Positions 1 to 64,000 of a DNA stretch of 64,000 bases are shown here, piece by piece. The stretch is taken from NCBI RefSeq assembly GCF_036365525.1, contig NC_090418.1, forward strand, positions 15,128,248 to 15,192,247, read 5' to 3'. Origin of the DNA: Heterodontus francisci. Its lineage: Eukaryota. Made by a program: the position numbers and the translations under genes. Within the stretch, counting starts at the first letter, position 1, and each line of letters begins with the position of its first letter. Under the pieces are notes generated by a model. It was given only the letters and a program-made list of their open reading frames with translations, was not told the origin of the DNA and did no database searches.

Positions 1-564
1 GGCTGTAACAAGCATTAACACTTATTTGAACGATGAGCACAGCAATACAAATAATTTCTGGACAAAGAAAAGGCTTTTCTTCTTTACTCAGGGAATTAAC
101 TGGGCTTGTAGCACCTTGAAGAATTTTTCTGAGAGAGAATAAAACAGCTCTTCAGTTCGCCTGGCTGAAAAGTCTGTTTCAAAACTAACTGATCTCAGCT
201 GGTTTTTGACAGCTCTACACACAGTCAAAATGGAAACATTACCATGTGACATCTTTTCTCTCCTGCTGTTGCCCAGGGTAAAAAAAAATGCAGCTGTGGT
301 ACACTGTGTCTCCAGAATTCCACAATCTTCTCTCCCTTAAAGGTACATTGTTTTTAACAGAGTCATAAAGGCACACACTGTTTTTAATCCAAGGAGAAAA
401 ATAATTCCAGGTCTGTGGTGATCTATCGCTTTCCTATTTATGCCACAAGTTCTTTGAAAAAAGATGTGATATTGCCAACTTTTCAGTCTCGTGCCATGAG
501 TTCAACATGAAAGAAATTTGAAATATTGAAGTCAGCATCTCCTCGACAGTGGTGCTTTATCCAG

Positions 565-900
565 TGGCACGTGGTTAGCACTGCAGCCTCACAGCTCCAG
601 TGACCCGGGTTCAATTCTGGGTACTGCCTGTGTGGAGTTTGCAAGTTCTCCCTGTGTCTGCGTGGGTTTCCTCCGGGTGCTCCGGTTTCCTCCCACAGCC
701 CAAAAGACTTGCAGGTTGATAAGTAAATTGGCCATTATAAATTGCCCCTAGTACAGGTAGGTGGTAGGGAAATATAGGGACAGGTGGGGATGTGGTAGGA
801 ATGTAGGATTAGTATAAATGGGTGGTTAATGGTCGGCACACACACTGTGGGCCGCAGGGCCTGTTTCAGTGCTGTATCTGTAAATCTAAAATCTAAAAAA
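565..900 (+). mobile_element. tRNA-derived SINE (HE1/V-SINE-like)
   Basis: A/B-box-like head (GTGGTTAGCACTG...GGTTCAATTC), central CTCCGGTTTCCTCCCAC domain, and CR1-type tail GGGCCTGTTTCAGTGCTGTATC ending in a short tandem repeat; near-identical to copies at 3575, 38005 and 43410. Confidence 0.9.
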
Positions 901-1324
901 ATCACTCTGTAAATCTCACATACGCTAAGTATACCCACCCCGTTATCCCAAAGATAATTCTACAGTCATTAAAAGGTAACAAATGAAATACCTTTGTGCG
1001 AGCAAGTAGATAAAGTGAGCACCAGGTGATTTAATGTCAGCGTTGGGCAGGCTCATGAAATGCAGAACTCCATGTAAATGTTAATGAGCTTTTTTTTTGA
1101 AGAAGTGACTGGTTGTACAGATAAAAATGAAACAGTAGCTGAAGCCTGTGTGGAATTTCAGAAGGTGTTAGCTATAGGGTCTCACAGTAGGTTGGCGGGC
1201 CAAAAAAAACTAACAATCTTCTATTCATATAAGATAGGTTCACAAATAAGAAACAAAGTGGATAAACTGGCGTTCCTTTTATTGGAGAAGGATTGGATGA
1301 TTGGATGAAGGAGATGATTTTCAG

Positions 1325-2525
1325 AAGTCTTTTGATAAAGTCCCCCACAGGAGATTGGTTAGCAAAATTATAGCACATGGGATAGGAGGTAATATACTGG
1401 CATGGATTAATGATTGGTTAACAGGCAGAAAGCAGAGAGCAGGAATAAACGGGTCATTCTCACGTTGACAGGCTGTGACTCATGGGGTACCGCAGGGATC
1501 AGTGCTTGGGCCCCAGCTGTTCACATCATATATCAATGGTTTGGATGTGGGGACCAAATGTAGCATTTCCAAGTTTGCAGATGACACAAAACTAGGTGGG
1601 AATGTGTGTTGTGAGGAAGAAGCAAAGCGGTTTCAAGGGGATTTGGGCAGACTTAGTGAGTGGCAAGAACGTGGCAGATGGAATATAATGTGGAAAAATA
1701 TGAGGTTATCCACTTTGATAGGAGGAATAGATGTGCAGAATATTTCTTAAATGGTAAGAGATTAGAAAATGCAGCTGTACAAAGGGACCTGGGCGTCCTT
1801 GTCAGTAAGTCGGCGCAACATCGAGGGCCGAAGGGCCTGTACTGCGCTGTAATGTTCTATGAAAGCTAATGTGCAGGTGCAGCAAGCAATGAGGAAGACT
1901 AATGGTATGTTAGCCTTTATCGCAAGAGGATTTGAGTACAGGAGTATTGAAGTCTTGTTTCAATTGTGTAGAACCTTGGAGTACTGAGTGCAGTTTTGGT
2001 CCCCTTACCTTAGGAAGGATATTATTGCCATAGAGAGAGTGCAACGAAGGTTCACCAGATTTGTTCTTTGGATGGCGGGACTGTCCTATGAAGATAATTT
2101 GGGGAAACTGGGCCTGTATTCTCTAGAGTTTCGAAGAATGAGAGGTGATCCCATTGAAACCTACAAAATACTTAAAGGGATAGACAGGGTAGATGCAGCT
2201 CAGATGTTTCCCCTGGTTGGGGAGCCTAGAACCAGGGGACACAATTTCAAAATAAGGGGGAAGCCACTTAGGAACGAGATGAGAAGAAATTTCTTTACTC
2301 AGAGCGTTGTGAATCTTTGGAATTCTCTACCCAGAGGGCCGTGGAAGTTCGGGCATTGAGTATGTTTAAAGCAGAGATTGATAGATTTCTAAATACAAAT
2401 GACATAAGGGGATATGGGGATAGTGTGGGAAAAAGGCATTGAAGTGGATGATCAGCCATGATCATATTGAATGGCGGGGCAGGTTCGTTGGGCTGAATGG
2501 CCTACCCATGCTCCTATGTTCCTAT
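1325..2525 (+). mobile_element. CR1-like LINE, 3' part of ORF2 (RT), decayed
   Basis: ORF fragments with PQGSVLGP, KFADDTK and QFWSPY; 3' tail GGGCTGAATGGCCTAC...CTATGTT; a ~50-bp LINE tail is nested at ~1810-1860. Confidence 0.9.
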
Positions 2526-3199
2526 GGATGTGATGTAGCCCAGCTAAATGCTAATAATAAACGAGTGGCTTCTCCAAACGGCTTGTGATCTGCACTGCCA
2601 CCTGGATAGTGAAGGTAAAACAAAATGTACCTTCACTGCTGCTAGTTTAACAGCATGCACTGAACCTCAGAAATTACTTGCTGGTGACAAGTATTTGAAA
2701 AGATTTGATGTGGAAGCTGCTAAATCAATTCCAGCCCTGATAATTTTTATTATTTAACCAATCTACCGTGTTCCCTTTATAGGTCACTCATGCCACTATA
2801 ACTATGAGTGTGGCAAGGGTTACTGCTGCTACTATGGACACTGTGCGCCATATAGATACTACTAGCGCTACTGAACGGCGTCCTTCCAGTAAGTTGACCC
2901 TTTAATACTTCCTATTGGTAGAGACTATTTTTTTTAAATACTCATCAGGCCAGTTCCAGCCAACAGTGAGTTGATGGAATGGAAAATGGATCATGTTTAA
3001 CGGTGCAAGAATAGCATTAGATATAGTTGAAAGAGCGCTGGAATATTCGTAAACTGAATACTGAACGTGTTTATTCATTGAGGAGCAGAATTCATGGGTA
3101 AAAAATTACTACAAGGTTAAATATATCATGGAAACAAGATAACACACGTGAAGGGAATTGATGATCAAACCATATAGTGCTCTGGTCATTCCAGGGCTA

Positions 3200-3562
3200 G
3201 GGTAGTGTACTGGTTAAACCACAAGGTTAATAATCCAGAAAGTTTCACAAATAATCCAGAAACGTACTTTCAAACTCCAGCATGGAACTTCGAGAATTTG
3301 AATTCACATTGAATGAGATCTGTAAATAAAGAACTAGCATCAGTAACACTTTGAAGCTGATGGATTGTCGGACGCTCCAATTGGTTTACGAACTTCCTTT
3401 CCGGAAGAAACGTCTTTATTGGTCTGGCCAAAATGTCACTCCCGCCCAGTACAAACGCGGTTGACTCTTAACTTCCGCCTGAAGTGGCTGACGATCAAAT
3501 TGCGCTGGATATGAGATGTCAACATTTCCAGCGGCGCCCCGTTGCGAGAATGAATAAAACAA
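3200..3562 (+). mobile_element. Old SINE-like, internally deleted derivative of the tRNA-headed LINE
   Basis: Diverged match to the 5' head of the 44362-46630 LINE (GGTTGACTCTTAA...GAAGTGGC) joined directly to its 3' tail (CCAGCGGCGCCC...GAATGAATAAAA). Confidence 0.55.
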
Positions 3563-3574
3563 GCGCCATAAACT

Positions 3575-3887
3575 GGGGCGGCACAGTGGCGCAGTGGCTA
3601 GCACTGCAGCCTCACAGCTCCAGCGACCCGGGTTCAATTCTGGGTACTGCCTGTGTGGAGTTTGCGTGGGTTTCCTCCCACAAGCCAAAAGACTTGCAGG
3701 TTGGTAGGTAAATTGGCCATTATAAATTGCCCCTAGTATAGGTAAGTGGTAGGGAAATATAGGGATAGGTGGGGATGTGGTAAGAATATGGGATTAGTGT
3801 AGGATTAGTATAAATGGGTGGTTGATGGGCGGCACAGACTCGGTGGGCCGAAGGGCCTGTTTCAGTGCTGTATCTCTAAACTAAAAT
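3575..3887 (+). mobile_element. tRNA-derived SINE (HE1/V-SINE-like)
   Basis: Starts GGGCGGCACAGTGGCGCAGTGG; same body and tail as the copy at 565-900. Confidence 0.9.
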
Positions 3888-4531
3888 GTATCCAGTTCAG
3901 CCGAATAAAATAGAAGGGAGGCATTAGGTAGTCATGGACCGATGGTCGGTGTAAATTTTCATATGCATTATTTTGCCCGTAATGTAGCAGAACGGATCCC
4001 TTGTCCTTATATCGTCCATCTCAATCCAATGGGGTGAAAATAGAATGGTTGATAAGCGGGTGATCCAGTTCACCAGATTAACGTCCATCTGCAGCAGATG
4101 AAAATTTGGCGCAGATGAGTTTTAGGTTTTGAAAGATGTAATCTAAAATTGTTGGATATGAGAAAGGTAGCTCCAGTAAACTGCTTCAAAGTAGTCGAGA
4201 AATCACGAGGTAGATTTTCAACTTACTGCCCAAGGAAAGTGAACATCAACGTTAGTTTTACATGCAGACGGCAAGTAGAAAAAAAAAATCTCCACCAATG
4301 AGAAATGTTAATAGTGGAAAGAGTTATAGCTTTAAAAACTGTTGCTGGTAAATGTGATATCACAGCACGTTGGCGTGGTGCAACATTGAGGTCTTTCATA
4401 ATGGCATGGATAGAAGATTGTCTAGCGAACAGGAAACAGAGAGTAGGCATAAATGGGTCATTTTCTATTTGGCAAGATGTAACGAGTTGTGTGCCACAAG
4501 GATTATTGCTGGCGACTCAACATTTTATCGA

Positions 4532-5825
4532 AACATAGAAAACAGGAGCAGGAGTAGGCCATTCGGCCCTTTGAACTTGCTCCGCCATTCATTATGATCA
4601 TGGCTGATCACCCAACTCAGAAACCTGTTCCCGTTTTCTCCCCATATCCTTTGATCCCTTTAGCCCCAAGAGCTATATCTAACTCCTTCTTAAAAACAGA
4701 CAATGTTTTGGCCTCAGCTGCTTTCTGTGGTAGCAAATTCCACAGGCTCACCACTCTCTGGATGAAGTAATTTCTCCTCATCTCAGTCCTGAAAGGTTTA
4801 CCTCGTATCCTTAGACTATGACCCCTGGTTCTGCACTCCCCCACCATCGGGAACATCCTTCCTGCATCTACGCTGTCAAGTTCTGATAGAATTTTATAGA
4901 TTTCTATGAGATCTCCCCCTCACTCTTCTGAACTCCAGCAAATATAATCCTAACCGACTCAATCTCTCCTCATACGTCAGACCCGCCATCCCAGGAATCA
5001 GTCTGGTAAACCTGCACTCCCTCTATAGCAAGAACATCCTTCCTCAGATAAGGAGACCAAAACTGCGCACAATATTCCAGGTGGGGCCTCACCGAGGCCC
5101 TGTCTAATTGCAGCAAGAGATCCCTGCTCCTGTGCTCGAATGCTCTCGCTATGAAGGCCAACATACCATTTGCCTTTTTTACCGCCTGCTGCACCTGCAT
5201 GCTTACCTTCAGTGACTGGTGTACGAGAACACCCAGGTCTCATTGCATATTCCCCTCTCTCAGTTGATAGCCGTTCAGATAATAATCTGCCTTCCTATTT
5301 TTGCTACCAAAGTGGATAACCTCACATTTATCCACATTATACTGCTTCTGCCATGCATTTGCCCACTCACTTAACTTGTCCAAATCACCCTGAAGCCTCT
5401 CTCCATCCTCCTCACAACTCACCTTCCCACCCAGTTTTGTGTCATCTGCAAATTTGGAGATTTTGCATTTCGTTCCCTCATCTAAATCATTAATATATTT
5501 TGTGAATAGATGGGGTCCTAGCACCGATCCCTGCAGTACCCCAGTAATCACTGCCTGCCATTTGGAAAAAGACCCGTTTATTCCTACTCTTTGTTTCCTG
5601 TCTGCCAACCAATTTTCTATCGATTGCAATACACTACCCCCAATCCCATGTGCTTTAATTTTACACGCTAATCTCTAATGTGGGACTTTGCTGAAAGCCT
5701 TCTTAAAGTCCACTGGCTCCCCATCATCATATAGTTACATCCTTGAAGAATTTTAGTAGATTTGTCAAGCATGATTTCCCTTTTGTAAATCAATGTTGAC
5801 TCTGTCCGATTCTACCACTGCTCTC
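4532..5825 (-). mobile_element. CR1-like LINE 3' part
   Basis: Minus-strand ORFs with LQGSVLGP, KFADDTK and PHLEYC; same subfamily as 51843-52415 and 62600-64000. Confidence 0.9.
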
Positions 5826-5827
5826 CA

Positions 5828-5940
5828 TTATAATTATATAATTATAAATTATATAATTGTATAATATATATAAATATATTATACAATTATACAATATTAT
5901 ACAACATAAAATTATAAATTATATAATTGACATAAATTAA
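5828..5940. repeat. AT-rich low-complexity tract
   Basis: (TATAAT/ATAATT)n-like run. Confidence 0.8.
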
Positions 5941-6885
5941 TTGGATGAAGGGACTGAAGATTCAGTTGCTAAATTTGTTGATGACACAAAGATAGGTATG
6001 AAAATAAGTCGTGAAGAGGACAGTGGAGGATATAAAGGAATAAAGATAGGTTATGTGAGTGAGCAAAGATCTGGCAAATGGAGTATAATGTGGGAAAGTG
6101 TGAAATTGTCCATTTTGGCAGGAAGAATAATAAAAGAAGCATATTATCTAAATGGTGAGAGATTACAGAACTCTGAGATGCAGAGACATCTAATGCGTGA
6201 ATTGCTAAAGGTTAGTGTGCAGGTACAGCATGTAACTGGAAAAACTGATAGATTGTTATCATTTATTGCAAGAGGAATTGAATATAAAAGTAGAAAGGTT
6301 ATGTTTCTGTTATACAGGGCATTAGAGAGACTACATCTGGAGTATTTTATACAGTATTAGTCTCCTTTTTTAAGGAAGGATGTAAATGCATTGGAAGCAG
6401 TTCAGAGAAGGTTAATTAGACTAACACCTGGAACGGACAGAATTCCTTATGTGTAGAGGTTGGACAGGCTAGGCTTATATCTGCTGGAGTTTAGAAGAAT
6501 AAGAGGTGACTTGATTGAAACATATAAGATCCTGAGGGGTATTGACAGGGTGGATGTGGAAAGGATGTTTCCTCTTGTGGGAGAATCTAGAACTAGGGAT
6601 CACCGTTCAAAAATAAGGAATCACCCATTTAAGACAGAGATGAGGAGATTTTTCTTCTCTCAGAGGGTCGTGAGTCTTTCGACCTCTCTTCCTCAAAAGG
6701 CAGTGGAAGAAGAGTCTTTGAATATTTTTAAGGCGGAAATAGATAGATTATTGATAAGGAAGGGGGTGAAAGGTTATCAGGGGTAGGCGGGAATGTGGAG
6801 TTGAGATCAGCCAATGATTTTGTTGAATGTTGGAGCAGTTTCGAGGGACCCAGTGGCTTACTCCTGCTCCAAATTAGTACGTTCG
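5930..6885 (+). mobile_element. CR1-like LINE 3' part, decayed
   Basis: KFVDDTK, HLEY and RGDLIETYKI motifs. Confidence 0.9.
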
Positions 6886-7841
6886 TATGTAATTGATGTT
6901 GCGGAATGTGGAGGAACATCTGCTTTAGCTGGGGCAGCATTTCCTCAAGAATCATTGTGGGATATTTGACAGAGGAGACCGAGATTTGTGCACCTGTATC
7001 CCCAGATTTCTCCATCTGTGCTTCGATCTCTGATATCAATCCCTGAATCTGGGTGACTCAATCCACAGATCCCTTGTTCCTTGTATTCCTTAAGAAAGCT
7101 TATCATTAGCTTATAGTTATGTTTTCGTTCCATACAAAATTAATTTACAATTATTATAGATAATTTGTCACATAGCCGCCTGTTTCGTTGTGAATAAGTT
7201 TAAAATGTTGATGTCTAACAAGAAAGTGCATTTATATTTATTTCCTGATTTTCAGGGGAATTCATGCTTCCTGGTTGGGACCTTCAGAGACGTATTTGTA
7301 ATTTTTGCTTAGAATCTGCTTCAGTGATTGATTCAACCCCAATCAGTAGTTTCTTAAATTGGGTAAACCTCACTATGGATCGGTAGCATCAAGGAGAACA
7401 GATGGTTCTGTGACACCACACCTCAACGAACTAAGCTGTATATTTCTAAACATCACAATGTTCGCATATGGCATCATCGCTTGTGAGAAATTACATCCTG
7501 GTTGCGTGATTGGAGGTCTTTGGGGCATGAATGTTATCTGTCAATAAAATAAAAAGCTGTTTACCTTAAGAAGCAATTTGCTCCCGATGATTGCATCATT
7601 TGGTAAAATATACTTAAACAAAATTGATATCAGCTCTTGCAACCAAAATGAACTAGTTCTTCGAGAGAAACATCGTAGAATGATTTCTAAAAAGAACATG
7701 ATAATAGTGCTAATTGGGTGCATATATTATCTTTGTTTTATTACAACGAGAAACAAACGAAGAAACTGAAATGTAAGATTTAAATCTTAAGCTCTGAACA
7801 GGCTTTTTTTTTTCCTGAAAGGTCAATATGAGACTCCAAGA

Positions 7842-8714
7842 CCTAGAAATTAGTTAGCTGTCGTCTCAGGAGCAAAACGGCGGATATATTTGTGTGAACG
7901 CTCATTATATGCCAGAAATGCGCCGCCTGCCATATTGATACTGAGAGAACAAGCATCAGGAGCTACTGAAACAGCTGTTCGGGCTTTGCATAAGCAGATA
8001 TCAGGGGGAGGGATAAACCGGAAATTAGGCAGCCATTCCTATGGGCTGCTCTGAACGCCACTGGCGCTTGAAACCTTTGGTATGTGTGACGTAAGCAGCT
8101 TCCCTCTTTCGGAACGGTTGGACACTGCCACCAAACCACTAAGCTTTGTTTTTAACGTGTTGACCTCGATGTGGAGCAGGATGAACAGGGGTGCTCCTCC
8201 AAACTCCGGGGAACTTTCTAAGACCGTTGCAGGTTTCTGCGTGGTTCTCTCACGATTGTATCCTGCCAACCCTTACCCTGAGGACTGCGCCTCCCTCCTA
8301 AACGCATCACTCCTCTGATGGTCGACCCTCCCTCCCGATAGCCTCCCTTCTTCTAAACGTCGCCCACCCTTCCAACCCCCTTCCCAAGCCGATTGCTTCC
8401 GTCCCTTTCCTGACCGTTCTCCCTTTGCTGATCGCCTTGCCAGGTCGCTCCTCATCCATCGTGAGCGTTCCACACACTGTCCCAGTCACTCCATCCTTCC
8501 TGATCGCTTCTCGCCTCTCCCAGATTCAACCTGAGGGACACCAATGCATTGGATCTAAATTAACAACGTCCGTTGCGCCACCAGCAGCTCGCTGATCTGG
8601 TAGAGATGGGGCCCAAGGACAATGTCAAGTGATCAATGGGCGTGCCCGTAGCAGGACAGGAATTATCCCTTACATCTAATTCACCTTGGAAGGCCAACAC
8701 AAACCAATTTCTAG
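7842..8714. mobile_element. Putative non-autonomous DNA transposon (TIR element)
   Basis: Terminal inverted repeats CCTAGAAATTAGTT ... AACCAATTTCTAGG enclose a CpG-rich non-coding interior. Confidence 0.55.
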
Positions 8715-9239
8715 GGTGAAGAATCTTATATTTACCAATAACATGCAGCAAAAAACAATTCGATTCGTTGCTCTTAATTTGGAAGATTTACAGACACATT
8801 CTGTGCAACTTGGCAGCTCTTTATCGAGTTCGCCAGCCCTTTACATTCCCTGTCGAAGACTTAGTTCGATCAAAAAACAAACTTTCATTTGTGACCATGA
8901 ACATCATTTAGTTTTTAATGTTGCATGATATTGGGTTGAGTTGGGTTCCAGTGGATGAGGTGGGTTCAGTTCGATTTTGTGTTAGACGCAAGAGTTCAGA
9001 TAAGTGAAACTGCATGGATGGCGTGGAGGACCTCGGTAAGTTTGATTTAAGTTGAACTCTCATGTGTTGGGGTATTTATGTTGAACTACAATTTGCCGCT
9101 GTCTCCATGGTGGGCAAGGTAGTTTTGCTTCGCTTGCAAAATAAAATTATATTTCATGGCAAGAGACTTGTCCGTGTTTTTTTTCCCAGAAACTCTGTAT
9201 AACACATACATAATTTTTAATTTTAATACGTATGTTAGT

Positions 9240-10164
9240 TTCAAAAACAATACAGAATGCTAATTAGTCAATTATAAGGCAAAGAAACCAGCCAAACAGG
9301 TTTTCTTCCGTTTATAGAAGAAAGGTTGAAATGCATTAAACTTAAACGCTAATTCGGTTAACGCCTACAGATACATGACACGCCCAGGCTAGCATGCATA
9401 TGCAATACACACATGGAGATAGAGACAGAAAAGAGCATTAGAAATAAAGTGGAAAAGGTTGATGCAAAGTCTGAAGATGATTTTGGTTACTGTTCTTCCA
9501 GCTCACTGTAGAGTCCTTGATTGGCAGGTAGGTCTTGCTTTTCATTGGGGCCCAGTATTCTTCTTAAACCTTGTTCACTGTAGGAGACTTTTCTCTCTTG
9601 AGGTTCACACGTCCTCAGTGGGTCCAGAGGCTTGTGAGAAAGAGATGGGAGCAAACAGGAGAGGTCTTCTCAGTCCAGAAGCAAACAGTCTTTTTCTCAA
9701 ACTTTCTGTACAATTCAAAACAACTCAGGTTGTCCAGCAGGTTAGTCATATGACTAACTTTGTGGCTTTGTGGATTTGGTCATCTTAGCAGTCATCCTGG
9801 AATGTGAGCTTCCTCACCTTCAATGTCTGGTGATCAAAGTCCATTGTGGGTTGAATGTGTCAGGGAATGGCCCTTCGTCATAGAGTCATAGAGTTATACA
9901 GCACAGAAACAGGCCCTTTGGCCCAATGCGCCTGTGCCAACCATCAAGCACCCATCCAGTCAAATCCCATTTTCCCACACTTGGGCCCGTAGCCTCGTAG
10001 CCTTTGTCTCCACAAGCACTCTTTGCTCGTGTGTAAATGTTTTTTTCCAGCCACAGCTGATCTGTTTAACAAGTCATTTCCTCACTCCAGCAACAGTTTA
10101 AAAGTAATGTTCATATGACAAAATTAATATGCCTCATTCTTGGCAGGTGGGGGCCTGCATGACA
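9240..10164 (-). mobile_element. Possible solo LTR with a small nested LINE tail (~9880-10000)
   Basis: Right end ...GGGCCTGCATGACA reads as a TG start on the minus strand; the interior is non-coding; left boundary uncertain. Confidence 0.4.
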
Positions 10165-10229
10165 ACATATATCTAACTACATTGGGTCTATGACCTTCTG
10201 TTTACGTGAATTAGAAATGCAAATCTGGA

Positions 10230-11420
10230 GCCCCTTGGATCTCAAGGAGCACACAAAGTAGGATGAGGCAAAAAAAGAAAGTTTATATCAGATACTGAAA
10301 TCCCAATGCTGCAGAACGTCAAGAGGAGTACAAAAATACAGGGGTGAAATTCGGAAGAAAACTAGGAAAGCAAAGAGAGGGCACGAAGAAACAGCAAATA
10401 AAATCAAAGCAAAACTGAAAAATGTTTTATAAGCACATAAAAAGGAAAGAGTAGGGTCGATTGGGGACCTAAAGGCAATTGGTGTGTGGAAGTGGAAGAT
10501 GTGGGAATTGTTCTAATTGAATGTACAGATTTTGGTCTCCTTATCTAAGGAAGGATAGATTTGCCATAGAGGGAGTGCAACGGAGGTTCACCAGACTTAT
10601 CCCTGAGATGGCGGGATTATTTTTGAAGAGTGAGAGGTGATCTCATTGAAACTTTAAAAATTCTTAAATGATGTGACAGGGTAGGTGTGGATAGGGTATG
10701 GTGAGTCTAAAACCAGGGGACACAGTCTCAGAATAAGGGGCAGGTCATTTAAGACTGAGATGAGGAGGAATTTCTTTACTGAGATTTTTTGGAATTTTGG
10801 AGGGCTGTGGAAGCTCAATCATTGAGCATGTTCAAGACAGAACTGGATAGATTTCTGGATAGTAATGACATCAAGAGCTATGGGAATATTGGGGGGGGGG
10901 TGTGGAATGGCATAGAGGTAGATGATCAAACATGATCTGTTTGAATGGCGGAGCAGGCTCGACGGGCTGAATGGCCTACTCCTGCTCCTATTTCCTAAGT
11001 TTCTATGTTCCTATGTCTGGTTTCACAAACGAGGGAAACGATAGACTGAGTAATAATAGCCCAGACAGCCTATTTACTAATTAATCAATGGCAGCTTGCA
11101 TGGATTGGTTAAGGAAGTTCATGTCTGACTAACTTGATTGGACTTATAACAATGTAGAAAGGAGAGATGATGAGGGTATTGCATTTGATTTTGTGTACAT
11201 GGATTTTAGCAAAGCTTTGGACAAGGTCAATCATGGCAGACTGGTTAGAAAATTAAAAGCCCAAGGATCAAAGGGAGAGTTGCAAATTGTACCAAAATTG
11301 TTTTGCTGGCAGGAATAAAACTGTAATGGTCGATGGGTAGGAAGGTTGTTTCCAGAAGAGTTCCGCAGGTTTGAGCACTAGGTCCCATTTCGTGGTATAT
11401 ATCAGTGACTTAAGCTTTAT
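10230..11420 (+). mobile_element. Nested, decayed CR1-like LINE fragments
   Basis: Recognisable CR1 ORF2 DNA (GATTTTAGCAAAGC, TTTTGGTCTCCTTATCTAAGG) and a 3' tail near 10960-11010. Confidence 0.8.
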
Positions 11421-11820
11421 CAGGACTGGCAAAGATTAGAAATATAATAGGTTTTGAGCAAGTGGAAGAGGGAAGGGGGGGTGGTGGGTTGGTGCAGTGG
11501 AGAACGTTAGGGAAGGTGTGTGATAGGGCGGAGGGCAGGAGAGATTTTTGGTAGACACCTTATCAAACACCAGGAGAGAAAGGAAAAGCAATGAAGGTGA
11601 AACAAAGAGTTGCTCAATGTGCTGAGATATCCCTTTACTCTAAATGGGAAATTCGTCAAATAAGAAATCGGTTGATCTGACTCCCCAATATCACAACTCA
11701 ACTCCATATTAGAATAAAAACAAGAAATGCTGGAATCACTCAGCAGGTCTGGCAGCATCTGTGGAAAGAGAAGCAGAGTTAACGTTTCGGGTCAGTGACC
11801 CTTCTTTGGAAGGGTCGACA
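11421..11820 (-). mobile_element. Penelope-like terminal-repeat fragments
   Basis: Shares AAATGCTGG...CAGCAGGTCTGGCAGCATCTGTGG...AGAGTTAAC and TTAGAAAT...GGTTTT segments with the end of the GIY-YIG element at 21565. Confidence 0.6.
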
Positions 11821-11924
11821 TTCACCAAAGAGACTCGGCAATGGTTAGGCCTCCCAGAGCCTGCCGCTGAATCTTACACAACCCCCACGCCACCATCCGA
11901 CCCGCTGGGGTGGCGTAAAATTCC

Positions 11925-13370
11925 AGCCGTGGTCTCACCAATGTCCTATATAACTGAAGCATAACATCCTTACATTTATATTGAATTCTTCTCATAATAA
12001 AGGATAGCATTCCATTAGCTTTCTTTATTACTTGCTGTACCTGCATACTAACCTTTTGTACCTTGAAGGACCTATAGTGGGGCCACAGCTTTTCTGTAGA
12101 TTTATATATGACCTGGATGAAGGAATAGAGACCATATATCAAAGTTTGCTGAATACACAAAGTCAAATGGCATAGTACAGTGTAGCTGGGAACAGATATT
12201 GCAAAGGGACATTGATAGATTAGGTGAGTGGGCAAAATTGTGGCAGGTGGATTTCAATGTGGGGGCATGTGAGATCATCCATTTTGGACATATGAAAGAT
12301 AGATGAGAGTATTTTCTTAATGGCCAGAAGCTAGGAACTGTTGATGGGCAGAGAGATTATGGAGCCCAAGTAAATAGATCGGTAAAAGCTAGTGGACAGA
12401 TACAGGTAATAAATAAGAAGCTAGGGAATTTTTTTGCTTTTATCGCAAGACGGGAAAAATACAAAGAATGCAGGTAACATTCCAGCTGTACAGGGTTCTG
12501 ATACCCCGTCTAGATCACAGCATGCACTAGAAACGCAAGATGGATATAACAGGCTTGAAGGGGCCGAGGCACAAATTTACACGAATGATGCCAGGATTTA
12601 AAGTGTTAAATTAGGGCGACAACATGCATAGACGAGGCATGTCTTCCCTTCAACATGTAGGATTAAGCAGTATTCTAAATGAAGTGTGTACGACGATTAA
12701 AAAATTTGATAGGGTGGGTAGAGGTAAAATATTTCCTCTGGTGGAAGTCTACAGAACAAGTGGGCATGACCTTAGATTTCCAATTAGGACATTGTTGGGT
12801 TATGTCAGAAACCATTTCTTCAACTAGAGTGAGACCCGTGATCAAAGTAACAGAATTGCCCATGGCTGCAGTTGCTCTATATGTCAACAGGTTGTCTATG
12901 TATACCAGGCTCGGCAACCGCCGGTGCCTCACCAATTGAAGCAGCGAGTTGAAGAGACGATTGCTGTGATCCAAAATTATCAGTTTCTACTGTTGTTCCT
13001 CCGGAACACCATGTTGGGGCAGCAGATAAGAGCTTTAAAGCAGCGCGTTAGTAATATCTGTATATAAGAGGGAGTGTGAGTGGCTTTCTTAAACCAGAAA
13101 CAATCATAGAATGACACAGAACAGAAACTTTTTGGCACATCGGTCTGTGCCAGAGCTTTGAAAGAACTCTCCAATTAGTCCCACTTCCCATACTCTTTCC
13201 ACATGGCCCTGCACATATTTCACCTTCAAGCATTTATCCATTTCCCTGTTCAATGTTATTGCTGACCCGGCTTCCTCCACCCTTTCAGGCAGTGTATTCC
13301 AGATCATAACAACTCACTTTGTGAAAGCATGTTTTCCTCATGTCACCTCTGCTTCTTTTGCCAATGGTTT
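11925..13370. mobile_element. Several decayed CR1-like fragments in both orientations
   Basis: KKANGML/VRPRLE motifs (minus), RT DNA at 12080-12830 (plus), and a 3' end at 13105-13370 (minus). Confidence 0.75.
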
Positions 13371-13934
13371 TTAATCAGCTCAGTGTGGTGCAGGACGTGA
13401 GGCTGTGATACTCACCCATTAACTGCTGTTTCTTGGAAGCCTAGAAATGAACGCTGTTGGGGATGAATGATTAACACGGGGGTAACCATCCCAGAGCTAT
13501 GCGTTCAGCAGCCGAAAGAATCCATTTTAGATAAATAGGTTGCAGCCTCTGGTAAAATATGCGAGGAATATTACAGACATCTGCTGAAATCTCCTGGGCC
13601 CCTCCTAAACTGAAAAGCTACCCCGTGCTTGGTTTAAATAAGGTGGAATATTAATAAGCAGCCCATCTCAGAGCACAAAGATATAGCAATTTACTTTATT
13701 TTTGTAACAAAAGCTAGATAATCAGGTGCACAGTGTGGTTACAGGGGTCACTCACTATAATGTCAACTAATGTCATACTCCTGCAGCTCCATCAGACACC
13801 AGTAACTGGTTTATAACACTGTACAAGCTGGGAGCATCAATATTGTATAACAGTATAACACTGATTGTATTAACATTGGACAATGGACAGTCAATGCAAT
13901 CTATAGGACTGTCTATATAACATATTGCGATTTT

Positions 13935-14150
13935 TAAAAATATAGTCATTCTCCGAATGTGGACGTCGTTGGCAAGGCCGGCTTTGATTACCCATCTCCA
14001 GTTGCCCTGACTGAGGGACTTGCTAGGCATGTACGTTGGTGTGGGACTGGAGTCTCACACAGCATCAGGCTGGGTAAGGACAGCAGGTTTCCTTCCCTAA
14101 AGCTTTATTTTAATTTAAAATTCAAACCTCTGTGAGCTCAATTTCTTTGG
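13935..14150 (-). mobile_element. SINE-like internally deleted derivative of the tRNA-headed LINE
   Basis: LINE 3' tail (cf. 60265-60340) lies directly next to head sequence (GGTAAGGACAGCAGGTTTCCTTCCCTAA, cf. 46405-46432). Confidence 0.6.
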
Positions 14151-14384
14151 GTTAATAGAGTCATGAATTCATTATGGAATAGAGCAAGTCATTCAGCCCA
14201 TCGAGTCCATTCCAGCTCTCTGTAGAGCATCCAATCACCCCCATTCCCCCACTCTATCCTTGTAGTTCTGCATAGAGTCTGGTAACATTAGTGCACTAAC
14301 ACTAATGGGGCCAGCCAGCCTTAGCACTGTGGGATTCCCAGGTCCCAGCAGACTGGGCGCAGGAGTCTATGGACGTATTCAGGT

Positions 14385-14735
14385 GTCTCCACTGGTGTAG
14401 AGAGGCTGCACTGAGACAGGACATGTTCCACTGGCGTAAGGAGGGAGGCTGCACAGAGACAGGACCTGGTCAGCTGTTCTCTGTTGGTGTAGCGAGGGAG
14501 GCTGCATGGAGAAAGGAACTGGTGAGTTGTTCTCTGTTGGTGTAGAGACGGAGGATGCATAGAGAAAGGGCCTAGTGAGTCGTTCTGTGTTGGTGTAGAG
14601 AGGGAGGATGCATAGAGAAAGGGCCTGCTGAGTTGTTCTCTGTTGGTGTAGAGAGGGAGGATGCATAGAGAAAGGGCCGAGTGAGTTGTTCTGTGTTGGT
14701 GTAGAGAGGGAGGATGCACAGAGAAAGGATCCGGG
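14385..14735. repeat. 53-bp minisatellite, ~6 copies
   Basis: Unit GAGTTGTTCTCTGTTGGTGTAGAGAGGGAGGATGCATAGAGAAAGGGCC... starts at 14524, 14577, 14630 and 14683. Confidence 0.9.
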
Positions 14736-14894
14736 GAGATGAGCAATATGCAGAATCCTTCTAGAGATTAGTACGACAAGGGAGAGCCACTCAGCCCATC
14801 TCCAGAATCTTACAGTACCTCATCATCACACTGACCTGTCTCTCAAATGCCTCCAACCTCCCTATCCATGAAACAATATGTGGGAAGGCTTAGA

Positions 14895-15410
14895 ATCATA
14901 TAGCACAGGAGGAAGCCATTCAGCCCATCATTCCTGTGTTCATTCTTTGAAATAGTTACCCAATTAAGTCCTACTCCCCCATCCCTTTCCCCAAAGCTCT
15001 GCAAATTTCCCCTTTTCAATTCTTTATATAATTTCCTTTTGGAAGTTATTACTGAATCTGTTTCCTCCACCCTTCCAGGCAGCGCATTCCAAATCATAAT
15101 TCCCTGCGTTAAAAAAAAATGATCTCCCCTACTGGTTCTTTTGTAAATCGTGCTAAATCTGTGTCGTCGGGTTACTGACTCTTCAGCCACTGGAAACAGT
15201 TTCACCTTATTTACTCTATCTAAACCCCTCATGATTTTGAACACCTCGATCAAATCTCTCTTCATCTTCACTTTTCCAAGGAGAACAACCCCAGCTTCTC
15301 CAGTTCCTCATCCCTGGTACTATCTGCTTTGCACGCCACCAAGGCCTTGTCATCCTTCTTAAAGTGTGGTGTCCAGAACTGGACACAATAGTCCAGTTGA
15401 AGCTGAACCG
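14895..15410 (-). mobile_element. CR1-like LINE 3' end
   Basis: DLIEVFKIMRGLDRV ORF and tail. Confidence 0.85.
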
Positions 15411-16139
15411 ATACCAGTCCTGAACTGCCCCTTCACCTGTTTGCACAGTCACTGTTTAACCCTGGAAGAATGCTACAGATTTTATCTTCCCTATTGCACC
15501 TCATATCCTCTCCTCTATGATGTCCTCCTTCTCATTCCCTCCTTTCAAGGCTGGAGAGTCAATCATTTCTCCCGAGTTCATTCTCTCTGCTGTAGTTCCA
15601 GGACCTGTTTGATGCTCTTGTGCCTCAATGACCACATATGAACACAATGTTTCAGGCACAGCCTGAACAGCACAGCGTATGACCTGGGGCCTGCACTCAA
15701 CTGGAGTCCGTAGAGACCGGCAATTGGCTGTGTTTTCCCGATTGTTTCTCCACACCCTGGGACCTGGTGAGTGAGAATCTCACATCCTCAATTCAGTGAT
15801 GGGGGAGCTACAAACCTGACTTTCCTGGGGAGGAAACGTCCGATGCTGTTTAAAAGCCCCAGTTGTATGCAACAGTCACAAGTGACTGAAGCCTGGGGCG
15901 TGGGGGCTGACCGCAGGCTGAGTCTAGTTCCAGGCTGGTGGGGGCAGGACTGGCCACAGCCCCAGTCATGATCGGTGACGGGGGAGGGAATGAAACCTGA
16001 CCACAGCGTCCTTCTTTGCCTGAACCTGCTTTCCACAAAGAAGGTGTTTTCTTAAACATGGCCACTCACCCCATTTTCCCACTATTCTTGGTAACTTGCA
16101 GCTTTTGTTAGCGGAACTTGGAATCTTCCCATGATGCCA

Positions 16140-16455
16140 TCAGCCAATGGGCTTTGAGAGCAGTCGTCTATCTGCCAATGGGCTTTTAGAACGGTCTTCT
16201 CCATCTGCCAATGGGCTTTGAGAGCAGTCGTCTCTATCTGCCAATGGGCTTTTAGAACGGTCTTCTCCATCTGCCAATGGACTTTTAGAGCAGTCTCTTC
16301 CATCTGCCAATGGGCTTTTAGAGCAGTCTTTGCTGTCTGCCAATGGGATTTGGGAACAGCCATTGCCTTCTGCCAATGGGCTTTGAGAACAGTCCATGCT
16401 ACCTGCCAATGGGCTTTGAGAACAGTCTTTTCCATCTGCCAATGGGCTTTGGGAT
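16140..16455 (-). repeat. Coding 33-bp VNTR (DCSQSPLADG-type 11-aa repeat, ~9 copies)
   Basis: TGCCAATGGGCTTT recurs every 33 bp; the last unit is 31 bp. Confidence 0.9.
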
Positions 16456-17401
16456 AAGTCTGCAATGGCTGCTGGTTTCTCATCCTGGCGGCTGTGACCA
16501 GCAGCTGCTGTCAGCAAATCCTGGGGCTGTTTATTTCTGATGTGCATTCGCTGGTGCTGCAGGAGACTGGAGGCCCAGACATAGGCCTTCCCACAGGCAG
16601 AGCAGCGGAAGGGCCGCTCGCCCGTGTGAGTGTGGGCATGCTGCTGGAGATCAGCTGCCCGGACGAAGGCCTTCCCACAGGCGAGGCAGCGGAATGGCCT
16701 TTCACCCGAATGAGTGCGTCGGTGGCGGATAAGGTCAGTGGAACGACGGAACGCCCGGCTGCAGTCAGGGCAGCCATAGGGCCGCTCATCTGAATGGGTG
16801 AGGCGATGCCTCTGCAGGCCAAAGAGTTTGGCAAAGGCACGGCCACAGTTGGAGCAGATGTAGGGCCTCTCGCCCGTGTGAGTGCGCTGGTGCTGCGTCA
16901 GGTCTGAGGACTGGTAGAAAGCCTTACCACACTCAGTGCACTTGTAGCGCCTCTCGCCGGTGTGAGTGTACGTGTGGTGGACCAGGTTGGAGGAATAGGC
17001 AAAGGTCTTCCCGCATTGTGGGCACACATAGGGCCTCTCGCCTGTGTGGGAGCGCTGGTGCTGCTTGAGGTTGGGCAGCTGGGTGAAGGACTTGCCGCAC
17101 TGGCCGCAGGTGTACGGCTTCTCCCCGGTGTGGATGCGGTAGTGCTTCCAGAAGTCCTCTGGCCGGATGAAGGCTTTTCCACACTGGGGGCAAGGGCAGG
17201 GCCGTTCTCCCGTGTGTGAACGTCGGTGCAGATGCAGGCTGGACGAGTGGGTGAAAGCTTTGCCGCAGAAGGTGCAGACATATGGCCGCTCGCCGCTGTG
17301 AGTCCGCAGGTGCTGGATTAGCACCGTCGAGTGGGCGAAGCTCTTCTCACACTGATTGCACTGGAATGGGCGATCCCTGGCCCGGGACAGGCTGCTCACT
17401 C
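16140..17401 (-). CDS. C2H2 zinc-finger protein, main coding exon (10 fingers plus repetitive tail)
   Basis: Ten CxxC-x12-HxxxH fingers with TGERP-type linkers; acceptor TTGTCAG at 17402-17403 in phase 1; stop TGA at 16140; joined CDS is 1269 nt (422 aa). Confidence 0.92.
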
Positions 17402-18496
17402 CTGACAACATACACATACAGAGAAAGGCCAAGCATTAAATCAGCAACCACTGAACAGGAGAGGTGGAGGGGGTGGGAGGGGGAGGAGAGGCAGAGGAGG
17501 AGGGGAGAGGGGAGGCAATAGCCGAGGGCGGGAGAGGGGGGGTGACAGAGTGAGGGGATGCAATGGAGGGGGGCGATGGAGGGAGGGCTTTGGGGGAAGA
17601 ACAACAGGCCAGAGTGAGAGTGTGATGTCATGGGAGAGGGTGATGGAAGGGGGAGATGGACGGGTTTCTCAGTCTCTGGCTGACACTGTATCTCTGGTCA
17701 TCTCACTCTACACATAATCATATCCTCTAGATATTGCTCTGCCTGAAAATCCAAAATTGTCGCCCTGGCCATTCAGATCTCTCGCTCTCTGCTGTGAGAA
17801 TAAAAAAAATACTGAAATGTTGTTTCTACAGCTTGTGGAAAATTACCAAGAAGTCATTTCTGCACAACATAATGAAATCACTGAACAAGGGAACTGATAA
17901 GGGGATGTAAGTAAAGACCTTGAGACAGTACGGCAGTTAAAAATTGTGCTTATGCAGAGAAAAGAAAAACAGCAAGCGTTAGAACAAAGGATGTAGTGAA
18001 TGAGTGAACTGACAGCTGCAAGTTAACACACACACAGGAGGCTTGCAAAAGAATGGAGAGCCAAATAAGGTAAAACAAAAACAAGAGTCAGGGGCTAGAA
18101 AGTTAGAGTAGGGGGAGAAGTAAACAGAGGAGGAGACTGTAGCAACCATAGGATAGGTTAGTGTCATAATATGTTATAACCAATAATGTAAAATAAAGGC
18201 GTGGACAAATGGATTTGTATTGTATAAACATGAACTGAATATGTTGATCGGTGTGCCTGCTTGTAGGACACCCGATCTTGCAAGAACGTTAAATAAACTT
18301 ACTTCTTCAGAGTTTGACTTGGTGTAAATTATTATTAAGTGGGCTACGTTTCTCACAACCCTCAACCACACCCTCCCTCTCACCCCCTCATCATTTATCT
18401 CCCCCTCCCCTTCTCCCGCACCCTTTCCCTCACCATCCCTTATCAACCAACTCCTTATCCCTCAACCCCATTCCTCCGTCACGCTCTCTCCCTCAC

Positions 18497-18503
18497 CTTC
18501 CAT
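18497..18503 (-). CDS. ZNF gene first coding exon (ATG GAA G)
   Basis: Minus strand reads GAAATGGAAG|GTGAGG; the phase-1 donor matches the phase-1 acceptor at 17401, giving MEGVSSLSRARDRPFQC; lies just downstream of ETS motifs. Confidence 0.7.
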
Positions 18504-18504
18504 T

Positions 18505-18575
18505 TCAGACCGGAACCTCAGATAAAACGGCACAGCAAAAAAAACTTCCGCTCAGTCGGATCAACTTCCGGACAG
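18505..18575 (-). promoter_or_regulatory. ETS/GABPA-type TATA-less promoter of the ZNF gene
   Basis: Three (C)CGGAA(G) motifs within 70 bp in a CpG-containing patch. Confidence 0.6.
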
Positions 18576-19115
18576 GAGAGCCACCTCCAGGGACAGCGCC
18601 GCCTACAGCAGGGAGGAAAGAGAGCCACCTCCAGGGACAGCGCCGCCTACAGCAGGGAGGAAAGAGAGCCACCTCCAGGGACAGCGCCGCCTACAGCAGG
18701 GAGGAAAGAGAGCCACCTCCGGGGACAGCGCCACCTGCAGCAGGGAGGAAAGAGAGCCACCTCCAGGGACAGCGCCGCCTGCAGCAGGGAGGAAAGAGAG
18801 CCACCTCCAGGGACAGCGCCACCTACAGCAGGGAGGAAAGAGAGCCACCTCCAGGGACAGCGCCACCTGCAGCAGGGAGGAAAGAGAGCCACCTTCAGGG
18901 ACAGCGCCACCTACAGCAGGGAGGAAAGAGAGCCACCTCCAGGGACAGCGCCACCTACAGCAGGGAGGAAAAAGAGAGAGAGCCACCTCCAGGGACAGCG
19001 CCACCGACAACAGGGAGGAGAGAGTGAGTGAGCGCTACCTCCAGGGACACCGCCACCTACAGGAGGGAGGAGAGAGACCTTCTGGGACACCGCCACCTAC
19101 TGGAGGGAGGGAAGA
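18575..19115. repeat. 44-bp VNTR (~12 copies) with CTCF-like motifs
   Basis: Unit GAGCCACCTCCAGGGACAGCGCCACCTACAGCAGGGAGGAAAGA. Confidence 0.92.
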
Positions 19116-19367
19116 GAGCTCGACTTCTGGGGCCAGGTGATGGTGCTAAAGGTGTCGATGGAATTTGGGATCAGATTTGGTTGAAGGGAATTAGGCCGAT
19201 TTATTCATGTGCAAGTTGAAGGACCACACGGACTGGTTGGGGCAAAGGGTGGGCAGAGGTGTTATTTCCATTTCAATGAGGATATCCCCATTCTCCCATA
19301 CCCCACACAGCATACACAGATACTTTTACACAAAAGATGCCAGAGAAAAGGAGGTACATTGACAGAT

Positions 19368-19373
19368 TTTATT
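19368..19373 (-). terminator. Poly(A) signal of pentraxin A
   Basis: AATAAA on the minus strand ~140 nt past the stop codon. Confidence 0.6.
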
Positions 19374-19513
19374 GAATTGAGCAGAGATCCATGGTCGATT
19401 CACATTTTATCTGACAAAACCTGATCAGAGACAGGCTACATTTAACATTTCATTGCTTGACCTTGTACTTGTGGCTTCTTCCCAAGGCGTATCTCTGCAG
19501 TAGCGCAACTATC

Positions 19514-20109
19514 TTATTCATCGGGTCCCTGAACCAACACTCTGCCTGTTATCTGATATTTGACATTCGTCCAGTCTATCACATTGCCTCTCTCTAGCCT
19601 ACTGCACGTTGGCATCTCTGTGTCACGTCGCACCAAATTCCACAGGTTCAAGTCGGTCACTTCTCCCATGAAGCTCTGCTTCTTGGAAAAACCCCCTCCG
19701 ACCTGATCCTGATCTTGCCCCAAAATCACCACCCCTCCGGCCACAACATCTTTCCCCTTGCTGCAAATCTTGGTCACAGTCCGACTACCGTTCACCCAAA
19801 CCCTCGTGTTTCCTGTCTGCGAGTCCCAGGTGACACAAATGGGCATCCATCCCACCAAAGGCCTGCGAATACGGAACTCAACTTGCTCCTCAGCCAAGTG
19901 TAGCCTCAGATTGTCACTGCCCAACCCCAGCAGTAGCTGGTTATGATGAGTACTGGTGGCATAAGAGAAGACAGATACCGTGTCCCGAGCCTCGCTCAAT
20001 ATCTTCATACACAGAGTGAAAGCTTTGAGCGCCATTGGTTGCTTGGGCTCGATGGTGACAAAACTGTTGTCCGTTTGCTCTGGGAAGTTCAAGGATTGAA
20101 GCAGGAGCC
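19514..20109 (-). CDS. Short pentraxin A (CRP/SAP family), pentraxin-domain exon
   Basis: AFTLC, FSYAT, ICVTWDS, LGQDQD..GGGF...QSFMGEVTDLNLW and GNVIDW motifs; acceptor CCACTTCTCTAG at 20110-20111, phase 1. Confidence 0.95.
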
Positions 20110-20204
20110 CTAGAGAAGTGGAGGGACAGACATTTCATCATTAGGTTGGCTTTCAACAACGGAAAATGTTGCAAAAACACTCCAAGCAAAGTGCAAGTTA
20201 AAAT

Positions 20205-20620
20205 TCGGCACCGAGGAGGCTATTCAGCCCATCGTGCCTGTGCTGGCTCTTTGAAAGAGTTATCGAATTAGTCCCACTCCCCGTGCCCTTTCCCAATAGC
20301 CCTGCGATTGTTTCCTTTTTCAAATATTTATTGAATTCTCTATCGAAAGCTACGATTGAATCTGCTTCCACCACCCTTTCAGGAAGCGCGTTCCAGATCA
20401 CAAGAACTCGTTGTGTAAAAAAAAATTCTCTTCGTCGCCATCTGTTTTTATTTCCAAATGATCGTAAACCAGTACCCTGTGGTTACAGATCCTCCTACCA
20501 GTGGAAACGGTGCCTCCATAATTCTTCTACCAAAACCCTGCAAAAAATTGATTCTATCAAAATCTCCCCTTAATCTTGTCTAAGGAGAACAATCCCAGCT
20601 TCTCCAGTCTCTCCAGCTGA
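20205..20620 (-). mobile_element. CR1-like LINE 3' end
   Basis: WNALPERVVEA ORF and tail. Confidence 0.8.
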
Positions 20621-20809
20621 ACTCTGAAATCACTGTGAGAATAAGATATGTTCATGCTTCCAATCTCTGCTATTTCAAGAGGCTGGAAGGATTTTATTTA
20701 ATGCATGTAAGGGGTAGGATTCAGTTTAGGCCAAGACTGTGGCTGAATTGAGTCGTAAATATTACAAAGATCATTAAGAGCCTGCGTATACGATACTGGT
20801 TAGGCCTCA

Positions 20810-23800
20810 GAGTCATAGCGTCGTATGGTCATAACGGCAAAGAAAGAGGCCATTCAGCCCATCGTGTACATGCCAGCTCTCTGCAAAGCAATCCAATCCG
20901 TCCCATTCCCCTGCTATATCTCCATAGCCCTGTACGTTCATTTCCCGGCCGAATAAACTATCCGCCCAAACTAATCCCACCTTCCAGCACCTGGTCCATA
21001 GCCCCGCAGGTTACAGCACCTCAGTACAGGTCCAGGTACCTTTTTAAAAAATTGAGCATTTCTGCCTCCACCACCATTCCTGGCAGTGAATTCCAGACAC
21101 TCTCTGGATGAAAAAGTTTCCCCTCATGTTCCCTCTAATCCTTCTACCAATCATCTTAAATCTGTGCCCCCTGGTAATTGACCTCTCCGCTAGGGGAAAC
21201 AGGTCCTTCCTGTCTACTCTATCTAGGCCCCTCATAATTTTTACACTTCAATAAAGTCATCCCTCAATTCCAAGGAAAACAGCCCTAGCCTATCCAATCT
21301 TTCCTCATAGCTGCAACCTTCAAGCCCTGGCAACATTCTTGTAAATCTCCTCTGTACTCTCTCCAGAGCAGTTATGTCCTTTCTGTAATGTGATGACTAG
21401 AGCTGCACTCAATACTCCAGCTGTGGCCTAACCAACCAGCATCACATCCCTGCTTCTGTACTCAATACCTCGCCCAATAAAGGAAAGCATTCCATATGCA
21501 CTACCCTCATCTATCTTCCTTGTCACTTCCTCAAAAAACTCAATCAAGTTAGTAAGGCATGACGCACAAACAAGAAATGCTGGAAATACTCAGCTGATCT
21601 GGCAGCATCTGTGGAGAGAGAAGCAAAGTTAAAGTTTCATTCATCATAACTGGCAGATATTAGAAATGTAAAAGGTTTTAAGCAAGTAAAGCAGGGGTGG
21701 GGCAAGAGAGAAGGTGTTGATAGGACAAGGTCACCGAGAGTAACTGACCAGAAGGTCATGGAGCAAAGGCAAACGGTATGTTAATGGTGTGCTGAAAGAC
21801 AAAGCGTTAGTACAGAGAGGGTGTTAATTGACAGAGAAATAGAACAGCCTGGCCCCGAGCACAAACATGGGTAGGCATAGTAGAAACAAACTAAACAAAC
21901 TAAAATAAAATAAACACATAAAAAAGAAAAAAGAAATAGTAACTAAAAATAAAAAGAGGGGCCCGTCAAGCTCTGAAATTATTGAACTCAATGTTCAGTC
22001 CAGCAGGCTGTAGTGTGCTTAATCGGTAAATGAGATGCTGTTCCTCGAGCTTGCGTTGCTGTTCACTGGAACACTGCAGCAATCCCAGGACAGAGATGTG
22101 AGCATGAGAGCCGGGCGGGGGTGTTGAAATGGCAAGCAACCGGAAGCTCGGGGTCCTGCTTGCGGACTGAGCGGAGGTGTCAGCAAAGCGGTCACCCAAT
22201 CTACGTTTGGTCTCCCCAATGTAGAGGAGACCACATTGTGAGCAGCGAATACAGTGTACTAAATTGAAAGAAGTACAAGTAAATCGCTGCTTCTCCTGAA
22301 AGGAGTGTTTGGGGCCTTGGATAGTGAGGAGAGAAGAGGTATTTGGGCAGGTATTACACCTTCTGCGATTGCAGGGGAAGGTGCCGTGGGAAGGTGTTGA
22401 GGTGGTGGGGGTAATGGAGACATGACCTTCCCCTAACAAATCCTGGCTGACTATCCCTGATTATTCGTGCCTTTCTAAGTAACAGTTTATCCTGTCCCTC
22501 AGAATAAATTCTAACAATTTACCCACCAGCGAGGTCAAACTGACTGGCCTATAATTACCTGGCTTATCCCTCGCACCCTTTTTAAACAACGGTACAACAT
22601 TCGCAGACCTCCAATCGTCTGGTACCTCTCCTGTATCTAGTGAGGATTTGAAGATGATCCTCAGTGCATCCACTATTTCCACCCTGGCTTTCTTTAACAA
22701 CCTGGGATGTAATCCATCCGACCCTGGGGATATATCCACTTTCAGGGATGTCAGACCCTCTAGTACTTCCTCTCTCATTATGCTTATCGTATCTAATATT
22801 TCACACTCCTCCTCTTTAACTACAATGTCTACATCAACCCTCTCCTTTGTGAAGACAGAGAGAAAAATCTCATTAAGAACCCTGCACACATCTTCTGTAT
22901 CCACGCATAAATTCCCTTGTACATCTCTGATAGGCCCTACCATTTCCTTAGTTATTCTTTTGCTCTTAATGTACTGATAAAATATCTTTGAGTTTTCCTT
23001 GATTTTACCTGCCATTAATTTTCATGTCTTCTCTTTGCTTTTCTAATTTCCTTTTTTACTTCACACCTGCACTTTGTGTACTCCTCTAGGCTTTCTAAAC
23101 TGTTAAGATTTTTATGATCGTCATAAGCTTTCTTTTTTTGCTTTATCTTACCCTGTAAGCTTCTAGATAACCAGGGCGCTATAGATTTGGCAGTACCGCC
23201 CTTTATCTTTGTGAGGACATGCCTACACTGTGCTTGTAGAATCTCGCTTTTGAATGCCTCCCACTTGTTTGCCACTGATTTTCCTTCAATAGCTGTATCC
23301 AGTCCACTTTCACACGTCACCTCTCAGCTTCCTAAAATTCGTCTTCCCCCAATTTAGAACTCCTGTTTCATCTTTGTCCTTTTCCATGATTATGCTAAAA
23401 CCTACTGTATTATGGTCACTATCTCCAAAATGGTCACACACTGTTATTTCCTCCACTTGCCCAGCTTCATTACTGTAGACTAAATCTAGAATTGCACTCT
23501 CTCTCATTGGGCTTATGTGCTGGCTAAAAACGTTCTCTTGAATGTAGTTCAAGAATTTTGTCCCCTCTGTTCCCTTCACACTGTTTGTATCCCAGTTGAT
23601 ATTGGGGTAGTTGAAATCCCCAACTATTATTGCCCTATAATTTTTACACTCAGAAATGTGCCTACATATTTGTTCTTCTATCTCCCTCTCACTATTTGGG
23701 GGTCTATAGTACACACCCAGCAATGCAGCTGCCTCCTTTTTATTTATGAGCTCCACCCATACGGCCTCGTTTGATGATTCATTTAGCACATCATCCCTCC

Positions 23801-23895
23801 TCAAAGCTGTTATTGATTCCTTAACTAATGATGCTACACCCCCTCCTTTCTTATCTTCCTCTCTATCACGCCTGAAAACTCTATATCCAGGGCTA
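20810..23895 (-). mobile_element. CR1-like LINE (APE to 3' end) split by a Penelope insertion
   Basis: GDFNYP and SDHN (endonuclease) and NYRPVSLTS motifs; the host resumes across 21565-22420; highly similar to 31970-34860. Confidence 0.9.
21565..22420 (-). mobile_element. Penelope-like element, 5'-truncated, GIY-YIG endonuclease
   Basis: CNRRRCNTC knuckle, VHCIRCSQCGLLYIGET..RLGDRF and TLQPAGLN; frameshifted after DRF; AG(G/A)CATGAC duplicated at both junctions. Confidence 0.88.
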
Positions 23896-23899
23896 TAGT

Positions 23900-25710
23900 C
23901 ACTTCAAGATTCCTAGCCTCTGACCTTGTCTTGTAGTCATGGTATTTATATGGTTACTCCAGTTCAGTTTCTGGTCAATGGTAGCCCCTAGGATGTTGAT
24001 AGTGGGGGATTCAGTGATGGTAATGCCATTGAATGTCCAGGGGAGATGGTTAGATTCTCTCTTGTTGGAGATGGTCATTGCCTGGCACTTGTGTGGTGCG
24101 AATGTTACTTGCCACTTATCAGCCCAAGCCTGTGGATATTGTCCAGGTCTTGCTGCATTTCTACACGGACTGCTTCAGTATCTGAGGAGTTGTGAATGGT
24201 GCTGAACATTGTTCAATCATCAGCAAACATTCCCACTTCTGACCTTATGATTGAAGGAAGGTCATTGATGAAGCAGCTGAAGATGGTTGGGCCTAGGACA
24301 CTACCCTGAGGAACTCCTGTTGTGATGTCCTGGAGCTCAGATGATTGACCTCCAACAACCACAACAAACTTCCTTTTTGCTAGGTATGACTCCAACCAGC
24401 GGAGAGTTTTTCCCCGATTTCCATTGATTTCAGTTTTGCTAGGGCTCCTTGATGCCATACTTGGTCAAATGCTGCCTTAATGTCAAGGGCAGTCACTCTC
24501 ACTTCACCTCTTGAGCTCAGCTCTTTTGTCCATGTTTGAACCAAGGCTGTAATGAGGTCAGGAGCTGAGTGGCCCTGGCAGAACCCAAACTGAGCAGATA
24601 ATTGCTAAGCAAGTGCCGCTTGATCGCACTGTTGATGATATCTTCCATCACTTTACTGATGATTGAGAGAAGAGTGATGGGGCGGTAATTGGTCAAGTTG
24701 GACTTGTTCTGCTTCTTGTGTATAGGACATACCTGGGCAATTTTTCACATTGTTGGGTAGATGTCAGTATTGTAGCTGTACTGGAACAGCTTGGCTAGGG
24801 GCGCAGCAGGTTCTGGAGCACAGGTCTTCAGTACTATTGCTGGAATGTTGTCAGGGCCCATAAACTTTGCAGTATCCAGTGCCTTCAGTCGTTTCTTGAT
24901 ATCACGCGGAGTGAATCGAAATTGCTGAAGTCTGGCATCTGTGATGCTGGGGACTTCGAGAGGAGGCTGAGATGGATCAGCAACTCGGCACTTCTGGCTG
25001 AAGATTGTTGCAAATGCTTCAGCCTTATCTTTCGCACTGATGTGCTGGGCTTCCCCCATCATTGAGGATGGGGATATTTGTGAAGCCACCTCCTCCAGTT
25101 AGTTGTTTAATTGTCCACCACCATTCACGGCTGGATGTGGCAGGACTACAGAGCTTCGATCTGATGCGTTGGCTAAGGGATCGCTTAGCTCAGTCTATCA
25201 CATACTGCTTACGCAATTTGGCATGCAAGTTGTCCTATGTTGTAGCTTCACCAGGTTGACACCTAATTCTGAGGAATGCCTGGTGCTGCTCCTGGCATTC
25301 CCTCCTGCACTCTTCATTGAACCAGGGTTGGTCCCCCGTCTTGATGGTAATGGTAGAGTGGGGGAATATGACAGGCCATGAGTTTACAGATTGTGGTTGA
25401 GTACAATTATGCTGCTGCTGATGGCCCACAGCGCCTCATGGATGCCCAGTTAGTGAACAACAATGATTTCATGATGGTTTTTTAGAATTAGAATATTACA
25501 GCGCAGTACAGGCCCTTCGGCCCTCGATGTTGCGCCGATCATCTGACCTACACTATTCCATTTACATCCATATGTCTATCCAATTATCTTTTTAATTCCA
25601 GATTTTATTAATTGAATTCAAATTCCACCTTCTGTTGTGGTGGGATTTGAACCCATGTCCCCAGGGCTACTAGTCCACTGCCAATACCACGATGTCACCA
25701 CCTCCCCACA
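23900..25710 (-). mobile_element. tRNA-headed LINE family (CR1/L2 group), internally deleted copy
   Basis: PQGSVLGPTIFSCFINDL..MFADD and GPDNIP motifs; head with B box (GGGTTCAAATCCC on minus) at ~25640. Confidence 0.85.
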
Positions 25711-26170
25711 CTTTAGCTACTCTAAAGGCAACAACAGCTGCCACCCACCAACCAATCAGCCCACAGAATGTCAGTGATGTCACTGGTAGTTTTTCCCCCA
25801 ATCAAACAGTGCGTGTGCGGACACAGCTCGACAGACGGCCGCTGACTGAAGCTGCCCCAGACGTCTGATAAGTGAGGGCTTCGAGACCTGCTCTTTAATT
25901 TATACAGCTCCGCTGCAGTCCCGGTTCCTCCCAGATCTGCCGCTGCCATTTCAAAGAGCTAGCACAGGTCTGATGAGTGAATGGCCTCCTAGATTCTATG
26001 ATTCTAGTGAACTCTTTGTCATTTGTTCAGACAACTCCCCTTCCTTGAGTTTCACCTTCACAGCGGAGAAATATATTTAGCATTAAATTTTCCCTGTGAC
26101 CCCCATCTGAGAGAATGAAGTAATCTGACTGCAGGGACTATTCTCGATGATTTACCTTTTCAGCCCTTAC

Positions 26171-26231
26171 CATCGTTCTGCCCAGCACAGGCGGTCAGGC
26201 AGGCAGCCAAAAGGATCAGCAGCCTCTTCAT
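26171..26231 (-). CDS. Pentraxin A signal-peptide exon (MKRLLILLAACLTACAGQND-G)
   Basis: ATG at 26231, hydrophobic signal peptide, phase-1 donor G|GTAAGG in frame with 20109; acceptor TTGTCACAG at 26241. Confidence 0.88.
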
Positions 26232-26310
26232 CTCCGGTTTCTGTGACAAGTAAAGCGGAGTTCACTGTCCCTGATGACAAAATGCAAGATTTGAGATGTT
26301 GAGACCCTCG

Positions 26311-27146
26311 TACACAGTCTAACCCATACTGATCCAATGTAAACCCTCACACACAGTCTAACCCATACTGATCCAATGTAAACCCACACACACAGTCTAA
26401 CCCATACTGATCCAATGTAAACCCTCACACACAGTCTAACCCATACTGATCCAATGTAAACCCACACACACAGTCTAACCCATACTGATCCAATGTAAAC
26501 CCATACACACAGTCTAACCCATACTGATCCAATGTAAACCCTCACACACAGTCTAACCCATACTGATCCAATGTAAACCCTCACACACAGTCTAACCCAT
26601 ACTGATCCAATGTAAACCCTCACACACAGTCTAACCCATACTGATCCAATGTAAACCCACACACACAGTCTAACCCATACTGATCCAATGTAAACCCATA
26701 CACACAGTCTAACCCATACTGATCCAATGTAAACCCTCACACACAGTCTAACCCATACTGATCCAATGTAAACCCTCACACACAGTCTAACCCATACTGA
26801 TCCAATGTAAACCCACACACACAGTCTAACCCATACTGATCCAATGTAAACCCTCACACACAGTCTAACCCATACTGATCCAATGTAAACCCACACACAC
26901 AGTCTAACCCATACTGATCCAATGTAAACCCACACACACAGTCTAACCCATACTGATCCAATGTAAACCCTCACACACAGTCTAACCCATACTGATCCAA
27001 TGTAAACCCTCACAGACAGTCTAACCCATACTGATCCAATGTAAACCCTCACACACAGTCTAACCCATACTGATCCAATGTAAACCCTCACAGACAGTCT
27101 AACCCATACTGATCCAATGTAAACCCTCACACACAGTCTAACCCAT
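26311..27146. repeat. 39-bp minisatellite, ~21 highly homogeneous copies
   Basis: Unit ACACAGTCTAACCCATACTGATCCAATGTAAACCCTCAC. Confidence 0.97.
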
Positions 27147-27289
27147 TACAAATTCCCCTCATGCAAACTCCACTTTAAAATACTCCTAAATAATCTTTTA
27201 GGAATGCACACACACACAAACAAATCATTCTCGAGCGTTACTGTTTGCTCATTTTAAACTGAACACAACCCTGCGTGGATTGCATCAGT

Positions 27290-27465
27290 CCAGTCACGGC
27301 TCAGTGGTCATGTGTTCTACTCTCAGTGTCAGTAAATCATGGATTCAAGTCCCTTTCTGGAGATTTGAGCTAATAATCTAAGCTGATTCTCCCAGTGCAG
27401 TACTGAGGGAGTGCTGCATTATCAGAGGGGCAGTACTGATGGAGTGCTGCACTGTTGGAGGGGCG
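27290..27465 (+). mobile_element. Deu-domain SINE fragment (SacSINE1/AmnSINE1-like)
   Basis: CCCAGTGCAGTACTGAGGGAGTGCTGCA core; further pieces at ~29520-30110 and (minus) ~53170-53245. Confidence 0.7.
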
Positions 27466-27469
27466 GGAC

Positions 27470-29035
27470 CAGTATCACAGTGGTTAGGTTACTGCACTGT
27501 TAATGCAAGGTCGTGGCCTAATGCTCTGGAGACATGGGTTCAAATTCAACCATAGCAGCTAGTGGAATTTAAATTCAATTAATTAATAAATCTGGGATTA
27601 AAAAGCTAGTCTCAGTAATGGTAAATGGCCTATCAAACCACTACAGAAAAGTTAAACAAGGATAAAACCAGACCTACCACCTGGCATCATCCTAGGCACT
27701 GGAAATGACAAAGCATTACTGTGTCCAGGTGACACTGCAAAGTCCTCCTCTCTAACATCTGGGGACTTGTTCCAAAATTGGGAGAGCTGTCTCACAGACT
27801 AGTCAAGAAACAGCCTATACAGTCATACCCACAGATTCATATCTTACAGTCAATATTCCAGACTCCTCCTCCATCATCATCCCTGGGTATGTTCTGTCCC
27901 AGGACAGTTACACCAGAGGTGTTGGTATAGAGTTGGGAGGGTGTGACCCTGGGGGTCCTCAGCATTGACTCCGAACTACATGAAATCTAATGCCATCAGG
28001 TCAAAGATGGGCAAGGAAATTACCACCTACTGCCCTCCCTCAGCTGATCGATCAGTGTTCCTCCATGTTCAACACCACTTAGAAGATGCACTGAGCATAG
28101 CAAGGGCACAGAATGTACTCTGGATGGGATTCAATGCTCATTACCAAGAGTGACTCGGTAACACCACTACTGAGAGAGCTGACTGGGCCTGCGGCAGGTG
28201 GTTAGAGAACCAAAAAGAGGGAAAAACGTATTTGCCCTCACCAATCTACCTGTCACAAATGCATCTGTCCATGACATTACTGGTAGGAGTTTGGGTTCTG
28301 CCAGAGTCACTCAGCTCCAGAACTCATTAACATCTTAATCCGAACATGGAGAAAAGATCTGAACTCCAGAGGTGAGGTGAGAGTGATTGCCCTTGACATC
28401 AAGGCAGTATTTGACCAAGTGTGGTATCAAAGAGCTGTAGTAAAAATGGAGTCAACGGGAATCAGGGGAAAAACTCTCTGCTGGTTGGAGTCATACCTAG
28501 CACAAAGGAAGATGGTTGTGGTTGTTGCAGCCCAATCATCTCAACCCCAGGACATCACTGCAGATGTTCCTTGGGGTAGTGTCCTAATGACAGCCATGTT
28601 CAGCTGTTTCATCAATGACATTCCCTCCATCGTAAGGTCAGAAGTGGGGATGTTCGCTGATGATTGCACAATGTTCAGCACCATTCGCAACTCCTCAGAT
28701 ACTACAGCAATCCATGCCCGCATGCAGCAAGACCTGGGCAGCAGTCAGGGTTGGGCTGATAAGTGGCAAATAACATTCGCACCACATAAGTGGCGGACAA
28801 TAACCATCTCCAACAAGAGAGAATCTAACCATCTCCCCTTGGCATTCAATGGCATTACCATCTCTGAATTCCCCACTATCAACATCCTGGGGTCACCATT
28901 GACCAGAAACTTAACTGGACCATCCTTATAAATACTGTGGCGACGAGAGCAGGTCAGAGGCTGGGAATCCTGCAGTGAGAAACTCACCTCCTGACTCCCC
29001 AAAGTCTGTCCACCATCTACAAGGCACAAGTCCAG
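27470..29035 (+). mobile_element. tRNA-headed LINE, decayed (head, APE, RT)
   Basis: GGGTTCAAATTC head, APE DNA from ~27740, and ALDIKAVFD...MFADD ORF. Confidence 0.85.
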
Positions 29036-29515
29036 AGTGAATGTCAAGGGCAGATGGTTAGATTCTCTCTTATAGGCGATCGTCATTGCCTGGCACTCGT
29101 GTGGCATGAATGTTACTTACCACTTATCAGCCCAAGCCTGGATCTTGTCCAGGTCTTTCTGCGTAGGACACGGACAGCTTCAGTATCTGAGGAGTTGCCA
29201 ATGGTACTGAACATGGTACACTCATCAGCGAACATCCCCACTTCTGACTTTATGACGGAGGGAAGGTCATTCATGAAACAGGTAAAGATGGTTAGGCCTA
29301 TGACACTACCCTGAGGAACTGCTGAAGCAATGTCCTGGGGAATGAGATCATTGGCCTCCAAGAACCACAACCATCTTCCTTTCTGCTAGGTATAACTCCA
29401 ACTAATGGAGAATTTTCCCCTGATTCCTATTGACTTGGTTTGGCACGAGCTCACTCATGTCACACTCAGTCAAATGCTGCCTTGATATCAAGACTCTCAG
29501 CTCACCTCGAGGTCC
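29036..29515 (-). mobile_element. Inverted fragment of the same LINE (RT region)
   Basis: PQGSVIG...MFADE on the minus strand; mirrors 28380-28850. Confidence 0.85.
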
Positions 29516-30607
29516 GTATTGAGGAAGCGCTGCACTGTCAGAGGGACAATACTGAGGGAATGTGACACTGTTGGAGCGTCAGTACTGAGGGAATGCACAG
29601 GTTTGGACGGGCAGTACTGAGGGAGTGCTGCACTGTTGAAGGGGCTGTCTCTCAGATAGAATAGAATCATTGAACGGTTACAGCACAGAAGGAGGCCATT
29701 TGGCCCATTGTGGCCGGGTCTCTGCAAGAGCAACTCAGCTCATCCCACTCTCCTGCCCTTTCCCCGTGGCGCTACAATTTCTTTTCTCTTCAGAGCTGAT
29801 CCAGTTCCCTTTTGAAAACCATGATGGAATCTGCATCTACCAGACTCTCAGGCAGTGATGAAACGTCAAACCAAGGAGCCAGTCTGCTCTCGCAGGTGAA
29901 TGCGGAGATACTGTGTCATATTTATAGAGGAGCATGGATGTTCTCCCCAGTGTCCAGGACCAATAATAATGCCTGAACAAACACTGTAAACAGATTATCC
30001 AATCAGCTATCCAATTCCTGTTTCGGTCACCTTGCTGCCCAAGATTTGGCTGTTTCCCTTCAATGGTAACAACACTTCCAAAGTACAGTAAAATGATCTG
30101 GGAGATTCTGAGATGGACACTGGAGCTTTGATAGAGATTTTCACAACCGTGAGTTGTCCGGACAGAGTAGATAGGGAGAAAACGGTTTCTGCCCGGGCGT
30201 GTGGTAAAGGCAGATTCAATTGAGGCATTCAAACTGGATAATTATCTGAAGAGAAAAAAAATTGCAGGGCTTATGGAGGAAAGACAGGGGAGCGGGACCC
30301 GGTGAGTTGCTCTTGCAGAGAGGCGGCACAGACACGATGGGCCGAATGGCCACCTTCTGTGCTGTAACTGTTCTCTGATTAACTATCACCAGAAGCAAAC
30401 TAGCGTCTTCTTGTCCTGCAGAATGTTACAAGCTGATTTTTGAATTTTTGCAGAATTCTCTCTCTCGCGCAAGTTTTGGGTATATTTGACACAAAACACA
30501 AGATATTGGTGACACTCTGCGACGGCAACAAGGAGTATTCAATTTGAGCGATTCTACACACCCAACCTTCTAGAAATCCTGCACAAGGAGACACAGGGTT
30601 CACTTAC

Positions 30608-30715
30608 CCGAGAATCCAAGTCAAATGAAAACTTCAGCTGCTCGGCAGATGGAGTCGTGAATGTGCTGCACTTTATATACAGCAGAGATGTCCTGTTATC
30701 ACGGCAGGCCAATGG
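30608..30715 (-). promoter_or_regulatory. Putative pentraxin A promoter and non-coding exon 1
   Basis: Minus-strand TATATAAAG (30671-30679), GATA site, CCAAT (~30709), then a ~40-nt exon ending at the consensus donor G|GTAAGT (30607). Confidence 0.6.
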
Positions 30716-30944
30716 GTAGGAGCATACTGGCAGGATGTGAAGATAGCAGAGTGTACAGTGGTTCGGGGCAGCATTCCATGTCACAGTCACTGTCCTTGAG
30801 AAGGGTCACCTTAACCTGCTCTGTAACTTCATCAGAAAGGCAATGTAAACAGTGAAATCGTGTCTTTCGAACCAACAGTGAACTGTTCCAAAACTGACAA
30901 CTACTCCAGTGACCACTCGGAATAACCAATTCATCTCCGAGGAA

Positions 30945-31668
30945 CACCCTGTAAACACTGATCCGCAAATACTGACATACTTCCCGGGACCCCCCCTGTA
31001 GAGACATCCTGCAAATACTGACACACTCCCAGGGAACCCTTATAAATACTGACAGACTCCATGGGACTCTGTGTAAATACTGACACATTCCCAGGGACCT
31101 CCTTGGAAATTCTGACATACGCCCAGGGATTCACTGTAAGTACTGACACATTCCCCAGGAATCCTTGTAAATACTGACACACTTGCAGAGACTCTCTGTA
31201 AATGTTAACACATTCACAGGGACCCCCTGTAAATGCTCACATACTCCAGAGGACTCCGTGCAAATACTGGCACACTCTCAGAGGCCCCCTGTAAATACTG
31301 ACACAATCCCAGGGACCCCTTGTTAAAAACTGCGCACTTCTAGATAACCCTGAACATTGTGACACTCTCCCAGTGATCCCCTCTGACGACTGACACAATC
31401 CCAGGGAATATTGTAAATTCAGACATGGCAAGGGACTGTCTGCAAATACTGACGCATTCCCCAACGACCCCCTGTAAACACTGACACACTCCCAGGGACC
31501 CCTGTAAATACTGTTGCACTCCCAGGGACCCTCTATAAATACTGTCACTCTCTCAGGGACCTCCCCTGCAAATGTAGACGCAATCCCAGAGACCCCCCTG
31601 TAAACGCTGACAAATACCTAGAGACTCCCTGTAAATACTGATTCAGTCCCAGGGACTGCCTGCAAACA
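30945..31668. repeat. Degenerate ~32-33-bp minisatellite (~21 copies) rich in forkhead-like motifs
   Basis: Consensus CCCTGTAAATACTGACACACTCCCAGGGACC. Confidence 0.88.
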
Positions 31669-31679
31669 TATGATTATAT

Positions 31680-31965
31680 GAATGTAAGAAATAGGGACAA
31701 GAGTAGACCATTCGACCCTTTGAGTCTGCTCTGCCATTCCATATGATCATGGCTGATCCTCAGTCTCAACTCCACTTTCCCTGCCGCTCCCCATATCCCT
31801 TGATTCCCTGAAAGAGCAAAAATCTATCTTAAATTTAAATATATTCAATGATGAAGCATCCATAACCCTCTGGAGCAGAGAATTCCAAAGATTCATAACC
31901 CTTTGCGCGAAGAAATCTCTCCTCATCTCAGTCCTAAATGATCGACCCCTCATCCTGAGACTGTC
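31680..31965 (-). mobile_element. CR1-like LINE 3' end
   Basis: FRTEMRRDFFAQRV ORF and tail. Confidence 0.85.
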
Positions 31966-31969
31966 CATA

Positions 31970-34860
31970 GAAAAAAAAATACAGCACAGAAGGAGGCCAT
32001 TCAGCCCACCGTGTCTGTGCTGGCTGCAAACTAGCCGCCCAATCTAATTCCACCTTCCAGCACCTGGTCCATAGCCTTGCAGGTTACAGCATTTCAGATG
32101 CATGTCCATGTATCTTTTAAAAGAATTGAGGGTTTCTGCATCCGCCACCTTTCATGGCAATGAATTCCAGACACCCACCATCCTCTGGTGAAAATGCTTC
32201 CCCCTCATGTCCCCTCCAATCCTTCTACCAATCATCTTAAATCTGTGCCCCCTGGTAATTGACCTCTCTGCTAGGGGAAACAGGTCCTTCCTGTCTACTC
32301 TATCTAGGCCCCTCATAATCTTGCACACCTCAATTAAGTCACCCCACAGCCTCCTCTGTTCTAAGGAAAACAACTCTAGCCTATCCAATCTTTCCTCATA
32401 GCTGAAACTTTCAAGCCCTGGCAACATTCTTGTAAATCTCTTCTGTACTCGCTCCAGAGCAATTATGTCCTTTCTGTAATGTGGTGACCAGAACTGTACA
32501 CAATACTCCAGCTGTGGCCTAACCAGCATTTTATACAGTTCCAGCATTACATCCCTGCTTTTGTATTCTACACCTTGGCCAATAAAGGAAAGCATTCCAC
32601 ATGCCTTCTTCACCACTCTATCTACCTGTCCTGCCACCTTCAGGGACCTGTGGACATGCACTCCAAGGTCTCTCACTTCTTCTACCCCTCTCAATATCCT
32701 CCCATTTATTTTCCCTCTCCAAATGCATTACCTCACACTTATCTGGATTGAATTACCAAACCATTGATATCATTCTGGAGTCTACAGCTCTCCTCTTCAC
32801 TATCGATGACATGGCCAATTTTTGTGTCATCAGCAAATTTCCCAATCATGCCTCCCACATTTAAGTCCAAATCATTAATATATATCACAAACAGAAAGGG
32901 ACCCAACACTGAGCCCTGTGGAACGCCACAGGAAACAGCTTTCCATTCATAAAAACATCCGTCCACTACTACCCTTTGTTTCCTGGCTCTGAACCAATTC
33001 TGGATCCAACCTGCCACATTCCCCTGTATCCCATGTGCTTTCATTTCACTGACCAGCCTGCCATGTGGGACCTTGTCAAATGCCTTACTAAAATCCATGT
33101 AGACCACATCCACTGCACTCCCTAATCAATCCTTCTTGTCACTTCCTCAAAAAACTCAATCAAGTTAGTAAGACATGACCTTCCCTTAATAAATCTATGC
33201 TGATTATCTGATTATGTGCCTTTCTAAGTGGCAGTATATCCTGTTCCTCAGAATAGATTCTAATAACTTACCCACCACTGAGGTCAGACTGACCAGCCTA
33301 TAATTATTTGGCCTATCTCTTACACCCTTTTTAAACAATGGTACAACATTCGCAGACCTCCAATCCGCTGGCACCTTGCCTGTATCTAGTGAGGATTTGA
33401 AGATAATCCTCAGCGCATCCGCTATTTCCTCCCTGGCTTCCGTTAACATCCTGGGATGTAGTCCATCTGGCCTGGTGATTTATCCACTTTCAAGGATGTC
33501 AGACCTTCCAGTACTTCCTCTCTCATTATGCTTATCATGTCTAATATTTCACACTCCTCCTCTTTAACTACAATGTACATGAAGAGAGAGACAAAAAACT
33601 CATTAAGAACCCTGCCCACATCTTCTGCATTCACGCACAAGTTCCCTTGTACAGCTCTGATAGGCCCTACCCTTTCCTTAGTTATCCTCTTGCTCTTAAT
33701 GTACTGATAAAACATCTTCAGGTTTTCCTTGATTTTACCTGCCAATAATTTTTCATGTCCTCTCTTTGCTTTTCTAATTTCCTTTTTCAATTGACCCCCC
33801 CCCCCCCCCACCCCCTGCACTTTCTATACTCCCCTAGGCTTTCTAAAGTATTAAGATTTTTATGATCGTCATAAGCTTTCTTTTTCTGCTTTAACTTACC
33901 CTGTAAGCTTCTAGATAACCAGGGCGCTATAGATTTGGCAGTACCGCCCTTTATCTTTGTGAGGACATGCCTACACTGTGCTTGTAGAATCTCGCTTTTG
34001 AATGCCTCCCACTTGTTTGCGACTGATTTTCCTTCAAGTCGCTGTATCCAGTCCACTTTCACACGTCACCTCCCAGCTTCTTAAAATTCACCTTGCCCCC
34101 AATTTAGAACTTTTACTCCTGTTTTATCTTTGTCCTTTTCCATGATTATGTTGAAACTTACCGTATTATGGTCACTATCTCCAAAATGGTCACACACTGT
34201 TATTTCCTCCACTTGTCCAGCTTCATCACTGAAGATTAAATCTAGAATTGCACCCCCTCTCATTGGGCTTGTTATGTGCTGGCTAAAAAAGTTCTCTTGA
34301 ACATAGTTCAAGAATTTTGTCCCCTCTGTGCCCTTCACACTATTTGTATCCCAGTTGATATTGGGATAGTTGAAATCCCCAACTATTATTGCCCTATAAT
34401 TTTTGCACTCAGAAATGTGCCTCCATATTTGTTCTTCTCCCTCCCTCTCACTATTTGGGGGTCTATGATACACTCCCAGTAGTGTGGCTGCCCCTTTTTT
34501 TAATTTGAGCTCCACCCATATGATGATTCATTTAGCACATCATCCCTCCTCAAAGCTGTTATTGATTCCTTAACTAATAATGCTACACCCCCTCCTTTCT
34601 TATCTTCCTCTCTATCACGCCTGAAAACTCTATATCCAGGGATGTTGATTTGCCGTTCCTGCCCCTCCTTAAGCCAAGTTTCCGTTATAGCAAGGATATC
34701 ATGTTGCCATGTGTCAATCTGTGCCCTCAGCTCATCGGCTTTATTTTCTATACTCCTTGCATTTAGATAAATACCTTTTAATGCTGCCGAATTCCTGTGC
34801 TGCACACTTTTTAACCTTCGCTTCTTCAGAGTCACTCGCTAATTTTCTGCCTCCTGTTCA
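31970..34860 (-). mobile_element. CR1-like LINE, nearly complete but frameshifted ORF2 (APE+RT)
   Basis: YLNARSI, ITETWL, GDFN, SDHN, DFSKAFDKV, PQGSVLGP, FADD and a 3' tail. Confidence 0.93.
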
Positions 34861-35179
34861 CCCCATGTTCCAGATTCCCGAGCCAGGGGAAACAACCTCT
34901 CAGTGCTGTCAAGCCTGTTTCAGAATCTTTTATGTTTCAATGAGATCACTATTAATTGCTAAAAACTCCACAGAAAGTATAGGCCCAAGTTATTCAGTCT
35001 CGCATCATAGGACAATGATCTCATCCCAGGGACCAATCTAGGGAACCTTTGTTGTACAGCCTCCAAGACAAGTAGATCCTTTATTAAATATTGAGACCAA
35101 AACTTGGAAGTATTGTGAACTGTGAGGAGGATAATGATAAACTTCAAGAGGACATAAGGTGGTAGAATGAGCGGACAAC

Positions 35180-36795
35180 TAGTGAGAGGGACCTGGTCGT
35201 TTGTGAGGACAGCGTGGAACAGGCTGATATGCTCGAACAGGTTGAGGTTAAGAGGGAGGATGTGCTGGAAATTTTGAATGATATGAGGACAGTTAAGTCC
35301 CCGGGGCCAGACGGGATATACACAAGGATATTACGGGAAGCGAGGGAAGAGATTGCTGCGCCTTTGGCGATGATCTTTGCATCTTCACTGTCCACTGGAG
35401 TAGTACCGGATGATTGGAGGGTGGCAAATGTTGTTCCCTTGTTCAAGAAAGGGAATAAAGATAACCCTGGGAATTATAGACCAGTCAGTCTTACGTCAGT
35501 AGTGGGCAAATTATTGGAGAGGATTCTGAGAGACAGGATTTATGATTACTTGGAAAAGCATAGTTTGATTAGAGACAGTCAGCATGGCTTTGTGAGGGGC
35601 AGGTCATGCCTCACAAGCCTTATTGAATTCTTTGAAGATGTGACAAAACACATTGATGAAGGAAGAGCAGTGGATGTGGTGTATATGGATTTTAGCAAGG
35701 CGTTTGATAAGGTTCCCCATGGTAGGCTCATTCAGAAAGTAAGGAGGCATGGGATTCAGGGAAAGTTGGCTGTCTGGATACAAAATTGGCTGGCCCATAG
35801 AAGTCAGAGGGTGGTAGTAGATGGAAAGTATTCAGCATGGAGCTCGGTGACCAGTGGTGTTCCACAAGGATCTGTTCTGGGACCTCTGCTCTTTGTGATT
35901 TTTGTAAATGACTTGGATGAGGAAGTGGAAGGCTGGGTTAGCAAGTTTGCCGATGACACGAAGGTTGCTGGAGTTCTGGATAGTGTGGAAGGCTGTTGTA
36001 GGTTGCAACGGGACATTGACAGGATGCAGAGCTGGGCTGAGAAGTGGCAGATGGAGTTCAACCTGGAAAAGTGTGAAGTGATTCATTTTGGAAGGTCGAA
36101 TTTGAATGCGGAATACAGGTTTAAAGACAGGATTCTTGGTAGTGTGGAGGAACAGAGGGAGCTTGGGGTCCATGTCCATAGATCGCTCAAAGTTGCCACC
36201 CAAGTTGATAGGGTTGTTAAGAAGGCGTATGGTGTGTTGGCTTTCATTAACAGGGGGATTGAGTTTAAGAGCCGCGAGGTTATGCTGCAGCTCTATAAGG
36301 CCCTGGTTCAACCACACTTGGAATATTGTGTTCAGTTCTGGTCGCCTCATTATAGGAAGGATGTGGAAGCTTTAGAGAGGGTGCAGTGGAGATTTACCAG
36401 TTTGCTGCCTGGACTGGAGGGCATGTCCTACGAAGAAAGATTGAGGGAGCTAGGGCTTTTCTCATTGGAGCGAAGAAGGATGAGAGGTGACTTGATAGAG
36501 GGGTACAAGATGATGAGAGGCATAGATAGAGTGGATAGTCAGAGACTTTTTCCCAGGGTGGAAAGGGCTATCACCAGGGGGCATAATTTTAAGGTGATTG
36601 GAGGAAGGTTTCGGGGAGATGCCAGCGGTGGTAGTAGAAGCAGATACATTAGGGGCATTTAAGCGACTCTTGGATAGGTACATGGATGATTGTAGAATGA
36701 AGGGTAGGTGGTTAGTTTGATCTTAGAGTAGGTTAAAGGTTCGGCACAACATCGTGGGCCGAAGGGCCTGTACTGTGCTGTACTGTTCTATGTTC
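35180..36795 (+). mobile_element. Young 5'-truncated CR1-like LINE with a 482-aa open RT frame
   Basis: Uninterrupted RT domain 35214-36662; tail GGGCCGAAGGGCCTGTACTGTGCTGTACTGTTCTATGTTC; inserted within an older CR1. Confidence 0.95.
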
Positions 36796-36807
36796 TAAGT
36801 GGCAGTT

Positions 36808-36965
36808 GAATAATAAAAGCAAAATACTGCAGATGCTGAAAATCTGAAATAAAAACAGAAAGTGCTGGAAATACTCATCCAAAGGTCACAGACCTGAAAT
36901 GTTAACTCTGTTTCTCCCTCCACAGATGCTGCCAGACCTGCTGAGTAATTCCAGCACTTTGTTTG
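36808..36965. mobile_element. Short palindromic Penelope-terminal-derived element
   Basis: AAAGTGCTGGAAATACTCA ... TGAGTAATTCCAGCACTTT inverted arms around GGTCACAGACCTGAAA; flanked by a TGGCAG duplication. Confidence 0.65.
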
Positions 36966-37062
36966 AAATGGCAGATGCAATTCAATGCAGAAAAGTGAGA
37001 AGTGATTCATTTTGCTAGGAATAATGAAGACAGGCAATATAAATTAAATGGTACAATTCTAA

Positions 37063-37710
37063 AGTGGTCAAGAAGGCATACGACATGCTTTCCTTCATCG
37101 GACGGGGTATTGAGTACAAGAGTTGGCAGGTCATGTTACAGTTGTATAGGACTTTGGTTCGGCCACATTTGGAATACTGCGTGCAGTTCTGGTCGCCACA
37201 TTACCAAAAGGATGTGGATGCTTTGGAGAGGGTGCAGAGGAGGTTCACCAGGATGTTGCCTGGTATGGAGGGCACTAGCTATGAAGAGAGGTTGAGTAGA
37301 TTAGGATTATTTTCATTAGAAAGACGGAGGTTGAGGGGGGACCTGATTGAGGTGCACAAAATCATGAGAGGTATAGACAGGTTGGATAGCAAGAAGCTTT
37401 TTCCCCAGAGTGGGGGATCCAATTACTAGGGGACACGAGTTCAAAGTGAAAGGGGAAAAGTTTAGGGGGGATATGCGTGGAAAGTTCTTTACGCAGAGGG
37501 TGGTGGGTGCCTGGAACGCGTTGCCAGCGGAGGTGGTAGACGCGGGCACGATAGCGTCTTTTAAGATGTATCTAGACAGATACATGAATGGGCAGGAAGT
37601 AAAGAGATACAGACCCTTAGAAAATAGGTGACAGGTTTAGATAGAGGATCTGGATCGGCGTAGGCTTGAAGGGCCTGTTCCTGTGCTGTAATTATCTTTG
37701 TTCTTTGTTC
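37063..37710 (+). mobile_element. CR1-like LINE 3' end nested in an older CR1 (host spans ~35110-38370)
   Basis: PHLEYCVQFWSP motif; TTCTAAAG duplicated at both junctions. Confidence 0.88.
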
Positions 37711-38004
37711 TAAAGGGGTGCAGGAGCAGAGGGACCTGGGGTATATATGCACAAATCACTGAAGGTGGCAGGCAGGTTGAGAAAGCATAAGGGATCCTGG
37801 ACTTTATAAATAGGGGCATATAATACAAGAACAAGGAAGTTTTGATAAACCCACATAATTCATTGGCTTGGCCTCCAGTTGCGTCCAGTTCTAGGTGCCA
37901 CACTTTAGGTGGGATGTTAAGGCATTAGAGAGTGCAGAAAAGATTCACGAGAATGGTTGCAGGGATGAGGAACAACAGTTACATGGTTATATTGGAGAAT
38001 CTTT

Positions 38005-38330
38005 GGGGCGGCACAGTGGCGCAGTGGTTAGCACCGCAGCCTCACAGCTCCAGCGGCCCGGGTTTGGTTCTGGGTACTGTCTGCGCGGAGTTTGCAAGTT
38101 CTCCCTGTGACCGCGTGGTTTTCCCCCGGGTGCTCCGGTTTCCCCCCACAGCCAAAGACTTGCAGGTTGATAGGTAAATTGGCCATTGTAAATTGCCCCT
38201 AGTGTAGGTAGGAGAATGGTGGGGATTTGGTCGGGAATATGGGATTAATGTAGGATTAGCATAAGTGGTTGTTGGTCAGCACAGACTCGGTGGGCCGAAG
38301 GGCCTGTTTCAGTGCTATCTCTCTCTATGA
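38005..38330 (+). mobile_element. tRNA-derived SINE (HE1/V-SINE-like)
   Basis: Same head, body and tail as the other copies. Confidence 0.9.
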
Positions 38331-38454
38331 TAATCTGGGGCTGTTCTCCTCGGATTAGATTAAGAGAAGATTTGATAGAGTTGTTTTTTTATTGCAATGT
38401 GATTTTATTAAACATTTTGAATTATTTCTTTAAATGTTTTGTATTGTTTATATT

Positions 38455-38550
38455 CTTTCTTTCTTTTCTTTTGGGCCTCCTTATCTCGAGAGACAATGGA
38501 TACGCGCCTGGAGGTGGTCAGTGGTTTGTGAAGCAGCGCCTGGAGTGTTT
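38455..38550 (-). mobile_element. RTE-type LINE extreme 3' end
   Basis: Matches the 48110-48215 segment. Confidence 0.6.
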
Positions 38551-39240
38551 ATATACCGCCATATATTTGAGTCTATCTACCCAATCAACCTTAGCCAGGT
38601 CTCCCCTCATGCCTAAGTAATTTGCTTTGTTTAACTTTAAGATTCTTGTTTTGGACTCAAGTATGCCATACTATGAGATTACTAATTAACCCTGCCTCAA
38701 TACACAATACTAGATTGAAAACAGCTTTGTCCCTAGTTGGTTCCACAATGTATCTTTCCATAAAACATGCACAAAAGCGTTCTACAAACGCATCTTCCAA
38801 ACTACTTTTGTCGATTTGATTTGTCCAATCTATATGAAGATTAACGTCCCTATTATTCTCCTTTAATCAGTTAAATGACTCCTCACTCGAGTATGTTCTC
38901 CAAATGCAAGTTTATTACTCAAATAGGCAGTCACTGTTAAAGTTGGACAGTAAATTCATACAAACTAGTTTCCTGCTGATCCATGGTGATCAGGCTTGGC
39001 TTCTGTAGGCTGAATGTCCCAATGGCTCAACCCAAAAATAGGCAATTTCATCTTCCCCTTAGAGTGAATCCTCTCATTTGATGCCCACAATGTATTTTGA
39101 AGTGAGGCTGCTTGTCACCAAACCTCCACAGACGCTAACATAATGGCCATCTTGATAGTTTGATTGTTAATAAGTTTAACTTAAAGTCTCCTGTCGAGCA
39201 ATAAGGGACAGGAGCTGCCCTGAGAATCCCAGACAGATAA

Positions 39241-40245
39241 CTTTTTTATTTTATTTGCAAAATATACTTTATTCATAAAAATCTGTAAAAATTACATTCC
39301 CAAACTGTTTAAAACAGCATCAAGTCAAAAAATACAACAGCGCAAAGGTGATCAGTTTCCTTCTATACAATCATGAGTTGCCTCACAACCCTTCCATTTC
39401 ATTGTCATGCCATATACATTTTTACATTTACAGCACACAAAATTTTCCCGGTACAGTTCGAGGGGTTTCCCATGGATCCAGCCCCTCAGTTCAGCTTGGT
39501 GGGGGGACCTTACACTGTGGTCTTTCCCCATTGAGCCTTTGCTGCGGCTGCCCCAAGCTTTAGTACGTCCTTCAGCACGTAGTCCTGGACCTTGGAATAT
39601 GCCAGTCTGCAACATTCGGTGGTAGCCAACTCTTTGCGCTGGAAGACCAGCAAGTTTCGGGCAGACCAAAGGGCGTCTTTCACTGAATTGATAGTCCTCC
39701 AGCAGCAGTTGATGTTTGTCTCGGTGTGCGTCCCTGGGAACAGCCCGTAGAGCACAGACTCCTGTGTTACAGAGCTGCTTGGGATGAACCTCGACAAAAA
39801 CCACTGCATCTCTTTCCACACCTGCTTTGCAAAGACACATTCCAGGAGGATGTGGACAACAGTCTCTTCCCCACCACAGCCACCACGGGGGCATTTTGCG
39901 GAGGGGGCGAGACTGCGGGCGTGCAGGAAGGATCTGACGGGGAGGGCCCTTCTCACCACCAGCCAAGCTACATCTTGGTGCTTGTTTCAAAGTTCTGGTG
40001 ATGAGGCATTCCGCCAAATGACTTTGGCGGTCTGCTCGGGGAACCATCCGACGGGATCCCCCGTCTCCTTTTCCCGTAGGGCCTTGAGGACATTCCGTGC
40101 AGACCGCTGCCTGATGGACCGGTGGTTAAAGGTGTTTTCCCGCAGAAACTGCTCCACGAAGGATAGGTGGTACGGCACGGCCCAACTGCATGGAGCGTTC
40201 CGCGGCAATGTGACCAGGTCCATCCTTCGCAAAACCGGGGACAGA
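39241..40245 (-). mobile_element. Tx1/L1-clade LINE, 5'-truncated 3' end
   Basis: C-terminal zinc knuckle CPRGGCGGEETVVHILLEC, W..RN motif, AATAAA plus A-rich tail; GACAGATAA on both flanks. Confidence 0.85.
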
Positions 40246-41139
40246 TAATATGACTACTGGCTGGCTGTAAAGAAACTCCATTGTTCCAGCTAACTTCTGA
40301 ATTTAACAAAAATCCTTATCTGAAAATCACAATACGGTGTGATTAACATAAAGCATATTCTAACATTCCCCCTAATGAACATGATTTTTAAACTATTTTT
40401 CAATTGTGTTAACCTACTAGCTAGATCATCTTGAGCCCACAATCTTAAAATTACAAACCTGTAAATCACTCAGTACCAACTTAATTACGAATACTTCTGT
40501 GGATTTTGCTGGTTGAGTGGAAACTCTGCAGAAACACGGAACCTTCCAAAGGCCCACATAAATAGGCAAAGTTCGCCTGCGAAACACTCCACGTATATTG
40601 TTACAATCCGGTCAGGGACCATTTACTTTTTAAAAAGAGAAAGTTGAATTCCCAGTTATTTCTGAAAGAATTATGCCACAAAATTTCACATTTTAAACAA
40701 AACTTTACTGTAAGAGTTAAAAAAGCACAACACTACTAACAACACTACAACTTGAGACATTTATATTTTGAATTTAAGATCCTACAGAACAGGGCTATTT
40801 GACTGTTCTGTCCACCGAGTTCCCAATACTTTACAGGATCTTGGTGGTTTCTTCAATTCTCCTGGGATCAATCCAACATGTACCACAGCTCTTGGGAATT
40901 CACATTGATTTCCTTAATTTCTCAGCTGTCTTCTGCGGTTTGAGATTTTCTGGGGATTCTCCCTCGAGCTTTGGCGAGGCAAATCCTTCAGTTCACCTTC
41001 AAAAGCTCATGAAACTGGTTTTCGCAGCTTGAGTATGGGCCTGCCTCAAAACAGAAATGCCCCTGGTTCCTAATGGCCTCTTTGCTCCTAAGTCCAGTGT
41101 CAAGAAAACACTAAATACCAAATGAGAAATATCAATTCA

Positions 41140-42165
41140 TTGATTGGAAACTTACGTTAGACTTTTAATGGAAAAAATACTACAGTTAACTTTAAAAAAA
41201 ACTGTCAGCCAAGATGACCACCACGATTTGCATCTGAAACACCTTTGCACATTCCAAGACGTCCAACCAGAGTCAGAAGTCTGAGAAGCATAGACCCAGA
41301 ACAATGGCTTGCTGTAAGTAATTGAATTACCTAGAATTGTTTAATTAGCACAGCCGACAAGGCAATCCTGGCATATTGCCTTTGAAACAGCAAACCCCTC
41401 CAGTGTAAATGTTGGTATCCTGGGGACTGTGGAGCCAATTCCGAACCTGGTATTTCATTAGAAGGTTCCAGAGAATACGCTGAGGCGACCATGTGACCAT
41501 CTCCCCAGACTGTCTAAAATTGGTACACACAAGAGACAAACAGTAACTGAGGGTGCAGCAGCAACAAGGGCTGTGAGCCTCCCTTCCTCTCTCTCTCTCT
41601 CTAGAAAACATCAAGTTTGAAAACCGTCTGCGACTGTGGACCATCCAAGCCTACAAACTGCTACAGCCAGAGACAAGGGGAGGAGAGCCACCTACAAGAC
41701 TGCCTCCAAGAAAGCCTTAGCCAAGTGGGCCAGCTACAAAGTGCACTTTAACCAGCCAAAGTCTTCAAGAATATAACTCCAGCAGGACACCACCAAATCA
41801 TCCAACTTCAGACTGTGTATTTAACTTTTATTTATTCTGGACTTCAATCCAACCAAACACCTACTTTCCACTCTGTAATCTATTTGAGTGTGTTTGTGAT
41901 CCTTGTGTGAATATGTGCGTGAATTCGTAGCTTTTTTTTTATTAGACTTAGCTTGCTCAAAAAGTTAGATAAACTTATCTCTTTCTTGTTTAAACTCAAG
42001 AAGACCTATCCGATTGGTTCTTTCACGACCACATTAAGGGTGAAAGGTAAAACACTCACTGAGGTGGTAAGTACAACCACTGTTTAAAAAGGAATAAACC
42101 CTGCTGCGGTCATATAAGAAGGGCAAGAGGGGCGGCTGTGACCCCCTTCTCACCTGGCTGTAACA
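41140..42165 (+). mobile_element. Possible solo LTR
   Basis: Non-coding, AATAAA near the end, terminus ...CACCTGGCTGTAACA; left boundary uncertain. Confidence 0.4.
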
Positions 42166-43409
42166 CCAGCTGCTCCCAAAGTCAACAGTTTTCCAAGAGC
42201 CAACTGACTGTCCCAGCAAACCCTCCCGCCCAAAATGAAACACCAGACTCCAAAAGGCAGTTCCGTAGCGATATGTGGTACACGTGGGATGTCCCAGATA
42301 GCTATTTAAACTAATTATTTCTGATTCCAAATCTTCTATTTGTTCTGGGAGATATGAATATTTTAAACCCCTGATTACAACAGATGGAGTCTCCATCAAC
42401 AAATTAAGAGGCTTCCCATTATGTAGGGTTGTTACCCAATATGACCCTACCAAATAAACATGGGCCACCCTTTGATTTGTAACCATCCTAGGTTTGTTTG
42501 CCAGTGTCTCAAACCAGCTGTTTTCATCTGTCTTGCACTTAAAAAAAAAATTCCCAAATCAAAAGTTACCTCTAGAAAATTAATACAAAAGATGAACCTT
42601 GTGATTGTAACAATACAAAGTAATAATGAGAACAATTGTCAAAACAAACTGAACAATTAAGAAAACCTAAGAGAGTATACAAGCCCAGACGGATTGTCCC
42701 ACATTGTATTTCATCACGTGACTTGGGTCCTTTCCAAAGAGAAAGGCCACAACGAGGGCCGAAGGGCCTGTACTGCGCTGTAATGTTCTATGTTCTATAC
42801 ATGGCCACACTTTTTGGATTTCTTGATGCTGATGGAAGTGACCAATAGCTTTCCCTCCATGAAGAAGCTGATGACAGAAATCTGCAGCTCAAAGTTCTTT
42901 GACAAATCCAGGTTACTCTCAATCAGTTGACGTGCTGACTTGGAAATCTCTTCACTTTTCTCCATATTCTGTTGTGCTGCTTCCTGACCCAGCTATGCCG
43001 CAACCACTTCAGCCTGGTCATTCATTTCTTCAACTTTCTCGTCACCTTACAGTACTTCTGCTTTCTCCATTTCCTGCTTTTTCATCATTTCCCTTGTCCT
43101 TTCTTCATCCAGTATCAGAGGTTCTGCATTGGCTTCCGCTTCAATGTCCGCCCCTGACTGCTCAGTTCCCAATTTGCTGGTTCCGTTCCCGAGATTCCAG
43201 TGTGCTTGTTTGAATGGAGTGGTTTCTTTAACTGCATCATTCCGGATTTCTTTAGAGAGGTGTCTTCCACGAATGTCCCGTCATCCATTTTTCGGTCTTC
43301 AGTCTTCAATTCTTCCTCAGTCTATACGATGAGTTTCCAAATCTCCATCTCCACTTCCTTATCTGTGAGGTTGAGCTTAGGCTCTGTACCTACAGCATCG
43401 TCTGAGTTA

Positions 43410-43768
43410 TTAGATTAGATTAGATTAGAGATACAGCACTGAAACAGGCCCTTCGGCCCACCGAGTCTGTGCCGAACATCAACCACCCATTTATACTAAT
43501 CCTGCACTAATCCCATATTCCTACCAAACATCCCCACCTGTCCCTATATTTCCCTACCACCTACCTATACTAGTGACAATTTATAATGGCCAATTTACCT
43601 ATCAACCTGCAAGTCTTTTGGCTTGTGGGAGGAAACCGGAGCACCCGGAGAAAACCCACGCAGACACAGGGAGAACTTGCAAACTCCACACAGGCAGTAC
43701 CCGGAATCGAACCCGGGTCCCTGGAGCTGTGAGGCTGCGGTGCTAACCACTGCGCCACTGTGCCGCCC
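43410..43768 (-). mobile_element. tRNA-derived SINE (HE1/V-SINE-like), full length
   Basis: Reverse complement of the other copies, with an (AATCT)n tail. Confidence 0.92.
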
Positions 43769-44361
43769 TATTGTGTGCGACTTCTATACGTGTCTTTTAC
43801 TGGCAAAGACCCCTGCTCGAGCACAGACTGCAGTGACTCAAGGCAATTGCCCCAAAACTCTATCTTCTTCCTGGTTTTCCATATTTTTGCATTTAACCTT
43901 ACTGGTTTCAAACTCCTCTTTCACTCTTTTGCTGAATTTTAGCAATGTCTAATGTTTAGCATAGTTCATATCCGCACACTCCTCTGGTTTTCTGCCGTTG
44001 TGTCCAAGACAATGATGCTCGATGCTGACTGTTGACCGTGGCTTCTCTAGCATGGATCCCTGGCTTGCAATATGCAGTGATTTCCTGCAAATAGGCTTTT
44101 AGAATTCCGTCATCCTTTACAATTCTACACCTGCTGCATTAATGCACTGCATCAGCGAGTTTTCTTCATTTGCGCTACATCTTATGTCCGATTCTTGCTT
44201 GCCCTTGGACTTTCTTTCCAGCTTCCCATTCCATGGCAGTCCTTCAACGGAGGTAACCTTCAACAAACACTGACCAATGCTGTCTCTTTTCTGTGGCGAT
44301 TACGGTGTTCCTCTGCCAAGCTTTGGCCTCCTCGAGATTGTCTTCTTTGCCTCCTTTGCTC

Positions 44362-46630
44362 AGAAGATTGACCTCCAACAACCACAACCATCTTCCTTTG
44401 CGTTAGGTATGACTCCAACCAGCAGAGAGATTTTCCCCGATTCCCATTGACCTCAGTTTTGCTAGAGCCATTTATGCCATACTCAGTCAAATGCTGCCTT
44501 GATGTCAAGGGCAGTCACTCTCACCTTACCTCGAGTTCAGCTCTTTTGTCCATGTTTGAACCAAGGTTGGAATGAGGTCAGGAGGTGAATGGCCCTGGCG
44601 GAACCCAAACTGAACGTCACTGAGCAGGTTATTGCTAAGCAAGAGCTGCTTGATAGCACTGTTGATGACTCCTTCCATAACTTTACTGACGATTGAGAGT
44701 AGACTGATGGGGCGGTAATTGGCCGGGTTGGACTTGTCCTGTTTTTTGTATACAGGACATCCCTGGGCAATTTTCCGCATTGCCGGGTAGATGCCAGTGT
44801 TGTAGAAGTACTGGAACAGCTTGGATACGGGCGCGGCAAATTCTGGAGCACAGACCTTCACTACTATTGCCGGAATATTGTCAGGGCCCACAGCGATTGC
44901 AGTATCCAGTGCCTTCAGTCGTTTCTTGATATCACGTGGAGTGAATCGAATTGGCTGAAGTTTGGCATCTGTGATGCTGGGGACTTCAGGAGGAGGCCGA
45001 GATGGATCATCAACTCAGCACTTCTGGCTGAAGATCACTGAAAATGCTTCTGCCTTAACTTTCGCGCTGATGTGCTGGGCTCCCCCATCATTGAGGATGG
45101 GGATATTTGTGGAGCTTCCTCCACCAGTTAGTTGTTCAATTGTCCACCATCATTCACGGCTGGATGTGGCAGGACTGCAGAGCTTAGATCTGATCCGTTG
45201 GTTATGGGATCGCTTAGCTCTGTCTATCGCATACTGCTTATGCAGTTTGGCATGCAAGTCGTCCTGGATTGTAGCTTCACCAGGTTGACACCTCATTTTG
45301 AGGAATGCCTGGTGCTGCTCCTGGCATGCCCTCCTGCACTCTTCATTGAACTAGGGTTGGTCTCCTGGCTTGATTGTAATGGTAGAGTGGGGAACATGCC
45401 AGGCCATGAGGTCACAGATTGTGGCTGAGTACAATTCTGCTGCTGCTGATGGCCCACAGCGCCTCATGGATGCCCAGTTTTGCATTGCTAGATCCGTTGG
45501 AAATCTATCCCATTCAGCACGGTGATAGTGCCACACAACACGATGGACGGTATCCTCAATGTGAAGGCGGGACTTCGTCTCTACAAGGACTGTGCGGTGG
45601 CCATTCCTACCAATACGGTCATGGACAGAAGCATCTGCGGCAGGCAGATTGATGAGGACGAGGTCAAGTATGTTTCTCCCTCGTGTTGGTTCCCTCACCA
45701 CCTGCCGCAGACCCAGTCTAGCAGCTATGCCCTTTAGGACACGGCCAGCTCGGTCAGTAGTGGTACTACCGAGGCGCTCTTGGTGATGGACATTGAAGTC
45801 CCCCAACCAGAGTACATTCTGTGCCCTTGCCACCTCAGTGCTTCCTCCAAGTGCTTTTAACATGGAGGAGTACTGAGTCATCGGTTGAGGGAGGGCAGTA
45901 GGTGGTAATCAGCAGAAGGTTTCCTTGTCCATGTTTGACCTGATGCCATGAGACTTCATGGGGTCCGGAGTCGATGTTGAGGACTCCCAGGGCAACTCCC
46001 ACCCTACTCTCTACCACTGTGCTGCCACCTCTGCTGGGTCTGTCCTGCCGGTGGGACAGGACATACCCAGGGATAGTGATGGCAGTATCTGAGACATTGT
46101 CTGTAAAGTACGATTCCGTGAGTATGACTATGTCAGGCAGTTGCTTGACTAGTCTGTGGGACAGCTCTCCCAACTTTGGCACAAACCTCCAGATGTTAGT
46201 GAGGACTTTGCAGGATCGACAGGGCTGGGTTTGCCGTAGTCGTTTCTGGTGCCTAGGTTGATGCCGGGTGGTCCGTCCAGTGTCATTCCTTTTTACTGAC
46301 TTCGTAGCGGTAAGATACAACTGAATGGCTTGCTAGGCCATTTCAGAGGGCATGTAAGAGTCAACCACATTGCTGAGGGTCTGGAGTCACATGTAGGCCA
46401 GGCCAGGTAAGGACGGCAGATTTCCTTCCCTAAAGGACATTAGTGAACCAGATGGGTTTTTACAACAATCGACAATGGTTTCATGGCCATCATTAGACAA
46501 GCTTCTTAATTCCAGATTGTTTATTAATTGAATTCAAATTTCACCTTCTGCTTTGGTGGGATTCGAACCCCAGAGCAATACCCCAGGTCTATGGGTTCCT
46601 AGTCCAGCGACAATACCACTATGCCACCTA
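44362..46630 (-). mobile_element. tRNA-headed single-ORF LINE, 5' two-thirds (head, APE, RT start)
   Basis: A box TGGCATAGTGG and B box GGTTCGAATCC, then DIVILTES, GDFN, LDLVL, GPDNIP, NYRPISLL and QFGFR. Confidence 0.88.
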
Positions 46631-48109
46631 AAGTACTTCCGTGACTGCGAGCGCATTGGCACATCCTGAGATTGCGAGAATGCAAATTGTTTCTTAATTG
46701 TTCTGCCGGGTGCTCCTCAAAATGACCACATGACGGGGGAAGGAATGGAGCTGGCAGCAATGCTTGTTTGAACACTTAGTGAAGAAAAAAGGGGAGGGGG
46801 AGGACATAGCCTGGCCATTACAGGGCAAGTCAGTTTAATTTTAGTGCTGGAATTATGGGAGTAGAGGCCTGATGAGTGGGCTCTCCGGCTCCTTCCTGCT
46901 CGCTCAATGCCGAGGGAATTTTACCCCCATGATAATCTCTTCACTGTCAGTCCCGTTAAGTAACCCTCACTTGGCAGAACAACTCCCCCAGCTGCCCTTC
47001 TCCCTTCAAGTCCTCACTTTTGGTTGCTACCCACTGGCATTTCACCACAGCTCAGGTTTGCTCCTCCTTTTTCCTCCCCCAAGCCTGAAAATTCCAATGA
47101 ATTCATCTCAAAATCTCTCTTCTGAAGGAGTTAAACATCTTGCTTGCTCAAAGTCTATTTGTTGATTCAACGAGTCAACAGTCGGCCTGTGATCAGCTCA
47201 GGCCCGAATGAGCCTGCCAACTGTTGGCCTTGTCGGGCTAGGCCGCCCTGACCGGTGTGTCGGCTGCAATCTCTGTCAACACACACATCTCTGCCGTGAT
47301 GGGGAGACAGGTGTCAACACACTCCAAGTTCTTCTTGAGCTCGGTGACTGTCATTCTACCAAGGGTCGAACCAGGGTTGGTCTCCTGGCTTGATGGTAAT
47401 GGTAGAGTGGGGAACATGCCAGGCCATGAGGTCTACCAAGCACTCGGCCCAGTGTCGTTCAGTCAGCTGCAGGTAGACACCGTCCAGGTGGGCACTCTAG
47501 TAACAGCTCCACTATGTCTACATTCACTCCTGACCTTTGTTACTGCTTAAATACAAACTACAATCGAGAAGCGGGCCAATCAACCTATCCAGCCTGTGCT
47601 GATCTTTCTCCTTAACCCCATGAACCCATCTTCTTCCTTTATTCTCCTTTTCCTTCAACCATCAATCTAATGGATCCTTCAACGTTACCCTGTTCTCTGC
47701 TTCACTCACTCACTCACTCCAGGCGTGCCTCAGCCTCACAACCCTCTACATAAAAAGAACATTTCTCCAGGTCTCTCTTCTCCTTAGCAACAGAACGCAA
47801 AAGTTCGTGGAAATCTGGAACTCTCCCAACAAAAGCTTTGACGTTTTGGTTAACTGAAAATTTCAAAAGCGAGATTGACAGGTTTTTGTTAAGCAAGGGT
47901 ATTAAGGCGTAGGGAACCAAGGCAGGTAAAGAGAGTTCAAATATAGAACTGCCATGAACTGGTTGAATGGCAGAACAGGTTTGAGGGGCTGAATGGCCTC
48001 CTCCTGTTCCAATGATCCAAAGTCTGTTAATAGTTAATCTTATATTTGTGTCCTCTCATTCTGCACACCTGAACCACTGAAACAGTCTGTTCCAATCCTT
48101 CACAATTCT

Positions 48110-48312
48110 TCATCTTCTTCTTCTTCTTTGGCCCCCTTGTCTCGGGAGACAATGGGTAAGTGCCTGGAGGTGGTCAGTAGTTTGCACGCCTGGTGTGGCT
48201 ATAAAGGCTAATTCTCAAGTGACAGACTCTTCCGCAGGTGCTGCAGATAAAATTGGTTGTCGGGGCTGTTACACAGTTGCTTCTCTCCTTGTGCTTCTGT
48301 CTTTTTCCTGCC
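48110..48312 (-). mobile_element. RTE-type LINE 3' end
   Basis: Minus strand encodes a FICSTCGRVCH.RI.LYSH.R-type terminal zinc finger followed by a (GAA)n tail. Confidence 0.7.
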
Positions 48313-48695
48313 TTCGGCAATTCTAAACATCATCAAATAACCTCACAATCTCCTCTGTTCCAGTGAAAACAGTCCCAAACTGGAGTCATTTATTGTATTT
48401 GTTGCTCCTTATGTCAGGTGATCTAGTTTATGTCAAAGCCTCTCTACTGCCTAAACATCCTTCTGCAGTGTGGAGTCCAAAACTGTACGCAGTCTCCAAT
48501 TACTGGAGTAGTTGTGCTGTATCTCCCTCTCCTCGCCTCTCCCTTCCCTCCCCTCCCCTCCTCCCACCCCCCCCCCACCCCCCACCCCCCCCCCCCACCA
48601 CCCCCCCCCCCCCCACCCCCCCCCCCCCGTCTGCTCTCTCTCCTCCCCCCAGCATTCTCTCTCTCTCTCACTCTCTCCCTCCCAGTTTGGCCTCA

Positions 48696-49245
48696 GCTGG
48701 AGTATTGCGACCAGTTATGGGCACTGCACTTTAGGAAGGAGGTGAAGGCGTTCGAGAGGGTGCAGAAAAGATTCACGAGAATGGTTCCAGGTATGGGGAA
48801 TTTCAGTCATGAAGATAGATTGGAGAAGTTAGGACTGTTTTCCTTGGACAAGAGAAGGCTGAGAGGAGATTTGATGGAGGTATTCAAAATCATGAGGGGT
48901 CTGGACAGAGTAGATAGAGAGAAACTGTTCCCACTTGTGAAAGGATCGAGAACGAGAGGGCACAGATTTAAAGTAATTGGTACGAGAAGCAAAAGCGACA
49001 TGGGGAAAAACATTTTTCACACAGCGAGTGGTTAAGGTCTGGAATGCGCTGCCTGAGAGTGTGGTGGAGGCAGGTTGAATGGAAGCATTCAAAAGGGAAT
49101 TGGACTGTTATTTGAAAAGGAAGAATGTGCAGGGTTACATGGAGAAGGCGGAGGAGTGGCACTAGGTGAACAGTTCATCTGCAGAGCCGGTGCAGACACG
49201 ATGGGCCGAATGGCCTCATTCAGCACTGTAACAATTCTGTGATTC
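48696..49245 (+). mobile_element. CR1-like LINE 3' end
   Basis: PQLEYC...ERVQKRFTRM ORF and tail. Confidence 0.88.
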
Positions 49246-49734
49246 TTCCCCCAAGCCTTTCTCTATCTCTTTCTCCACCACCCCCCCTGCCCCGCCAGCC
49301 TGCTCTGTCTTTCCTTCTCCCCCAGCCTGCGCACCCCCTCTCTCTGTTTCCCTACGCCCAGCCTGTGTTCTCCCCCATCCCACTGAGCCTGCACACACAC
49401 ACTCTCTCTCTCTCTCTCTCTCTTTCACCCCCACCCCCCAGTCTGCTGCCTCATCCTCTTCCTCCCGCCTGCTCTCTCTCTCCCTCTCAACCCCCCCACC
49501 CTGCTCCCTCTCTCCTCCCTCAGCAAGTGAGGGTTGGTATAGCAAAGTTAAGGAGACTCCAGTACAAGGTGAGCCCAACCTTCGCAAGGACTCTGGCAAC
49601 AGCCAGTGGGTCATGTTGATTGTTTGCTTCAGGATCAATATTGACTGGAATCCAAAGGCAAGAGATTGCCACGGAGCCGATTGTGGGCGAGGTGACCCAC
49701 ACTGCCAGTATGCTCCACCCCTGCCTCTTTCTCC

Positions 49735-49836
49735 CCTCATTGGCCCATGACTTCGAGGCCTGGGCATAAATGGCCCTGGATCAGAGGACTGAATTTCACA
49801 GACCAGGAATCCGTCTGCTTGTGTGGTCAGACTGAG
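49735..49836 (+). promoter_or_regulatory. Putative pentraxin B promoter and non-coding exon 1
   Basis: Reverse CCAAT (49739), CATAAAT (~49765), and a ~40-nt exon ending AG|GTAAGT (49837); an alternative TATAAAT lies at ~50094. Confidence 0.45.
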
Positions 49837-50707
49837 GTAAGTGAAGCCTTTCTGATGTGAAGGGGCAAGACACAGATCGGCCAGTACCCGGGCCCTGCCC
49901 CCTCAGACAGCTGGCAGAGACTGCAGGTATACCCACAGGCTACGCTCTCCACCTCCTGGAGCGAGTGAGTCCTGAATAAGGGATGTTACCCAAGCACGGC
50001 AGTCACTCCCTGTCCCAGGTGTGCTTAAGAATTATTTTAAAACTTGTAAACAATCCAACTGGGTTTGTGAGTGACACGGGAGTGTCGCCATTGTATAAAT
50101 CGGGACCCAGAGACCAACAAGACCCAGGGGAAGGTTCCCCATGTGTACACTGGTCTTTTCCTCACTGAGGGAGAGCGTCTTCCTCTCCCACCCCTCCCCA
50201 TCCATCAACCTCCTTCCCTCTCAACACCCTCCCTTCCTCTTCCCATCTCCATCTCTCCTTCCCTCCCTCACTCTCCTCTCCCTTCCTTCCCTTTCCTCCC
50301 ACCCTCCTTTCTTCCTTCTCCCACCTCCATACCAGGTCCTCCCTCTCCTCCCTCCACCTCTAACCCACATTCCTCTCCTCCCTCCCACCTTGGTGAGGGG
50401 AGAGGGTAAGGAACAGTGTGGAGGGGCAGGGTAGAAATAGTCAATGCACTAGGGCTTTTTAGCTTCAAACCAACTGCACCAGTTCAAAGCACAGAGGCAG
50501 AGATTGGACAGAGAAAGAAGCGACAGGCTCCTCACTAAACATAATGTGCAGGGTGTTTGGAACATGCGGATCGACAGGATCCATGCTGTGTTTGTGCTGA
50601 GGCTCAGGGTTCATGGCGTATCTGGGCTGAGGCTCAGGGTTCAGGGTTCACTGTGCATCTGTGCTGAGATCCTAACCAGAATTCTCTTTCCTCAACTGAC
50701 AGTCACA

Positions 50708-50777
50708 ATGAACATCTTTCTCCTGATATCCATCGCTTGCCTGGTTACTCCGCTTGTTATTGGTGACAAACGTGAAG
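50708..50777 (+). CDS. Pentraxin B signal-peptide exon (MNIFLLISIACLVTPLVIGDKRE-G)
   Basis: Acceptor CTGACAG at 50701-50702, ATG at 50708, hydrophobic leader, phase-1 donor G|GTAAAT. Confidence 0.88.
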
Positions 50778-50983
50778 GTAAATACACACTTTTATTGTCA
50801 CACTGATTAAAACACACATGGATCTGTAAATAGTCGCACTCACACACTCATCTCAAACATAAGAATTAAATCACTGCTTAATAATCTGTGCTCAAGTCAA
50901 TATGAGCCGTGTCTCTGCAACCCCTGTGGTATTAACCAGAGTGACCCAGTATTCTGACACACTCACCCTGTCTCCCACTGTAG

Positions 50984-51582
50984 GATTAATCGGGGAATCG
51001 CTGCTGTTTCTTTTGAACACGCGGAGTGAGCATGCGGTGCTGGTCCAGAAGAAGGAGATGAGTCTCAATGACCTGACATTGTGCCTGAGATTTAACACCG
51101 AGCTCCGCACTAAGCACACCCTATTCTCCTTCAAATCCAGCACCCCCAGTGATCTGCTGCTGCGCCGGGAGGACGAGAGCACCATGACGGTAAGCTTCAG
51201 CGGCAAGGAGGTTCGATTCCAGCTGCCTGCGAACCTCTGGGGCTGGGTCCACATCTGCACCACCCGGGAAGCGAACAAAGGTCTGGTCAACCTGTACGTC
51301 AATGGGCAGCCCACGGCCCGGAAGACTGTGCGAGGTTCCGCGCCCATCGTAATTCGGGGCAACGTCATCCTGGGCCACGAGGAGGACAGCATCGGGAAGG
51401 ATCCAAATTACGTGGGCGAGTTGATCGATGTCAACCTGTGGGATCGTGTTTTAGCACCCAGAACAATCAACCTCCTCGCGACAGGGGAGTCTAACACTCA
51501 GGGGAACGTCATTGACTGGCTTACCACCAGCATAGAAACCAAAGGAAGCGTTGTTGTCCAAAGATCAACTAAAATTCAGTAA
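50984..51582 (+). CDS. Divergent short pentraxin B, pentraxin-domain exon
   Basis: LTLC, LFSF, WVHICTT, LYVNG, ILGHEED, VGELIDVNLWDRVL and GNVIDW motifs; acceptor CTGTAG at 50982-50983 in phase; AATAAA at 51703. Confidence 0.92.
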
Positions 51583-51842
51583 CCCACATGGTCTTGTCTA
51601 GGGGAATAGTGAGGAGCTCCTTAACACACCCTCCACAAATCAACCATACTGCTCCTGTACACAGTATGGCCCACTTAGTAACACACCTGTGTGTTAATAA
51701 GAAATAAATGCATTTCGCCTCCAATCCTGTCGCCTCATTCTGTTCGGTCGAGTCTGTTATTATCCGCACACTCTCTGAACTCTCACATCTTTCAGGGCTC
51801 ACACGAGACAGCAACTGGAAACAAAACACAATGGCATTTATA

Positions 51843-52415
51843 CATAGAAACATAGAAAATAGGAGCAGGAGTAGGCCATTCGGCCCTTCGAGCCTGCTCC
51901 CCATTCATTATGATCATGGCTGATCATCCAACTCGGTAACCTGTTCCCAATTTCCCCCCATACCCTTCGATTCCTTCAGACCCAAGAGCTATATCTAACT
52001 CCTTCTTGAAAACATACAATGTTTTGGCCTCAACTGCTTTCTGTGGTAGCGAATTCCACAGGCTCACCACTCTCTGGGTGAAGAAATTTCTCCTCATCTC
52101 AGTCCTGAAAGGTTTATCCCATATCCTTAGACTATGACCCCTGGTTCTGGACTCCCCCACCATCGGGAACATCCTTCCTGCATCTACCCTGTCAAGTCCT
52201 GTTAGAATTTTACAGTTTTCTATGAGATCCCCCCTCACTCTTCTGAACTCCAGCGAATATAATCCTAACCGACGTAATCTCTCCTCATACGTCAGTCCCG
52301 CCATCCCAGGAATCAGTCTGGTAAACCTTCGCTGCACTCCCTCTATAGCAAGAACATCCTTCCTCAGACAAGGAGACCAAAACTGCACACAATATTCCAG
52401 GTGTGGCCTCACCAA
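51843..52415 (-). mobile_element. CR1-like LINE 3' end
   Basis: PHLEYCVQFWSP ORF; near-identical to 4532-5100. Confidence 0.92.
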
Positions 52416-53289
52416 TCACATCTTTGAAAACAACAGGATGACACAAGGGGTTACAGTCAGGGAAGTCACCTTGAAGTTTAGTCACTGTTGCAATGAGAGA
52501 AAAGCGGCAGCCAAGTCATGCACAGCAAGATCCCACAGGCAGCAATGAGATAATCTCCAGATTAGCTGATGTTGGAGGGCGGGGGAGGGAGGTCGGGGGA
52601 GAGGGGGCGGGGGAGATGGGTCGGGGGAGATGGGTCGGGGGACAGGGGGAGGGGGGGGCGGGGACAAGGGGGGGGGCGGGGGACATGGGGAGGCGGACGG
52701 GGGACAGGGGGAGAGGGGGCAGGAGACAGGGGGCGGGGGACATGGGGAGGGGGAGAGGGGGACAGGGGAGGGCAGAGTGGGGCGGGGGGGCGGAGTGGGA
52801 CGGGGGGGGACGTGGGGGGAAGGGGGTGGGGGGGGGACAGGGAGGGAGAGAGAGGGAGAGAGAGTGAGTGGTCAAGATCACTACTGACACAATGACATCT
52901 ATCTGGAATACCCTACATTGCTACAAGTGCAAAGGCAAATATTGACCACTTCTGCAAGCAGAAAAATGCCAGATTTCTCTCTAAATCAATGTCCAACATA
53001 TTGAAGAGAAAGTCAATAAATTAATCTTCTCATTTAAAACATCTTGACAAAAATGTCCATTTGTTGCTGATTTGATTCATAGTAACATACATTTTCAATG
53101 ACTTTAACCTTCCAAAATTGTCTCAAGAGCTCTCTAAGCAACTGTAGAACTGTAATCTGCCACCCCTGGCATAAAGGCTTTCCGTTAATGTCTCATCTGA
53201 ATAATAACACCTCTGACAGTGCGGCGCTCCCTCTGTTCTGCTCCCCGAATCGCTGGCCTATTCTTTGGTTCAGACTTTGTCTTCTGCCA

Positions 53290-53400
53290 GTAACAAACAT
53301 GGCGGCCGGTTTGCGTCTGCGCCATTTTTAGTCCTGGCAGCTTCCGGCTCAAGGGCATCCACTTCCGGTTGCGAATTCCGTCCCATTTTCTTCTCGAGAC
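53290..53400 (+). promoter_or_regulatory. SNAPC2: SNAPC2 CpG promoter and non-coding exon 1
   Basis: YY1-like AACATGGCGGC and GCGCCATTTT, ETS CTTCCGG twice, donor GTGAGT at 53401. Confidence 0.7.
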
Positions 53401-53689
53401 GTGAGTAAAACAGAGAGACAGAAGCAGGAGGGGGGTCAGTGGGGAGGGGGGTCAGTGGGGAGGGGGGTCAGAGGAGGATCAGTGGGGGGGGCGGCCGGAA
53501 GAGGAGTAGAGGGAGGGGTCGGAGCAGGAGGAGGGGGTGGTGAGAGGAGGAGGGGGTGGTCAGGAGAGGAGGGGGAGGGGGCTCAGAGCAGGTGGAGGAG
53601 GAGGGGGGTCGGAGGAGGAGAAGGGGGGGTCAGAGGAGGAGAAGGGGGGTCAGAAGAGGAGGAGGAGTGGGTCAGGAGGAGGTGGTGGA

Positions 53690-54900
53690 GGGGGGCGATC
53701 AGAGGAGGTGGATGGGGGGGGTCAGAGGAGGTGGATGGGGGGGTCAGAGGAGGTGGTGGAGGGGGGCGATCAGAGGAGGTGGATGAGGGGGGTCATAGGA
53801 GGTGGATGAGGGGGGTCAGAGGAGGTGGATGGGGGGGGTCAGAGGAGGTGGACGGGGGGGGGTCAGAGGAGGTGGACGGGGGGGGTCAGAGGAGGTGGAC
53901 GGGGGGGGGGGGTCAGAGGAGGTGGACGGGGGGGGGGGTCAGAGGAGGTGGACGGGGGGGGGGGTCAGAGGAGGTGGACGGGGGGGGGTCAGAGGAGGTG
54001 GACGGGGGGGGGGGGGTCAGAGGAGGTGGACGGGGGGGGGTCAGAGGAGGTGGACGGGGGGGGGGGGGTCAGAGGAGGTGGACGGGGGGGGTCAGAGGAG
54101 GTGGACGGGGGGGGTGGTCAGAGGAGGTGGACGGGGGGGGGGGTCAGAGGAGGTGGACGGGGGGGGGGTCAGAGGAGGTGGACGGGGGGGGGGTCAGAGG
54201 AGGTGGACGGGGGGGGGGTCAGAGGAGGTGGACGGGGGGGGTGGTCAGAGGAGGTGGACGGGGGGGGGTCAGAGGAGGTGGACGGGGGGGGGTCAGAGGA
54301 GGTGGACGGGGGGGGGTCAGAGGAGGTGGACGGGGGGGGGTCAGAGGAGGTGGACGGGGGGGGGGGGTCAGAGGAGGTGGACGGGGGGGGGTCAGAGGAG
54401 GTGGACGGGGGGGGGGGGTCAGAGGAGGTGGACGGGGGGGGTCAGAGGAGGTGGACGGGGGGGGGGGTCAGAGGAGGTGGACGGGGGGGGGGTCAGAGGA
54501 GGTGGACGGGGGGGGGTCAGAGGAGGTGGACGGGGGGGGGGTCAGAGGAGGTGGACGGGGGCGGGGGTCAGAGGAGGTGGACGGGGGCGGGGGTCAGAGG
54601 AGGTGGACGGGGGCGGGGGTCAGAGGAGGTGGACGGGGGGAGTCAGAGGAGGTGGACGGGGGGGGTCAGAGGAGGTGGACGGGGGGGGTCAGAGGAGGTG
54701 GACGGGGGGGGTCAGAGGAGGTGGACGGGGGGGGTCAGAGGAGGTGGGGGGGGGTCAGTGGAGGAGGAGGGGGGTCAGAGGAGGAGAAAGGGAGTCAGAG
54801 GAGGAGGAGGGGGGGTCAGAGGAGGTGGAGGGGGGGTCAGAGGAGGTGGAGGGGGGGTCAGAGGAGGTGGAGGGAGGGGTCAGAGGAGGTGGAGGGAGGG
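53690..54900. repeat. G-rich minisatellite (TCAGAGGAGGTGGAC + variable G run) inside a ~2.9-kb purine-rich intron
   Basis: Dozens of tandem units with G runs of ~8-13. Confidence 0.95.
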
Positions 54901-56493
54901 GTCAGAGGAGGAGAAAGGGAGTCACAGGAGGAGGAGGGGGTGTCAGAGGAGGAGGAGGAGGGGGTGTCGGAGGAGGAGGAGGAGGGCGGGGGTCAAGGGA
55001 GGAGGGGGGGTCGGAGGAGGGAGAGGGAGCAGGAGAAAGGGAAGCGAGGGTCGGAGAAAGGGGAGGGGGCTCAGGAGGAGGAGTGGGGTCGGAGAAGGAG
55101 GAGGGGGCTCAGGAGGAGGAGTGGGGGTCAGAGGAGGAGGTGAAGGGTCGGAGTAGGAGGAAAAAGGGGTGGGGGGTCGGAGGAGGAGGAAGGAGGGGGT
55201 GTCGGATGGGGAGGGGGGTCAGAGGAGGAGGGGGATCGGAGGGGGAAAGGGATCAGAGGAAGAGGAGAAGGAGAAGAAGGGGGGTCAGCGGAGGAGGAGG
55301 GGTCAGAGGAGAAGGGCTGGGGGGTCAGAGGAGGAGGAGGGAAAGGGGGTGTCAGAGGAGGGGGAGGGGTGTCAGGAGGAGGAGGGGGGTTGGAAGGGGA
55401 GGAGGGTCGGAGGAGGAGGAGAGGGGTCAGAGGGGGAGGGGTTCGGAGGAGAAGGGGCGGGGGCGGTGGGGGTGAGGAGGAGGAGGGGCAGCGGGGTCAG
55501 GAGGGGGAGAGGGTGGTCATAGGATGTGGGGGGTCATTGGAGGAGAAGGGGGTGTTGCCGGAGGAGGGGAGTCAGAGGAGGGAGGTCAGAGGAGGCGGAC
55601 AAGAAGAGGTCTGGGAGGGGAGGAGGAGGGTGTCCGAGGAGGAGGAGGAGGGGGGTCAGAGGATGAGGTGGGGGAAGGGTCTCAGGAGGAGTAGGGAGTC
55701 AGAGGAGGAGCGGGGGGGTGTCAGACGGAGGAGGAGGGGGGTTTCAGAGGAAGAGGAGGAGAGGGTGGAGGAGGAGTGGGGTTGGAGGGGGAGGGAGGGT
55801 GGGGTCGGATGGGGAGGGAGGGATCGGAGGACGAGGAGGAGGGTCGGGTCGGAGGAGGAGGAGGGAGGTCGGGGAGGGGGTTTGGAGGATGAGGGGGGTT
55901 CGGGAGGAGGAGGGAGGTGCGGTCGGACTGAGGCGGAGGATGCGGGGTTGGACTGGGGAGGAGGAGGGGAGAAAGATGGAGCTGGAGTGGAGATAAACGG
56001 AAGGAGAGGGGAGACGGGGGAAGCGAGAGGGAGCAAGAAAAGAGGGAGTGGGATACAGACTGGGGCAGCGAGACAAACGGGGGGTGGGGGGGGGGGAAAA
56101 GACAGAGAGTGAAGGGGTGAAGGGCAGAAAGGGAGTGAGAGAGAGACGGAGTGTGTGAGAAGCAGAGAGCGAGACACGCAGACAGACAGAAAGGGAGAGA
56201 CCGGCAGACGAAGAGAGAGGGATGGACACACAGAGAGGCAGAGGTAGACGGACAGGGAGGGGGAGCGAGAAACAAGGAGGCAGCGGGAGGGAGCCGGGGC
56301 AAGAGAGAGTGAGAACTCCCTCTCTTGCTCCCCCCGCCATGCCCGCACCCCCTCCCGGCTCCCCTTCCTCTCCTGTCCTCCACTCCTACTGCAGCTCCTC
56401 CTCGCCGCCCACCCCTCTTTCTCCTCTTCTCCCAGGCCTCAACTCTCACTGACTCCCTCCCTCTCTCTCTCCCTCCAGGTACGCTGTGTGGTG

Positions 56494-56700
56494 ATGAAGC
56501 CTCCTGTCAGGGCCCGAGCTGCCCCTCGCCGTTATGGGGTGGATTTGGCAAAACAGTGGATGGAGATCGACAGTGAGATTGCTGATTGGACGGTTAGAGA
56601 CAAGCGCCTGCTGCTCCGAGCACTGATGAGGCAGAGTGCATCCAGGGAACCCGACCTCAGCAGCATTGAGAGGGCAGTGCCCGGGAAGAATCGGGAGGAG
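56494..56700 (+). CDS. SNAPC2: snRNA-activating protein complex subunit 2, first coding exon
   Basis: MKPPVRARAAPRRY...WTVRDKRLLLRAL...EPD...GKNREE resembles the vertebrate SNAPC2 N-terminus (MKPPPRRRAAPARY...WSAREKRQL); acceptor at 56477-56478; phase-0 donor at 56701. Confidence 0.88.
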
Positions 56701-56989
56701 GTGGGCACGGGGCTGCAGTTAGCGGAGACCCTAGTCCAAGAACCCTCCCCATTGCCTCCTCTCCAAGCCCCCGGTGTCTGGGAAACCTACCAACTTCCGG
56801 ACCACCCCAACCCCAGGCACCCGCAACCCTTTCTTCCTCCACCCCTCCACCCCCCCACCCCCAACCCCTCCTTCACCACCCTCGTCCTCTCCTGCCCTGC
56901 TCTCCCCCTGGCCCACCGCCATTTCGACCTACCACTCCCACCCCTGTCCTTTTGCCCACTCCCTCCCTGCCCACCACTGCCGATTCCTC

Positions 56990-57080
56990 ACTCCCCACTC
57001 TACCCTCCCCACTCTACCCTCCCCACTCTACCCTCCCCACTCTACCCTCCCCACTCTACCCTCCCCACTCTACCCTCCCC
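56990..57080. repeat. 14-bp tandem repeat (CCCCACTCTACCCT) x6
   Basis: Direct reading. Confidence 0.9.
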
Positions 57081-57152
57081 CCCTCCGGTCGCCTCACTCC
57101 ACCTATGTGGGTTTTCAGGAGAGTATTGAATCCCTGTTTGCTCTGTCTGCAG

Positions 57153-57272
57153 ATTTCCGCCTACCTCGAGGGGCTCCGGGTGAGGTCGATACGGAGTTTG
57201 ACGCAGCGGAACTACATCCAGAGACTCCGGGAGAAACAGCACAGACAGCAACAGCTCAGAGCACCCCTACAG
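57153..57272 (+). CDS. SNAPC2: SNAPC2 second coding exon (ISAYLEGLRVR...RAPLQ)
   Basis: CTGCAG acceptor, 120 nt, phase 0/0, aligns to IRVFLQQLKGR...PAPIE; later exons not found in the window. Confidence 0.85.
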
Positions 57273-57299
57273 GTCAGAGAGACTTGGCCAATCGGGCAC

Positions 57300-59732
57300 T
57301 CTATACTGACTGGGAGTTATACTGCAGATTGTCACACTGACAGGGAGTTATACTGCAGCCTGCGTCACACTGACTGGGAGTTATACTGCAGGCTGTGTCA
57401 CACTGACTGGGAGTTATACTGCAGGCTGTGTCACGCTGACTGGGAGTTATACTGCAGCCTGTGTCACACTGACCGTGAGTTATACTGCAGGCTGTGTCAC
57501 ACTGACTGGGAGTTATACTGCAGGCTGTGTCACACTGACCGGGAGTTATACTGCAGGCTGTGTCACACTGACTGGGAGTTATACTGCAGGCTGTGTCACA
57601 CTGACTGGGAGTTATACTGCAGCCTGCGTCACACTGACCGTGAGTTACACTGCAGGCTGCGTCACACTGACTGGGAGTTATACTGCAGCCTGTGTCACAC
57701 TGACCGTGAGTTATACTGCAGGCTGTGTCACACTGACTGGGAGTTATACTGCAGGCTGTGTCACACTGACCGTGAGTTATACTGCAGGCTGTGTCACACT
57801 GACCGTGAGTTATACTGCAGGCTGCGTCACACTGACTGGGAGTTATACTGCAGGCTGTGTCACACTGACTGGGAGTTATACTGCAGATTGTCACACTGAC
57901 CGTGAATTATACTGCAGGCTGCGTCACACTGACCGTGAGTTATACTGCAGGCTGCGTCACACTGACTGGGAGTTATACTGCAGGCTGTGTCACACTGACT
58001 GAGAGTTATACTGCAGGCTGTGTCACACTGACTGGGAGTTATACTGCAGGCTGTGTCACACTGACAGGGAGTTATACTGCAGGCTGTGTCACACTGACTG
58101 GGAGTTATACTGCAGGCTGTGTCACACTGAGTGGGAGTTATACTGCAGGTTGTGTCACACTGACTGGGAGTTATACTGCAGGCTGTGTCACACTGACAGG
58201 GAGTTATACTGCAGGCTGTGTCACACTGACTGGGAGTTATACTGCAGGCTGTGTCACACTGACTGGGAGTTATACTGCAGGCTGTGTCACACTGAGTGGG
58301 AGTTATACTGCAGGCTGTGTCACACTGACTGGGAGTTATACTGCAGGCTGTGTCACACTGACTGGGAGTTATACTGCAGGCTGTGTCACACTGACAGGGA
58401 GTTATACTGCAGGCTGTGTCACACTGACTGGGAGTTATACTGCAGGCTGTGTCACACTGACTGGGAGTTATACTGCAGGCTGTGTCACACTGACTGGGAG
58501 TTATACTGCAGGCTGTGTCACACTGACTGGGAGTTATACTGCAGGCTGTGTCACACTGACAGGGAGTTATACTGCAGGCTGTGTCACACTGACTGGGAGT
58601 TATACTGCATGCTGCATCACACTGACCGTGAGTTATACTGCAGGCTGCGTCACACTGACCGGGAGTTATACTGCAGGCTGCGTCACACTGACTGGGAGTT
58701 ATACTGCAGGCTGTGTCACACTGACTGGGAGTTATACTGCAGGCTGTGTCACACTGACTGGGAGTTATACTGCAGGCTGTGTCACACTGTCGGATTTGTT
58801 TTGCAGGCTGTGTCACACTGACAGGGAGTTACACTGCAGGCTGTGTCACACTGACTGGGAGTTATACTGCAGGCTGTGTCACACTGACTGGGAGTTATAC
58901 TGCAGGCTGTGTCACACTGACAGGGAGTTATGCTGCAGGCTGTGTCACACTGACTGGGAGTTATACTGCAGGCTGTGTCACACTGTCGGATTTGTTTTGC
59001 AGGCTGTGTCACACTGACAGGGAGTTATACTGCAGGCTGTGTCACACTGTCGGATTTGTATTGCAGGCTGTGTCACACTGACTGGGAGTTATACTGCAGG
59101 CTGTGTCACACTGACCGTGAGTTATACTGCAGGCTGCGTCACACTGACCGTGAGTTATACTGCAGGCTGCGTCACACTGACGGATTTGTATTGCAGGCTG
59201 TGTCACACTGACAGGGAGTTATACTGCAGGCTGCGTCACACTGACCTTGAGTTATACTGCAGGCTGCGTCACACTGACGGAGTTACACTGCAGGCTGTGT
59301 CACACTGACAGGGAGTTATACTGCAGGCTGTGTCACACTGACGGAGTTACACTGCAGGCTGCGTCACACTGACGGAGTTATACTGCAGGCTGCGTCACAC
59401 TGACGGAGTTATACTGCAGGCTGTGTCACACTGACAGGGAGTTATACTCCAGGCTATGTCACACTGACAGGGAGTTATACTGCAGGCTGTGTCACACTGA
59501 CAGGGAGTTATACTGCAGGCTGCGTCACACTGACGGAGTTATACTGCAGGCTGCGTCACACTGACGGAGTTATACTGCAGGCTGTGTCACACTGACAGGG
59601 AGTTGTACTGCAGGCTGCGTCACACTGACAGGGAGTTATACTGCAGGCTGCGTCACACTGACTGGGAGTTATACTGCAGCTGTGTCACACTGACAGGGAG
59701 TTATACTGCAGGCTGCGTCACACTGACGGAGC
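57300..59732. repeat. 33-bp minisatellite (~74 copies, with 31-bp variants)
   Basis: Unit GGGAGTTATACTGCAGGCTGTGTCACACTGACT. Confidence 0.97.
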
Positions 59733-59734
59733 TC

Positions 59735-60340
59735 TGCAAAACTGTGGTCAATGGGAATCGGGGAAAACCCTCTGCTGGCTGGAGTCATACCTAGCGCAAA
59801 GAAAGATGGTTGTGGTTATTGGAGGTCAATCATCTGAGCTCCAGGACATCACTGCAGGAGTTCCTCAGGGTAGTGTCCTAGGCCCAACCTTCTTCAGCTA
59901 CTTCATCAATGACCTTCCTTCAGTCATAAGGTCAGAAGTGGGGATGTTCGCTGATGATTGCACAATGTTTAGCACCATTCATGACTCTTCAGATACTGAA
60001 GCAGTCCGTGTGGAAATACAGCAAGACCTGGACAATATCCAGACCTGGGCTGATAGTTGGCAAGTAACATTCGCGCCACACAAGTGCCAGGCAATGACCA
60101 TCTCCAACAAGAGAGAATCTAACCATCTCCCCTTGACATTCAATGGCATTACCATCGCTGAATCCCCCACTATCAACATCCTAGGTGCTACCATTGACCA
60201 GGAACTGAACTACCTACCCCACATGGACTGCAGCGGTTCAGGGCATCTCACCACCACCTTCTCAAGGGCAATTAGGGATGGGCAATAAATGCTGGCCTGG
60301 CCAGCGTCGCCCACATCCCATGAATGAATTAAAAAAAAGC
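59735..60340 (+). mobile_element. tRNA-headed LINE family, RT fragment and 3' tail
   Basis: PQGSVLGP...MFADD; tail CCCACATCCCATGAATGAATTAAAAAAAA. Confidence 0.88.
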
Positions 60341-60494
60341 CTCAGGTTGTGTCACACTGGCGGGTTTATACTGCAGCCTGTGTCACACTGATAGAGATAT
60401 ACTGCAGGCTGTGTCACATTGACCAGGAGTTCTCCTGCCGGCTGTGTCACATTGTCAGTGAGTTATACTGCAGTCTGTGCCACACTGACAGTTA

Positions 60495-62590
60495 CTTTCT
60501 TATTGATTCGTAGGATTTTGGCGTCGTTGGCCACACCAGCATTTATTGCCCATCCGTAATGCCCTTGAGAAGGTGGTGGTGAGCTGCTATCTTGAACTGC
60601 TGCAGTCCGTGTGGGGTAGGTACACCCACAGTGCTGTTTGAAAGGGAGTTCCAGGATTTTGACCCAGCGACATTGAATCAACTGCAATATAGTTCCAAGT
60701 CAGGATGGTGTGTGGCTTGGAGGGGAACTTGCAGGTGGTGGTGTTTCCACACATCTGCTGCCCTTGTCCTTCTAGGTGGTAGAGGTCGCGGGTTTGGAAG
60801 ATGCTTTGGAAGGAGTCTTGGTCAGTTGCCGCAGTGCATCTTGTAGATTGCGCACACTGCTGCTACTGGTGAATGGGGTTCCAATCAAGTGGGCTGCTGT
60901 GTCCTGGATAGTGTTGAATCTCTTGAGTGTTGTTGGAGCTGCACCAATCCAGGCAAGTGGAGGGTATTCCATTAAACTCCTGACTAGTGCCTTGTAGATC
61001 ATGGCTAGGCATTGGGGAGTCAGGATGGGAATTACTCACTGCAGAATTCCCAGCCTCTGACCTGTTCTTGTAGCCACAGCATTTACGTAGCTGGTTCAGT
61101 TCAGTTTCTGGTCAGTGGTAACCCCAGGATGTTGATGGTGAGGAATTCAGCAATGTTAATGCCATTGAACATCAAGGGGAGATGGTTAGATTCTCTCTTG
61201 TTTATGATGATCATTGCCTGGCACCTGTGTGGCACGAATGTCACTTGCCACCTGTATCAGCCCAAGCCTGGGTGTTGTTCGGGTCTTGCTGCATTTCGAC
61301 ATGGACTACTTCATTATCTGAGGAAGGAAATAAATAAAATCAAGAAATGCTGTAAATACTCAGCAGGTCTGGCAGCATCTGTGGAAAGAGAAGCAGAGTT
61401 ATACTGCAGGCTGTGTCACACTGACAGGGAGTTATACTGCAGGCTGTGTCACACTGTCGGATTTGTATTGCAGGCTGTGTCACACTGACTGAGAGTTATA
61501 CTGCAGGCTGTGTCACACTGTCGGATTTGTATTGCAGGCTGTGTCACACTGACAGGGAGTTATACTGCAGGCTGTGTCACACTGACTGGGAGTTATACTG
61601 CAGGCTGTGTCACACTGACTGGGAGTTATACTGCAGGCTGTGTCACACTGACAGGGAGTTATACTGCAGGCTGTGTCACACTGACTGGGAGTTATACTGC
61701 AGGCTGTGTCACACTGACAGGGAGTTATACTGCAGGCTGTGTCACACTGACTGGGAGTTATACTGCAGGCTGTGTCACACTGTCGGATTTGTATTGCAGG
61801 CTGTGTCACACTGACAGGGAGTTATACTGCAGGCTGTGTCACACTGACTGGGAGTTATACTGCAGGCTGCGTCACACTGACCGTGAGTTATACTGCAGGC
61901 TGTGTCACACTGACGGAGTTATACTGCAGGCTGTGTCACACTGACTGGGAGTTATACTGCAGGCTGTGTCACACTGACTGGGAGTTATACTGCAGGCTGT
62001 GTCACACTGACTGGGAGTTATACTGCAGGCTGTGTCACACTGACTGGGAGTTATACTGCAGGCTGTGTCACACTGACTGGGAGTTATACTGCAGGCTGTG
62101 TCACACTGTCGGATTTGTATTGCAGGCTGTGTCACACTGACAGGGAGTTATACTGCAGGCTGTGTCACACTGACTGGGAGTTATACTGCAGGCTGTGTCA
62201 CACTGACAGAGTTTTTATTTCAGATCTCCAGCATATGCAGTATTTGGCTTTTATTTCGGTATCTGAGGCATTGTGAATGCTGCTGAACATTGTGCAATCA
62301 TCAGCGAACATCCCTGCTTCTGACGTGATTAAAGGAAGGTCATTGATGAAACAGCTGAAGATGGTTGGGCCTCGGACACTACTCTGAGGAACTCCTGCTG
62401 TGATGTCTTGGAGTTCAGATGATTGACCTCCAACAACACCACCTCTTCTTTGATGCTAGGTGTGATCAGTGGAGAGTTTTCCCCCGATTCCTGTTGACTC
62501 CTGTTTTGCTGCTGGATGCCACACTCGTTCAAATGCTGCCTTGATGTCAAGGGCAGTCACTCTCACCTCACCTCTGGAGTTCAGTTCTTT
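60495..62590 (-). mobile_element. tRNA-headed LINE family 3' part, interrupted at 61324-62259
   Basis: IYKALVRSLMEY motif; LINE sequence resumes at 62260. Confidence 0.85.
61396..62211. repeat. Second block of the 33-bp minisatellite (~25 copies)
   Basis: Same unit and the same CGGATTTGTATTG variant as 57300-59732. Confidence 0.97.
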
Positions 62591-62599
62591 TGTCCTTGC

Positions 62600-64000
62600 A
62601 ACAATTGTTTATCCCTGTCTGGTGCAAAAGTAAAATGGGAAAGGTAGCCAAACCGTGGCTTACAAGGGAAATTGGAGATAGCATTAGATCCAAGGAAGAG
62701 GCATGTAAATTTGCCAGGAAAACCAACAGACCTGAGGGTTGGGAGCAGTTTAGAATTCAGCAAAGGAGGACCAAGGGAAAATAGAGCACGAGAGCAAGCT
62801 TGCGGGGAACATAAAAACTGACTGTAAAAGTTTCTATAGGTATGTGAAGAGAAAAAGATTGGTGAAGACAATTGTAGGTCCCTTACAGTCAGAAACGGGA
62901 ATTTATTATGGGGAATAAAGAAATGGCTGATCAACTAAATGCATACTTTGGTTCTGTCTTCACAAAGGAGGACACAAATATCATACCAGAAATGTTGAGG
63001 AACACATGGCTTAGTGAGAGAGAGGAACGGAAAGAAATCAGTATTTGTAGAGAAATGGTGTTGGGGAAATTGACGGGATTGAAGGCCGATAAATCCCCAG
63101 GGCCTGATGGTCTGCATCCCAGAGTGCTTAAGGAAGTGACCCTAGAAATAGTGGATGCATTGGTGGTCATCTTCCAAGATTCTATAGACTCTGGAACAGT
63201 TCCTACAGATTGGAGGGTAGCTAATGTAACCCCACTACTTAAAAAGGGAGGTAGAGAGAAAGCAGGGAATTATAGACCAGTCAGCCTGACGTCAGTTGTG
63301 GGGAAAATTATCCATTATCAAAGATTTTATAGCGGAAGCACTTAGAGAACAGTGATAGAATCGGACAGAGTCAGCATGGATTTACAAAAGGGAAATCATG
63401 CTTGACAAATCCACTAGAATTCTTCGAGGATGTAACTAGTAGAGCTGATATGGGGGACCCCAGTGGATGTGGTTTATTTGGACTTTCAGAAGGCTTTTGA
63501 CAAAGTCTCACGTAAGAGGGTAAAATTAAAGTGCATGGGAATGGGGGTAGTGTATTGCAATGGGTAGAAAATTGGTTGGCGGACAGGAAACAAAGAGTAG
63601 GGATAAATGGGTCTTTTTCCAAATGGCAGGCAGTGACCAGTGGGGTACTGCAGGGATTGGTGCTAGGACCCCAGCTATTTACAATATAGATTCATGATTT
63701 AGATGAGGGAGCTAAATGTAATATCTCCAAATTTGCTGTTGACACAAAACCTGGGTGGGAGGGTGAGTTGTGAGGAGGATGCAGAGAGGCTTCAGGGTGA
63801 TTTGGACAAGTTGAGTGAGTGCGCAAATGCATGGCAGATGCAGTATAATGTGGATAAATGTTAGGTTATCCACTTTGGTAGCAAAAACAGGAAGGCAGAT
63901 TATTATCTGAACAGCTATAAACTGAGGGAGGGGAATATGCAGCAAGACCTGGGTGTTCTCGTACACCAGTCGCTGAAGGTAAGCACGCAGGTGCAACAGG
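62600..64000 (+). mobile_element. CR1-like LINE ORF2 (pre-RT and RT), decayed, runs off the window
   Basis: KSPGPDGLHP and NYRPVSLTS motifs; RT DNA homologous to 5200-5820. Confidence 0.92.

Follow-up and report, generated by a model that had tools for sequence, protein, structure and literature searches.

The window analysed here, a stretch of 64,000 nucleotides from contig NC_090418.1 of the horn shark Heterodontus francisci, encodes on its plus strand a two-exon pentraxin gene, which we call pentraxin B. Exon 1 (50708..50777, 70 nt, 23 codons plus 1 nt) encodes a signal-peptide-like segment equal to the N-terminus of XP_067880118.1. It is followed by a phase-1 GT-AG intron of 206 nt (50778..50983), by exon 2, which carries the complete pentraxin domain and the stop codon (50984..51582), and by a poly(A) signal AATAAA (51703..51708), all on the plus strand. 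The spliced product of 222 amino acids plus stop is identical to RefSeq protein XP_067880118.1, 'serum amyloid P-component-like'; the gene is thus already annotated, as SAP-like. Its N-terminus is hydrophobic (hydropathy up to 3.1 in 9-residue windows), from which we infer that the protein is secreted. The Pfam Pentaxin family (PF00354) matches it with an E-value of 6.8e-36 and 124.2 bits against a curated cut-off of 25. The architecture is that of a short pentraxin of about 25 kDa, a signal-peptide-like leader and one domain without N-terminal extension, and the protein sits among short pentraxins in a tree of 58 rows. Residues C57 and C115 correspond to C36 and C97 of human CRP, a cysteine pair that is invariant in 23 of 23 aligned rows. 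An earlier note on this DNA had reported an intact frame of 222 residues, canonical splice sites, the cysteine pair and the poly(A) signal, and all of these are confirmed on the sequence. Pentraxin B is single-copy in the horn shark genome, where the 11 other matches are only 24-34% identical, and the ESM Atlas returned generic pentraxin clusters only. A leaderless form starting at an in-frame intronic ATG (50902) was considered and dropped: in organism B, a close relative, a T>G change at 50903 destroys this ATG.

A linked paralogue, pentraxin A, was recognized by Pfam and alignment on the minus strand (exon 1, 26171..26231; exon 2, 19514..20109); the two genes are about 24.5 kb apart and face away from one another. 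The neighbor on the other side is a SNAPC2-like gene with a coding exon at 56494..56700 (+; Pfam SNAPC2, E 2.5e-07, 31.6 bits, cut-off 25.5). A CpG-rich stretch at 53230-53410 of the window is probably a two-way promoter before this gene; it contains facing ATGGCG motifs, which we take to be YY1-like, and is crossed by one contig of run X5. Contigs also reveal a spliced antisense RNA on the minus strand. Its upstream exon (53091..53240, extended to 53402 by an X5 contig) adjoins the CpG-rich SNAPC2-side promoter, its GT-AG intron covers 1276 nt (51815..53090; joint 51814-53091 with CT..AC ends, runs X2 and X5), and its last exon (50801..51814, 3' end approximate) lies over the pentraxin coding exon. 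The same intron is used in the horn shark and in the close relative, in runs whose RNA origin is a guess rather than a recorded property (7 of the 11 runs are guessed to be RNA). A minus-strand AATAAA is found at about position 50796, just beyond the contig ends. Because the last antisense exon spans the pentraxin coding exon, coverage of exon 2 in X2 and X5 does not count as pentraxin mRNA; contigs show presence only, and in runs X1, X2, X3, X5, X8 and X10 none lies over exon 1 or bridges the intron between 50777 and 50984.

Pentraxin B was aligned to human CRP as given in PDB entry 1b09. According to the available text of PMC6503050, CRP coordinates calcium through D60, N61, E138, Q139, D140, E147 and Q150, and its phosphocholine residues are F66 and E81. 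The ligand segment around D60/N61 is replaced by FKSSTPSD (51130..51153, +), with D60, N61 and E62 opposite P78, S79 and D80 and a one-residue gap. The signature, HICTSWES in CRP, reads HICTTREA (51250..51273, +), so that W100 corresponds to R118 (codon 51265-51267); the family signature HxCxS/TWxS is absent, and neither its Trp nor S102 occurs in any of the eight intact members of the clade described below. The second calcium loop, LGHEEDSIGKDPNYVGE (51370..51420, +), lies opposite LGQEQDSFGGNFEGSQSLVGD of CRP with a gap of four residues, and Q150 falls on P164. The three changes to which the earlier note had drawn attention, namely the Trp-to-Arg substitution, the replaced D60/N61 segment and a loop shorter by four residues without Q150, are therefore real features of the alignment. 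That note did not mention E156 and D158, the equivalents of E138 and D140, which are still present and are the only two of the seven calcium ligands that the horn shark protein retains. In the phosphocholine pocket F66 is replaced by R84, and E81 is kept as E99. R84 begins a charged patch, R84-R85-E86-D87 (51163..51174, +), which lies at CRP 66-69 and is conserved in the clade.

Orthologues of pentraxin B were found in Mustelus, Cetorhinus, Pristis, Callorhinchus, Scyliorhinus torazame, Narcine, Mobula, Heptranchias and Hypanus. Together with the horn shark sequence these ten proteins form one clade with an SH-aLRT value of 99 in the 58-row tree, a quick reconstruction in which long rows were trimmed to their last 225 residues and a few outgroup rows were mis-trimmed. 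In a more careful tree of 32 rows, from which two degenerate ray models were excluded, the eight intact members are recovered with support of 100/99, and the chimaera protein branches outside the elasmobranch members. This position indicates that the pentraxin B branch predates the split between chimaeras and sharks, which took place about 400 million years ago. Horn shark pentraxin B is 54-68% identical to the intact orthologues of six other elasmobranch genera and 41% identical to that of the chimaera. It diverges much like pentraxin A: identities to the catshark, Heptranchias, Pristis and Narcine orthologues are 65, 55, 58 and 55% for pentraxin B, and 74, 60, 58 and 58% for pentraxin A. Residues fixed specifically in the clade include D53, L54, R85, E86, D87, L108, W109, V112, R118 and Y128 (horn shark numbering); E86 is replaced only in one chimaera sequence, by a change private to that record, and the other 14 chimaera records compared have Glu. 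Pentraxin B was not found in skates or carpet sharks, nor a chimaera orthologue of pentraxin A, in searches that were word-limited or used one protein per 50% cluster. The clade groups with teleost group II-like rows in the 58-row tree (SH-aLRT 92), a grouping not recovered in the 32-row tree.

The chimaera orthologue is represented by 29 near-identical records that differ mostly by single private changes, and 14 of the 15 listed bear AFM or AFK accessions. We infer that these are cDNA clones, and we take them to come from the elephant shark full-length cDNA set. If that link holds, there is at least one tissue in which pentraxin B is well expressed. The set comprises 6,778 full-length cDNAs from six tissues, and the available portion of its description does not mention pentraxins (PMC3466250).

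Loss of the site is a property of the clade as a whole. The eight intact members were set against 42 further short pentraxins, a selection made among about 240 proteins and the horn shark paralogues; five long-type rows were excluded, and some of the rows used are near copies. Trp100 (CRP numbering) occurs in none of the eight (Arg in seven, Tyr in one) versus 41 of 42, Asn61 in none versus 38 of 42, Gln137 in two versus all 42, Asp140 in four versus all 42, and Gln150 in two versus 40. All nine elasmobranch members have a second calcium loop shortened by four residues. The chimaera protein retains the full-length loop and has nevertheless lost N61, D140 and Q150; the deletion therefore came later than the other changes to the site. 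The possibility raised with the earlier note, that orthologues might keep the Trp and the full loop, is thus answered in the negative, with no Trp in any of the eight intact ones and no full loop in any elasmobranch member, and the description 'highly aberrant' holds for an entire old subfamily and is not special to the horn shark allele.

The calcium loops are the least conserved parts of pentraxin B, with mean pairwise identities among the eight members of 23% (loop 1) and 31% (loop 2) against 53% for the whole domain. In the five pentraxin A orthologues they are among the most conserved parts (67% and 83%, domain 60%). Since both loops drift faster than the remainder of pentraxin B, the site appears to have been freed from constraint and lost, not rebuilt. 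A 'remodelled' site, as the earlier note had put it, does not fit this pattern, and the same variability disfavours a rebuilt and conserved metal site; what stands of the earlier interpretation is a functional, non-canonical pentraxin. Judged from these sequences, pentraxin B is likely calcium-independent. It might still be a calcium-dependent lectin for some other ligand, using a weak or shifted single site formed by E156, D158 and D163. E156 and D158 are shared by horn shark and catshark, and position 163 is acidic in seven of the eight members, so that weak binding of one ion is conceivable; E99 is likewise acidic in seven of eight, and the pentraxin domain of CA6, which is pentameric and keeps its calcium residues in part, provides a precedent for partial conservation (available text of PMC5723433). 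However, the D140 position is Gly in four of the eight members, the E138 position is Gln, Arg or Gly in four, the second loop of Heptranchias (RGAGS...GQN) is free of acidic residues, and the high variability of both loops is unlike that of any conserved new site. We therefore regard a residual calcium lectin as improbable.

The gene is under purifying selection. Contigs of the close relative show 14 listed coding differences from pentraxin B, six of which change an amino acid and eight of which are silent; these give a dN/dS of about 0.24 (p 0.009), and two further, unlisted differences widen the range to 0.19-0.32 (the upper value, with p 0.035, applies if both alter the protein). A ratio near 1, which the earlier note had named among the outcomes that would speak against its reading, is not seen, and the codon of R118 itself differs silently between the two species. 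An antisense frame of 166 codons shares the wobble positions of pentraxin B codons, which makes long-range protein conservation a stronger argument for constraint than dN/dS. In this antisense frame the 17 base changes alter 10 residues, and we treated it as a likely shadow frame. A private decaying allele was rejected in view of the intact orthologues without Trp and the low dN/dS, and the marks of a pseudogene are absent, as the frame is unbroken and dN/dS lies well away from 1.

A weaker form of decay would have pentraxin B barely used in the horn shark, its frame having survived by chance or through the antisense RNA that overlaps it. Spliced antisense RNA does lie over the coding exon in two species, and two ray models are degenerate: those of Mobula (P0023) and Hypanus (P0112) lack at least one core strand as well as the signal peptide, and that of Hypanus also lacks the second cysteine. 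These models may reflect either gene loss in these rays, where pentraxin B would then perhaps be dispensable, or faulty gene prediction; they have in common an odd N-terminus and internal deletions. Against decay in the horn shark stand the intact orthologues from six elasmobranch genera to the chimaera, the clade-specific invariant residues, the dN/dS range given above, and an antisense frame that matches no Pfam family. Taken together, these observations make it very improbable that the gene is decaying or idle.

An AlphaFold model of pentraxin B, computed from an alignment of 23 rows that include canonical pentraxins, adopts the pentraxin fold with a pLDDT of 87. Its best matches are SAP and CRP (Z 28.3 and 28.0, rmsd 1.9 Å, TM 0.80-0.82), followed by other structures with Z 22-25.5, among them PTX3 (Z 25.5). 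In CRP the subunit contacts are made by three elements, loops 40-42 and 115-123 and strand 197-202 (available text of PMC5784126); contact segments are also given in the accessible part of PMC10594506. The loop N61-T62-E63 of pentraxin B, which corresponds to CRP 40-42, is 92% identical among its members, compared with 47% in pentraxin A. N61, E63, P133, R136 and K137 (the last three equivalent to CRP P115, R118 and K119) and E169 (CRP D155) are present in all eight members. Taken as wholes, loop 115-123 and strand 197-202 are 49% and 40% conserved (domain 53%), no better than the domain, which leaves single fixed residues as the grounds for proposing a ring. With these contacts kept, pentraxin B would probably assemble into a ring. 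Instead, it could bind proteins as a monomer or in some other non-ring form, as a module of matrix or mucus without an immune role. Pentraxin domains occur in such settings in PTX3, neuronal pentraxins and ADGRG4, and the poorly conserved 197-202 strand has lost K201 in all eight members. Yet the model lies closest to the ring-forming SAP and CRP, and the invariant residues listed above fall within subunit-contact segments, which leads us to consider a non-ring module distinctly improbable.

Another possible role, already raised in the earlier note as a hetero-oligomer with pentraxin A, is that of a calcium-blind subunit which would form mixed rings with the calcium-competent pentraxin A and thereby determine their valency or the effector face they present. 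Besides lying close together and pointing outwards, A and B have orthologues with matching longest contigs in Scyliorhinus, Pristis and Narcine, and the chimaera CRP1 and CRP2 accessions are consecutive. In the best tree A and B fall on one side of a branch, with support of only 80/41. Pentraxin A has N61, D138, Q139, D140 and Q150 equivalents in all five orthologues; all five lack the CRP residues R118 and P115, both of which are present in all eight pentraxin B members. Linkage, however, would be expected from an old local duplication, and the loss of CRP R118 in A needs no partner, as this residue is also missing in 19 of the 42 other short pentraxins. Pentraxin B possesses both halves of the R118-D155 pair, which we presume to be a subunit-contact pair of CRP and which would suffice for a ring built from B alone, and hetero-oligomeric fish pentraxins are not described in the literature searched. 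Mixed rings thus seem unlikely to us, though the chance is not negligible. A combined reading would have A and B form a unit older than the chimaera-shark split, assembled into mixed rings in which calcium-blind B supplies a calcium-free face (R85-E86-D87, E99 and the LWGWV segment) together with the contacts lost by A, with antisense RNA from the divergent SNAPC2 promoter holding B low outside its own tissue. We think it rather unlikely that all of these elements hold together. It is noticeable that the signature of pentraxin A, WMPICVTWDS, has Pro in place of His in all five orthologues.

On balance, we are inclined to view pentraxin B as a secreted, likely calcium-independent and probably ring-forming pentraxin that binds a putative partner, a reading which in our estimation stands somewhat above an even chance and which is drawn from sequence comparison. 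According to this reading, an old branch of cartilaginous-fish short pentraxins lost the key calcium ligands of CRP and came to fold and act without calcium. Such folding would require compensation, since human CRP mutants of the calcium site, D60A and E147A excepted, are not secreted from COS-7 cells (available text of PMC5784126). Compensation may have come from changes near the signature: W100R is probably accompanied by A32D, F33L and W110Y (CRP numbering). These residues presumably touch, as judged from strand pairing. Folding without the ion would then be made possible by the loop deletion together with the linked core changes, the kept contacts N61-T62-E63, P133/R136/K137 and E169 would hold the ring, and the clade-specific R85-E86-D87 patch, E99 and the LWGWV segment would form a charged and aromatic calcium-free binding surface. 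The protein might serve in innate humoral defence, where it would act like PTX3 and not like CRP.

Known pentraxins resemble pentraxin B in part. With CRP and SAP (PF00354; 1b09, 1sac) it shares the two-exon gene, signal peptide, single domain, C36-C97 pair, fold and several contact residues; unlike them, it lacks equivalents of D60, N61 and Q150, has Arg for F66 and W100, and carries a second calcium loop that is four residues shorter and unconstrained. PTX3 likewise has a pentraxin domain without the calcium pocket and binds independently of calcium (available text of PMC12753419). PTX3 has a long N-terminal region and belongs to a distant branch, whereas pentraxin B is short and lost the site independently. 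Among fish pentraxins, elephant shark 'CRP2' (XP_007883123) falls within the cluster of the chimaera orthologue and appears in the tree of Lee et al. 2017, who placed the elephant shark CRPs in group II, so that the chimaera member of our clade is a listed group II sequence; the available main text of that study contains no mention of calcium and distinguishes no separate branch for pentraxin B (PMC5446266). Secreted cartilaginous-fish pentraxins include the serum CRP of Mustelus canis (dogfish) and a skin-mucus pentraxin of skate. The former binds phosphocholine in a calcium-dependent manner (available text of PMC6503050), which fits the canonical paralogues and not pentraxin B. Pentraxin B is not described in the available portions of PMC9207270, PMC10707392, PMC6795676, PMC13698038 and PMC11979771, and no account of the lost calcium site in this branch was found in the literature searched, with subscription journals mostly outside reach.

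Calcium-dependent ligand binding is the defining property of short pentraxins, and human CRP depends on its calcium site even for folding and secretion (available text of PMC5784126). Pentraxin B would therefore offer a natural test of ring function apart from the lectin site and of fold maturation without calcium. Such a protein is no more than moderately surprising, since a full calcium site is already dispensable in PTX3 and in other pentraxin domains. There is also a practical consequence, as the shark 'CRP-like' and 'SAP-like' labels used for acute-phase biomarkers include at least one gene that is unlikely to behave as CRP.

Elsewhere in the horn shark genome, loci L003, L004 (G000:C17), L005 (C31) and L006 (C8) are canonical short-pentraxin paralogues with N61, E138, D140 and Q150 intact; L003 and L004 form a young pair separated by 20 kb, and locus L008 we take to be PTX3-like. 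In the neighboring stretches L013 and L014 no nameable gene was seen. The window also contains a C2H2 zinc-finger exon on the minus strand (16140-17435) with about ten fingers followed by short degenerate peptide repeats. Long simple tandem arrays occupy introns and flanks at 26228-27145, 53400-56400, 57300-59000 and 61400-62300, where they give rise to long meaningless open frames.
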